DNA from: Candidatus Hadarchaeota archaeon
GTDB taxonomy: Archaea > Hadarchaeota > Hadarchaeia > Hadarchaeales > Hadarchaeaceae
Length of the DNA: 51,667 nucleotides
Reading direction: 5' to 3'
NCBI GenBank assembly: GCA_964345105.1
Contig: CAYFPZ010000010.1
Location: 1 to 51,667 of the forward strand
A model generated the notes under the pieces. The model saw nothing but the letters and a program-made list of their open reading frames with translations, ran no database searches and was not told the origin of the DNA. This document shows positions 1 to 51,667 of this stretch, in pieces; within the stretch, counting starts at the first letter, position 1; each line of letters starts with the position of its first letter. The position numbers were made by a program, and so were the translations under genes.

Positions 1-2
1 TA

Positions 3-173
3 ACTCATCAGATATTTCGAGAATTCCTAACGGAGGCAACTGGTGCTAAAGTCGCTTTACTCGCCGTGCAACCAAAGGACACAAGTTTTGGAGAAGGTCT
101 TACAAAAGAGTTGGAAGAAGCCATTGAGCTTTTATCAAATTTTTTGTCGAGAGTTCTCCCCCAAAAGGAATAA
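3..173 (+). CDS. Hydrogenase maturation endopeptidase, C-terminal fragment (5' end lies outside the window)
   Basis: Frame 3 is open from the window edge to TAA at 171-173. Translation ...GAKVALLAVQPKDTSFGEGLTKELEEAIELL resembles the C-terminal '...IG.EP.d.sfGeGLS..v' region of HycI/FrhD-type proteases. Short fragment, recognised from memory. Confidence 0.5.
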   Translation, partial: THQIFREFLTEATGAKVALLAVQPKDTSFGEGLTKELEEAIELLSNFLSRVLPQKE

Positions 174-218
174 TGTACCGTATTTTTGAACTTCGATTTG
201 CTTTTTCATAGCTCAATA

Positions 219-662
219 TCAGTGGCTTGATGATGAAACTTTTCCAGAAACTTGGGCGGATACTTTACAAGGCCCCAACTTTGTAATCTCATCAACAACT
301 TCCGTAACAATTTTAACGAATCGTTCAGCCTCTCCAGCTGATACTGTTTCGAACCTGAGCCTCTTCGGTTCTACCCCTAACTGCTCTAGTATTCGCTTGA
401 GCAGGGCAACTCTTCGTTGAGCCTTGTAGTTTCCAGAGATGAAATGACAGTCCCCAAAGTGGCATCCAGCGACCAACACCCCGTCCGCACCTCGTTTAAA
501 AGTTTCTAGAATGTGAACGGGATCTAGCCGCCCAGTGCACATCAGCCTGATGATGCGGACGTTAGGCGGATAACGCATGCGACTCGTTCCAGCGAGGTCA
601 GCTGCAGCGTAGGAGCAGAAATTGCAAAGAAAGACGATGATTTTTGGTTCAAATCCGGTCAT
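219..662 (-). CDS. mvhD: MvhD-type hydrogenase delta subunit ([2Fe-2S] electron-transfer protein)
   Basis: KIIVFLCNFCSYAAADLAG...RLMCTGRLDP...GADGVLVAGCHFGDCHF is the MvhD/FlpD signature. ATG at 662 is preceded by GGAGGT; the track start at 683 is a GTG extension. Confidence 0.85.
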   Translation of the reverse strand: MTGFEPKIIVFLCNFCSYAAADLAGTSRMRYPPNVRIIRLMCTGRLDPVHILETFKRGADGVLVAGCHFGDCHFISGNYKAQRRVALLKRILEQLGVEPKRLRFETVSAGEAERFVKIVTEVVDEITKLGPCKVSAQVSGKVSSSSH

Positions 663-726
663 GTTATCTACCTCCAAGGTCACCTGTGTACTTAAGAATT
701 TTGATTTTTATATTTTTCACCCTATT

Positions 727-1947
727 TTACAAGGCTCCACCGAGGGTTACATCGATCATCCGCTTGACATCCCTTTTTAAAGCATCTGGAAGTCCAAAGA
801 TGCTAATATCCATGAATCCCCGGATAATCAGCGATTCGGCCTCAGACTCTGAGAAACCCCTCGCCATCAAATATTGGACTTGCTCTTCCGCTATCTTCCC
901 CACGGCGGCCTCATGCGAAAGTTCGGTTCCCTTCACCTTCCCTACCAGCTCTGGAATCGCGTGGATAAAGGCTTCATTGGAGAGCAAAAGCCCCCTGCAT
1001 TCAAGGTGTGCCTTGCTGTCCTCATGCTCTCCAACTAAGAGTCCACGGGCATTTATCTGCGCATTGTCCGAGGCTATCGCCCGTGCTATGATTTCCCCCT
1101 TGCTCCCTTTGCCTTGGAGGACCACTTTCGAGCCCACATCCAAATAGGAATTTTGCCCCCCGTGTAGGATTGTGTTGAACCTAACTCTAGAGTTAGCTCC
1201 CTTGCAGTAAGCAACCGGGTACATTTGAAGGCTTTTCACGGGTTTCATGCACATGTAATTGTTAATGAACGTTGCACCATCGCCCACAAGTGCCGCAGTT
1301 CGAGGTCGAACATTGAAATTTTGGGCCCAGTTATGGATCATGGTGAAAGTGAGCTTTGCGTTTTTCTTCACGTAAAATTCGGAAATGCCCACATGCAGGC
1401 CGCTTTGAACGTTTGGGTGAACCGTGCAGCCAGTTATTATCTGGGCTTCAGAGTTGGGTTCTGCTATTATCAAGTTGTGAACATTTTGGTTGAAATTCTC
1501 TTTTGAGATGAAAATGCATGCTTGTAGGGGGAGCGTGATTTTTTGACCCTCGAGTACTCGGATGAAATAGCCCTGATCCCACTTTAACTTGGCTAAAGTG
1601 GTGAATTTGTCTGTGTTTGCGTCAACAATCTTCCACCAATACTCCTTGGCCCAGCGGTATTTTTTGAGTGCTTCTTCAGTGCTCATTATTTCGGCTTTTC
1701 CCCTGAAAGTTTTTCGAATTGCTTGAAGGACAGCAGAATGATCTATTTGAAAATATGTGCCGGCTCGTTCCTTTTCCTTGGTAATTCCAACGCTTAAGGC
1801 TCTCTGGACGATATCCTTTGGCAGTGTCGAAATAGCACATGGGGGCCAAGGTGAAGTTTCTCTTTTGAAAGCTCCCACATCCAAGTCGGGCCCAAAAGCC
1901 GCTGGCTTCTCGATTGCATTCAACGTAGTCTTTTTACCCTTGGGCAT
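727..1947 (-). CDS. sufB: Fe-S cluster assembly scaffold, SufB/SufD family
   Basis: C-terminal ...ECRGLLLS...IPEL...LSHEAAVGKIAEEQVQYLMARGFSESEAESLIIRGF is typical of SufB/SufD. Overlaps sufC by 28 nt. Confidence 0.8.
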   Translation of the reverse strand: MPKGKKTTLNAIEKPAAFGPDLDVGAFKRETSPWPPCAISTLPKDIVQRALSVGITKEKERAGTYFQIDHSAVLQAIRKTFRGKAEIMSTEEALKKYRWAKEYWWKIVDANTDKFTTLAKLKWDQGYFIRVLEGQKITLPLQACIFISKENFNQNVHNLIIAEPNSEAQIITGCTVHPNVQSGLHVGISEFYVKKNAKLTFTMIHNWAQNFNVRPRTAALVGDGATFINNYMCMKPVKSLQMYPVAYCKGANSRVRFNTILHGGQNSYLDVGSKVVLQGKGSKGEIIARAIASDNAQINARGLLVGEHEDSKAHLECRGLLLSNEAFIHAIPELVGKVKGTELSHEAAVGKIAEEQVQYLMARGFSESEAESLIIRGFMDISIFGLPDALKRDVKRMIDVTLGGAL

Positions 1948-2645
1948 TGCTCACACCACTTGTAGCCTCTTTTCATGATCCGGTTGATAATATTGATTGG
2001 TTTTCCAGAGCAGGCGATCATACCATAAAACATCACATGGGCTTTGTCCACTTTTAAGTAGCGCAGGATGTGGCCGAGGTGGGTTATCAACAGGCCGGAT
2101 CGCTTCTTGAGGAATTCGTTAATCGCCTTGCCTATAACCTCAAGATTTTCAACATCTACTCCTGAGTCGGGCTCATCGAATATCGCAAAATCTGGTCGTT
2201 GAGCGAGCAACTGTAAAATCTCCGTCCGCTTGAGTTCGCCTCCGGAGAATCCTAAATTTAAATCTCTGCCGAAAAAATCCACGGGGATGTTTGTGGTGCC
2301 TGCCAGCTTTACTTCATCGACTTTTCCCTTGGTGAGGTGTCGCAAAACATCGCCCAGTTTGACCCCTCTTATTCGAGGGGGGTTTTGGAAGGCCACACCC
2401 ATGCCTAGCTTCACGCGCTCATCCGTTGGCATGGTGGTGATGTCAGTGCCATTGAACCGAATCTTGCCCGATAGAATGTGGCAGCTCGGGAAGCCCAAAA
2501 TTGACGTTATCAGCGAGGTCTTCCCGGATCCGTTGGGCCCGAGCAAAACGTGGGTTTCTCCTTTGGGTATCTCTAGGTTAACTCCCCCGAGTACCCGTTT
2601 TCCCGCGATTTCCACGGTTAGGTTCTCTATCCTTAGCATTTTCAA
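1920..2645 (-). CDS. sufC: Fe-S cluster assembly ATPase SufC
   Basis: Walker A GPNGSGKTSL, signature FSGGELKR, Walker B FAIFDEPDSGVD. Lies immediately upstream of sufB. Confidence 0.9.
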   Translation of the reverse strand: MKMLRIENLTVEIAGKRVLGGVNLEIPKGETHVLLGPNGSGKTSLITSILGFPSCHILSGKIRFNGTDITTMPTDERVKLGMGVAFQNPPRIRGVKLGDVLRHLTKGKVDEVKLAGTTNIPVDFFGRDLNLGFSGGELKRTEILQLLAQRPDFAIFDEPDSGVDVENLEVIGKAINEFLKKRSGLLITHLGHILRYLKVDKAHVMFYGMIACSGKPINIINRIMKRGYKWCEQCPRVKRLR

Positions 2646-2735
2646 GGTCGCAACCCCATTTTAACACTCTTCGGGATAACCTAAAAGTTTCACACCAAGA
2701 CACATTTATTAATCTTCACGATTTAAGGTGCAGCG

Positions 2736-3227
2736 ATGGACGACTTTACATTTGGATTGCTATATAGCGTTGTCGCAGTGGCCCTCGTGGGGGTCTTGTT
2801 ATTCTTGTTAGGTCGAAAATTCGATAGGCGGCTTTACCTAAAGCCCGTGATTTACGGCTTTTTCTTCGGGGCTGGTGTCAACTTACTTTTTGGAGGGGGG
2901 ATTTTCGCCTTTTTGGTAGGTGGTGCGGTTACTGGCTACTTGCTCGCTCGGGAGATTAGAGATTGGTGGAGTCAATTCCGAGCTGGGGGGTTGAATGGTA
3001 CTTTAATTATTTGCAGCCCCATCCTCTCGAACATGTTCATCCTCTTCACACGAGGCATCTCGGATATCATAGTTACTCAGGCTAGTCCTGAAGAGGTATT
3101 ATTCCTGCTTTATGGGGACATGTTTCTCTATGCTTTTATGTTGGTAGCCATTGTTGGCATTGGCGCCGTGCTGGGGGGATTGCTGCGCAAATTCTTAAAG
3201 CCTTCTGAGATGACACTTCAACAATAG
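2736..3227 (+). CDS. Hypothetical integral membrane protein
   Basis: 163-aa ORF with several hydrophobic Gly-rich segments. No family recognised. Confidence 0.5.
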   Translation: MDDFTFGLLYSVVAVALVGVLLFLLGRKFDRRLYLKPVIYGFFFGAGVNLLFGGGIFAFLVGGAVTGYLLAREIRDWWSQFRAGGLNGTLIICSPILSNMFILFTRGISDIIVTQASPEEVLFLLYGDMFLYAFMLVAIVGIGAVLGGLLRKFLKPSEMTLQQ

Positions 3228-3270
3228 CGAGTTTTTCTCTTTACAAAGAACTGCTTTTGAAACACAAATC

Positions 3271-3278
3271 ATTTATCC
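3271..3278 (+). promoter_or_regulatory. Candidate TATA box for the tRNA locus
   Basis: atttatcc in an AT-rich stretch, about 25 nt upstream of the first AGCGGGG (3303). A second A/T box, aaaaatta, lies at 3281-3288. Position-based only. Confidence 0.3.
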
Positions 3279-3302
3279 CGAAAAATTAGACGAATTCACG
3301 GT

Positions 3303-3312
3303 AGCGGGGTAG
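3303..3312 (+). repeat. Leader copy of tRNA exon 1 (AGCGGGGTAG), direct repeat of 3321-3330
   Basis: Identical 10-mer 18 nt upstream of the exon-1 copy that sits in a BHB. With flanking nt (3299-3309 GGTAGCGGGG) it can pair over 10 bp with 3503-3512 CCCCGCTACC. Confidence 0.6.
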
Positions 3313-3320
3313 CTACCTGC

Positions 3321-3510
3321 AGCGGGGTAGAGCAGCAGTAGGGAACTACTCTGCCCCCACGGCAGCATGGAGTGCCCGCCGGTCGTGGAAAACCACGGGC
3401 GAAGCTCATAAGGCGTCAAGCCATGAGTTTGGCGCTCCTGCGAGACCCGGAGGTCAGTGGTTCAAGAGAGAGCGGCGTAAAACCTCTCTCGGAATTTCCA
3501 CTCCCCGCTA
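3321..3510 (+). tRNA. Initiator tRNA-Met (anticodon CAU) interrupted by four introns
   Basis: Exons 3321-3330, 3361-3382, 3404-3410, 3445-3466 and 3497-3510 join to AGCGGGG UA GGGC AGCAUGGAGU GCCC G CCGGG CUCAUAA CCCGG AGGUC AGUGG UUCAAGU CCACU CCCCGCU A (75 nt). All four stems are fully Watson-Crick. It has the A1:U72 pair, three G:C pairs at 29-31:39-41 and a CAU anticodon, which are archaeal initiator hallmarks. Introns of 30, 21, 34 and 30 nt at positions 10/11, 30/31, 37/38 and 59/60 each sit in bulge-helix-bulge-like structures. No encoded CCA (CC then T). Confidence 0.85.
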
Positions 3511-3555
3511 CCTTATCTAGCTTGATAGCCTGAGGAAGTCAATAGGAGATTGCTC

Positions 3556-4143
3556 ATGTCTATTATCGGGTTGGTCGCGCTGACTCTGCTCATGGGGCCA
3601 TTTGGCGCTATACCGTTCGCGTTTGACCAAGGAATGTCGACTGTTGATACCGCAATCGCTGTCAGTATTATCCACGCGACTCTCGTGCCCGTATGGTTCG
3701 GGTTTTTTGAGTTTATCGGATATAGCATGCGTTACAAAAATCGTATTATCTCCCGTGTTATGGGGTACGCAGCGACTAAATCTAAAAGGTTCAGGATAAA
3801 CATTGACGCTTACATACAAAAATTTGAGCGTCGAGTTGGACAATTCGGTTTTGCTCTAGGTGTGATTGGATTCACATTTTTGGTTGGCGTCTGTTGGGCA
3901 GCTCTCTGTGCTTACATACTAAACATAAAGAAGAAGACGATCCTCGCATCCATCGCTGTCGGTGCGGTGATTTCCAGCGTTTTCTGGACCTTTGTGTTTG
4001 CTGGAATTGTGGGGGCCCTGCCCAGCCCATTGACACTTTACCTAATATTGATTGCTGCGACGTTCGCTTTCCTCATATACAAGAAGGTTCGCGAGCGTAA
4101 ACTATTACGGAAAATTTTTCGCCCAATCTTAAAAAGTCGCTGA
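3556..4143 (+). CDS. Hypothetical integral membrane protein
   Basis: ATG at 3556 lies 8 nt after GGAG; the track start at 3550 is TTG. Multiple hydrophobic helices and a basic C-terminal tail. No confident family. Confidence 0.5.
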   Translation: MSIIGLVALTLLMGPFGAIPFAFDQGMSTVDTAIAVSIIHATLVPVWFGFFEFIGYSMRYKNRIISRVMGYAATKSKRFRINIDAYIQKFERRVGQFGFALGVIGFTFLVGVCWAALCAYILNIKKKTILASIAVGAVISSVFWTFVFAGIVGALPSPLTLYLILIAATFAFLIYKKVRERKLLRKIFRPILKSR

Positions 4144-4196
4144 TTCTGCGCTAGCATCAGAGGAAACCGTGACCGCCCTTTGGGTGCTCATGTGTT

Positions 4197-5336
4197 TCAT
4201 TTGATTAGTCCAATTTTGTAAAGGTACTCAGCTGCTAGCACTGCACCCTTCGCTGCGCCAAGCTCGGTGTTGTGTGAGAGCACGGTGTACTGGAAACCAT
4301 TGTCAAAAGCGTTCGCTTCCACTCCACCGATGGCTGCGACCATGCCATCTTCCAAGTCTGAGTCGAACCTCGGCTGGGGCCTGTCGATTTCATCCATGAC
4401 TACTATCGGCTGCTTAGGTGCGGTCGGTAATGCCAGTTTCTGCGGTTCGCCCCGATAATTTTTCCAAACTTCTTTCAGCTCATCAATACTGCATCCTTTC
4501 GTGGTTTCGATGAAAACAGACTCCGTGTGGCCATCGAGGACCGGGACGCGATTACACTTGCACGCAATCTTAAATCCCGCTGGTGTGATTTTGCCCCCGC
4601 TGAATTCTCCGAGGAGCTTCACTGTTTCTTTTCTGACTTTTTCTTCCTCCATGCGAATGTATGGAATGACGTTGCCTTCGAAAACACTTTGTGAAAATTT
4701 ATCCAGTCCAGCCGGGAGGTCGGATCCCTGTACCTTTCGCTGTTCGGCCCAACTTTTGACCGCACCATACCCTGCTCCAGATACAGACTGCATCGAAGCC
4801 ATCGTCACGTGCTTAAGTCCGAACTTATCGTGTACAGGCTTCAACGACATCACTAGGCCAATAGTCGTGCAGTTGGGCTGAGGCACGACAAATCCCTTCC
4901 AACCTCTGCCTTTTTGTTGCACATCTATGATGTCCGCATGTGACTCATTCACACTCGGCAGGTATACGAAGCTGTCTTCGAAGTAGCGGTAGGCGGAGGC
5001 CGTGCTGATTACTGGCTTTTCCACCGCGATGTTTCCCTCGACCTCTAGCGCCGTTTCCGACGGCAATGCTGAAAAGAACAAGCTGTTTTCTTCAAGGCTT
5101 ACTTTGCGAAGATTCTGGACCATCATGTCTAGAATTTTTTTGCTGGGCGCTCCTTTACAAAACCATCTTGAATGTTCCCTTCCATAGTTTAGCGCGTCCG
5201 CATACTTCTTGCCAGCAGACCTTTCCGACGCATACAATGCCGTGAGCTCGAACCACGGGTGCTTCTGGAGGTTGAGTACAAATTTCTGCCCAACCTCGCC
5301 CGTCGCGCCCAAGACAGCAATTGGGATTTTCGCCAT
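4197..5336 (-). CDS. asd: Aspartate-semialdehyde dehydrogenase
   Basis: N-terminal IAVLGATGEVGQ Rossmann motif, active-site PNCTTIG, SVSGAGY. Sits in a lysine/DAP gene context. Confidence 0.9.
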   Translation of the reverse strand: MAKIPIAVLGATGEVGQKFVLNLQKHPWFELTALYASERSAGKKYADALNYGREHSRWFCKGAPSKKILDMMVQNLRKVSLEENSLFFSALPSETALEVEGNIAVEKPVISTASAYRYFEDSFVYLPSVNESHADIIDVQQKGRGWKGFVVPQPNCTTIGLVMSLKPVHDKFGLKHVTMASMQSVSGAGYGAVKSWAEQRKVQGSDLPAGLDKFSQSVFEGNVIPYIRMEEEKVRKETVKLLGEFSGGKITPAGFKIACKCNRVPVLDGHTESVFIETTKGCSIDELKEVWKNYRGEPQKLALPTAPKQPIVVMDEIDRPQPRFDSDLEDGMVAAIGGVEANAFDNGFQYTVLSHNTELGAAKGAVLAAEYLYKIGLIK

Positions 5337-5406
5337 TCAGCCGCCCGCTTTAGTGTGTTCTCAAGTCTTATTTAATTTGGCAAGGTGAAAAGATTTAGGT
5401 GTTTTG

Positions 5407-5541
5407 ATGCCCCGCCGGAAGTACGGACACATGGTCGGGCCGCTTCCAGCCCCACCTAAACCCGAGAAGTGTAGATTCTGTAGGCGTGGGTTACCCTGTC
5501 CTTTCCATAAGCAAAGAAAACCATCTTTGAGAAAAAAGTAG
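5407..5541 (+). CDS. Candidate small (44 aa) very basic Cys/His protein
   Basis: Translation MPRRKYGHMVGPLPAPPKPEKCRFCRRGLPCPFHKQRKPSLRKK. AGGTG lies 5 nt upstream of the ATG and an AT-rich box (ttatttaatt) further upstream. Below the ORF-track length cut-off and could be a chance ORF. Confidence 0.3.
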   Translation: MPRRKYGHMVGPLPAPPKPEKCRFCRRGLPCPFHKQRKPSLRKK

Positions 5542-5563
5542 TGATTGTCATTTTGATTAATTT

Positions 5564-6607
5564 TTAAGTAGACAATTTGCTAATTTTTGTTAGGAATTCT
5601 TCTTGTCGTACCCACAGTTTACGCTTTAGAGTCCTGAAGTCCCTCTTGATATTTTTCGAATCATCGAGAGCACGCAATGAAACTTCCTTAATCTTTTTCA
5701 GATCAGCGCTTCTGACATCTATTACCTTATCTTTCTGATTAATGAACTCCATAAAATTGTAATTTTTGAAGTCATAGGCAACATTTACTATTGGAACCTC
5801 ACTTCCGAACGCTAGCACTGTAGAATGCATCATCATCCCAATGACCAAATCTAGTTTACCGTAAATGAATTTCATTTTGTATGGGTTGGGGGCTGTATCC
5901 ACCACTTTGAGCGGCAATTTTTTCTTTCGCATTACCTCAACAACGTGGTGCTCATCTGGATGGTGTGCTAAATAGACGATTTCTGCGTTTAGATGCTTAA
6001 TTAAAAATTTGCAAGCTTTGGTATACTCGTCAATTGTCTTGCGCAAATATTTGGGGTATAGCGCCCAGTAGTGACAAGCCACGTTTACGCCTATCTTTAT
6101 TTTACTTTCATCTAGGACAACTTTGCTGGTCTTTTCAGAATCAAGAAAAATTGCGGGGTCACCTATTACGTGCACATCGCCTACCCCTAAATCTCTCAAA
6201 AATTTACAGGTGTATCCGTCCCGAACGGAGGTGAGCTTGGCGCACGCGTTCAATAATCGAACGCTTTCTACTTGCTCCTGAGTTAGTTCTTTGTCCCCGA
6301 GATTTCTGAGGTATCCTATCCCATAGAGCACGATCGGTATTTCTACAGATTTGATAACTTGAGCATCCATCGGGAGAAAAAATTTGGAGTATAATCCCCC
6401 TCCCCCGATTACGCAAATATCATGCCGGTTGATGGTCTCGATAAATTCGGTGGGTTGCGGTTTTTTTAGTTCTTCGACTTCGCCCGGAGTATAGGTAAAT
6501 GGTTTCAAACGGGAGCTTAGCATGTCTCTGATTGAATAAGCTATAGCGATTTCGCCTATGTTATAAAAATCCTCTTCTCTTCTACAAAAATGAATTACAC
6601 TAGACAA
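5564..6607 (-). CDS. Polysaccharide pyruvyl transferase family protein
   Basis: ICVIGGGGLY...GIGY...SVRDGYTCKFLRDLGV..VHVIGDPAIFLD matches the PS_pyruv_trans (CsaB/WcaK-like) motif pattern. Visibly AT-richer than the flanking dap genes. Confidence 0.65.
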   Translation of the reverse strand: MSSVIHFCRREEDFYNIGEIAIAYSIRDMLSSRLKPFTYTPGEVEELKKPQPTEFIETINRHDICVIGGGGLYSKFFLPMDAQVIKSVEIPIVLYGIGYLRNLGDKELTQEQVESVRLLNACAKLTSVRDGYTCKFLRDLGVGDVHVIGDPAIFLDSEKTSKVVLDESKIKIGVNVACHYWALYPKYLRKTIDEYTKACKFLIKHLNAEIVYLAHHPDEHHVVEVMRKKKLPLKVVDTAPNPYKMKFIYGKLDLVIGMMMHSTVLAFGSEVPIVNVAYDFKNYNFMEFINQKDKVIDVRSADLKKIKEVSLRALDDSKNIKRDFRTLKRKLWVRQEEFLTKISKLST

Positions 6608-6619
6608 GGTACTCCCGTT

Positions 6620-7411
6620 TCACTTGAGTTCATTAGACTGTAAACCCAAGACATCCTGCATGTCTTGCACAATGCCTGGCTTGCCATTTTCAACGATGTG
6701 GCGGATTGCCTTCATCGCCCCTGCAGCAAACGTCTCACGACTCTGCGCACGATGAATTATCTCGAACCGTTCCTCCGGGGTGAAAAATACCACCGTGTGT
6801 TCACCGACAATGTCGCCTTCTCTAATCGATTTAATTTTGATTTTATCCTCGCTCCAGTTAAATTCCCTTGCGATAATTTGCGCAGCTCTGCGTGCAGTCC
6901 CGCTGGGAGCGTCGCGCTTGTGCACATGGTGCGCTTCAACTATTTCTACCCCGTAATCGCTGCCTAACATCCTTGCAGTTTTCTCGATCGATTTGAAAAA
7001 TACATTTACACCGACCGACATGTTTGGTGAAATGACCGCTCGGATTTTCCCCTTTTTCACGGCTTCTTCCATTTCAACCCACTGTTCTGCCGTGAAGCCG
7101 GTGGTACCCACAACCACAGAAACGCCCACTTCGGATGCTGTTTTGACGTTCTGAACTGCGGCATCTGCTTTGGTGAAGTCCACTAAGACATCTGGTTTTG
7201 ATCTCCTTAGAGCCTCAGCCAGTTTATCTGCGCCAACAATCTTTACGCCAAGTCCGCCCACGCCAGCGAGTTCCCCGGCGTCCTTTCCTGCGTTTGGGGT
7301 ACCAAGGGCATCGATGGCCGCAACCAACTCCATGTCCGCTTGTTTCGCGACTTGGCGCACAATTAGCCTGCCCATTCGCCCGCAGGCACCGCAGACAGCA
7401 ACTCGAATCAT
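6620..7411 (-). CDS. dapB: 4-hydroxy-tetrahydrodipicolinate reductase
   Basis: VCGACGRMGR N-terminus and EAHHVHKRDAPSGTA signature. Confidence 0.9.
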   Translation of the reverse strand: MIRVAVCGACGRMGRLIVRQVAKQADMELVAAIDALGTPNAGKDAGELAGVGGLGVKIVGADKLAEALRRSKPDVLVDFTKADAAVQNVKTASEVGVSVVVGTTGFTAEQWVEMEEAVKKGKIRAVISPNMSVGVNVFFKSIEKTARMLGSDYGVEIVEAHHVHKRDAPSGTARRAAQIIAREFNWSEDKIKIKSIREGDIVGEHTVVFFTPEERFEIIHRAQSRETFAAGAMKAIRHIVENGKPGIVQDMQDVLGLQSNELK

Positions 7412-8289
7412 TTTACCAGTCTCATGTCGACTAGAACCTTGCGCAATTTTTTCTGGTTCTCCGGCTCGAGCTCGACTAATGGTAGCCTGAGCCCTCCGGC
7501 GGCCATACCCATCCAGTTCATCGCCATCTTGACGGGCCCTGGATTGGTCTCGATAAACAATGCTTTGAACAGCGGTGTTAATTCATCGTTAATCTGTTTG
7601 GCTGTTTCGACATCACCGGACCGAAAAGATTCTACTATCTTAACCACTTTATCAGGCACGAGGTTTGCTGCAACCGAGATGATGCCAGCGCCCCCACGTT
7701 TCATAATTTCGAGTGTCAGCGAATCATCACCAGATGTCACAGTAAAATTTCCACCGCTAGTTAGCTCAATTATCCGCGTGATTTGCTCTAGGTCTCCGCT
7801 TGCCTCCTTTACTCCCACGATGTTATTTAGCTTGGCCAGTTTTGCCATGGTCTCAGGCCGCATGTTGACGCTCGTGCGTGAAGGTATGTTATAAATTACC
7901 TGGGGTATGTTAACCTCTTCTGCGAGCCGCTTGTAGTGTTGGTAAAGGCCAGCTTGTGTTGGTTTGTTATAATAGGGCACCACGAGTAGCGCTCCGTCCG
8001 CGCCCACTTCCTTTGCGTGTTTCGTGAGCATGATCGCTTCCCATGTGCTGTTGCTCCCGGTGCCAGCCAGCACAGGGACTTTTCCCTTCACCGCATCGAC
8101 AACGATTTCAACGACTCGGTTGTGCTCTTCGTAGGAAAGCGTTGCGCATTCGCCCGTTGTCCCAACCGGCACCAGCCCATGAATGCCGTTTTTGATTTGA
8201 AATTTAACATTTTCGCGTAGTCCTTCCTCGTTAATTTTTCCATTTTTATCAAAGGGCGTGACCATAGCCGTCAAGGCGCCCTCGAACAT
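7408..8289 (-). CDS. dapA: 4-hydroxy-tetrahydrodipicolinate synthase
   Basis: TAMVTPF...GLVPVGTTGECATLSYEEH and the YNIPSRT motif. 4-nt overlap with dapB. Confidence 0.9.
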   Translation of the reverse strand: MFEGALTAMVTPFDKNGKINEEGLRENVKFQIKNGIHGLVPVGTTGECATLSYEEHNRVVEIVVDAVKGKVPVLAGTGSNSTWEAIMLTKHAKEVGADGALLVVPYYNKPTQAGLYQHYKRLAEEVNIPQVIYNIPSRTSVNMRPETMAKLAKLNNIVGVKEASGDLEQITRIIELTSGGNFTVTSGDDSLTLEIMKRGGAGIISVAANLVPDKVVKIVESFRSGDVETAKQINDELTPLFKALFIETNPGPVKMAMNWMGMAAGGLRLPLVELEPENQKKLRKVLVDMRLVK

Positions 8290-9518
8290 TAACCAACCCC
8301 CTTCATCGCCTGCCTGAGTAACCTCAGGGCTTCCTTTCGGTCGTCCCAGTTGACGAAGAAGCTAATCGACGCCCGGCTCGAGAAGATTTCAATGACGTTT
8401 ATTCGAGCTTTCGCGAGGGGTTCCGACAATTTGGCTATGGCACCCGGCGTGTAGATAAAGCGCTCACTTTCCGCTATTAGCAATGCAATGTTGTTTTCGC
8501 TCGTCACTGATTTCATCTTTCTGTTTAGAGTTATGCTTTTGTGTAGCAACTCAAGTGCTCGGCGGGAATCCTTCTCCATAACGTAGATTGAAAAAGACCT
8601 TGGACCGATTGAGACGCCGAAGATATTTATGCCCGCTTTAGTTAGAGGGGTTGCGGACTTTACAAGTATCCCCGGCGTGGTCTGCATTTCTTCGCCAACT
8701 ATCGTCAGCATCGCAAGCGGTTTTTCGTGCGCTCGAACACCCACAAATTCGACCTCCTTTGGTCCTACAATAGTTGTACCCCGAACAGATAAATTACCAT
8801 GACGGAAGTGTATAACCTTAGCGTTTATGCGGGGATTCTTATAACTCATCGCTCGGGGATGCATCACCTGTGCCCCAAAGCGTGCTAGATCACGCATTTC
8901 TTCTACTGAGATATGCTTGATTAATCGTGCCCTCCTGATTTTGTTGGGGTCAGCGGTCATAACTCCCTCGGCATCGGTGACGATGGTCACCTCATTTGCA
9001 TCTAAGCATTCTCCCATGAGGAAACCCGTTATATCGCTTCCCCCTCGTCCGATCGTTGTTATATTGCCTCGCTTATCTTTGCCCAAAAAACCGCATATCA
9101 CAGGGATTGCACGTTTTTTCATCAAAGGCAAAATGAACTTTTTGGTTCGCATCCTCGTCTCGACCAAATTCACGTTAGCCAATCCGAAGTTGCTGTCAGT
9201 CACCACCGGCCACTCATGCTGCTTGGGATCTATATACTTTGCATCCGCCCCAAGGCTACACAACGCTGCAGCGAATACTCGAGCACTTGTTTGCTCCCCC
9301 ATCGCCATGATATCATCGAGTTTTCTGGCGCTCACCTTGCCACCAGTGCCCGTTTTTGCCGCTTTAATTAGTTCATCGGTGGCGTGCCCCATAGCAGACA
9401 CGACTACTGCCACTTGAGTGCCCTTTTTGTATTCTCGATAGACGGCTTCCGCTCCCAAGCGTATGCGCTCGCCATTCGCGATGCTGGTTCCCCCAAACTT
9501 GACAACAATTCGTCTCAC
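8289..9518 (-). CDS. lysC: Aspartate kinase
   Basis: VVKFGGTSIA N-terminus, GRGGSD motif, two C-terminal ACT-like repeats. Its stop overlaps the dapA start. Confidence 0.9.
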   Translation of the reverse strand: MRRIVVKFGGTSIANGERIRLGAEAVYREYKKGTQVAVVVSAMGHATDELIKAAKTGTGGKVSARKLDDIMAMGEQTSARVFAAALCSLGADAKYIDPKQHEWPVVTDSNFGLANVNLVETRMRTKKFILPLMKKRAIPVICGFLGKDKRGNITTIGRGGSDITGFLMGECLDANEVTIVTDAEGVMTADPNKIRRARLIKHISVEEMRDLARFGAQVMHPRAMSYKNPRINAKVIHFRHGNLSVRGTTIVGPKEVEFVGVRAHEKPLAMLTIVGEEMQTTPGILVKSATPLTKAGINIFGVSIGPRSFSIYVMEKDSRRALELLHKSITLNRKMKSVTSENNIALLIAESERFIYTPGAIAKLSEPLAKARINVIEIFSSRASISFFVNWDDRKEALRLLRQAMKGVG

Positions 9519-10828
9519 TTAAGCCACCTAGGGATTTGGTCGAGGCGCGTCAAGTCTTGATAACTTTCTCGCTTTCGGATTATCTCGAACTTGCCGCGGT
9601 TGATTAAGACCATCGCCGGACGGGGCTGAGCTGTATGCTGGCTAGATATTGCTAAGCCGTAAGCCCCAACATCGAAGATGACGGCCAGATCTCCGGGTTC
9701 AACGGTAGGCAACTTACGCTCCTTACCCAAGAAATCGCCGGACTCACAGAGGGGACCAGCGATATTGAAGAGTTTCTCATTTTTTTCTCGGATTTTGTTT
9801 GCGAGTTCGATATGGTGGTAGGCTCCATAAAGGGCTGGCCTAATCAGCGCGTTCATCCCCGCGTTAACCGCCACCCATGTTGGCATCCCGGGTCGCTCCT
9901 TGGTGTAGCCGACACGCGCCAGCAGCACACTTGCGTCGGCGATTATGTACCGCCCTGGTTCAAAGACAAGTGTCGGTTTTGTGAGATTCTTTTCTTCGAC
10001 GACCCGCTTGACCACAGCCACTATGCGCTCTGCCACTTGCTCGGGTTTGAGCTCTGGGTCATCAGGTTTGTAGGGGACTCCGATACCGCCTCCAAAATCG
10101 ACGAATTGGAGGTGAATGTTAAACCTTTTTTTAATCTCGACTACTAGAGCCATAAGTTTCTTAGCCTCTTCCTCGAAGGGCCCGGAGTCGAGGATTTGAG
10201 AGCCGATATGGGCGTGGATGCCAACGACTTTGACGTTCTTCATTCTTGATGCGAGCTTGTACGCTTCAAGCGCCTGCCCACTCGCAACATCGAACCCAAA
10301 TTTGCTCTCTCGAAGCCCCGTGGCTATGTAAGGGTGAGTCGGGGCCTTCACGTCAGGGTTCACCCTAAATCCTATTCGTGCTTTTTTTCCAATCCTTGAG
10401 GCGATTTTTTCAACCACATTAAGTTCTTGAATACTGTCGACGTTTATCAAAACTTTGTTAATTATCGCGTACTCTAGCTCCGGGGGTGATTTGTGGTTGC
10501 CGTTGAAGATTGCCCTCTCACCAGGAACGCCAACATTCAGGGCGTTTCGAAGCTCATTGCCAGAGCTAACCTCCGCACCCGCATTCTCGCTCTGCAGGAT
10601 TTTGCAAATCGCCAAGTTGAAGTTAGCCTTGAGGGCATAGCAGACAAATACGTTTGGCCATCTCTCGGCAAAGGCTTGGTAGAAACGCCTGTAGTTCTCG
10701 CGCACACGCTGCTCATCGACTACATATAAAGGGGTTCCAAATCGCTCGGCGAGTTCGACCGCGTCGGCGCCCCCGATCACGAGATGTCCTTGTGGGTTGG
10801 TGTTGAAATGCGGTTTCAGCATTAGCAT
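9515..10828 (-). CDS. lysA: Diaminopimelate decarboxylase
   Basis: Fold-III PLP decarboxylase: YALKAN (PLP Lys), HIGSQ, GGGIGVPY, CESGD. Confidence 0.9.
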   Translation of the reverse strand: MLMLKPHFNTNPQGHLVIGGADAVELAERFGTPLYVVDEQRVRENYRRFYQAFAERWPNVFVCYALKANFNLAICKILQSENAGAEVSSGNELRNALNVGVPGERAIFNGNHKSPPELEYAIINKVLINVDSIQELNVVEKIASRIGKKARIGFRVNPDVKAPTHPYIATGLRESKFGFDVASGQALEAYKLASRMKNVKVVGIHAHIGSQILDSGPFEEEAKKLMALVVEIKKRFNIHLQFVDFGGGIGVPYKPDDPELKPEQVAERIVAVVKRVVEEKNLTKPTLVFEPGRYIIADASVLLARVGYTKERPGMPTWVAVNAGMNALIRPALYGAYHHIELANKIREKNEKLFNIAGPLCESGDFLGKERKLPTVEPGDLAVIFDVGAYGLAISSQHTAQPRPAMVLINRGKFEIIRKRESYQDLTRLDQIPRWLK

Positions 10829-12177
10829 TTACTCTCAACCTCGCGAAGAGCTTCCCCGAAGATATCTAGGCCGAGTTCGAGTTCGCGTTGACTTATGATG
10901 AACGGTGGAGCTATTCGAATTACAGATTGTCCCCCCCGGAAGACGATGAGCCCCCGGTTCAAGGCTTTCTGTATAACTGCATTGCGCTCTTTGATTGCTT
11001 GCTTCTTTGTTCGCCGATCTTTGACCAATTCCACAGCTAGCAGCAGTCCCTTACCCCTAACTTCGCCAATCAAGCGGGACTCTTCGGCAAATTCGTGCAG
11101 CCGCTTGAGCGCCAGCTCGCCTAGTTTGCCAGTTCGTTTCACGAGTTTCTGTTTTTCTAGGATATCTAACCCCTCGAGGGCCGCCGCGCAGGCGATTAGG
11201 TTGCCCCCGAAGGTCGAGGCGTGCGCTCCAGGTTCCCAGTCCATGACCTTCGCGCTGGCTATTGTCGCACCTATTGGAGCCATCCCACCAGCTAGTGCTT
11301 TCGCTACGCACACGATGTCAGGCGTTACTCCCCAATGCTCCATCGCGAACATCTTGCCCGTTCGCCCGAGGCCTGTCTGGATCTCGTCGGCTATAAAGAG
11401 CCAATCGTGCTCCTCGCACAGCTCCTTCAACATTGGGTAGTACTCAGGTGGGGGGATGATGTACCCTGAGCTACCTTGGATCGGCTCGGTGATGACTGCA
11501 GCAACCTCCTCAGGCGGGATTACTTTTCTTATTGATTTACGGATGTACTCAATGCATGCGAAATCGCACTTTGGACAACTCTGGTTGAGGGGGCATCGGT
11601 AGCAGTAGGGGTAGGGCATGAAGCTCACGCCCGGCACTAGCGGGGCAAAGTAGCGATGGTGCACGACGTTTACTGAGGATAGACTCATCGCTCCGAAAGT
11701 CCGGCCGTGGAATGCTCCTGTGAAGGCAATCATGCGTGGGCGGCGGGTGTGCCAGCGAGCGCACTTGAATGCTGCTTCCACTGACTCGGCACCACTATTT
11801 CCGAAGTAAACGCGCTTGGCAAACTTTCCAGGAGTAATCCTCACGAGTTTTTCAGCGAGCTTCACCTGCGCCTCGTAGTAGAAATCGGTTCCGGCGAAGT
11901 GCGTGAGCTTCGTAGCCTGTTGCTCGACGGCGCGGATGAGTTGAGGGTGGGAGTAACCAAAGTTGAGGACGAACATGCCCGATGTGAGATCGAGCAAGAC
12001 GTTTCCGTCCACATCCCGCACGTAACAACTCCAACCTTCCTTCGCCACTATCGGCTCAGATCGCATGTAGGAAGGCGACATCACACGCTCATCACGTGTA
12101 ACTATCCCTTTTGCCCGCGGTCCGGGGATTGGTTTGACAATTCGTGGACCGTTTTTTACCCATGCTGGTTTTGGCAA
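10822..12177 (-). CDS. Class-III PLP aminotransferase (ArgD/GabT/DapC-like), first gene of the DAP operon
   Basis: GNSGAESVEAAFK, DEIQTGLGRTG, and the AKALAGG PLP-Lys region. Substrate cannot be assigned from sequence. Confidence 0.8.
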   Translation of the reverse strand: MPKPAWVKNGPRIVKPIPGPRAKGIVTRDERVMSPSYMRSEPIVAKEGWSCYVRDVDGNVLLDLTSGMFVLNFGYSHPQLIRAVEQQATKLTHFAGTDFYYEAQVKLAEKLVRITPGKFAKRVYFGNSGAESVEAAFKCARWHTRRPRMIAFTGAFHGRTFGAMSLSSVNVVHHRYFAPLVPGVSFMPYPYCYRCPLNQSCPKCDFACIEYIRKSIRKVIPPEEVAAVITEPIQGSSGYIIPPPEYYPMLKELCEEHDWLFIADEIQTGLGRTGKMFAMEHWGVTPDIVCVAKALAGGMAPIGATIASAKVMDWEPGAHASTFGGNLIACAAALEGLDILEKQKLVKRTGKLGELALKRLHEFAEESRLIGEVRGKGLLLAVELVKDRRTKKQAIKERNAVIQKALNRGLIVFRGGQSVIRIAPPFIISQRELELGLDIFGEALREVESKC

Positions 12178-12294
12178 ACTCTCACCCTAAAGGTTTACTC
12201 AAATATATCTATTTAAATAATTACGGCAGCGCAACACAGCGAGCTAACTAAGTTTTTTATAGCCAGCAGCGCCTTTTCCTTCAGAGGTGCACTT

Positions 12295-13182
12295 GTGGTA
12301 AATCCTAAAATGCGTGTTGGAAAAAAGGATGTGTTAGCAGTTTTACCGAAACGAAGGCGGGGAGCACACAAGGGTGACTATGGGAGGTTACTCGTTGTCG
12401 GAGGCGGATTGCGTTATGTTGGAGCTCCAGCGCTCGTTGGCCTAGCCGCGTTACGTTCCGGTGTTGACCTCGCGATCATTGCTGCGCCTGAAAAAGCAGC
12501 TTGGACGATAAACTCATTCTCACCAGATCTTATCACAATCAAACTCCCCTGCCGCGACCTTGAGCCCCCCGCACTTTCTGAATTACGGAACGAATTTAAA
12601 CTCTCAACGGCCGTAGTCGTGGGACCAGGGTTGGGCACGCTCGCGAAGACACGTGACGCCATAATCGAGATAGCACGCACGCTCAAGGAGGCACAACCAA
12701 ACATGCCCGCGCTCTTCGACGCGGATGGGTTGAAAGCGCTGGCATCAGAGCGAGATTTACTTCAGGGGATGCGTTGGGTCCTGACGCCCCATGCGCGTGA
12801 GTTCGAATTACTAACTGGCGTGGATCTTCCAGCTGACATAAACGGACGGGCCCAACAGGTCAAGGCCGCCGCAAAGCAGTTCGGCTGCACTGTGCTGTTG
12901 AAAGCATGGGTAGACATTATCGCATCACCTGCTGGGAAAGTGAAACTCAATTACACGGGCAACCCCGGAATGACAGTGGGAGGTACAGGTGATGTTCTTG
13001 CGGGGATCGTGGGAACCTTCTTGGCGCAAGGGGTAAAACCTTTCAAGGCTGCGGTCTCTGGAGCTTGGGTATGCGGGCGGGCGGGAGATCTGTGTCTTCG
13101 GGAAAAGAGTAATGAATTCTTGGCATCAGACTTGCTTGAAAAGTTGCCCGAAGTTTTCAAGGAGGTTAGGGGGAGGAGATGA
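12295..13182 (+). CDS. nnrD: ADP-dependent NAD(P)HX dehydratase (YjeF C-terminal domain family)
   Basis: [29 protein letters not shown] motifs. Start is GTG at 12295, or ATG at 12310. Confidence 0.85.
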
Positions 13183-13186
13183 GATT

Positions 13187-13333
13187 GTGGTGAAGTTTGA
13201 GGCTGCCGAGCGACGCCTATTTAAAGTGAAGATATGTATGCGGTGCAACGCCCGCAACCCTTGGAAGGCAACCAAGTGCAGAAAATGTGGATACAGCGGG
13301 CTGAGGTCGAAATCGAGGGAGCCACGAGGATGA
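13187..13333 (+). CDS. rpl40e: Ribosomal protein L40e
   Basis: [48 protein letters not shown] matches the L40e zinc-ribbon consensus. GTG start lies 4 nt after the nnrD stop, with GGAGG upstream. Confidence 0.85.
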
Positions 13334-14109
13334 AAGTAGAAGAGCGATTGAAACGGATTATAGCTCGAGAGGGCGCAGCTCACTTAACGCTTATAGACCC
13401 AGCAAAACAGGCACCGAGAGTCGCCGCGCAAATAGCATCCGATGCTGCATTTGCAGGAAGTGACGGCATCATGGTTGGTGGCTCTACTCGCGCGGGTGGC
13501 AGTCTCCTCGACCGAACTGTGGTAGAAATAAAAAAAGCCATAAAACTTCCTGTTATTCTTTTTCCTGCAAGCGAGGCAGGATTAAGCCAACATGCGGATG
13601 CAATCTTTTTCATGAGCATGCTCAACTCCCGTGACCCATATTATATTACGGGTGCTCAAAAGCGCGGGGCGCCGCTCGTCAAGCAATTCAAGTTGGAAAC
13701 CTTGCCCATGGCATATTTATTGGTCGAACCTGGTCAGGCGGTCGGGCGGGTCGGGAAGGCGGACCTACTCCCTCGCGCTAAACCTGAGCTGGCCGCGGCA
13801 TACGCGCTCACGGCGCAATATCTGGGAATGAGGTTCGTTTACCTCGAGGCAGGTTCAGGGGCACCTATACCAGTACCAACAAACATGGTGCGAGCGGTGC
13901 GGGAGGCAACGCAGGTGACACTCATCGTAGGGGGCGGGATAAAAACACCAAGAGCGGCAGCTGAACGCGTGAAAGCCGGCGCAGATGTTATTGTAACTGG
14001 AACCATCGTTGAACGCGCAAAAGATAGAGTAGCAAAAATTCGTGAAATTGTGAAAGCAATTAAACTAGGCCGCGGTGTTTGGCGCAGGAAATGCAAGCGT
14101 AACCTTTGA
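13330..14109 (+). CDS. Geranylgeranylglyceryl phosphate synthase (PcrB/GGGPS family)
   Basis: HLTLIDP...[10 protein letters not shown]...FPAS...YLLVEPG...YLEAGSGA...VGGGI. The ATG overlaps the L40e stop (ATGA). The track start at 13234 is an upstream extension. Confidence 0.85.
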
Positions 14110-14290
14110 AGCTGGGAGTAAAAACGCGCCTTCGATCGATACCGGGAATTCTTGGGTCGACTCTGAAACCCTTCCTCACTGCTACGGCTTTTATCCTAGG
14201 CACCATTCGCCCGCAATAGACGCAGGAAATTGGCTGACTTCGCCCACCTGCCTTATAGCGACCCCACTTCTTTCCCATTTTCTCGACCAC
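14060..14290 (-). CDS. rps26e: Ribosomal protein eS26
   Basis: ...SCVYCGRMVPRIKAV...[13 protein letters not shown] matches the S26e pattern V.C..CG..VP..KA...Y.C.SCA.H. The true start may be the internal MGKKW. Confidence 0.75.
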   Translation of the reverse strand: MVEKMGKKWGRYKAGGRSQPISCVYCGRMVPRIKAVAVRKGFRVDPRIPGIDRRRVFTPSFKGYACISCAKHRGLV

Positions 14291-14483
14291 ACATTATTCA
14301 GAATTGCAGGCTATAACCATTTTGGGTGGTTAATTAGGGTATTCATTGCTGGCTCGTTATTCTCGCTGGCAGCGGGAGCTTAACCGAGTAAAAAGTTTGG
14401 TGGGATGTGAAAACTCCTGTGAAATCTGGAGAAAATACTAAATTATAGCACAAAATCCTTATAGAGGTTGAAGTGCAATTTCC

Positions 14484-15026
14484 ATGAATGGCATGATAGA
14501 AATAAGATTTCATGGTCGCGGTGGGCAAGGAGCAGTGACCGCGGCTAGGTTGCTTGCCGAGGCGGCTTTTGCGGAAGGTAAATATAGCCAAGCTCTTCCA
14601 TTTTTCGGCGCTGAAAGAAGAGGAGCCCCGGTGCTCGCGTTCACGCGAATCGATAACAGGCCAATTCGTATCCGCACGCAAATTTACGAACCTAACTACG
14701 TGGTGGTACTAGACCCTTCACTGCTAGAAGTTGTAAAAGTCGCTTCTGGTATAAAGCATGGTGGGCTAATAGTGCTCAACTCTAATAAAACTGCTCAATT
14801 TTCCAATGCTAAAACCGCTTTTGTCGATGCCACTTCAATAGCGAAGGAGATGCTAGGAGTGCCGATAACAAACACGGCCATGCTGGGCGCTTTTGCGAAG
14901 GCAACAAAGCTCGTGTCGTTGGACTCTCTCATAAATGTAATCAAAGGGCACTTTTCCAGCAAACTTGCAGAGAAAAACATCGCCGCGATAAAAGCAGCTT
15001 ATGAACAAACAAAGGTGGTAAAATGA
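14484..15026 (+). CDS. porG: Pyruvate (2-oxoacid):ferredoxin oxidoreductase, gamma subunit
   Basis: [41 protein letters not shown]. Confidence 0.9.
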
Positions 15027-15283
15027 AATTGCCCCCTAGCACGATTATCCTTAAACCAGGGAATAGTGAGCAAAATGAAACCGGCAGTTGGCGAAGCCTC
15101 AAGCCAGTGGTCGATGCTGAAAAATGCAATGGATGCGAGTTGTGTTGGCTTTATTGTCCTGAACCAGCAATTACCAAGGGCAAACCTGTTGTTATTGACT
15201 ATCGATATTGTAAGGGCTGTGGTATCTGTGCCAACGAGTGTCCAGTCAAAGCGATAGTGATGGTTGAGGAGGGACGAAAATGA
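15023..15283 (+). CDS. porD: Pyruvate:ferredoxin oxidoreductase, delta subunit (2x[4Fe-4S])
   Basis: Two CxxCxxCxxxCP motifs ([24 protein letters not shown]). 4-nt overlaps on both sides. Confidence 0.9.
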
Positions 15284-16464
15284 AACAACTTATTAATGGC
15301 GACGAAGCCGCTGCCATCGCTGCAAAGCTCGCGCGCGTCAAGGTCATCTCAGCTTACCCAATAACCCCGCAGACTATTATCGTAGAGAGGCTTGCCGAGT
15401 TCGTGGCTAATGGCGAGCTGGATGCAGAATACATCAAAGTGGAGTCAGAACACAGTGCACTAAGTGCTTGTTTAGGTTCTGCGGCTGTAGGGGCGAGGAC
15501 ATTTACTGCGACTTCCTCTCAGGGATTAATGCTTATGAGCGAGATATTATTCGTCGTTTCAGGTATGCGGCTACCCATCGTCATGGCAAACGCAAATCGA
15601 TCGCTTTCTGCACCTCTCAGCATTTGGTGTGACCAACAAGACTCAGTAGCTGTACGCGATTGTGGTTGGATACAGCTTTATTGCGAGAATAATCAGGAGG
15701 TTCTCGACTCGACGATTCAGGCATTTCGCATCGCTGAAGAGTCCTTGCTTCCAGTAATGGTCTGCTTCGATGGATATATCCTCTCACACACGGCCGAGCC
15801 AGTGGAGATTCCTGAACAGGCTGAAGTCGATAAATTCCTTCCCACTTACAAGTATACTTATCCCCTCGATCCAGAGAAGCCCGTCACGATGGGTGCAGTT
15901 GGGGTACCAGAGTACTATGAGGAATTCAGATATATGTTGCAAGAAGCTGTACTCAAATCGAAGGAAAAAATAATTGAAGTTGGACAGGCATTCAGTAAAC
16001 AATTCGGAAGGAACAGCGGCCTCATTGAATGTTATCGAAGTGATGATGCCGACGTGATTTTGCTCACAATGGGCTCGTTGAGCGGCAGCGTAAAAGAGAT
16101 GATTGATGAGTATCGCGGTCACGGCGAGCGAGTTGGACTTGTGAAGGTGCGAGCATTCAGACCTTTCCCAGCGAAAGAGTTAGTAGACTCGCTTGGCCAT
16201 GCCAAAGCCGTGGCTGTACTCGAAAAAGATTTCTCACCTGGTTCAACGGGGGCACTTTTTTCGGACCTTTCTGGGGCGTTTGTAAATTCTAGAAAGGCTC
16301 CGCTTTTGTTGAATTTCATCTGTGGTCTTGGGGGACGTGATGTTTCATCACTTCAGATTAGGAAAGCGACCAAAGCAACGGTGGAAGCAGCGAAAACTGG
16401 TGAAGTCAAAAAAACTGTCCGATGGCTAGGGTTGAGAGAAACTATGGTGGGGTTAAGACCATGA
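15280..16464 (+). CDS. porA: Pyruvate:ferredoxin oxidoreductase, alpha subunit
   Basis: [10 protein letters not shown]...AYPITPQT...ESEHSA...ATSSQG; the length is typical. Confidence 0.9.
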
Positions 16465-17333
16465 AACAAGTGCCCGAAGAAGAATTGCTCGCACCTGGAC
16501 ATCGTGCATGCCCAGGGTGCGGCAGTATCCTTGCGATAAGGTACGCACTAAAAGCTCTTGGTAAAAACACTATCGTTTGCGCCCCAACTGGTTGCATGGA
16601 GGTTGTTACCACACCATATCCAGAAACCGCTTGGCGAGTACCTTGGATACATGTTGCTTTTGAGAATGCCGCCGCAGTTGCTTCTGGAGTTGAGTCTGGT
16701 TTGAAAAGTTTGGGTAAAAGTGGCATCAAGGTCGTTGCGATAGGCGGCGATGGGGGTACGGTAGACATCGGGCTTCAAGCTCTTTCTGGGATGGTCGAGC
16801 GCAACCATAACGTGCTCTACATTTGTACTGACAACGAAGCTTACATGAACACGGGTATACAGCGAAGTGGAGCAACACCCTACAGCGCATGGACAACTAC
16901 AACACCCGTAGGCAAGGTGAAGCGAGGCGAGGATCTCCCGAAAAAAGATATGCCAGCAATAATCGCGGCTCATAGTGCCCCTTATGTTGCGACTGCTTCA
17001 GTTGGCTACCCTCTCGATTACATCAAAAAAGTGAAGAAAGCAGCCTCGATTGAAGGACCAACTTATATTCACGTCCATTGCCCGTGCGGTCCGGGGTGGA
17101 GGTTTGATTCTAGCAAGACGATTGAAATCGCCAAGCTTGCGGTGTTGACAGGAATGTGGAATCTCTATGAAATCGAGAATGGCGTGTTTAAGCTCACTTT
17201 TAAGCCGCCCAAGCGAAGGCCGGTTGCTGATTACTTGAAAATGCAAAGGAGATTTAGGCATCTCAATGATGAGGAAATCGCGGAAATCCAGCGGATGGTA
17301 GATGAACAGTGGAAGCGTTTCGGCATCAGTTAG
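16461..17333 (+). CDS. porB: Pyruvate:ferredoxin oxidoreductase, beta subunit (TPP-binding)
   Basis: [27 protein letters not shown]. The ATG overlaps the porA stop (ATGA). Confidence 0.9.
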
Positions 17334-17357
17334 ACGGGTTTTTAAAACTGAAGTCTG

Positions 17358-19691
17358 ATGTGTTTAAAATTGGGTGGGAATTTGCGCGCTCGTGCTGAAA
17401 TAGCAGTCACTGGCCTAGTGCAGGGTGTAGGATTTAGACCGTTCATCTATCGACTTGCTACTCATCACGGGCTCACCGGCTTCGTCCGGAACATGGGCGA
17501 CGCGGGAGTGCAGGTGGTAGTCGAGGGTGATAAAAGGGCAATCGAAAAATTTGTCAACTCGTTGTGTCCCGAACAACCCCCGCTCGCACGAATAGATGAC
17601 GTCCGAGTTGTGTGGAAGAATCCAACCAACGAATTCGCTATTTTTAGGGTAGTGCCGAGTGAAATAACTGGTTTGGGGCTTCCTTCAGTAGCGCCACCCG
17701 ATCTCGCGCTCTGTGAAGATTGCCTACACGAGATGCTCGACCCAAGCGACCGGCGCTATAATTATCCCTTCATCACCTGCGTCAACTGTGGCCCTCGCTT
17801 CACTATCATCGAGAAGCTTCCCTACGACCGCCCCCGAACTTCAATGAAGGCTTTCCCGCTCTGCGCCGATTGTCTCCACGAGTATCAGAACCCCCCAGAC
17901 CGACGATACCACGCAGAACCAACGTGTTGCTCCATCTGCGGTCCCCGGATGAAGCTCTACGATGCAGAGGGTAATCCCATTGATGTGCCCGAACCGCTGC
18001 GTGAGGTAGCGCGTCTGCTTGATGGGGGTAGCATAGTCGCCATCAAGGGAATAGGAGGAATTCACATAGCATCTAAAACGACCGAGGATGGGGCACTCGC
18101 ACGCATGCGGAGGGCATTCAACCGCTTTCAGCAACCATTTGCGGTAATGTCCAGAGATATTAAGACAATCCGAACTTTTGCGGAGGTCGGTAAAGCCGAA
18201 CTTGAATTGCTTACATCCTTCCGACGGCCGATAGTTGTGCTCCAACGCTCTAGCGATTACGTGCTTTCAGAGCTCGTGGCACCAGGTTTGGATTCGGTTG
18301 GCGTGATGCTCCCTTACTCGGGAATTCATCACCTCATTCTGAACTACGGCAAGGATCCTGCCTACGTCATGACGAGCGCAAATGTCGCTGGGTTACCGAT
18401 GATGATAGATAACAATGAAGCCTTCAGGAAGCTGCGCGGGGGCGTCGATTACTTCCTACTTCATGATCGGCTAATCGTCAACCGATGTGATGACTCGGTA
18501 ATCAAGGTGATCGATGGAAAGCCAGCATTTTTGAGGCGTTCGCGAGGTTACGTGCCGGAGCCCTTGAAGCTCACTTTCACGAGTGATAGAAAAGTGCTCG
18601 CAGTGGGAGCGGAGCTCAACGTGACTTGCTCGGTTCTGACGGGCGACCGGTGCTTCCCCAGTCAACATATAGGCGACACCACAAAAGTGGAAACTCTCAA
18701 ATACATGCAATCAGCTGTTGATCGGCTTATGCGCCTGTTAAAATTGGACTCAGTTGACATAGTTGTCCACGATTTACACCCCAACTATACAACAACAAAG
18801 ATTGCACCGCGGATGGCAAAGAAGCTCGGAGCAAAAACCCTTTCTGTTCAACATCATCACGCTCACCTTGTCGCCCTGATGGCAGAATGTGGTCTGAGCG
18901 AGTTTGTCGGCATCGCCATCGATGGTGTTGGATATGGTCCAGATGGCACGATATGGGGTGGCGAAGTCATGTTGGCCGACCTTAACTCGTTTAAACGTGT
19001 GGGCGGGCTAATGAGCCAGCGTATGCCGGGGGGTGACTTGGCAGCGATATTTCCAGCGCGCATGGTTGCAGGCATCCTCTGGCCGCACATCGAGCGTGAG
19101 GAGCTTGAGCGGGTTCTGGACGAGTTCTGCGCGAGTAGCTTCAGACGCGGGAAGCAAGAGAGAGATATAGTTATTCGCCAACTCGAGCGCGATTTGAACG
19201 TGTTTCAAACGAGTAGTTGCGGCAGAGTACTCGATGCCATCGCCTGCCTGCTCGGGATTTGCAACGAACGAACCTACGAGGGCGAGCCAGCGATTAAACT
19301 CGAGGCGGCAGCAAACAAGGGGGAAGCAGGTGAAGCAAGGCTAGAACCCGTGATCGAAAAGGTCGACGGGATGGTGGTCGTCAACACATCTCGGTTGCTT
19401 GTGGACGTACTCGATGCCATTCGAGCACGAGTTTCCCGCAGACACATCGCGGCTGCGGCCCAACGAACTATCGCTCGGGGGTTGGCGTCAGTCGCTATCG
19501 AAGCAGCTTCCTCTAAAGGGATTGAAGTCGTTGGGGGGTCAGGTGGGGTGTTCTACAATAGAGCGATCACCACAGCAGTGCGCAAGGAAGTCGAGAAAGC
19601 GGGGTTGAGATTTGTTCAACACGAGCTTCTGCCTTCGGGTGATGGTGGTATCTCTGTCGGGCAGGCAATCGTCGCAGTAAAACAGCTATAA
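17358..19691 (+). CDS. hypF: [NiFe]-hydrogenase maturation carbamoyltransferase HypF
   Basis: Acylphosphatase domain (VQGVGFRPF), two zinc-finger pairs (CEDC...CVNCGPRF, CADC...CSICGPR), a YrdC-like domain and a Kae1-like C-terminal domain. 777 aa. Confidence 0.95.
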   Translation: MCLKLGGNLRARAEIAVTGLVQGVGFRPFIYRLATHHGLTGFVRNMGDAGVQVVVEGDKRAIEKFVNSLCPEQPPLARIDDVRVVWKNPTNEFAIFRVVPSEITGLGLPSVAPPDLALCEDCLHEMLDPSDRRYNYPFITCVNCGPRFTIIEKLPYDRPRTSMKAFPLCADCLHEYQNPPDRRYHAEPTCCSICGPRMKLYDAEGNPIDVPEPLREVARLLDGGSIVAIKGIGGIHIASKTTEDGALARMRRAFNRFQQPFAVMSRDIKTIRTFAEVGKAELELLTSFRRPIVVLQRSSDYVLSELVAPGLDSVGVMLPYSGIHHLILNYGKDPAYVMTSANVAGLPMMIDNNEAFRKLRGGVDYFLLHDRLIVNRCDDSVIKVIDGKPAFLRRSRGYVPEPLKLTFTSDRKVLAVGAELNVTCSVLTGDRCFPSQHIGDTTKVETLKYMQSAVDRLMRLLKLDSVDIVVHDLHPNYTTTKIAPRMAKKLGAKTLSVQHHHAHLVALMAECGLSEFVGIAIDGVGYGPDGTIWGGEVMLADLNSFKRVGGLMSQRMPGGDLAAIFPARMVAGILWPHIEREELERVLDEFCASSFRRGKQERDIVIRQLERDLNVFQTSSCGRVLDAIACLLGICNERTYEGEPAIKLEAAANKGEAGEARLEPVIEKVDGMVVVNTSRLLVDVLDAIRARVSRRHIAAAAQRTIARGLASVAIEAASSKGIEVVGGSGGVFYNRAITTAVRKEVEKAGLRFVQHELLPSGDGGISVGQAIVAVKQL

Positions 19692-19695
19692 AAGT

Positions 19696-20310
19696 TCATA
19701 CACCTATGGCCCAGAAGACCACTAAAATAGAATTGTAAGCGTTGTGAGTTATAATCGCTCCAGCCAGTCCGCTTACCAGATAGCAGATCCCGAGCAGGAG
19801 CCCCGCCCCGACCAAAGGTATCGCGAACGCGGGATAAGTACCGGGATTTGAGAGGTGGAACGCGGCGAAGATGAAGGCCGAGACCAGCACCCCGATCCAT
19901 TTTGAGCGAGTCCGCCGTGCTACTTCCTCGAGTAGAATCCCCCTGAATATCCACTCCTCGAAGATCGGCAGCACATTGACTACAATGAGTAACAGTAACG
20001 GATACTGCTCTTGGAGCACTATGAAGGGATATTCCTCCATCGAGTACAGCTCCAATCCCGCTCCATGAAGGATATTCCCTACTATGGTCGCCACGATGAG
20101 CGCTGCAGCGGTAAATGCAAGTGCAATTGAGATAAGCCTAATCGACTCCCGCTTTCGCATTCGACGCGTGATGGGTAGCCAATAACGTGGACGTATTCGC
20201 TCGAGGTAGGAGGGCCTCAACACAACGAGCTTACCGACTATGAGACCAAGCAAGACGCCGGCCAGGAGGATTCTAACGAGGTCGAGCCATAGCAACAGAT
20301 CACGGAACAT
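19696..20310 (-). CDS. CPBP (CAAX/Abi) family intramembrane glutamic protease
   Basis: EEWIFRG motif and FAAFH motif within a polytopic membrane protein. Confidence 0.8.
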   Translation of the reverse strand: MFRDLLLWLDLVRILLAGVLLGLIVGKLVVLRPSYLERIRPRYWLPITRRMRKRESIRLISIALAFTAAALIVATIVGNILHGAGLELYSMEEYPFIVLQEQYPLLLLIVVNVLPIFEEWIFRGILLEEVARRTRSKWIGVLVSAFIFAAFHLSNPGTYPAFAIPLVGAGLLLGICYLVSGLAGAIITHNAYNSILVVFWAIGV

Positions 20311-20536
20311 ACTTTTTAGAGAGCTTCTCGTATCGCCGATTTATGGCTGTACTCACCTTTATCGTCCAAGTGGGTTTGTTTTCCCGCTGTCGGCGCTCGA
20401 CCTTTCCCTCCTCAGCCAATCTGAAGAGATCGACCCGTAGGTGGGCGATGTCGATCCCAGTTTTTTGAGAAAGCTCTTCGATGGTGAGCGCGACTCCGGC
20501 CTCTCTTAACGCCGTGAGAATTTCATCCTTTCGCAA
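20300..20536 (-). CDS. Small winged-helix DNA-binding protein (putative regulator)
   Basis: 78 aa. ILTALREAGVALTIEELSQKTGIDIAHLRVDLFRLAEEGKV is wHTH-like. 11-nt overlap with the CPBP gene. Confidence 0.5.
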   Translation of the reverse strand: MRKDEILTALREAGVALTIEELSQKTGIDIAHLRVDLFRLAEEGKVERRQRENKPTWTIKVSTAINRRYEKLSKKYVP

Positions 20537-20540
20537 GTTT

Positions 20541-20867
20541 TCACCTCTCCTTCAACTTTTCGAGTACTTCAAGGATAGATTTGATACGATCGAGCAGCTC
20601 TAAGGTCTTGACGTGGTCAGTTTCCTTTTCGAGCTGAGTGGCAAGCGTATTTAGCTTGGCACGTAGGATATCTTCAACTTTCTCGATGGGGACAGCTTTG
20701 GGCTTAGCTTCAGCTTTCGGGGCTTCGGTTTTTTCGCCACAAACAGGGCAGACGACTTTCCCCTTAAACTCGAAGAGGGCCCCCTTGCAGGTGCCGCAGT
20801 GCACCGAAAGCATTTTCCCCCCGCCGAGGAGCATTTCCGTCATTTTAGCTATCCTTTCGTCCTGCAT
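20541..20867 (-). CDS. UPF0148 / autoantigen-p27-like zinc-ribbon protein
   Basis: ERIAKMTEMLLGGGKMLSVHCGTCKGALFEFKGKVVCPVCG followed by a Lys/Ala/Glu-rich coiled tail. Confidence 0.7.
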   Translation of the reverse strand: MQDERIAKMTEMLLGGGKMLSVHCGTCKGALFEFKGKVVCPVCGEKTEAPKAEAKPKAVPIEKVEDILRAKLNTLATQLEKETDHVKTLELLDRIKSILEVLEKLKER

Positions 20868-20908
20868 TTGACCCCAAACTCTTTATGAGGCCCCTTCCTT
20901 AAAATTAA

Positions 20909-21196
20909 GTGGATTGGATATGCGAACGGGTGATAACCGTGTCCTCGGATGTCAAGCTAAGGCAAGTAGCGGAAATCATGGCGCGCGTGGCGGAGGACAC
21001 TTCAGTCCCTCGTAATATTCGAAGAGCTGCTAATGAAGCTAAAAATGCCCTGTTGAAAAAGGAGGGCGATTCAGTGCTCAAAGCTTCTTCTGCGACGATG
21101 ATACTTGACGAGATAAGCAATGACCCCAATATGCCCATCCACACCCGAACGACGATATGGAGCGCCCTCAGCGTTTTGGAAACAATCCGCGAGTGA
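20909..21196 (+). CDS. UPF0147 family protein
   Basis: EDTSVPRNIRRAANEAKNALL...ILDEISNDPNMPIHTRTTIWSALSVLE is the family signature. Confidence 0.8.
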   Translation: MDWICERVITVSSDVKLRQVAEIMARVAEDTSVPRNIRRAANEAKNALLKKEGDSVLKASSATMILDEISNDPNMPIHTRTTIWSALSVLETIRE

Positions 21197-21366
21197 GGTA
21201 AATCATTCTTGCGACACTCTCGACAGCCTCTGCCACGAGAAATGCCTTATGTGGCGTATGCTTAATGGTTATTAGCCCGTGCTTTTTCACGATGAGCTTC
21301 TGTGCTGTCGGAAACCGTTATAGCCTTAGGGGTTTCTTAATTTTTGGTTAAAATCTAGGTGATTGC

Positions 21367-21708
21367 ATGGAATTGGATCTGAAATCTTTCGTTCAGACCC
21401 TCAGGAAAAAAGATACAAAAAAGGCTAAGGAATGGCTCGAGCAAATCAGGAGCAGAGTTGACTTCAATGATGAGTTCGTGCGAGGCTATTTGCTGGCGCT
21501 GCAGGGCATGATTGCGGCCCTCGAGGCCGGAGGAGAGCTATCAGTGATTAACCGCGTGGTGAATGGAGGATACAAACAGGAACAAGTTGTAGAACTCGTC
21601 AAAAGCGTGCAGGAGAGGCTCGCACCGAAGTTTAGACCCAAGGATGAAAAGGGGTTCGACACTGCGTTGGTTGAGGTGCTTCAGGAATTCTCTGGAGAAA
21701 ATGTCTAA
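21367..21708 (+). CDS. Hypothetical protein (113 aa, helical)
   Basis: ORF with GGTG 6 nt upstream of the ATG. No recognisable family. Confidence 0.4.
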   Translation: MELDLKSFVQTLRKKDTKKAKEWLEQIRSRVDFNDEFVRGYLLALQGMIAALEAGGELSVINRVVNGGYKQEQVVELVKSVQERLAPKFRPKDEKGFDTALVEVLQEFSGENV

Positions 21709-21899
21709 TTATATACCTGTTTTTAAGTTTCTGTTTAATTTTTATCTTGAAGATTTTTGAGGAGTTCATGCATCGTGCGCTGGGTTTCTCGCATCCTACC
21801 CCAATTAAGCATAGATTTCAATTTAGCCTACAGTTTTAGTCTTAGCCCAGCAAATCCTTTATACACTTTCGGCGAGGGTATACCGTCGGAGGTTGCGCG

Positions 21900-23303
21900 A
21901 TGCTACATTTCATAGGATTCATTCTGCTCGCCCTAGGCGCGGTGATGTTGGTGCCGGCTCCAGTGGCGTTTCTAGCCAACGAAACCTATTTGCTACCATA
22001 TTTCGTAGTCCCAGCAGTCATCGTCTTCGTGATAGGGTTTTTCCTAAGGCGGCGTTTTCAACCTGTGGATATAACTTTAGGCAAGGCAATGGTGCTTGTC
22101 GCCCTTGGTTGGATCATCTTCTCGGCATTCGGCTCGATACCCTACATCTTAGGCAACTACATGCCAGTCGAGGACGCTTACTTTGAGAGCATGTCTGGTT
22201 TCACAGCTACGGGGCTAACAATGATTTCTAATGTTGAAGCAGTTCCACCCACCATCCTTTTCTGGCGCAGTCTAACTGAGTGGGTGGGCGGTATGGGTGT
22301 GATCGTTCTCTTCTTAGCAGCCCTCATCGGCGCGGGGAAAGCAGCTCGGAAGATATATGTTGCTGAGGCGCGAGCCGATCGCATCGAGCCAAGTATTCGA
22401 GAAACTGCTCGTTCCTTATGGAAGATATACGTATTACTTACTCTTCTGGGAATTGTTGGGTTATACTTCGCAGGGGCACCCAACATGTCGCTGTTTGAAG
22501 CAGTTAACCACTCAATGACGGGGATTGCCACTGGCGGATTCAGCGTGCGCAACGTGAGTTTCGCTGGGTATGGCATCCCAGTGCTTGCAGTTACAATTTT
22601 GATAATGATGGCGGGCGCGACTAGTTTCGCGATTCACCGAAGGGTCATGACCGGGCACTGGCGAGAACTTTTCCAAAACATCGAGGTTCGGCTGATGCTC
22701 GTACTGATAGCGCTGGCTACGCTTTTGCTTGTGTGGAGCGTGGGGTTGCGGGACGCGCTATTTCAATCCTCCTCCGCTTTGACGGGGACAGGTTTCTCCA
22801 CGGCCACCCTCGCAACGTGGGGAGATCCCCAAAAGGGACTGCTCACAATTCTCATGGTTGTAGGTGGCGGGTATGGCTCAACCTCGAGTGCGATCAAGCT
22901 CATCCGAACCGTGATCATCGTTAGGGCGGTCCACTGGATGATTAAGCGAAGTTTTCTTCCCGAGCGGGCGGTTGTGCCGATGAAAATATCTGGTAGGATT
23001 TACAGCGAACAGGAGATGATGGAAACCGCCATTTATGCATTTCTCTACATTATCGTGCTGGTAAGCGGTGCAATAGTGCTGATGACAGTGGGCAACCCAG
23101 CCATTAATTCGGTATTTGAGTCAGCCTCAGCTCAAGGGAACGTTGGCTTATCTGTGGGGATAACTTCAGCAGCAATGCCTTTGGCTGGGAAGATAAGTAT
23201 GACAGTTCAAATGCTGGTCGGACGCCTCGAGATAATTCCAGTGATAGCATTCGTTAGCTACCTGATAGCTAAGGTGCCTCGCCCTCGGCGGAAGCCCTTC
23301 TAG
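21900..23303 (+). CDS. trkH: TrkH/KtrB-family potassium transporter
   Basis: Four pore-loop-like motifs (SGFTATG, TGGFS, TGTGFS, QGNVGLS) in a polytopic protein. Confidence 0.85.
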   Translation: MLHFIGFILLALGAVMLVPAPVAFLANETYLLPYFVVPAVIVFVIGFFLRRRFQPVDITLGKAMVLVALGWIIFSAFGSIPYILGNYMPVEDAYFESMSGFTATGLTMISNVEAVPPTILFWRSLTEWVGGMGVIVLFLAALIGAGKAARKIYVAEARADRIEPSIRETARSLWKIYVLLTLLGIVGLYFAGAPNMSLFEAVNHSMTGIATGGFSVRNVSFAGYGIPVLAVTILIMMAGATSFAIHRRVMTGHWRELFQNIEVRLMLVLIALATLLLVWSVGLRDALFQSSSALTGTGFSTATLATWGDPQKGLLTILMVVGGGYGSTSSAIKLIRTVIIVRAVHWMIKRSFLPERAVVPMKISGRIYSEQEMMETAIYAFLYIIVLVSGAIVLMTVGNPAINSVFESASAQGNVGLSVGITSAAMPLAGKISMTVQMLVGRLEIIPVIAFVSYLIAKVPRPRRKPF

Positions 23304-23865
23304 ATGGCGGGCGCACAAAGACGCGGTATTTGTCGGAGCCCTCTAACTCCATGATTATCCGTTTCGCAATCAAGCCTTTCGGGTTGGTCAACCCTTTTAC
23401 CCTTTTATCTAAATCCTCGAAGTCCGCGAAGAAGCCCTTTTTCCGCTCTTCGATGATCGCCCACATAAGTTTCTTCCCTATTCCCGGGATTAGCTCAAGT
23501 TGGTGGAAGCGCGTAGTCAGAGGCGCGGCACGATTAAAGAACTCTATGAACCGTTCTGGGGCTTCGTTGATCAATCCCTCTATGGCAACTGGCAGCTCTG
23601 CTTTTGCCGCAGCTGTGAGCTCCTCGTAACCCACACGGCGTTTTATTCTTTCGACTTTGTCTCGCCCGCCCTTTCCAATAAAAACGCGTTCGTGAGGGGT
23701 AAATGTTACTCCTGTCATGGGAACGATTTCAAGCAGGGTGAAAAACGTGTCACCAAGAATTTGAGCTATGGGCTCACGCAGATGAATTGGTCTAGGATCG
23801 CCCGGGTTCCCATGAAGCAAGAAATCCAATACTATGCCTCGGTCTTCATACTTCTTATCGACCAA
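23269..23865 (-). CDS. DUF655 protein (OB-fold plus helix-hairpin-helix, conserved archaeal)
   Basis: YEDRGIVLDFL..GNP...FTLLE...LHQLELIPGIGKKLMWAIIEER. Sits in the conserved position downstream of rpo4 and L21e. Confidence 0.75.
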   Translation of the reverse strand: MVDKKYEDRGIVLDFLLHGNPGDPRPIHLREPIAQILGDTFFTLLEIVPMTGVTFTPHERVFIGKGGRDKVERIKRRVGYEELTAAAKAELPVAIEGLINEAPERFIEFFNRAAPLTTRFHQLELIPGIGKKLMWAIIEERKKGFFADFEDLDKRVKGLTNPKGLIAKRIIMELEGSDKYRVFVRPPSRRASAEGEAP

Positions 23866-23892
23866 GAATACGCGCCTCCAACTAACTAGGAA

Positions 23893-24231
23893 CTACTTCC
23901 TGTACTCTTTAATTAGCTCTAAAATTTTCTTGATATCCTCGTCGTCAAGCCTTGTTCGTTCTTTTGCGAAAATAAGTTCCACATCCTCTTTTCTCTCGGG
24001 CATCAGATCAACGAGTGCTATTGCTTGATGTTCCCTTATCTTCTCAAGCTTGAGCAACTCACCGACCAGTTCTTCTGTTTTTTTGACATCTAACTTCGCA
24101 AATTTTTGCGCGTAATCGTAGGTGAGTCGTTGCCCGTACTCCAACTCTCCCTGCTTTTTTTGTTTTTCGAGGATTTCAAGCACTTTAGCCAATGGTACGG
24201 GTTTTTCACCCGTTACCTCCTTTCCTATCAT
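23893..24231 (-). CDS. rpo4: DNA-directed RNA polymerase subunit Rpo4 (RpoF)
   Basis: 112 aa. PVPLAKVLEILEK...GQRLTYDYAQKF...A.ALVDLMP. 4-nt overlap with L21e, the conserved L21e-rpoF-DUF655 order. Confidence 0.75.
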   Translation of the reverse strand: MIGKEVTGEKPVPLAKVLEILEKQKKQGELEYGQRLTYDYAQKFAKLDVKKTEELVGELLKLEKIREHQAIALVDLMPERKEDVELIFAKERTRLDDEDIKKILELIKEYRK

Positions 24232-24527
24232 CTTGCCCCCACCATTCTAAGGTGTTCTGGGCGGGAAATAACCTTTTTGATAGAGCCCCCATCCCTAACC
24301 TCGACCACGTAAGCTCGCCCACAACGTTCCTGAACAACTCCAATCCTGCCATGGTACCGCGGGTGGGGCTGCCCCCTCGCGATGCCTGGGTCAAGGATAA
24401 TTGCAACCTTCGTGCCAGGCCCAAGCTGTTGAATCACTCGGCTCACAGGCGAAAGCCCACGCTCACGAACGTGCTTGGTGAGCTTTCTTCTGCTTTTGCT
24501 TCGAAAACCTTTCGACCGTTTAGTCAT
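24228..24527 (-). CDS. rpl21e: Ribosomal protein L21e
   Basis: MTKRSKGFRSKSRRKLTK...GQPHPRYHGRIGVV...AYVVEV. The start is taken at the internal ATG; the track ORF runs on to 24581. Confidence 0.9.
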   Translation of the reverse strand: MTKRSKGFRSKSRRKLTKHVRERGLSPVSRVIQQLGPGTKVAIILDPGIARGQPHPRYHGRIGVVQERCGRAYVVEVRDGGSIKKVISRPEHLRMVGAR

Positions 24528-24581
24528 GATAACACCATAAATAATAGACTCTCCTAGCACATCTAAACTACTCGTCCTCAC

Positions 24582-25979
24582 TTAAGAACTTTTTCCGCCA
24601 GCTCCCTTTGTTTCCACATCATGAGATATTTCCTTCGGCAATTGTTTTATTAGCTTCGCAAACGGGCCAAATTTTGGTCCCCGTCCTTTTATCATCTTTT
24701 TAATCAACTTTTTCATGAGTTCATATTGTTTTAGCAATTCTTTAACATCTGTCTCGCCCGTACCCGCGCCTCGGGCTATTCGGCGAATCCGTGAGGCGTT
24801 GAGCACCTTCGGATTTTCGAGTTCCTCAGGAGTCATTGACTGCATGATCACCTTAAAACGCTTTAGTTTCTCCTCTCCAACCCGCATCTCTTCTTCTGGT
24901 ATAGCTACTCCTAGTCCAGGAATCATCTGCATAAGCTTCTTGAGGGGGCCCATTTTACCCATCATCTCGAGCTGGCTGTAAACGTCTTGCAAAGTGAGCT
25001 TGCCTGCGAGGATTGCTTTCATATCAGCAGGCTTCACCTCTTCGGCCTTTGCGGTCTCCTCTATCTTCTTCAATAATGTCTCAATGTCGCCCATCCCGAG
25101 CAAGCGAGCCACGAAGCGCTCGGGCACAAAAGGCTCGAGATCATCTAGGTGTTCACCGACACCTATGAATTTAATCGGAGCCTCAGTGGCCGCAACTGCT
25201 GAGAGTGCTCCCCCACCTTTTGCCGTGCCATCCAATTTGGTAATCAAAATCGAGCCTATGTTCGTTGCGGCTTTGAATGCGGCAGCCTGCTCTTTTGCCT
25301 GTTGCCCTATTGTCCCATCCACGACAAGCATGATTTCGTCAGGCCCTATTGCTTTAGCAATTTGGCGCATTTCTTCCATCAGGGCTTCCTCTTTGCGATG
25401 CCTGCCTGCTGTGTCAACAACGATTAATTCAAAATGCTCTTGCTTGAACTGCTTGACGCCCTCCTTTGCGAGCTTAATCGAATTCTTGGCTTGGGGATCG
25501 CCAAAAAATTTTGTGCCAACCTGTTGACCAAGTTGGCTGAGCTGTTCGTACGCACCTGGGCGAAAGGTGTCCGCGCAGACAATGCCAACCTTGAAGCCCC
25601 GTTTCTTGAAGTGAGCTGCTAGCTTTGCCACCGAGGTCGTCTTTCCACTTCCTTGAAGGCCGACCATCAGCAGTACCGTGGGTTCTCCGGGCTTGAGTTG
25701 TAGTTGGGTTGGGCGCCCCATGAGCTTGGAGAGTTCTTCATATACAATCTTGATGATGTGTTCCTTGCGTGCCATACCAGGGGGGAGCTTCTCCTCGAGC
25801 GCCCGCTTTTCTATCCGTTTCGTCAGCTCCAGCACGAGTTCTACATTGGCATCCGCCTGCAGCAGAGCGCGCTGGATATCCCGCACTAGCTCCTTGATTA
25901 CCCGCTCGTCAATGTGGGGCGCGCGCGTCAGCTTCCGGAGGGCGCTGTGCAGGGTTCTACCAAGTCTATCGAGAACCAT
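24582..25979 (-). CDS. srp54: Signal recognition particle protein SRP54
   Basis: N domain, G domain (GLQGSGKTT, DTAGR, TKLDG) and a Met-rich M domain. Confidence 0.95.
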   Translation of the reverse strand: MVLDRLGRTLHSALRKLTRAPHIDERVIKELVRDIQRALLQADANVELVLELTKRIEKRALEEKLPPGMARKEHIIKIVYEELSKLMGRPTQLQLKPGEPTVLLMVGLQGSGKTTSVAKLAAHFKKRGFKVGIVCADTFRPGAYEQLSQLGQQVGTKFFGDPQAKNSIKLAKEGVKQFKQEHFELIVVDTAGRHRKEEALMEEMRQIAKAIGPDEIMLVVDGTIGQQAKEQAAAFKAATNIGSILITKLDGTAKGGGALSAVAATEAPIKFIGVGEHLDDLEPFVPERFVARLLGMGDIETLLKKIEETAKAEEVKPADMKAILAGKLTLQDVYSQLEMMGKMGPLKKLMQMIPGLGVAIPEEEMRVGEEKLKRFKVIMQSMTPEELENPKVLNASRIRRIARGAGTGETDVKELLKQYELMKKLIKKMIKGRGPKFGPFAKLIKQLPKEISHDVETKGAGGKSS

Positions 25980-26031
25980 AGAGTATCACGTTCAATAATC
26001 GTTTGTCAAGTTGTATTAAATAAACGAGAGG

Positions 26032-27072
26032 CTAGGAAGCTCGTCTCTTGGGCATTAAGATCGTGCGGATCGGGAACGGAATCGTGATGCCCTCCTTCTT
26101 GTAGCGCTTGTGCAGCTCCTTGATAAATTCATGGGTAATCAAGTACTTGTCTACGAATTCCCTAACCCTCAGGATGACGGTGAAGTTTATGCTGAAGTCG
26201 CTGAAGGTGTGATAACGAATGAAGGGCTCGAACTCAGGTATCCCACCCGTCACTTTTTTCAACACTTTTTTGCCTACATCGATGGTTACTCTTTCAACCT
26301 TCTCAAGGTCGCTGTCGTAGGCTACCCCAACCTGGACCAAGCAGGCCATCTGTGGCTCGGGCAAGTAGTAATTGGTGACGATTGCTCCCGCCATTTTCGA
26401 GTTCGGCACTATAATTATGTTGTTAGGAAGTTCGCGTACTTTCGTGCTACGCCAGCCGATGTCTTCCACATAGCCTTTTTGACCTGAGTCTAGCTCGATA
26501 TAATCCCCTACTCTCACGGGTCGGTCGGACATAATGTAAACGCCGGCGAAGAACTCGGACAACGTCCCTTGAAGGGCGAACGCAACTGCGAGGCCCCCTA
26601 TCCCAAAGGCAGCGACCAACGCGGTCACTTGAATGCCAAGTGCATCGAGTATAAGTAGGAATGCCACAAAAAAGATGACGATTTTCATGATTTTCTGAAG
26701 CGTTGGCACGAGTGTCTTCAAGCTGGGGCGCGCTGTGCCGTAGTACTTCAACATCCCAGTTATAATCCTTGTGGCGCACCACGTTGCTATTAAGAGTATC
26801 AACAGGTAGCTGATAGTCGGAAGATATTGCATGACCCCTGCAGGGACAAAAGTTGTGCGCTCGAGAGCAAAGTTAATCCCCATGATCACGAATATCGCAA
26901 TTATCGGCACTTTGATGGCATCGAGAATGATATCGTCGATTTTGGTTTTTGTTTTTCTGGTAAGCCTAGTGATGTAAACGTTTAACACAAATCTCAGCGC
27001 ATACCCCGCCACAATGAATCCAATCAATATTAAAATGGGCGTTAGTATTTGCCAGAGTTCTTCAATGGTCAT
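26032..27072 (-). CDS. mscS: Small-conductance mechanosensitive channel (MscS family)
   Basis: N-terminal TM helices, pore-helix region GIGGLAVAFALQGTLSEFFAG, and a beta-domain (RVGDYIELD...GYVEDIGWRSTKV). Confidence 0.85.
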   Translation of the reverse strand: MTIEELWQILTPILILIGFIVAGYALRFVLNVYITRLTRKTKTKIDDIILDAIKVPIIAIFVIMGINFALERTTFVPAGVMQYLPTISYLLILLIATWCATRIITGMLKYYGTARPSLKTLVPTLQKIMKIVIFFVAFLLILDALGIQVTALVAAFGIGGLAVAFALQGTLSEFFAGVYIMSDRPVRVGDYIELDSGQKGYVEDIGWRSTKVRELPNNIIIVPNSKMAGAIVTNYYLPEPQMACLVQVGVAYDSDLEKVERVTIDVGKKVLKKVTGGIPEFEPFIRYHTFSDFSINFTVILRVREFVDKYLITHEFIKELHKRYKKEGITIPFPIRTILMPKRRAS

Positions 27073-27143
27073 TCTTTACACCAACTTGTTATTTTATAAA
27101 CATATCTAAAAAACATATTTAAAACATCGCTTCCACTATTTAT

Positions 27144-28634
27144 TTGGTTTTAATGGTCTCGGCGAAGGATGTCCAGGAGCTTGTGAAATCGAAGCTGAAG
27201 GGATACAAATTTCTCATTGTTTCTAACCGCGAACCCTACATCCACATGTACACGCCTGATGGGGTGCAGGTCAAGACTCCCGCTGGAGGTCTGACGGCAG
27301 CCCTAGACCCCCTGATGCAGGCCACTGGCGGGATATGGGTGGCGGGCGGTAGTGGGGATGCCGATCGGGAAAACGTCGATAAACAAAATCGGTGCCGGGT
27401 TCCCCCTGGTAACCCAAAATATGTGCTTAAAAGGGTGTGGATGTCAAAGAACGAGGTGGATAAGTTTTACTTCGGTTTTTCGAATCAGACACTCTGGCCC
27501 CTTTGCCATAACGTGTTTCGGGAACCCGTTTTCGAGAAATCGTTCTGGAATGGTTACAAGCACTCGAACGCACTGTACGCGGAGGCGATCAGGCAGGAGA
27601 CGAAGGTAATAGATAAGGCTTTCATTTGGTTTCATGACTATCACTTGGGGCTAGCACCAAAAATTGTCAGGAACGGCGCCCCGAAAAAACAAAAGCTCGT
27701 GCTTGCTCACTTCTGGCATATCCCCTGGCCTACTTGGGACACCTTCACACTTATACCGTGGGCGAAGGAGATACTCGATGGCATGCTTGCGAACGACCTC
27801 ATCGGTTTTCACCTTCCTAGTTATTGTATCAACTTCTTGGCGAGCGTTGAGAAGGTGATGGGGATTAAACCCGATTATGGGACACTTAACGTGAAATATA
27901 AAGGACGCACCATCCACGTGAGGCCCTTCCCTATAAGCGTGGATTTTGACACTATCGATAAACTGGCGAGAAACCCCGGGGTAAAGCGGGAGATGAAGCG
28001 CGTCCGAGCTCCCCAATACATCCCATACAAATATATCGGCGTAGGCGTAGATCGGATTGACTACACAAAGGGCATCCTTGAGAGGTTCCGGGCCATAGAT
28101 CGGTTTTTGGAAAAGTACCCCGAGTACCAGAATAATTTCGTGTTCGTGGAAGCGGGAGCACCAAGCCGCACCCGAATTCCAGCCTACATGGAACTGAATG
28201 AGGAGATATCCAAAGCTGTAGACAGGATTAATTGGAAATATATGAGGGGCTATTGGAAGCCGATTATTTACATCGAGGGAAAGTTGGGTCCTGATAGACT
28301 TTTCGCATTATACAGGACCGCTGATATTTGTATAGTGAGCCCGATTCAAGACGGAATGAACTTGGTGGCAAAGGAATTCATCTCTGCAAATGTAGATAGC
28401 ACGGGTGCGCTGATGCTGAGTAAATTTGCGGGAGCAACAGAGGAACTTGAGGATGCTGTAATAGTCAATCCCTATGATGTGGAGGGATTTGCAGACGCAA
28501 TTAAAGATACTTTGGACATGTCGCCGAAGGAGAAGCGTCGAAGGATGAAAAGTCTAAGGGCCAATGTTAAGAGGAACAATGTTTTCAAGTGGTTGTCAGA
28601 TTTTATTTGCGAGGTCGCGAAATTCATCTCGTGA
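27144..28634 (+). CDS. otsA: Trehalose-6-phosphate synthase (GT20)
   Basis: [47 protein letters not shown]. The start may be ATG at 27153. Confidence 0.9.
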
Positions 28635-28639
28635 TTCGA

Positions 28640-29440
28640 ATGGAATATCTTTTCAATCGCTGGGAGGAGGTAGAGCGAGCTTTAGCGCCCGGCGCTTTGT
28701 TACTGCTTGATTACGATGGCACCCTCACTCCCATTGTCGAAAGGCCAGAACTTGCTATCCTCTCACCAGATATGAAGGAATTGCTTAAACGTGTGTCCCA
28801 GCACTACACGCTGGGGATAATAAGCGGAAGGTCGCTCGCTGATGTGAAAAGGCTAGTTGGGCTGGAAGGGATATATTATGCCGGAAACCATGGTTTCAAG
28901 ATAATTGGCCCGGGAGTGGAATTAGTCAAGCCCGAGGCTGAGCGCGTGCGCCAAACCTTGGTCAAACTTTGTAAGGAGTTACAGGAAAAACTAAGCAAAA
29001 TCAAAGGGGTGATTGTTGAGAACAAGGGGTTGACGGCAAGCGTCCACTACCGATTGGTCGCGGAGGAGGAGTTTAATCATCTAAAAAACATTTTTGAAAA
29101 GGTGGTTGGCCCGCACATAGATTCAGGGGTAGTAAAGATTACCCGTGGAAAGAAAGTTTTCGAGATAAGACCGAACGTTGAGTGGGGCAAAGGAAAAGCT
29201 GTGCTTTGGATATCTGGTGTAGTTGACCCCAAAGGAGAGCTCAAGCCAATTTACATGGGAGATGATCAAACAGATGAAGACGCGTTTTCGGCTTTGAAAG
29301 AAAAGGGCGTAACAATATTGGTTTCTGAGGAGTCGATAGAATCGAACGCAAAATACTTCGTAAAAAATATCGATGAAGTTAAGAAATTTTTTGAAAAACT
29401 AATAAATTTGAACGCAGAGATAAGAAGGGGATGTAAATGA
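28640..29440 (+). CDS. otsB: Trehalose-6-phosphate phosphatase (HAD)
   Basis: LLLDYDGTLTPIV, ISGRS, GDDQTDEDAF. The start lies 6 nt after the otsA stop. Confidence 0.85.
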   Translation: MEYLFNRWEEVERALAPGALLLLDYDGTLTPIVERPELAILSPDMKELLKRVSQHYTLGIISGRSLADVKRLVGLEGIYYAGNHGFKIIGPGVELVKPEAERVRQTLVKLCKELQEKLSKIKGVIVENKGLTASVHYRLVAEEEFNHLKNIFEKVVGPHIDSGVVKITRGKKVFEIRPNVEWGKGKAVLWISGVVDPKGELKPIYMGDDQTDEDAFSALKEKGVTILVSEESIESNAKYFVKNIDEVKKFFEKLINLNAEIRRGCK

Positions 29441-30453
29441 AAGCATTGATCCTAGCGGGCGGATTTGCAACTCGGCTTGGTACTATTGGCGAGCAGATGC
29501 CCAAGGCAATGGTAGTTGTCGAAGGGGACACAGTTCTCGGCCATTTGATTAAGAAGCTCGAAACCGAGAAAATCGAGTCGATAATCTCGATAAATAAAAA
29601 GTTTGAGAATTTTTTTGAAAGATATAAAAATGTTCTTATCGAAAAAGCGACGGCGGAGGAAGAAAAACTTGGAGCAGTTCGGGCAATAAATAATGCAATC
29701 AAAAAGTTGAAAATTGATGAGGATCTTTTGGTGGTGTGTGCCGACAATTATTTCTCCTCCGATTTCAAGGGTTTCGTCTCCAGTTACACAGGTGAGCCGC
29801 TCATCGGCGTTTATTACGCTGGTCAAAAACCAGACATGAATCCAGAAGAGATGGCGACGATGAAATTTGAGGGAAGTGAAAGTTTTCCGCCGCCGGAGCA
29901 GAGCTTTTATCTGACTGATTTTAAAGAAAAAGTCAAACCGCCACTTAGCGATTATGTCAGCGCTGGCATATACATCTACCCAAAATCAATTTTTCCAATA
30001 TTAGACGAGTTCTGCAAGAGGGGAACGCAAGACGCTCCTGGATTTTTTATTAAACATTTACATGAGCGTGGCGTGAAAATCAAGGGTTATTTGTTCGGGG
30101 GTAAGTGGTGCGATGTATCTAATAAGAGCCACCTCCAAATCTTTAGTGATGCCAGACTTGTGAAGAGCGACGATCGTTACATTATATGTGATAAACCCTT
30201 GGGCGAGAACTTGGTGCTTTCCATCACAATCTTGCATGCGGGTAAACATACGACTGGACACTCCCATCCAGTCAATGAAGTTTACTTCTTCGTTGAAGGA
30301 CAGGGCGAGATCGAGCTAGATGGTAAGCGGAGGGTCGTGAGGAGTAAGGATGTGCTACCGATAAAGCCTAACGAGTTTCACCGCGTTTACAACACCTCGG
30401 ACATAGATCTCGTCTTCATATGTGTGTTTGAAAAATATGGAGAGAGGGGATAG
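29437..30453 (+). CDS. Sugar-1-phosphate nucleotidylyltransferase fused to a C-terminal cupin domain
   Basis: N-terminal LILAGGFATRLG (GxGTRL-like NTP-transferase motif). C-terminal GHSHPVNEVYFFVEGQGEIELDG...FHRVYN (cupin motifs). 4-nt overlap with otsB. Confidence 0.75.
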   Translation: MKALILAGGFATRLGTIGEQMPKAMVVVEGDTVLGHLIKKLETEKIESIISINKKFENFFERYKNVLIEKATAEEEKLGAVRAINNAIKKLKIDEDLLVVCADNYFSSDFKGFVSSYTGEPLIGVYYAGQKPDMNPEEMATMKFEGSESFPPPEQSFYLTDFKEKVKPPLSDYVSAGIYIYPKSIFPILDEFCKRGTQDAPGFFIKHLHERGVKIKGYLFGGKWCDVSNKSHLQIFSDARLVKSDDRYIICDKPLGENLVLSITILHAGKHTTGHSHPVNEVYFFVEGQGEIELDGKRRVVRSKDVLPIKPNEFHRVYNTSDIDLVFICVFEKYGERG

Positions 30454-30499
30454 TTCCAAAAAGTAAAAGCCGAAAAGCTTTGAGTATTCTGGGATAAAT

Positions 30500-31540
30500 T
30501 TGACAAAGATTACGTTTGAGAAGACGCTTCAAGAAGCTAGGCTACTAAGTCCTCTACAGGATTTCAAGCTAGTTACCCAACCAATCGAACTCAGGAAGGA
30601 CCCGCTAACCGGAAGACGGTGCAGAATAAACCTTGAGCGTGCGAAGAGGCCGAAACAAGCAGCCAAGGCAACCGATATAGAAAATATCATCGAAGCCTCT
30701 CGGGCCAAATGCTTCTTCTGCCCAGAAAATTTGGAGAAAATGACTCCAATGTTCCCAGAGGACTTTCCGGAGAAGAGGATAAAGGTCGGGGCCGCATGTA
30801 TATTCCCGAATCTTTTCCCGTTTGGTGGGTTCCACGCAGTTGGGATTTTCTCGGAGGATCACCACCTAGATCCCAATCAATTTTCACCGAAGTTACTTGA
30901 GGAGTGTTTCGAGGGGTGTTTGAGGTATTTCGAGCAAGTGAACGAAAGGCATCCTGAAATCAAGTATTGGCATATAAACTGGAACTACATGCCACCTGCT
31001 GCTGCCAGCATCATCCACCCGCACGTTCAGCTTACAGCGGACCCGGGCCCGACTTCACGGCTCCAAGAACTCATCAAAAGTAGCAGATCCTATTTCGATA
31101 GAGAAGGGAGGAATTATTGGTCAGATTTAGTGGAGGCGGAGAGAAATAAAGGGGAGAGATTTATCGGAAAAACTGGCCCCGTGGTTTGGATTACGAGTTT
31201 TGCCCCCGAAGGAAACAGCGAGGTTGTAGCAGTCTTCACCGGGATTTCCGCGATGACTGACCTTAAAAAACGCGGGCTCGGAGATTTTTGCGATGGACTT
31301 TCTCGAACTTTGAAGGGTTATCACGCCCTTGGAGTTCAGAGTTTTAACATGACGACATTTTCGGGTCCATGTGATGAGAACTTAAGTGAGTACTACCTTC
31401 TCAATGCAAAGTTGGTGTCTAGGCCTAACCCGAGACAATTTTATACGAGCGACGACGGCTTCATGGAGAAACTTCATCACGAGAGTGTTATCGAGACCAT
31501 GCCGGAAATCCTTGCTGAAAAATTAAGGGAACACTTCTAG
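30500..31540 (+). CDS. GalT-like HIT-family nucleotidyltransferase (galactose-1-P uridylyltransferase / NDP-hexose phosphorylase type)
   Basis: CFFCPEN zinc-site motif and IIHPHVQL (HxHxQ) active-site motif. TTG start. Confidence 0.75.
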   Translation: MTKITFEKTLQEARLLSPLQDFKLVTQPIELRKDPLTGRRCRINLERAKRPKQAAKATDIENIIEASRAKCFFCPENLEKMTPMFPEDFPEKRIKVGAACIFPNLFPFGGFHAVGIFSEDHHLDPNQFSPKLLEECFEGCLRYFEQVNERHPEIKYWHINWNYMPPAAASIIHPHVQLTADPGPTSRLQELIKSSRSYFDREGRNYWSDLVEAERNKGERFIGKTGPVVWITSFAPEGNSEVVAVFTGISAMTDLKKRGLGDFCDGLSRTLKGYHALGVQSFNMTTFSGPCDENLSEYYLLNAKLVSRPNPRQFYTSDDGFMEKLHHESVIETMPEILAEKLREHF

Positions 31541-31555
31541 GCATTGGTGCGGAGT

Positions 31556-32926
31556 CTATTTACCGAGTACTTCGGAGAAAACATTCAAAAGAGCTTGAGC
31601 GCCTTGCTTGATGTAACATTTTTTCGCGGTTTCGAATCCTAATTTTCCCATTTCGTTTGCCGCTCCGGGTTTCGAAAGCACTCTGATTATCTTACTCGCG
31701 AGTTCTTCGTGATTGTTTGAGGAGAAGATACAACCATTTTCTCCATCGATGATGATTTCGGAAACCCCGGCTCCTGAACTGACCACGACGGGCTTTTTGT
31801 ATATCCACCCCTCAAGCACTGCTAACCCGAAGCCCTCCAACACAGAGGGCAGGACCACTACATCGGCTCTTGTATATGCTGCTCTTAGCTCATCCCCGGT
31901 TAGGTATCGGGTGAAGATGATTCTTTGACGAACACCAAGCTTGCTTGCCAGTTGCTCTAACCTATCTAACCACCTCACCCCTTTCGGGAGCCCTAAGCCA
32001 CCCGTGCGAGCACCCGAAAAACTCCCGTTGCCGACTAGCACAAGTTTCACACTAGGAAAGTGTTTGGCAATTCGCGCCAGAGCTCTAACTGCGGTATCTT
32101 GACCTTTTATTGGGTCAAGACGGGCAACCACGAGGATTATCATGTCATCGTTGTTAATCCCAAACCTCTCGCAAAACTGGCTGACTTTAGTATTCGACGC
32201 TCGACCATGCGCTTTTTCATCGATGTGGGGGTAAATCTGATAAATCCTACCTTTAAAACCCGCTTTCGACAAACTTCGCTTGTATTTCTTACAGCTCACG
32301 ATGACGGCGTCGTAGTCTTCCAGATATCTTTGTAAAAAAGTCCTCCATCCCCGAGTCATCTTCGTCATGTCGAGAGGAATGTGCCATCGGAAGATTTTTC
32401 GCGTCACTGGGCCAGTCATTGACCCAACCAAAAGCAGCTGGAAATCGTGCACGTAAAACATGTCAAAATTAATCTCGGCGTGCAGGTCCATCATCTTCTT
32501 TGCGTAGTGCCAGTTGAAAAGGGCATAGTCAACGAAGTGCCTGCGAGAGATCCACGTTTGTTCCATACCGTGGACGTTTCTCCACATTGTCTCTTTGAAG
32601 TGTCCGTAGCTAGCCATTTCATGGAATTCTAATTCGATTCGGTGCAGCACTATCCCGCCGAACGATGTCATCTCGGGACTCAGGGGATTGATCGCCACCC
32701 AGTGGGGCCTCCGAATCTTATTTGTCTTGTACATCCACTGAAGCATTGGGGCGACCATGCCCGTGACTCCGCCTGGTGTGTAAACGAAGTCTTCACCTTC
32801 CAAGAGCATTTTTAGCTGCATCGGTTTCGAGAGGTCACCATATTTTTCGAACAGTGCGTCAGGGTCTAACTTAAACCGTATTGGAGGGGTTTGAGAGCTT
32901 ACGCATAGTGATACTTTTCGCATCAA
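31556..32926 (-). CDS. GT-B glycosyltransferase, TreT-like (trehalose glycosyl-transferring synthase family candidate)
   Basis: VHDFQLLL...IFRWHIPLDM...FLQRYLEDYDAVIV resembles the TreT N-domain pattern (HDPQ...WRCHID...YD). The C-terminus has the GT4 E..GFGLAVLEG motif. Product not assignable. Confidence 0.65.
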   Translation of the reverse strand: MMRKVSLCVSSQTPPIRFKLDPDALFEKYGDLSKPMQLKMLLEGEDFVYTPGGVTGMVAPMLQWMYKTNKIRRPHWVAINPLSPEMTSFGGIVLHRIELEFHEMASYGHFKETMWRNVHGMEQTWISRRHFVDYALFNWHYAKKMMDLHAEINFDMFYVHDFQLLLVGSMTGPVTRKIFRWHIPLDMTKMTRGWRTFLQRYLEDYDAVIVSCKKYKRSLSKAGFKGRIYQIYPHIDEKAHGRASNTKVSQFCERFGINNDDMIILVVARLDPIKGQDTAVRALARIAKHFPSVKLVLVGNGSFSGARTGGLGLPKGVRWLDRLEQLASKLGVRQRIIFTRYLTGDELRAAYTRADVVVLPSVLEGFGLAVLEGWIYKKPVVVSSGAGVSEIIIDGENGCIFSSNNHEELASKIIRVLSKPGAANEMGKLGFETAKKCYIKQGAQALLNVFSEVLGK

Positions 32927-33016
32927 TTTAATTTGTTCACTGCCTTTTTACATTTTTCTAAACTTAATAAACTTTCCTTCCATAAAATTTTAATTAACTC
33001 AAACTGTTATTTTATA

Positions 33017-34234
33017 ATGATGGACTTTATTGAAGTGACCGTGCGGCGAAATCCAGTATTAATTAAGGTAGCGGCTGAATTCCACCAGTCGGGCATAATC
33101 CCGGCCAACACCGTTGTGATAGACCTTGATGCCGTAAAGCGCAACGCTGAAATTATAAAAAGTGAGGCAGACAAATTTGGTGTCTTGAATTATTTTATGA
33201 CGAAACAATTTGGGAGAAACCCATTGGTATGTAACGTTATACGAGATTCAGGAATCGAGAGCGCTGTGGCAGTTGATATAGAGGATGTAAAATGTTTGCA
33301 CCGGCACAAGATACCTGTTGGCCATGTAGGACACTTAGTACAAATCCCAATGCACGAGGTGGAGTACGTTCTGAAAGAGGTAAACCCTGAGGTCATAACC
33401 GTTTTTAGTGTGGAAAAAGCTCAAGAAATATCTAAAGCAGCTGAGAGGCTTAGAAAGACCCAGAAGTTGTTAGTTCGTGTCGTCGGTAAGGGCGATTTCT
33501 TTTACCAGAATCAAGAAGGAGGATTCCCGGAAGAAAAAGTCGTAACAGTTGTAAAAACTATAAATAATCTTGAGGGGGTTAAGGTCGTCGGCGTGACATC
33601 TTTCCCTTGTTTGCGCCTCAACCTTAGGTCTAAGAAATTAGAACCTTTGCCAAATTTCGACACTCTCATAAGGACAGCATCCAAGCTCGAAAAAGAACTG
33701 GGAATGGAGGTAAAGCAAATCAATGCTCCGGGCGATACTTCGGCGGTGGTAATGAAAATACTTGCGGAGAAGGGTGCGACTCATGGGGAACCTGGACACG
33801 GTTTCACCGGTACGACCCCTTGGCACGCATTTGAAGACTTACCCGAACTCCCGGCGTGGGTTTACGTGAGCGAAGTCTCACATTTCTTCGGGGACAAAGC
33901 TTTCGCCTTCGGCGGCGGCCTTATGAGTGCTGATGCACCATTAGGCTTATGGACGTATTTATATCAAAAGTTCCGTTTGTATGCTCTAGTGGGTCGTGAA
34001 CCCGAAACGATTGTTGAAAAAAAGATACTTGCTGAGCCCGCTGGGTATATTGATTACTACGGCCCTCTCTATCCTGGCCCAAGTGATAAAATAATGGTGG
34101 GCGACACGGTGGTGTACGGCCTCAGGAACCAAGTTTTCGTTTCTAGGGCTAATGTTGCAGTAGTCGGCGGAATACAGCGAAAAAGACCGAAGTTATTAGG
34201 TATTTTCGATCGGACTGGTAATTTATCATCGTAA
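33017..34234 (+). CDS. YhfX-like fold-III PLP enzyme (alanine-racemase N-terminal domain family)
   Basis: RRNPVLI, FMTKQFGRNP (candidate PLP Lys), VGHVGHLVQIP. Resemblance to E. coli YhfX is recalled from memory. The track start at 32933 is an AT-rich extension. Confidence 0.55.
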   Translation: MMDFIEVTVRRNPVLIKVAAEFHQSGIIPANTVVIDLDAVKRNAEIIKSEADKFGVLNYFMTKQFGRNPLVCNVIRDSGIESAVAVDIEDVKCLHRHKIPVGHVGHLVQIPMHEVEYVLKEVNPEVITVFSVEKAQEISKAAERLRKTQKLLVRVVGKGDFFYQNQEGGFPEEKVVTVVKTINNLEGVKVVGVTSFPCLRLNLRSKKLEPLPNFDTLIRTASKLEKELGMEVKQINAPGDTSAVVMKILAEKGATHGEPGHGFTGTTPWHAFEDLPELPAWVYVSEVSHFFGDKAFAFGGGLMSADAPLGLWTYLYQKFRLYALVGREPETIVEKKILAEPAGYIDYYGPLYPGPSDKIMVGDTVVYGLRNQVFVSRANVAVVGGIQRKRPKLLGIFDRTGNLSS

Positions 34235-34240
34235 TATATT

Positions 34241-35458
34241 CTATTCTTCTAGTAGCTCCAGAACTTCTGGGGGTAAGGTTCCTAGAGAACCTTGTGTCTG
34301 CTTGTAGAATCCGTCCACAAGATTGGTTCTCACAATCGGGAAGACCTTACTAACGGTATAGATTCCTTGTAGTTGCGCTTGTTGACCCAGCAACCATTTG
34401 AGTGCAGCATTGATCGAGTTTTTCCCCATCTCGATGGCATCGGCTGCGCCGCATCCGATTATTGGATAATCGCGGTCAGCAATGAATGTTGCTCCAGTTA
34501 TCCCTCCGAGGTCTGGGGCAGCTACGACCACCTCGCCTTCCAATCCTAGTGCAACCACAGCCTCAGCCGCTCCGGTTGCTGGTCCCATCATCCAAGTGCA
34601 CCAAATAGCGTCTATCTCCGGGTTAGCTTGTAACATTCCCAATGCTATATCATACCCCTGACCTGGGTCGGTGAATCCTTCTCTAGTGACTACCTCAATG
34701 TTAGGGTACTTGATAAACGTGTTCTCAGCTCCAGCTAGACGCATTACGTTGGTCCATTGCTCTAATGCGAAGTATATTATTCCGACCTCTCCTTCATAGT
34801 CCATTGCATACGCAAGTATTTCAGCTGCAGATGCTCCTTGTCCATATCCGTCAGCATCTACCAAGCCGATGTAATTAGGTGTGTCGTATAGACCCACGGG
34901 TGTAGTCCAATTGTGAAGTTGTGGAACCCCAGCCTCTGAGAGCGCAACAAAGGCTGGCCCCGTAGTTACTGCCTCATACGCCTCAGCAATGATGAAACTT
35001 ACATCACCAGCCTTGGCTGCTAAGGAATTTATCTGATCTATTTGTTCCGATATCGACTCAGATCCCAAAAATGCTATCGGTGGTTTTCCCACTCCAGCAA
35101 GTACTGCATCCATCCCCACCTTGTTTAGTATTTCTGTTATGTCTAGAGTTGCACCCATGAAATAATACTCTCCCAACTCTAAGTCCTGGGCTGCCGCCTT
35201 TTCTGCCTCTGTGAGTTCCAACACTGTGGCAGTAGTGATGGACTCACCTGCAGGGCCACCCGGGGTCCATGGAGTAATGAGATTTTCTTCTAAACTCGTG
35301 ATCCATTCTAACGGTATTTCCCTGAACTTTCCCACTACTCCCTCTTCAGGGGGTCTAGTAAGCAAATATGTACCTAGGCCGGAAACAATTGCTACAGCCA
35401 CTACCAAAATAACTGTAACAATCCCGCTAACACTTTTTTCTTCTCTCATCATGTCCAT
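34241..35458 (-). CDS. Sugar ABC transporter substrate-binding protein (PBP type 1), membrane-anchored
   Basis: N-terminal TM anchor (IVTVILVVAVAIVSGLGTYLL) followed by an acidic periplasmic-binding-protein-like domain. Confidence 0.7.
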   Translation of the reverse strand: MDMMREEKSVSGIVTVILVVAVAIVSGLGTYLLTRPPEEGVVGKFREIPLEWITSLEENLITPWTPGGPAGESITTATVLELTEAEKAAAQDLELGEYYFMGATLDITEILNKVGMDAVLAGVGKPPIAFLGSESISEQIDQINSLAAKAGDVSFIIAEAYEAVTTGPAFVALSEAGVPQLHNWTTPVGLYDTPNYIGLVDADGYGQGASAAEILAYAMDYEGEVGIIYFALEQWTNVMRLAGAENTFIKYPNIEVVTREGFTDPGQGYDIALGMLQANPEIDAIWCTWMMGPATGAAEAVVALGLEGEVVVAAPDLGGITGATFIADRDYPIIGCGAADAIEMGKNSINAALKWLLGQQAQLQGIYTVSKVFPIVRTNLVDGFYKQTQGSLGTLPPEVLELLEE

Positions 35459-35550
35459 TCACTTTTTATCATACCCCGAAATTATGGCACAAGCACCTCT
35501 CTTGTCATGTAAATTTTTCTCATAAGTTGAATAAGGGATTAAGAAATAGA

Positions 35551-35587
35551 GTTCAGAAACATTGTTCAGAAACACAGTTCAGTAAGA
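35551..35587. promoter_or_regulatory. Three direct repeats GTTCAG(A/T)AA(C/G)A at 13-nt spacing in a divergent promoter
   Basis: gttcagaaaca (35551-35561), gttcagaaaca (35564-35574), gttcagtaaga (35577-35587). Located between the binding-protein gene and the GH35 gene. Confidence 0.4.
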
Positions 35588-35713
35588 GAATTGATATTCT
35601 CAAGCGTTCGGGCCTATTTTCCATGCAACTTGATTCTAATAGGCACAGAGTTTACCTTCTTAACACCTAGAAGCAGAAAATTCCAAATAATAGATAAGTG
35701 TAAATATATTACG

Positions 35714-37819
35714 ATGGTAAAATTTCGATATGACGGATTTTACATAGATGATGAGAGAATTCCTGTTTATAGTGGGGCTGTACACTACTGGAGGTTGGAC
35801 CCTAAAAAATGGGGGGAAATTCTGGACAAAGTCAAAGGAATGGGCTTTGAGGTAGTTACAACTTACATACCGTGGGAGATTCACGAAGTTAAGAAAGGCG
35901 TGTTCGATTTTGGGGAGAAGGAATCAAGTAAAGACATCGACAAGTACCTGACAATATGTGAAGAGAAAGGGTTGAAGGTGTTGGTCAGGCCCGGACCCCA
36001 AATAAACTCCGAACTGACATGGTTTGGATATCCTAAACGGATTTTGGAAGATTCCGAAATTCAAGCTAGAAGTGCCCAGAATACAAAAGTCGTGCTTACC
36101 CAAGTGCCCCGACCGATACCCGCGTTGAGTTACGCTTCAGAAAAGTTCTTCAAGGAGACAGCAGAGTGGTACGATGCCATTTGTTCCATCTTAAGAAAAC
36201 ACAAGGCCCCCCAAGGTTGTATAATGGGAGTACAGGTAGACAACGAATTGGGGTACTTTTTCCACATCAACCCGTATGTAGTTGATTACAGTAATTCCTC
36301 AATAAAAAAATACCAAGAGTTCCTGAGGGAAAAATATCAGACCATAGAAAACCTGAACGGTTTATATAAAACTAATTATGAATCATTCGAAAAGATAGAC
36401 CCGCCTAGAAGGTTCGAAGGCAGGAAAAAAGAAGAACTTCCGTACTACATAGACTGGATCGAATATCGGGAACATTACCTCATCAATTCACTCGATAGAT
36501 TAACGGGAATGATGAGGGAAAGAGGTTTAGATGATGTGCCAATCTTCCATAATTATCCTCATCCTCTTGGCCCTGGAGGATCGGTCGGTGCTACCACTAC
36601 CCCGTTTAACCTCCCAGAGTTGGAAAGCAAGTTGGATTTTGTCGGGTTCGACATATATTCCAGAAAAGAACTTTATGACCATGTCAAAACCATTGTTTCC
36701 TATGTCGTGGGATGCAGTAGATTTCCATTCATTCCTGAGTTTATAGCAGGGGTATGGCCTTGGTACTTCCGACCGGGCGAGCTAAATGACGAAGAATTCG
36801 TGACAAAAGCAGCATTGATGCACGGGATAAAAGGGTTCAGCAGATACATGATAGTGGAGAGGAACAGGTGGATGGGGTCTCCGGTAACGAGAGACGGACG
36901 GATAAGGGAGGATCGTTACAAATTTTTCAAACGCGTTAATGGAATTCTGAAAGAACACAATTTTGCAGATTTTAAGAAAATGAGTGAAATAATGTTAATT
37001 TCTAATAGAGACTATGATCGGCTGGAGGCAGCATCGGTTTTGATACCATTTCCTGGAGATTTTCTTGAGCCTCTTCTGGGCTTTTCTGAATATCCCAACT
37101 TCAGCACTGTTTCAGAGAACGACTTCGGATTTGATAAGTCCATACAACTTTCTAAGACGAAGTGGTTCAACGCCTACTATCGGGGACTGACTGAACAGGG
37201 ATATTCTTTTGTTTTAGGCGATACCTCTTTGAGCATGGACAAACTAAAGGAGTACAAAGTTTTAGTTTTGGCTTCATTTGAATACATGACTTCTGGTTTT
37301 CAGGAGAATCTACTGGAGTTCGCAAGAGATGGTGGGGGGATAGTGATGCTTGGGCCAAAGATTCCTAACTTGGATGAGCACTTCCGTTATGCGAACATAC
37401 TAAAGAAACACCTATCGCCGGAGAAAAGTTTTGGAATCGCCTTAGGCGAGAAAACTGTGGGAGTTAAGCACGAAGTCGGGAAAGGCAGCATGATTCATCT
37501 GCCAGAACTTGATAAAAGGGAACCTGGAAGGATTCTAGGTCGGATATTGGAAGATGCTTTTGTTTGGAGAGTAGAGAAAAACAATCCGAGGATTGATGTA
37601 ACAATCCACGAAAACATCAAAGAGCCTGAACGCAGACTCGTTTTCGTTGCAAATCCAACTTCCGACAAAATCCCAACAGAAATTGGATTAGATAAGATTC
37701 CAGTATCTGTTAGGGAGATCTGGGATAACAAGGCCGTGGAAATCAAGGATGGTAACATTGTTGATGAGTTGTCCCCGTACACAATCAGGATATATGAGTG
37801 TGTATTGGGGGGAGGATAG
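35714..37819 (+). CDS. Glycoside hydrolase family 35 (beta-galactosidase / archaeal exo-beta-D-glucosaminidase GlmA-like)
   Basis: SGAVHYWRL...W...L.KVKGMGFEVVTTYIPWEIHE..KGVFDF...GLKVLVRPGPQI and VQVDNELGY match the GH35 N-terminal TIM-barrel pattern. ATG at 35714. Confidence 0.8.
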   Translation: MVKFRYDGFYIDDERIPVYSGAVHYWRLDPKKWGEILDKVKGMGFEVVTTYIPWEIHEVKKGVFDFGEKESSKDIDKYLTICEEKGLKVLVRPGPQINSELTWFGYPKRILEDSEIQARSAQNTKVVLTQVPRPIPALSYASEKFFKETAEWYDAICSILRKHKAPQGCIMGVQVDNELGYFFHINPYVVDYSNSSIKKYQEFLREKYQTIENLNGLYKTNYESFEKIDPPRRFEGRKKEELPYYIDWIEYREHYLINSLDRLTGMMRERGLDDVPIFHNYPHPLGPGGSVGATTTPFNLPELESKLDFVGFDIYSRKELYDHVKTIVSYVVGCSRFPFIPEFIAGVWPWYFRPGELNDEEFVTKAALMHGIKGFSRYMIVERNRWMGSPVTRDGRIREDRYKFFKRVNGILKEHNFADFKKMSEIMLISNRDYDRLEAASVLIPFPGDFLEPLLGFSEYPNFSTVSENDFGFDKSIQLSKTKWFNAYYRGLTEQGYSFVLGDTSLSMDKLKEYKVLVLASFEYMTSGFQENLLEFARDGGGIVMLGPKIPNLDEHFRYANILKKHLSPEKSFGIALGEKTVGVKHEVGKGSMIHLPELDKREPGRILGRILEDAFVWRVEKNNPRIDVTIHENIKEPERRLVFVANPTSDKIPTEIGLDKIPVSVREIWDNKAVEIKDGNIVDELSPYTIRIYECVLGGG

Positions 37820-37820
37820 C

Positions 37821-38618
37821 ATGTTGCACGAGAATCCACTGATGATTGATATAGATGTCGACCAATGGCGGAATCTGCACGAGAGGTTTCTAGAGTCCGC
37901 GAAGGAAAAAAGAAGAATAATTGTAATACATGAAGACGGAGAGATATTGAAGTTTGTCCATTCTAACGGAGAGGACGTCATCAAGACCATCAATAAGGTC
38001 ATAAATCCCCAGATAGATGCCAAAAGGATTTACGAAGATAATAAGGAAAAAGCTGACTTCGTGCTAATGCTTGATCGAAAAGCCGTAGAAAGGTTTTTCG
38101 CGGAAATCCAAGACTCTTGGAGCGCTAGTGAGGATTTGGATGAATATGTTTACAGGATGTACTTGAAACTTGACGAGTACAAGGATGAGATAGTTACCTA
38201 CCCTGGGCCAGCTAGGAAAAATCTCGGATTGCGATGGAGGCTACCAATAAGTTATCCTCAAGTTAAAGAGCTTGTTCAAAGGTATATCCCCCCCAACTCA
38301 GTGGTCATAGTTGGCGTTTTTGAAAACAGCAATTTAATTTGGGGAAGCCTAGTGTTGGGGTTTGATGAAAAAAGAAAAATAAAGCTGATTACTACAATAG
38401 ACAAGTCCCAAGTTATACGGGATTGGAGGGAAGAATACAAACAATTTGTAAAGTGGGTGGAAGAGAAATTCTGGAAATGCTCGCTTGGTCTTTTCATGGA
38501 CAGAGGCAGCGTTGAAATGATATTGGAAAGTGACAGGAGGTTGAATACTATCCGGGATTTAATCAGAGCGGGTAAGTTGATAGCTTATCCAGTTCCCGAA
38601 ACCCTACAACTTGGTTAA
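37821..38618 (+). CDS. Hypothetical protein (265 aa), translationally coupled to the GH35 gene
   Basis: ATG 1 nt after the GH35 stop, with GGAGG upstream. Charged, soluble-looking, no recognisable domain. Confidence 0.5.
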   Translation: MLHENPLMIDIDVDQWRNLHERFLESAKEKRRIIVIHEDGEILKFVHSNGEDVIKTINKVINPQIDAKRIYEDNKEKADFVLMLDRKAVERFFAEIQDSWSASEDLDEYVYRMYLKLDEYKDEIVTYPGPARKNLGLRWRLPISYPQVKELVQRYIPPNSVVIVGVFENSNLIWGSLVLGFDEKRKIKLITTIDKSQVIRDWREEYKQFVKWVEEKFWKCSLGLFMDRGSVEMILESDRRLNTIRDLIRAGKLIAYPVPETLQLG

Positions 38619-38678
38619 ATTTAAATTCTATCAGTTAGAAATACAATCCTCTTGGTTAGGTTAACCCTTGAAATTTTT

Positions 38679-39662
38679 TCACCTTTTAAAAAACTTCGCC
38701 ATCTCTTTTAACGACCGTCTCTCTTTTTGTTGTATGGACCTGATGGACAGTGCTCCTACCAAGATCATTCCCATGAAGATGTTCTGGTAAGCTGGCTCCA
38801 ACCCTAGCAAGTTTACGCCGTTAATTATGGTGCTTAATACTAGACAACCTAGCGCTGTCCTGATAATCGACCCCCTCCCTCCGGTGAGGAGGGCTCCGCC
38901 AAGTATTGGAGCGGCGATAGCTGGCATCAGATAACCCTCCCCCATCAGCGGTCTCGCGGATAGTGATCTGCTGACCACTATCAATCCAGCAATACCAGCC
39001 ATTATACTGCTTATAATGAAAAGTGTGAATTTTACCCTCCTTGTGGGGATTCCCATCAAACCCGATGCTCTTTCGTTCCCCCCTGTTCCGTACACCCATC
39101 GACCGAATCTGGTATATCCCAAAATAATTCCAGCTAGTATGATCAATCCAATCATCCAGAATACGGCTGTGGCGATATCACCAACAAACCTACCATAAAA
39201 TATCTTTGGTATTAGATTATCCCTGAGTAGAACTGATCTATAGTTACTTATCAAGAAAACAATTCCTTGTATACCTACCAGCGTGCCTAAAGTCACAAGG
39301 AAGGACGGTATCCCCACTTTTACTGTGAAAAAACCATTGATGATGCCTACAGCAATCGCCGCAAGCAGACTGATGAGTATGATGTAAAACGTGTTGCTTG
39401 GGCTAGAAAGTGCTGCCACCATAGCGGAGAGTTCGAGCACCGAAATAAATGAAATATCTATCTCCCCCGCTACTAGCAAAAAGTGTATCCCTATTGCTAG
39501 AATAGCTAAGATACTCATGCTTTCAAATATTACTCTAAAATTTATTGGAGTGAAAAAATATGGACTTGAGAAAGAAAATAAAATAATTAGAGTAAAGATT
39601 ACCACTAGTAGAACAATACCATTTATGTCAAAAAGTGTTCGCTTCACGTCTATAATATCCAA
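38679..39662 (-). CDS. Sugar ABC transporter permease (RbsC/AraH-type)
   Basis: About 10 predicted TM segments and a monosaccharide-type (BPD_transp_2-like) architecture. Confidence 0.85.
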   Translation of the reverse strand: MDIIDVKRTLFDINGIVLLVVIFTLIILFSFSSPYFFTPINFRVIFESMSILAILAIGIHFLLVAGEIDISFISVLELSAMVAALSSPSNTFYIILISLLAAIAVGIINGFFTVKVGIPSFLVTLGTLVGIQGIVFLISNYRSVLLRDNLIPKIFYGRFVGDIATAVFWMIGLIILAGIILGYTRFGRWVYGTGGNERASGLMGIPTRRVKFTLFIISSIMAGIAGLIVVSRSLSARPLMGEGYLMPAIAAPILGGALLTGGRGSIIRTALGCLVLSTIINGVNLLGLEPAYQNIFMGMILVGALSIRSIQQKERRSLKEMAKFFKR

Positions 39663-39680
39663 AAGTTTTCCCTCCTTTCT

Positions 39681-40466
39681 TCACATATAACGGAGTATTT
39701 CTTCCTCTCTGAGGCCTTTTCCAGTTTTGGATTCGAAAGTTATTTCCCCAAGTTTGAGTATTATTAATCGGTCACATACTTGGATGGCATCTTCTAGGGC
39801 ATGGGTCACAAAAATCATAGGACAAATTTTTTTTGCTTTTTGAAAAAGAGTAAATAGTTTTCTTTTGGCTTTTTCCGACAGAGCTGTGGCTGGCTCGTCC
39901 AAGAGAAGGATTTTAGGGTTGAAGTACAAAGCCCTCATGACCGAAACTGCCTGTCTTTCCCCGCCAGAGAAATTGCTTATTTCTTCTCTAACGTTGAGGT
40001 GAAACCCCATCTTACTGAGGTACTTGTCGGTCTCCTCCCTCATCTTCTTGAAGTCTACGAAATTAACCAAACCACTCGCATATCTTTTAACAATTTCTTG
40101 TCCAATGAAGAAGTTTTCTGCTATACTTAACTGTTCAACCAAGGCTGACTCCTGATAAACACATTGTATACCTTCTCGGATAGCGTCTCTAGGGCTATTG
40201 AATTCTCTTTTTTTCCCCTCTAGGTAAATTTCGCCACTCGTGGGTTTGAGAGCTCCACGAATAATCTTAATCAAAGTAGATTTGCCGGCCCCGTTGTCCC
40301 CTATTATTCCTAGAATTTCTCCTTTTCTTAGCTCGATGCTTACACCCTTGAGGGCCTGAATTTGGCCAAAATTCTTTACTATGCTCCTGCATTCTAAGAT
40401 AACATCTGGGGCTGCGGGTTTCGTCAAGAAAGATTTTCCAGATTTTGAGGTGATAGCTCTAATCAT
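39681..40466 (-). CDS. ABC transporter ATP-binding protein (single NBD)
   Basis: Walker A GDNGAGKST, signature FSGGERQ, Walker B LLLDEPAT. Confidence 0.9.
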   Translation of the reverse strand: MIRAITSKSGKSFLTKPAAPDVILECRSIVKNFGQIQALKGVSIELRKGEILGIIGDNGAGKSTLIKIIRGALKPTSGEIYLEGKKREFNSPRDAIREGIQCVYQESALVEQLSIAENFFIGQEIVKRYASGLVNFVDFKKMREETDKYLSKMGFHLNVREEISNFSGGERQAVSVMRALYFNPKILLLDEPATALSEKAKRKLFTLFQKAKKICPMIFVTHALEDAIQVCDRLIILKLGEITFESKTGKGLREEEILRYM

Positions 40467-40513
40467 TCCTATTAATTTTATTCGTTCTTTATATTTAATT
40501 TAATGCTATAGAT

Positions 40514-40909
40514 TTATTGTAGTTTGAGAAATTGAGTCGGTTTACAAATTTTTGTTCGGGTGAACTCTCCAAGTTTTAGTAAATGGTCATCGGAAGTAAT
40601 CAAGTAATCCGCTTTACCTTCAAGAGCACATTCCAATAATTTGTTGTCTTCCGGATCTTGCTTGATCTTGAAAACTTTTTGAGTTGGCTTGACTTGAGAA
40701 GCTTTTATAAAAAGAGTTCGCACTTTCTCCTCAAACTCTCTATTAGCCTTCACGTTCCGCAAGATCAACTCTACTTCCTTGCGAAGTTGGGAAGAAAAAA
40801 TTAATTCATGCTTGTTCTCGAGGCAGAGTTCAATAATTCTTGCCGAAGCGCTTTTTTGATTAAAATAAGCCGCTATGAAAATATTTGTATCTAAGACCAA
40901 CTTCAACAA
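40514..40909 (-). CDS. PIN-domain protein (PIN_3-type putative toxin/RNase)
   Basis: LVLDTNIFIAA at the N-terminus and ADYLITSDDHLL near the C-terminus. Confidence 0.8.
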   Translation of the reverse strand: MLKLVLDTNIFIAAYFNQKSASARIIELCLENKHELIFSSQLRKEVELILRNVKANREFEEKVRTLFIKASQVKPTQKVFKIKQDPEDNKLLECALEGKADYLITSDDHLLKLGEFTRTKICKPTQFLKLQ

Positions 40910-40924
40910 TCTCCGCTCCTGAAA

Positions 40925-41515
40925 TCACAGCACGGCGTTAACGAGTTTCCTTATCTGGGCTTGAACTTCGTCGCGTGAACGCGTGCCATCAACTATTTTT
41001 AGTCTCTTCCGCCTAGCGATACGCAGGTAATTTTGACGCACCCTTTGTTGAAGCCGCAGGTTTCTTTCAAACTCATCGAGTCTGCGTGATGACTTGATTC
41101 GGGCAAACGCAATATCAACGGGCACATCGATTAGGATTCCCAAGTCTGGCATGAGCGCATGTTTGTTGATTGAATTTATCCAGTTCATCGACAATCCTCG
41201 CGCCGACTGATATGCGAGCGACGAGCCAACGTACCGTTCGTTCAGCACCACCTTACCAGTCTTGAGGGCGGGCTTGATAACGTCCGAGATATGTTGTGCC
41301 CTGTCGGCGGCGAACAACAGTGCTTCGGCAGCGATGGGTAGCTTAAGCTCTCCCATCAAGACGCGTTTGATTATTCTCCCGATTGCGCCATTCGTCGGTT
41401 CGTCTGTGATGACTACCTTGCGGCCATGAGAGCGGAGCCATTTCGTTAGCAATTTAACGTGGGTGCTCTTGCCACAACCGTCGATCCCCTCGATTGAGAT
41501 AAACTTTCCTTTCAT
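40925..41515 (-). CDS. tmk: Thymidylate kinase
   Basis: FISIEGIDGCGKST P-loop and DRY-like region. Confidence 0.9.
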   Translation of the reverse strand: MKGKFISIEGIDGCGKSTHVKLLTKWLRSHGRKVVITDEPTNGAIGRIIKRVLMGELKLPIAAEALLFAADRAQHISDVIKPALKTGKVVLNERYVGSSLAYQSARGLSMNWINSINKHALMPDLGILIDVPVDIAFARIKSSRRLDEFERNLRLQQRVRQNYLRIARRKRLKIVDGTRSRDEVQAQIRKLVNAVL

Positions 41516-41561
41516 GTTTGCACCAGAGTCCCTACCGTCGATAGACCTATGTAGCTATCGG

Positions 41562-42734
41562 TCAGCCTGAGGGGATGGGCAGACACAGCAGAAAAACGAT
41601 GAAGGTAGCTACAGCGAGCGATTTCTGACGCTTCGACAATTTTGAAACATCGTCGAGTGCTCCCATGTGGTATCCTCTGAAAAGGAGGAGGATGAGGAAG
41701 CCGAATATCCAGAGGGGGAGCTCAGGTAAAAAGAGGCCGAAGAGGAGGAGGCCGAAACCAAGCATGCGAGTGAGTTCGTAGTGCCGCTCCCGACTCATCA
41801 GCCCCCGCGCGACGTGCCCACCGTCAAGCTGTCCAGCAGGGAGCAAGTTGAACATCGTCACTAGAAGCACCACCCATCCTGCGAATGCGAGTGGGTTGAT
41901 ACTCATAGCAGCCGGCACATAGCCGAAAGCAAGTGCCTGCAGCACGGCAAATATAGCTGGCGTAAACAAAAGAGAGAGCCCTTCATCAGGTTTTGACAGC
42001 ATTAGACCAACGGCGGTGAGTGGTAGGGCCACGATGAAACCCAACAGCGGCCCAGCCGCTCCCATTTCAACCAAAGCCTCCTTCGTCGGAAGGGGGCTTT
42101 TGATACGGATAACCGCACCGAGGGTACCAAGCACTGTTGGTGCTGGGATAAAATATGGCAAGGTCGACTCAACCCCGTTTCGCCAAGCCGCAATTTTGTG
42201 GCCGAGTTCATGCGTCCCCAGCATAAGCATTATCGCGCCGGAGAACAGGGCAGCATATAGGGTTCTGTCGAAAATCAAGAAGTAACCAGAAATTAAGAAG
42301 TAGCCAGCCAAGAAGGTCGTTAAGAAGGTCACACCCAAGAGGATCAAATTTATGCTGATCCTCCCCCTGCCAACGCGAGGGTACTTCATCATCATTAACC
42401 TGAGCTCGCCCTCACGTTTGCGCATCACGGGCAGATAGCCCCTCTGTTTGGCAGCGTCTAACAAGGAGCGAAATGATTGCTTCGGGTTGCGCGCGGTCAC
42501 CTCAAGTTCTACCCGCTCTTTTGAGGTGGCGAAGTCCGAAATCTCGAAATGTTTTGAAACGAGCTCCAGCAGTTCTGCCAGCCATTTGGGGGGCTCCTTG
42601 GCAACAACTTTTAAGTCCTTGCCGCATTTGGGACATTCATTTTGGACGAGTTCATCTACCTCTCGCGTAGACATCCGATAGTCGGAGTATTTGCAGCTGA
42701 TGCACTCAAACTTCGCGACCGGGAGTTTCTTCAT
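41562..42734 (-). CDS. Site-2 protease (M50) family membrane metalloprotease with an N-terminal zinc-ribbon domain
   Basis: HELGHKIAA (HExxH) in a TM helix, and the downstream NLLPAGQLDGGH motif. The N-terminus has CISC...CPKC. Confidence 0.8.
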   Translation of the reverse strand: MKKLPVAKFECISCKYSDYRMSTREVDELVQNECPKCGKDLKVVAKEPPKWLAELLELVSKHFEISDFATSKERVELEVTARNPKQSFRSLLDAAKQRGYLPVMRKREGELRLMMMKYPRVGRGRISINLILLGVTFLTTFLAGYFLISGYFLIFDRTLYAALFSGAIMLMLGTHELGHKIAAWRNGVESTLPYFIPAPTVLGTLGAVIRIKSPLPTKEALVEMGAAGPLLGFIVALPLTAVGLMLSKPDEGLSLLFTPAIFAVLQALAFGYVPAAMSINPLAFAGWVVLLVTMFNLLPAGQLDGGHVARGLMSRERHYELTRMLGFGLLLFGLFLPELPLWIFGFLILLLFRGYHMGALDDVSKLSKRQKSLAVATFIVFLLCLPIPSG

Positions 42735-42743
42735 TCCGTCTCC

Positions 42744-43307
42744 CTACTCTTTATATCCTTGCCATCGTTGATAGAGTTGATGTTCAACTCCAAGCACATC
42801 TAGAATTCGCCCGACTATGAAATTGACTAGGTCCGAGATGTTTTCTGGTTTGTGATAAAATGCGGGACAGGCGGGTAAAATAACCGCCCCAGCGTGTCGA
42901 AGCTTGGCCATATTTTCGAGGTGAATCGAATTGAACGGCGTCTCCCGCGGCACGAGCACGAGGGGACGATTTTGTTTTAGCGTGACATCAGCCGCCCGCG
43001 AGATGAGGTCAGCTGTCACCCCGCTTGCTATTGCCCCAAGAGTCTTCATGCTGCAGGGGGCAATCACCATTCCGTCCGTGCGATAGGAACCGCTGGCAGG
43101 AGGAGCTGCTAAATCTTCACTTGAGTAACTCCGCGTCGCCAGCTCTTGAAGTTCTTCAACGCTTTTTTCTAGTTCAAGTTTTACAATAATTTTAGCTGCG
43201 TTCGAAATGATGAAATCGACCTCTATTCCCAGCTGGTGGCAAATTTCTAGCAGCCTTGCGCCGTAAACCGCACCGCTAGATCCCGTGATAGCAACGATCA
43301 GATGCAT
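42744..43307 (-). CDS. ubiX: Flavin prenyltransferase UbiX
   Basis: IVAITGSSGAVYGARLLE, MVIAPCSMKTLGAIASG. Confidence 0.85.
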   Translation of the reverse strand: MHLIVAITGSSGAVYGARLLEICHQLGIEVDFIISNAAKIIVKLELEKSVEELQELATRSYSSEDLAAPPASGSYRTDGMVIAPCSMKTLGAIASGVTADLISRAADVTLKQNRPLVLVPRETPFNSIHLENMAKLRHAGAVILPACPAFYHKPENISDLVNFIVGRILDVLGVEHQLYQRWQGYKE

Positions 43308-43345
43308 GGGTTTCCCAAACCGTGTTCTCTTGAGGGGACAAGGTT

Positions 43346-44476
43346 TTAAGCAATTTCCTTCACTTTGGTGACAACGGCGTCCCCGACCTCGGAGGTACTG
43401 GATTTGCCGCCCAAATCATAGGTTCGGGCCTTGCCTTCTTTCAGTACATCAATAACCGCTCGCTCGATCTTATCCGCTACCCCCTCTTCTCCCAAGTGCT
43501 CGAGCATCATCTGCCCGGCCAAAATTGTAGCAAATGGGTTGGCGACGTTTTTTCCCGCGTGCTTAGGCGCGGAGCCGTGGATGGGCTCGAACATACTTAC
43601 TCCTTCAGGGTTGATGTTGCCTCCTGGAGCAAGCCCCAAGCCACCTTGGATCATGGCCCCCAAGTCTGTGATTATGTCGCCGAACATGTTGGGTGTGACA
43701 ACAACTTGGTACCATTCTGGATTTTTGATAAACCACATTGTGATAGCGTCAACAAATGCAAACTCGGTTTCGATTTCAGGATATTCTTTTGCCACCTGCT
43801 CGAACACCTCACGCCAGAGGCTGTAGACGTGCGTTAAAACGTTGGCTTTATCAACTGAAGTTATGCGTTTTTTGCCCTTCTTGCGAGCAAGCTCGAATGC
43901 ATAGCGAATGGCTCGCTCCGCCCCTTTGCGGCTTACCACACCTATCTGATATGCTAGCTCATCTCTGTCAACGTCGATATCTAGGCCAAATCTCACTTGA
44001 TAAATCGAGCGAAGCACCTCAAGCTTAGCTTTCGATTTACCTTTCGCACGTCCACCTATTCCAACGTAGAAATCCTCAGTGTTCTCGCGCACCACATAAA
44101 AATTGACATGCTCTGGCCCTTTGTTCTTGAGTGGACATGGCACACCGGGATAAAGTTTGATAGGGCGGAGGTTGATGTACTGTTCGAAGTAAAAGCGAAG
44201 CTTCAGCAAAATACCCTGCTCGAGCACACCTGTTTGCACGCGAGGGTCACCTAGAGCGCCGAGATATATGGCATCCATTTTTGAAAGCTTTTTTAGCTCG
44301 TCCTCCGACACGAGCTCCTCAGTCTTAAGGTATTGCTCAGCACCGTAGGGGAACTCGACGAACTCAAGCTTTAAGCCCTTTTTCGCCTCGGCTGCGGCGT
44401 TTAGTACTTTTACCCCTTCACGAATTACCTCTGGACCTATGCCGTCACCGGGAATTACAGCAATTTTGTACTTCAT
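43346..44476 (-). CDS. leuB: 3-isopropylmalate dehydrogenase (isocitrate/isopropylmalate/tartrate dehydrogenase family)
   Basis: [40 protein letters not shown]. Specificity is inferred from the leu/ilv context. Confidence 0.8.
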
Positions 44477-44545
44477 GCAACCACTCGCTGAAGCAATTAT
44501 TTTTATTCACTTGTCCACTTAAACTTAGACGTTTGAGGCGATGTA

Positions 44546-45115
44546 ATGGATTCGACACAACAATTCAAGTTAAATAATACATTCGCGTATATCGCGGCCA
44601 TCGTGCTTATCACCTGTTTCGTCTTGGTCTTCGCTTTCAGCATCTTACCAAACCTTCCAAACTACCCAAAACAACCAGATGAGTGGCGCTGGTACGCCAT
44701 ATCATGGAACCTCGGAGGCCCGCTGATGTTCATCATCATCTTTCGCATCCACACGCTACGTGTGCTTGGGGATGTTATTCGAAAAGGGCGAGCTGTACTG
44801 GGCGTAACGCTATGGGTAAAATTTTGGTTTGGCGTAGCCTTGTTTTTCGGTTTGATGACTTTCCCATTCGTGTTTCAAAATTATGTTGTTTATGGCGCGA
44901 TGTCAATTTATGCGAATGCTGGGGCGGTGCTCGTGATTGTCGCATGGCTTTCGTTGATAGCATCTACCATCGCTCTACTGCGGACTAGGTGCTCGAAAGC
45001 TATGCTGCCCTCAATCGAAAATGCGCGGGAAGTGCATCGAGTCTTACTCGCGCCCGCTTCCATCATTTTCTTCATTTTCACTGGGCTCTCATCTATTACA
45101 ATCTTGTTTCTGTAA
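44546..45115 (+). CDS. Hypothetical integral membrane protein
   Basis: 189 aa with five or six hydrophobic segments. Lies on the opposite strand inside the leu cluster. Confidence 0.45.
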   Translation: MDSTQQFKLNNTFAYIAAIVLITCFVLVFAFSILPNLPNYPKQPDEWRWYAISWNLGGPLMFIIIFRIHTLRVLGDVIRKGRAVLGVTLWVKFWFGVALFFGLMTFPFVFQNYVVYGAMSIYANAGAVLVIVAWLSLIASTIALLRTRCSKAMLPSIENAREVHRVLLAPASIIFFIFTGLSSITILFL

Positions 45116-45145
45116 CCGCAGATCAGGCGTCTTAAAGCTAGTTGA

Positions 45146-45646
45146 TCAACGTTTAAGGGTCCGCTTCAGATGAGGAAGCAGACCTCCAGCTTGGATTATT
45201 TTAAGAACGAAGCTAGGCAGTGGTTCTGCCTTGAATACCTTGCCAGTCCTTAGATTACGCACCACGCCCTCTTGAAAGTCGACTTTTGCTGTGTCGCCCG
45301 ACTTGAAACCCTTGTGCACGTTGGGGCATGTCAATACATTCAAACCTTGATTAATGGAGTTGCGGTAAAAAATCCGGGCGAACGACTCGGCCACTATTGC
45401 CGAAATACCAGCAGCCTTTAACGCAATTGGTGCTTCCTCTCTGCTGGAACCACACCCAAAGTTCCGCCCAGCAATGATAACATCGCCCTTGGCCACTTTA
45501 GACGAGAAACTTGGATCAATATTTTCCATCACATGCGAAGCCAGCCAATTTGGATCATGGGTTGCCTCAAACTTGGGTAGGTAGCGACCAGCGATTATAT
45601 CGTCTGTACTTATGTTATTGTTAAACACCCAAACGCGCGCCATCAT
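45146..45646 (-). CDS. leuD: 3-isopropylmalate dehydratase small subunit
   Basis: GRNFGCGSSREEAP motif. 4-nt overlap with leuC. Confidence 0.85.
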   Translation of the reverse strand: MMARVWVFNNNISTDDIIAGRYLPKFEATHDPNWLASHVMENIDPSFSSKVAKGDVIIAGRNFGCGSSREEAPIALKAAGISAIVAESFARIFYRNSINQGLNVLTCPNVHKGFKSGDTAKVDFQEGVVRNLRTGKVFKAEPLPSFVLKIIQAGGLLPHLKRTLKR

Positions 45647-46899
45647 ACATCCCTCGGGTCAGTTATTACCCCTCTTATCGCAGAAGCAGCAACCGTCGCT
45701 GGTGAAGCTAAGTAAACTTTCGACTCTGGACTACCCTGCCTTCCACGGAAATTTCTATTTGATGCGGATATACAAACCTCGCCAGGGCCCAGAACTCCGA
45801 CATGGGAGCCCATGCAAGCTGCACAACAGGGTGCCTCAACCAACGCTCCTGCTTCTACGAATATCTTGATGAGGCCACCATCAAGCGCTTTTCGATAGAC
45901 ATCCCTAGAAGCAGGGGACACTATTAACCTCACGCGCCTGCTGACCTTTTTGCCCCTGAGAATCGTGGCCGCAGCCTCTAAATCTTCCATCCTCCCGTTC
46001 GTACAACTACCTAAAAATGCCTGGTCAATCTCAATTTTTCCCACTTCAGCAACCGGCTTTACATTATCCACGCTGTGGGGGCATGCAACTTGGGGTTCAA
46101 GCGCAGACAAATCGTATGTGTGTGTTTCTATGTATTGAGCACCCGAGTCGCTATACACTGCGCTATAACGCTGCTTGGCCCGCCCTGCAAGGTACTTTTT
46201 TGTTACCTCATCCGGGGGCACGATCGCGTTCTTTGTTCCCATTTCCACTCCCATGTTGCACATCGCCATGCGACCATTCATCGTGATGTTACGCATACCT
46301 TGGCCTGTGAACTCCGCAGAGCAATAGTTTGCACCTTCTGCACCCAAATCTCCGATTATTTTCAAAATAACGTCCTTTGCCATCACCCGCCTCGACAGCT
46401 TTTTTTCTAAAACAATTTTGATGCTCTCGGGAACGCGAAACCACAATTTTCCAGTAGCGAAAACGGCGGCCATGTCAGTCGCGCCTACGCCTGTTGAAAC
46501 ACATCCAAGCGCTCCGTATGTTGTCGTGTGTGAATCGGCCCCCACAATCAAACTTCCGGGCAGCGCAAAACCTTTCTCAGGGACAACTTGGTGGCAAATA
46601 CCTTCAAATATATCGTAAAAGTTTTGAATCTTTTGTTCAGAAGCGAACTTTCTTAATACCATATGATTTAGCGCCGCATCTATCGAATTCGCTGGAACTT
46701 GATGGTCACACACTATGACAATTTTTTTAGGATCCCAAACTTTAGCGACGCCTATCTCGCGAAATATATGGATAACTAGGGGTCCGGTGAGATCGTGTAT
46801 CATCGTCGCGTCGATTTTTGCCTCGACGATTTCACCTGGGCTAACACTTTTTCTACCCGAAGCTCGAGCCAAAATTTTCTCGGTTATGGTCATGCTCAT
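45643..46899 (-). CDS. leuC: 3-isopropylmalate dehydratase large subunit
   Basis: Aconitase-family motifs DHQVP, GADSHT, GSCTNGR, CAACMG. Confidence 0.9.
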   Translation of the reverse strand: MSMTITEKILARASGRKSVSPGEIVEAKIDATMIHDLTGPLVIHIFREIGVAKVWDPKKIVIVCDHQVPANSIDAALNHMVLRKFASEQKIQNFYDIFEGICHQVVPEKGFALPGSLIVGADSHTTTYGALGCVSTGVGATDMAAVFATGKLWFRVPESIKIVLEKKLSRRVMAKDVILKIIGDLGAEGANYCSAEFTGQGMRNITMNGRMAMCNMGVEMGTKNAIVPPDEVTKKYLAGRAKQRYSAVYSDSGAQYIETHTYDLSALEPQVACPHSVDNVKPVAEVGKIEIDQAFLGSCTNGRMEDLEAAATILRGKKVSRRVRLIVSPASRDVYRKALDGGLIKIFVEAGALVEAPCCAACMGSHVGVLGPGEVCISASNRNFRGRQGSPESKVYLASPATVAASAIRGVITDPRDV

Positions 46900-46958
46900 T
46901 TAATCACTTTTCACCAAATGTTCATTTCGGCCGTTTCCAAGACATCTAGGTTGTCTCG

Positions 46959-48617
46959 CTATTTTAAAATCGCTCCCTCGGATGCTGAGCTAACGATGCG
47001 CGAATAAAGCGCGAGGTAGCCCTTTCTAACCCGCGGTTTCGGAGGTTTAAACCGTTCAAGCCTAGCCGTAATATCGGCCTCGGGCAAAAGCAATTCCAAC
47101 TTGCGCCGTTTGATATCAATCAATATTTTGTCACCATCTTGCACGATGGATATTGGACCACCTTCTGCGGCCTCGGGAGAGACATGACCGACGCAGGCAC
47201 CGTGTGTACCACCCGAGAACCTGCCGTCCGTGATAAGCGCGACCGAATCACCCAGCCCCATACCAATGACCGCAGCTGTCGGGGCGAGCATTTCTCGCAT
47301 CCCCGGACCACCCTTTGGTCCCTCGTAGCGGATGACAATGACATCACCTTGTTTGATTCGCTTGTTCAAGATGGCTCTGGTCGCATCCTCTTCGCGATCG
47401 AAAATACGCGCAGCCCCCCGATGTCGTAACATGCGCGAGCTTACTCCAGCGTACTTTACAACCGCACCCTTGGGAGCGAGATTACCATAAAGAATCGCTA
47501 TACCACCCTCGGAGTGATACGGCTTCGTCAAAGGCTTGATAACCTTAGAATTGTGAAATTTTATAAACTTCAAATTATCTCGAACTCGGCGTCCCGTGAC
47601 CGTGAGCGGGCTTCCTCGAACTAACTTGCCCAATCTCTTCATGAGTGCTGGCACCCCGCCCGCCTGCTCTAGGTCAAGCATATAATGCTCGCCGCTTGGT
47701 CGCAGATTGCATATTTGCGGTGTGCGACGGCTGAGTCTATCGAACACATCCAAACAAAGTTTGGTGTTGGCATCATGAGCAATCGCGAGTAAATGAAGCA
47801 CAGTGTTAGTTGACCCCCCCAGCGCTAGGTCAACAATGATAGCATTTTCGAAGGCTGAGCGAGTCATAATCTTACGAGGCGTTATCCCGCGCTGTAACAA
47901 CTCCATGATTTGCTTACCACTTTGTTTCGCGAGGCGCCTCTTTTTTGCATCTATAGCGTGTGAAGTACCAACCCCCGGCAGCGACATCCCAAGTGCTTCA
48001 GTCAAACATGCCATGGTATTCGCAGTGAATAGGCCAGCACAGGAGCCACAGCCAGGGCAACATCGATCCTCTATCTCCCTCGCCTCGTGCCCGCTAAGCT
48101 TTCCAGCTTTAACCGCTCCGACTGCTTCGAATGCACTTATGACATCCAAACGTTTCCCCCGCCACTCCCCAGGCATCATCGGGCCTCCCGTAAGCATAAT
48201 CGCAGGAATGTTAACTCGTGCGAGAGCCATGAGCATGCCAGGCACGATTTTGTCGCAGCTCGCAATGGAAACTACCGCATCGAAACGATGAGCTTCCAAC
48301 ATGAGTTCTAGACTGTTAGCTATTACCTCTCGTGAAGGGAGCGAAAAGCACATACCTTGCGTGCCCATCGCTATACCATCACATATGCCGATGGTATTGA
48401 ACTCGAAAGGTGTTCCCCCAGCTGCACGAATGCCAGCAGAAACTGCCCCACTCAGTTCTCGGAGGTGCAAGTGCCCAGGGACCACATTGTTATAAGAGTT
48501 TGCTATCGCTACAAAAGGGCGTTCGATGTCTGCGTCGGTTAAACCATCAGCTTTCAGAAGTGCACGTCGGGGTAAACCTTCAAGACCTGAAACAACCTCT
48601 CGGCTACGAAGCTTCAT
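46959..48617 (-). CDS. ilvD: Dihydroxy-acid dehydratase
   Basis: [24 protein letters not shown] motifs. 552 aa. Confidence 0.95.
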
Positions 48618-48684
48618 TGACCCAGCCTCCTAGAAGGCTTCATCGTTAAGCCTTATTTAATTTTCCTGATACAAAAATACGTTA

Positions 48685-49671
48685 TCACTTTTCGATGCCA
48701 GCCCACTTGCGTAAATCTCGCCCAATCTTCTCAATGAGATGCTCTTTCGCAGCCTCACGCATTTTCTGCAAGTTTGGAATTTTCGCCTGACTTTCTGCGA
48801 CCCATTCTTTCGCAAATTTGCCGCTCTTGACATCCGCGAGCATTTTCTTCATCACTTCACGAGCGCGTTCGTCGATTACCCACTTGCCTCTAGTTCTACC
48901 ACCATACTCTGCGGTGTTACTGACGGCTTTCATCATTCCCTCGATTCCATGCTCGTAAACGAGGTCGATGATTAGCTTGAGTTCATTGAGGCACTCAAAA
49001 TACGCTATTTCTGGCTGATATCCAGCTTCAACTAAAGTTTCAAACCCAGCTTTTATTAGCTCCGAGACTCCACCCACGAGCACGACTTGCTCCCCAAAAA
49101 GATCGGTCTCAACTTCTTCTTTGAACGTTGTCTCCACCACCCCGATTCTAGTTAGCCCAACTCCTTTTGCGAGCGCTAGGGCAATCTGCCTCGCTTGACC
49201 ACTGGGATCTTGGGCGACCGCGAGCAACCCCGGCGTTCCAGAACCCTGCTGGTACATGCGCCGCAAGAGTGCTCCCGGCGCCTTTGGGGCAATCATGATC
49301 ACGTCGACATCGTTGGGTGGAATGATCTGTTTGAAGTGGATGTTAAACCCGTGACTGAAGCAAAGCACCTTACCTTTTTTAATGTGTTGAGAGACCTGCT
49401 CACGGTAGACCGGCGCCTGGTACTCATCGGGGATAAGCATGTGGACGATGTCTCCCCGCCGCGCAGCTTCGGCGATATCATAGACCTCAAACCCATCAGC
49501 CACTGCTTTATCATAACTCGGATCCTTTATGCTTCCAATAATTACTTTGCAACCGGAATCACGAAGGTTGTTGGATTGCGCCTGCCCTTGGTTGCCGTAT
49601 CCTATGATCGTTATGGTTTTGTCTTTTAGAATACTCAGGTCGGCGTCTTGGTCGTAATAGATCTTCGCCAT
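48685..49671 (-). CDS. ilvC: Ketol-acid reductoisomerase
   Basis: IIGYGNQGQAQSNNLRDSG, HGFNIHF, LFGEQ. Confidence 0.95.
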   Translation of the reverse strand: MAKIYYDQDADLSILKDKTITIIGYGNQGQAQSNNLRDSGCKVIIGSIKDPSYDKAVADGFEVYDIAEAARRGDIVHMLIPDEYQAPVYREQVSQHIKKGKVLCFSHGFNIHFKQIIPPNDVDVIMIAPKAPGALLRRMYQQGSGTPGLLAVAQDPSGQARQIALALAKGVGLTRIGVVETTFKEEVETDLFGEQVVLVGGVSELIKAGFETLVEAGYQPEIAYFECLNELKLIIDLVYEHGIEGMMKAVSNTAEYGGRTRGKWVIDERAREVMKKMLADVKSGKFAKEWVAESQAKIPNLQKMREAAKEHLIEKIGRDLRKWAGIEK

Positions 49672-49687
49672 AACATCAGTCCATAAC

Positions 49688-50176
49688 TTATTTTACACGC
49701 GATATAAGAACTTGTCCTGAGCGAGCTACCTCTTTCAGCATTTTTGGGCCCAATGACTTGATCACACGTTCGATTTCGTCATGCTCTCCGCTGAGTTCAG
49801 CTATCACCATATTGTTTTTGGACTCAAGCACCCGACCACCCGCTCGCTCGATCTGCTGCACCATCTGCAATAGTTGCTTCTTGTTTAGTTTTCGTGTCTT
49901 TAACAGCGTCACCTCTCGAACGATGCTTTGCTCAGGCTCGATTACCTCAACATCCACGATGGGCTCCAAGCGGACTAGTACCCTACGCATGAACTCGGCC
50001 ATGCGGTCGTCTTCCTTGAACATCAGGATAATTCGTGCCAATCCGGTAGGCTCGATTCCTACTGTTATCGAATCTAAGTTAATCTGACGCCGGGTGAAAG
50101 TGCGTGATATCCTCATCATCACGCCGGGGACGTTTTCGCAGAGGACAGAAAAAATTCGGGTTTTCATCTTACACAC
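49688..50176 (-). CDS. ilvN: Acetolactate synthase small (regulatory) subunit
   Basis: ACT domain (FSVLCENVPGVMMRISRTFTRRQINLDSITVG). Abuts the ilvB stop. Confidence 0.85.
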   Translation of the reverse strand: MCKMKTRIFSVLCENVPGVMMRISRTFTRRQINLDSITVGIEPTGLARIILMFKEDDRMAEFMRRVLVRLEPIVDVEVIEPEQSIVREVTLLKTRKLNKKQLLQMVQQIERAGGRVLESKNNMVIAELSGEHDEIERVIKSLGPKMLKEVARSGQVLISRVK

Positions 50177-51667
50177 CTATGTTAACATCTGGTCAATTCT
50201 CCCTCCCGCTGGAACCATCGGCAATACGTGCTCGTCGGGGTCAATCGGGATGTCGAGCACCGCTGGCTTTCCACAGCGCAGAGCCTCGCGCAGCTTTGGT
50301 GCAACCTCGCTTGGTCTTGCCGCGCGATCCCCCCAAGCGTTGTATGCTTCGGCAAGTTTCACGAAGTTGGGTACTTTGCCAAGGCAGGTAGCGGAACGGC
50401 GCTTTTGGAAAAACAGGTCTTGCCACTGTTTGACCATTCCTAAGTAGCGATTGTTGAAGATGCACGAAACAACGTTTATCTTGTTCTCCACGACTGTTGC
50501 CAGTTCTTGAGAGTTCATCAGGAAGCTTCCATCCCCCGCGATGTTTACAACGTCACACTTCGGGCGCGCAACCTTTACACCCATCGCGGCTGGGAATCCG
50601 AAACCCATCGTGCCTAGACCACCCGAGGAGATGAAGTGTCGGGGCTTCTGCACCATATAGAAGTGTGCGGCCCACATCTGGCATTGCCCCACCTCAGTCA
50701 CTATGATAGCATTCTCATCGAGCACGCTCATTATCTCCTTGATGACGCGCTGTGGTTTGATGGGAACCTCATCGTAGTCCATTCGAGGAGCAAGATCCCT
50801 GCGCAGCTTTTTTACTCGCTCGATCCATCTGCTTGTCCGTCCTCGTCTCGCGTGGGAGCGAAGCCCTTTGATTATCGCAGTTAATGCCCGCTTCGCATCA
50901 CTGACTATCGGCAGGTCAACGCGAACGTTCTTGCCGATTTCAACTGAATCGATGTCGATGTGGATAATCTTAGCCTTTGGGGCAAAGCAGCGCACATCTC
51001 CAGTAGAGCGATCGCTGAAACGTGTCCCGACAGCAAGTAGTACATCTGACTCGGTCACCGCGAGGTTTGCAGCCATCCGCCCATGCATCCCCAACATCCC
51101 TAACGCGAGCGGGTGGTCTTCAGGTATCAATCCTTTGCCCAGCAGCGAAGTCGTCACTGGAGCACCGAGCAGCTCTGCAAGCTTAACCAGCTCGACCGAG
51201 GCACTCGACCATATCACGCCCCCACCCGCGTAAATTACTGGTTGCTCAGCCTTGGTGAGCATGTCAACAGCCTTTTTTATTTGTCCAGGCTCAGGCTCCA
51301 GCTTTTGGGGCTTTTCGTACTTCACTTTGGCAGGTATTTTGAAGTTGGCCTTGCTTGCTTGCACACTTTTAGGTAGGTCAATGTGAACAGGACCAGGCCT
51401 GCCCGTGATTGCGATTTTGAAAGCAAGCTTGACTACGTGTGGTAACTCTTCGGCGCGGTGGATGATGAAGTTGTGTTTGGTTATGGGTAACATCACGCTG
51501 AGCATATCTGCCTCTTGAAAAGCGTCAGTACCTAGAGCTTGAGTTGAAACCTGCCCGCTTATCGCGATTACGGGCGAGCTGTCCATGTAGGCATTCAGGA
51601 TGCCCGTTGTGAGGTTCGTAGCCCCAGGCCCAGAGGTCGTCATGCAAACTCCCTGCTTCCCAAGTGC
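50177..51667 (-). CDS. ilvB: Acetolactate synthase large subunit (N-terminus outside the window)
   Basis: The frame stays open to the window edge (...ALGKQGVCMTTSGPGATNL). TPP motif GDGSF...N. Confidence 0.9.
   Translation of the reverse strand, partial: ALGKQGVCMTTSGPGATNLTTGILNAYMDSSPVIAISGQVSTQALGTDAFQEADMLSVMLPITKHNFIIHRAEELPHVVKLAFKIAITGRPGPVHIDLPKSVQASKANFKIPAKVKYEKPQKLEPEPGQIKKAVDMLTKAEQPVIYAGGGVIWSSASVELVKLAELLGAPVTTSLLGKGLIPEDHPLALGMLGMHGRMAANLAVTESDVLLAVGTRFSDRSTGDVRCFAPKAKIIHIDIDSVEIGKNVRVDLPIVSDAKRALTAIIKGLRSHARRGRTSRWIERVKKLRRDLAPRMDYDEVPIKPQRVIKEIMSVLDENAIIVTEVGQCQMWAAHFYMVQKPRHFISSGGLGTMGFGFPAAMGVKVARPKCDVVNIAGDGSFLMNSQELATVVENKINVVSCIFNNRYLGMVKQWQDLFFQKRRSATCLGKVPNFVKLAEAYNAWGDRAARPSEVAPKLREALRCGKPAVLDIPIDPDEHVLPMVPAGGRIDQMLT

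Follow-up and report, generated by a model that had tools for sequence, protein, structure and literature searches.

A probable initiator tRNAMet gene interrupted by four EndA-type introns in a Hadarchaeota archaeon

Positions 3321-3510 of the contig studied here very probably constitute a working initiator tRNA (tRNAiMet) gene of a Hadarchaeota archaeon, interrupted by four EndA-type introns at tRNA positions 10/11, 30/31, 37/38 and 59/60. The gene has a length of 190 nt and lies on the plus strand of the window, that is, the whole stretch of 51,667 nt that we analysed. Joining of the segments 3321-3330, 3361-3382, 3404-3410, 3445-3466 and 3497-3510 yields AGCGGGGTAGGGCAGCATGGAGTGCCCGCCGGGCTCATAACCCGGAGGTCAGTGGTTCAAGTCCACTCCCCGCTA, a product of 75 nt. 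ARAGORN identified the joined exons as tRNA-Met(CAU). The five segments join exactly as claimed in a first-pass annotation of this DNA, and the stems found by ARAGORN are those listed there. Refolding of the joined exons with RNAfold also reproduced the cloverleaf as the minimum free energy (MFE) structure (-36.2 kcal/mol), with an extra A14-U pair in the D stem. The spliced tRNA has an acceptor stem of 7 bp, the first pair being A1:U72, a D stem GGGC/GCCC, an anticodon stem CCGGG/CCCGG with the loop CUCAUAA, a T stem AGUGG/CCACU with the T loop UUCAAGU, and discriminator A. Archaeal initiators are characterised by the anticodon CAU, by the pair A1:U72 and by three consecutive G:C pairs (29-31:39-41) that close the anticodon stem. 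All of these marks (CAU, A1:U72 and G29-31:C39-41) can be seen in the spliced tRNA, and no orthologue departs from them; with the tRNA-Met call, they bear out the initiator identity proposed earlier.

Exon 1 (3321-3330, AGCGGGGTAG) supplies tRNA positions 1-10 and exon 2 (3361-3382) positions 11-30. Exon 3 (3404-3410) is a micro-exon of 7 nt, GCTCATA, which covers positions 31-37 and carries the anticodon CAT at 3407-3409. Positions 38-59 come from exon 4 (3445-3466) and positions 60-73 from exon 5 (3497-3510, TCCACTCCCCGCTA), whose last base is the discriminator A73. C74 and C75 are encoded at 3511-3512; the next base is T, so A76 is not encoded. Many orthologues, unlike the window gene, encode the full CCA. 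All exons are colinear within 3321-3510, and the gene is therefore neither split nor permuted. Group I and group II introns need a ribozyme core hundreds of nucleotides long. The introns described here measure 21-34 nt and gave no Rfam intron match even at E ≤ 1; thus, they belong to neither group.

The tRNA gene is located inside an intergenic gap of 322 nt. When recomputed, this gap (3228-3549) was bordered on each side by a hydrophobic ORF (2736-3227 and 3550/3556-4143), in agreement with the earlier description of two membrane-protein genes; the downstream ORF has a weak match to Sm_multidrug_ex. An aspartate-semialdehyde dehydrogenase (ASD) gene is encoded on the minus strand at 4197-5336, 700 nt from the tRNA gene. 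Exact matches to the proteins that flank the tRNA gene were absent from the contig index. The ASD was 83-91% identical to those of Hadarchaeota MAGs; relatives at 69-91% identity came only from Hadarchaeota/Hadesarchaea MAGs, followed by methanogens at ≈ 41%. A crenarchaeal origin had been expected initially, but the ASD relatives point to a fragment of a hadarchaeal genome. ARAGORN found no tRNA in the unspliced DNA of the whole 51.7-kb window, and Rfam returned no match in the window at the gathering score and none at E ≤ 1, so the gene does escape standard tRNA finders, as had been anticipated. EndA was absent from the ten window ORFs of 131-204 aa that were scanned with Pfam; all ten were unrelated to EndA, RtcB and RNase P.

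The archaeal rule for bulge-helix-bulge (BHB) motifs, by which a 4-nt helix strand is followed by 2 nt, the cut and 1 bulge nucleotide, is obeyed at all eight cut sites, and the helices proposed in the first-pass annotation are all present (H helix 4/4 in intron 2 and 3/4 in introns 1, 3 and 4). Intron 2 (3383-3403, 21 nt, position 30/31) has a canonical-looking BHB with H formed by CGCC/GGCG, bulges GGU and AAG, and an inner helix CGUGG/CCACG of 5 bp. This motif is part of the precursor MFE and deserves to be called a textbook BHB. The inner hairpin of intron 2 is fully compensated in L007 (CGCAU/AUGCG). Intron 4 (3467-3496, 30 nt), in the T loop, forms a full hBHBh' motif whose outer helix is the T stem. 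Here, H is UUCA/GGAA, 3/4 in the window because of one A·G mismatch and 4/4 in many orthologues, and the inner helix is GAGAG/CUCUC. Across 14 distinct orthologues, 93.7% of the cells in the intron 4 alignment were paired and compensatory changes were seen in 10 of 17 pairs; these values were reached in none of 500 shuffles, and no slid register came near them. The orthologues also fix this intron at 59/60, which removes the earlier uncertainty of one nucleotide in either direction.

Good BHBs are confined to intron 2 and, with the outer T stem, intron 4; introns 1 and 3 have relaxed motifs with competing folds. Intron 1 (3331-3360, 30 nt, position 10/11) forms three of the four H pairs (GGGU/CCCC) and has an inner helix GCAG/CUGC of 4 bp plus a distal hairpin. 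The fourth H pair (U8·C) is unformed in every orthologue, in effect leaving a 4-nt 5' bulge, and H competes with the acceptor stem. We counted 0 compensatory changes in this H across the orthologues, and RNAalifold favoured an alternative continuous helix that spans the 5' splice site; neither result lends covariation support to the intron 1 BHB. Its boundaries are instead set by the presence/absence data from the orthologues. Intron 3 (3411-3444, 34 nt, canonical position 37/38) has an interior complementary to exons. Its H helix is CUCA/UGCG (3/4) in the window and reaches 4/4 with UGAG in L007, L027 and others; covariation support for it was absent.

How much weight can such geometry carry? 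In a chance control, an H of at least 3 pairs together with an inner helix of at least 2 was found for 2.2% of random (start, end) pairs, drawn from the window or from the gene, and for all four junctions, the positions of which are set by the cloverleaf. This measure is permissive in GC-rich structured RNA, and we therefore placed the main weight on comparative data. BHB geometry alone was dropped as a proof because a simple scan gives many matches in this GC-rich region. The geometry is consistent with BHB introns, yet it is not decisive.

The comparative data were obtained by a blastn search with 3280-3530 against 26 loci, in 22 of which the gene was found in the same place downstream of ASD. 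The matches fell into blocks whose spacing varied between loci. The orthologues were resolved by spliced alignment with BHB refinement and by direct reading of the sequences. A scan of metagenomes, anchored where intron 2 ends and intron 3 begins, on either side of exon 3, identified 22 true loci. In all, 21 genomes of relatives and 22 contigs from metagenomes contain the syntenic gene, with some redundancy between the two sets. Phylum-wide, it contains from one to five introns, which occupy nine positions; the metagenome loci have three to five introns and added the ninth position, 15/16, in L034.

Single introns are found at 10/11 in L005, at 4/5 in L013 and at 59/60 in L011 and L015. Two are present in L016 (10/11 and 59/60), L008 (14/15 and 59/60) and L018 (10/11 and one in the D loop), and L006 combines 10/11 and 59/60 with a short intron at 37/38. 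The arrangement of the window gene (10/11, 30/31, 37/38 and 59/60) recurs in L001-L004 and L020, and L009 has introns at 10/11, 30/31, 37/38 and 45/46. Five introns were counted in L014, L007 and L022/L019/L012/L017, and also in L027, L034, L043, L048 and L049. Intron 1 is exactly missing from L011, L015, L007, L008, L013 and the L022 clade; intron 2 from L005, L006, L008, L011, L013, L015, L016 and L018; and intron 4 from L005, L009, L013 and L018. Introns 1-3 are all missing from L011 and L015. For each segment removed from the window gene, then, there are relatives that have it and relatives in which the tRNA sequence runs straight through, with the segment precisely gone; this pattern argues that the segments are introns and not random insertions or the product of a chance assembly.

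Every mature tRNA reconstructed from these loci is 75 nt long. The sequences are nearly identical: 66 of 75 positions never vary and, of the other nine, six make up three T-stem pairs in which all changes are compensated. In the T-stem pairs, 100% of the cells were paired and 12 cells were compensatory, a value as high being obtained in 0 of 500 shuffles. There are eight distinct mature variants, and 21 of 21 bracketed pairs form in every one of them. Since the T-stem pairs straddle the T-loop intron, the compensated changes indicate that selection acts on the spliced molecule.

These observations bear on two alternatives. According to one, which we consider extremely unlikely, the cloverleaf is a chance result of choosing five segments freely in a GC-rich spacer. 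It is true that the boundaries were picked by eye and that loose BHB-like geometry is common in the region. However, more than 40 loci (some redundant) with differing intron sets yield the same product of 75 nt, some of these loci have most of the tRNA contiguous, and the Rfam tRNA model recognises one-intron orthologues (44.2 bits for L013 and 31.8 bits for L005). The orthologue series, the T-stem covariation and the Rfam matches refute this explanation. The other alternative is that the tRNA gene seen here is a non-essential or decaying copy with unspliced insertions and that an intact tRNAiMet gene lies elsewhere. The silence of the standard finders, and the fact that 51 kb of the genome are in view, speak for it, but archaeal genomes normally have a single tRNAiMet gene. 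Moreover, the exons are under strong purifying selection throughout the phylum while the introns diverge, every change in the T stem has its compensating counterpart on the far side of the T-loop intron, and the insertions are confined to sites where BHB geometry holds. In JGI metagenome contigs, a DNA search for the mature sequence of this clade in uninterrupted form gave no match. We regard a decaying copy as very unlikely.

The 5' end of the gene required separate consideration because the tRNA 5' end AGCGGGGTAG occurs twice: a duplicate, missed in the first-pass annotation, is found at 3303-3312 on the plus strand within a leader hairpin. This hairpin, GGTAGCGGGGTAGCTACC (3300-3317), has a length of 18 nt and a stem of 6 bp (GGTAGC-GGGGTA-GCTACC), and it is conserved in most orthologues. 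The upstream copy has decayed as an acceptor strand (AGTGGGG in L001, AGCGAGG in L011/L016 and AGCGGGT in L014) with retention of the hairpin, and the stem in L018 is shifted to TAGC/GCTA. The downstream copy is always perfect in the orthologues. Because the upstream copy is broken in L001, L011, L014 and L016 and the downstream copy never is, we placed A1 at 3321. A putative TATA-like promoter element, CATTTATCC (3270-3278, plus strand), was assigned from its spacing. It is conserved in the window clade, L014, the L022 clade, L016 and L048, and it lies ≈ 28 nt 5' of G3300, which is equal to the spacing between the TATA-like box and the tRNA 5' end in hairpin-less orthologues. The hairpin element resembles a tRNA 5' end fused to a tRNA 3' end (GCTACC plus AGC/TGC). 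Judged from its sequence, this suggests that the leader hairpin is a remnant of a tandem duplication.

We think it improbable that five segments are removed from the window transcript rather than four. One form of this idea concerns the leader: AGC (3303-3305) in the upstream copy would open exon 1, and a further intron of 18 nt (3306-3323) would be spliced out. A weak BHB can be drawn for this segment (H 3/4, inner helix 2). Moreover, relative to CATTTATCC, the upstream copy occupies the site of the true 5' end of the hairpin-less genes L015, L007 and L008 and, by eye, also that of L027, L029 and others. Nevertheless, the mutations of the upstream copy break the acceptor pairing in L001, L011, L014 and L016, and the 18-nt BHB is missing from most orthologues. 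As the main reading, we therefore rejected the upstream copy as exon 1, whether with an intron of 48 nt or with an extra one of 18 nt: the copy is mutated, and most orthologues have a weak BHB there or none.

The second form of a five-segment reading divides intron 3 into nested introns of 19 nt (3411-3429, with a 4/4 H helix CUCA/UGAG) and 15 nt (3430-3444). The precursor MFE indeed pairs CUCA with the internal UGAG instead of the terminal UGCG. Once the 19 nt are removed on paper, the 15 nt left over fold into an anticodon stem with a mini-hairpin, a fold that resembles the 4/5 intron (15-16 nt) found in the L022 clade, and the 18-nt intron of L006 resembles the 5' part of intron 3. Against this stands the constancy of the intron: it is exactly 34 nt long in 35 of 35 loci that possess intron 2, with no short form among them. 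L006, which lacks intron 2, is the sole locus with any other intron at 37/38. In addition, the UUU that would serve as the internal second bulge is wobble-paired or in an internal loop and gives no clean bulge, and the isolated anticodon arm contains an intron-internal hairpin of 10 bp that is compatible with a single BHB. Two-step removal is energetically possible, but it was set aside for want of comparative support, and we retain a single intron 3 of 34 nt.

The interior of this intron is predicted to pair with exons. Exon positions 27-36 are the predicted partner of AUGAGUUUGG (3423-3432), and GGAGUGCC of exon 2 is that of GGCGCUCC (3431-3438). The partner of AUGAGUUU(GG) is AAGCUCAU before removal of intron 2 and positions 27-36 afterwards. 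In the variants L001, L036 and L038, the exon pairings of intron 3 are kept via wobble or Watson-Crick changes. With the other three introns removed, the intron 3 BHB conformer has an energy of -49.3 versus -56.3 kcal/mol for the MFE, a gap of 7.0 kcal/mol, and the G29-C41 pair of the anticodon stem has an ensemble probability of 0.27. In a model built on these folds, intron 2 would be cut and ligated first, while the micro-exon stays base-paired to the interior of intron 3. Intron 3 would probably be cut only after removal of intron 2, because the anticodon stem, which is the outer helix of its BHB, does not exist until intron 2 is gone.

Tentatively, then, hadarchaeal tRNAiMet may be the most intron-dense tRNA gene family described, with introns 2 and 3 as a coupled unit of splicing order; we consider this proposal possible rather than probable. 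If it is true, the micro-exon is tethered by the parts of intron 3 that complement exon positions 27-36 and the D-arm strand, so that intron 2 has to be removed and ligated before intron 3 is cut, and the interior of intron 3 would be a built-in splicing-order device and not a passive spacer.

Read with established archaeal tRNA biology, the gene structure described above suggests the following pathway for the RNA. Transcription would start near G3300 from the TATA-like box (≈ 3272) and produce a precursor with a 21-nt hairpin leader. EndA would cut each pair of BHB or relaxed BHB junctions after the second nucleotide of the 3-nt bulge, and an RtcB-type ligase would join the five exons. RNase P would then remove the leader, and the CCA enzyme would supply A76. 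The BHBs of introns 2 and 4 are predicted to be ready-made in the primary transcript. For intron 1, G5-G7 would have to leave the acceptor stem, unless the intron is cut as a relaxed motif. In the L022 clade, two nucleotides of the leader are part of the H helix of the 4/5 intron, which implies that splicing precedes RNase P cleavage in those genes.

Archaeal tRNA genes with multiple introns are a known kind, of which this one is an extreme, among the most fragmented described. Reviews published up to 2021 set the ceiling at three introns: up to three per gene are reported in the tRNAscan-SE 2.0 paper (PMC8450103), and three is the maximum given by Fujishima & Kanai (PMC4033280). The statement that four introns would be exceptional is nonetheless out of date. 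Valentin-Alvarado et al. 2024 already list, in Supplementary Data 4, four-intron genes for Arg-TCT, Ile2-CAT and Leu-GAG in Freyarchaeia and for Trp in Atabeyarchaeia-2, together with one iMet gene with three introns (PMC11291895). In its accessible text, the study by Kaneta et al. 2018 describes marked disruption of tRNA genes in Hadesarchaea, based on an analysis of YNP_N21, a genome of the same phylum as the window gene, and gives proportions for its tRNAs (PMC5829648). The case for an unprecedented gene is therefore weaker than first held: four introns have precedents, and the intron richness of the phylum had already been flagged.

The multi-intron genes of Thermoproteales (Sugahara et al. 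2008, via PMC4033280 and PMC8450103) are similar in that short BHB or relaxed-BHB introns occupy canonical and non-canonical sites. They too are colinear, have introns removed by EndA and are missed by conventional finders. They differ in having at most three introns, versus four here and five in orthologues (PMC4033280, PMC8450103). The lineage is also different, being Hadarchaeota and not Thermoproteota, and the Hadesarchaea EndA is, according to PMC5829648, of the alpha4 type with an L3 loop, as opposed to (alpha-beta)2. Atabeyarchaeia and Freyarchaeia resemble the window gene more closely, in that most of their tRNA genes are interrupted, many by several non-canonical introns (PMC11291895). 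In contrast to these, the gene described here belongs to another phylum, the four-intron gene is the initiator and its orthologues reach five introns; for each of its introns, moreover, presence and absence are documented on a population scale.

The tRNA-Ile(UAU) gene of Cyanidioschyzon merolae likewise has introns in its D arm and T loop and at 37/38, each of the hBHBh' type, and RT-PCR showed that its outer introns are removed before the one at 37/38 (PMC3728597). This ordered removal is a precedent for the order that we infer here. The C. merolae gene differs in being eukaryotic and nuclear, in having three introns and in lacking a micro-exon (PMC3728597). Split and tri-split tRNAs (Nanoarchaeum equitans, Caldivirga maquilingensis) and permuted tRNAs have the BHB/EndA system and similar break positions in common with the window gene, but their pieces come from separate loci or follow a permuted order, whereas the five exons here are colinear within 190 nt. 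Our literature searches on five-intron tRNA genes and on hadarchaeal tRNA introns yielded nothing beyond PMC11291895 and the accessible text of PMC5829648. In the literature we found no report of a four-intron initiator tRNA or of five-intron tRNA genes, nor of nine insertion sites in one orthologous gene or of coupling between a micro-exon and its flanking introns.

The initiator tRNA is required to begin every protein, and its maturation would here need eight endonuclease cuts and four ligations, including the rescue of a 7-nt exon that bears the anticodon. The gene illustrates how far protein-dependent tRNA splicing goes in a lineage reported to have an alpha4-type endonuclease (PMC5829648). 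In practical terms, MAG annotation based on ARAGORN or Rfam will list the essential tRNAiMet as missing. The hadarchaeal genes raise the highest intron count per tRNA gene found in the literature from four to five, and the orthologue series, in which one to five introns are spread over nine sites, provides a natural experiment in the gain and loss of BHB introns and in splicing order.

Five introns interrupt the initiator tRNA-Met (tRNAiMet) gene in six of the orthologous hadarchaeal genome loci, L014 (12111-12323), L022 (11833-12040), L019, L012, L017 and L007 (11799-12018), and in the metagenome contigs L027, L034, L043, L048 and L049. These genes combine insertions between mature tRNA positions 4/5, 10/11, 14/15, 15/16, 30/31, 37/38, 45/46 and 59/60; counting the D-loop intron of the hadarchaeal locus L018, there are nine insertion sites in tRNAiMet across the phylum. 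We found no per-gene intron count as high as five in the literature on tRNA genes. The pattern scan of the metagenomes also returned one short match, at 439-467 of contig L028. As a candidate short intron 3 it was rejected as a chance match, lying in an AT-rich stretch without tRNA-like flanks.

The intron at 4/5, present in L022, L019, L012, L017 and L013, is a mini-intron of 15-16 nt within the acceptor stem. Its bulge-helix-bulge helix is 4 bp long (GUAG/CUAC) and draws on two nucleotides of the 5' leader. Judged from this predicted pairing, RNase P would have to act on these precursors after they are spliced.

The leader of the window gene itself contains an 18-nt hairpin (GGTAGC-GGGGTA-GCTACC, 3300-3317), in which a duplicate (3303-3312) of the tRNA 5' end (3321-3330) is joined to a repeat of the tRNA 3'-terminal sequence (GCTACC). 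The hairpin looks like the relic of a tandem duplication. Most orthologues keep it, L018 with its stem shifted, whereas L015, L007, L008 and the group with the 14/15 intron do not have it. Further upstream, the promoter-like CTTAAAGCC of the tRNA in L005, L007, L009 and L011 is contained in the 3'-terminal part of the preceding membrane-protein ORF (...LRKxLKP). Compared with these upstream regions, the window clade (window 3180-3227 region) has an extra spacer of ~70 nt, which holds a CATTTATCC box of its own.

Genes noted elsewhere in the window are consistent with an anaerobic hadarchaeon. They encode an MvhD/FlpD-like hydrogenase subunit (219-683), SufBD (727-1947), a POR subunit (14484-15026), HypF (17358-19691), a GH35/GH42 beta-galactosidase-like protein (35591-37819), a PIN-domain protein (40514-40909) and IlvD with acetolactate synthase subunits (46959-51643).

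Neighbouring tRNA genes differ in length among the relatives, which fits intron turnover across the phylum. tRNA-Ile(GAT) measures 93-94 nt in some (L002 9806-9899; L005 12644-12736) and 78 nt in others (L003 19194-19271; L006 13708-13785; L011 13129-13206). tRNA-Cys is 90 nt long in L007 (20646-20735) versus 74-77 nt elsewhere, tRNA-Ala(CGC) of L005 (13156-13243) carries a 16-nt canonical intron, and a single ARAGORN call in L006 (14213-14303) is a 91-nt 'tRNA-???'.

Within tRNAiMet, all 35 loci with intron 2 (30/31) also have an intron 3 (37/38) of exactly 34 nt. A 37/38 intron of another kind occurs at one locus alone, L006 (18 nt), where intron 2 is absent. This co-occurrence suggests that introns 2 and 3, on either side of the 7-nt exon with the anticodon, behave as one unit in gain, loss or selection.
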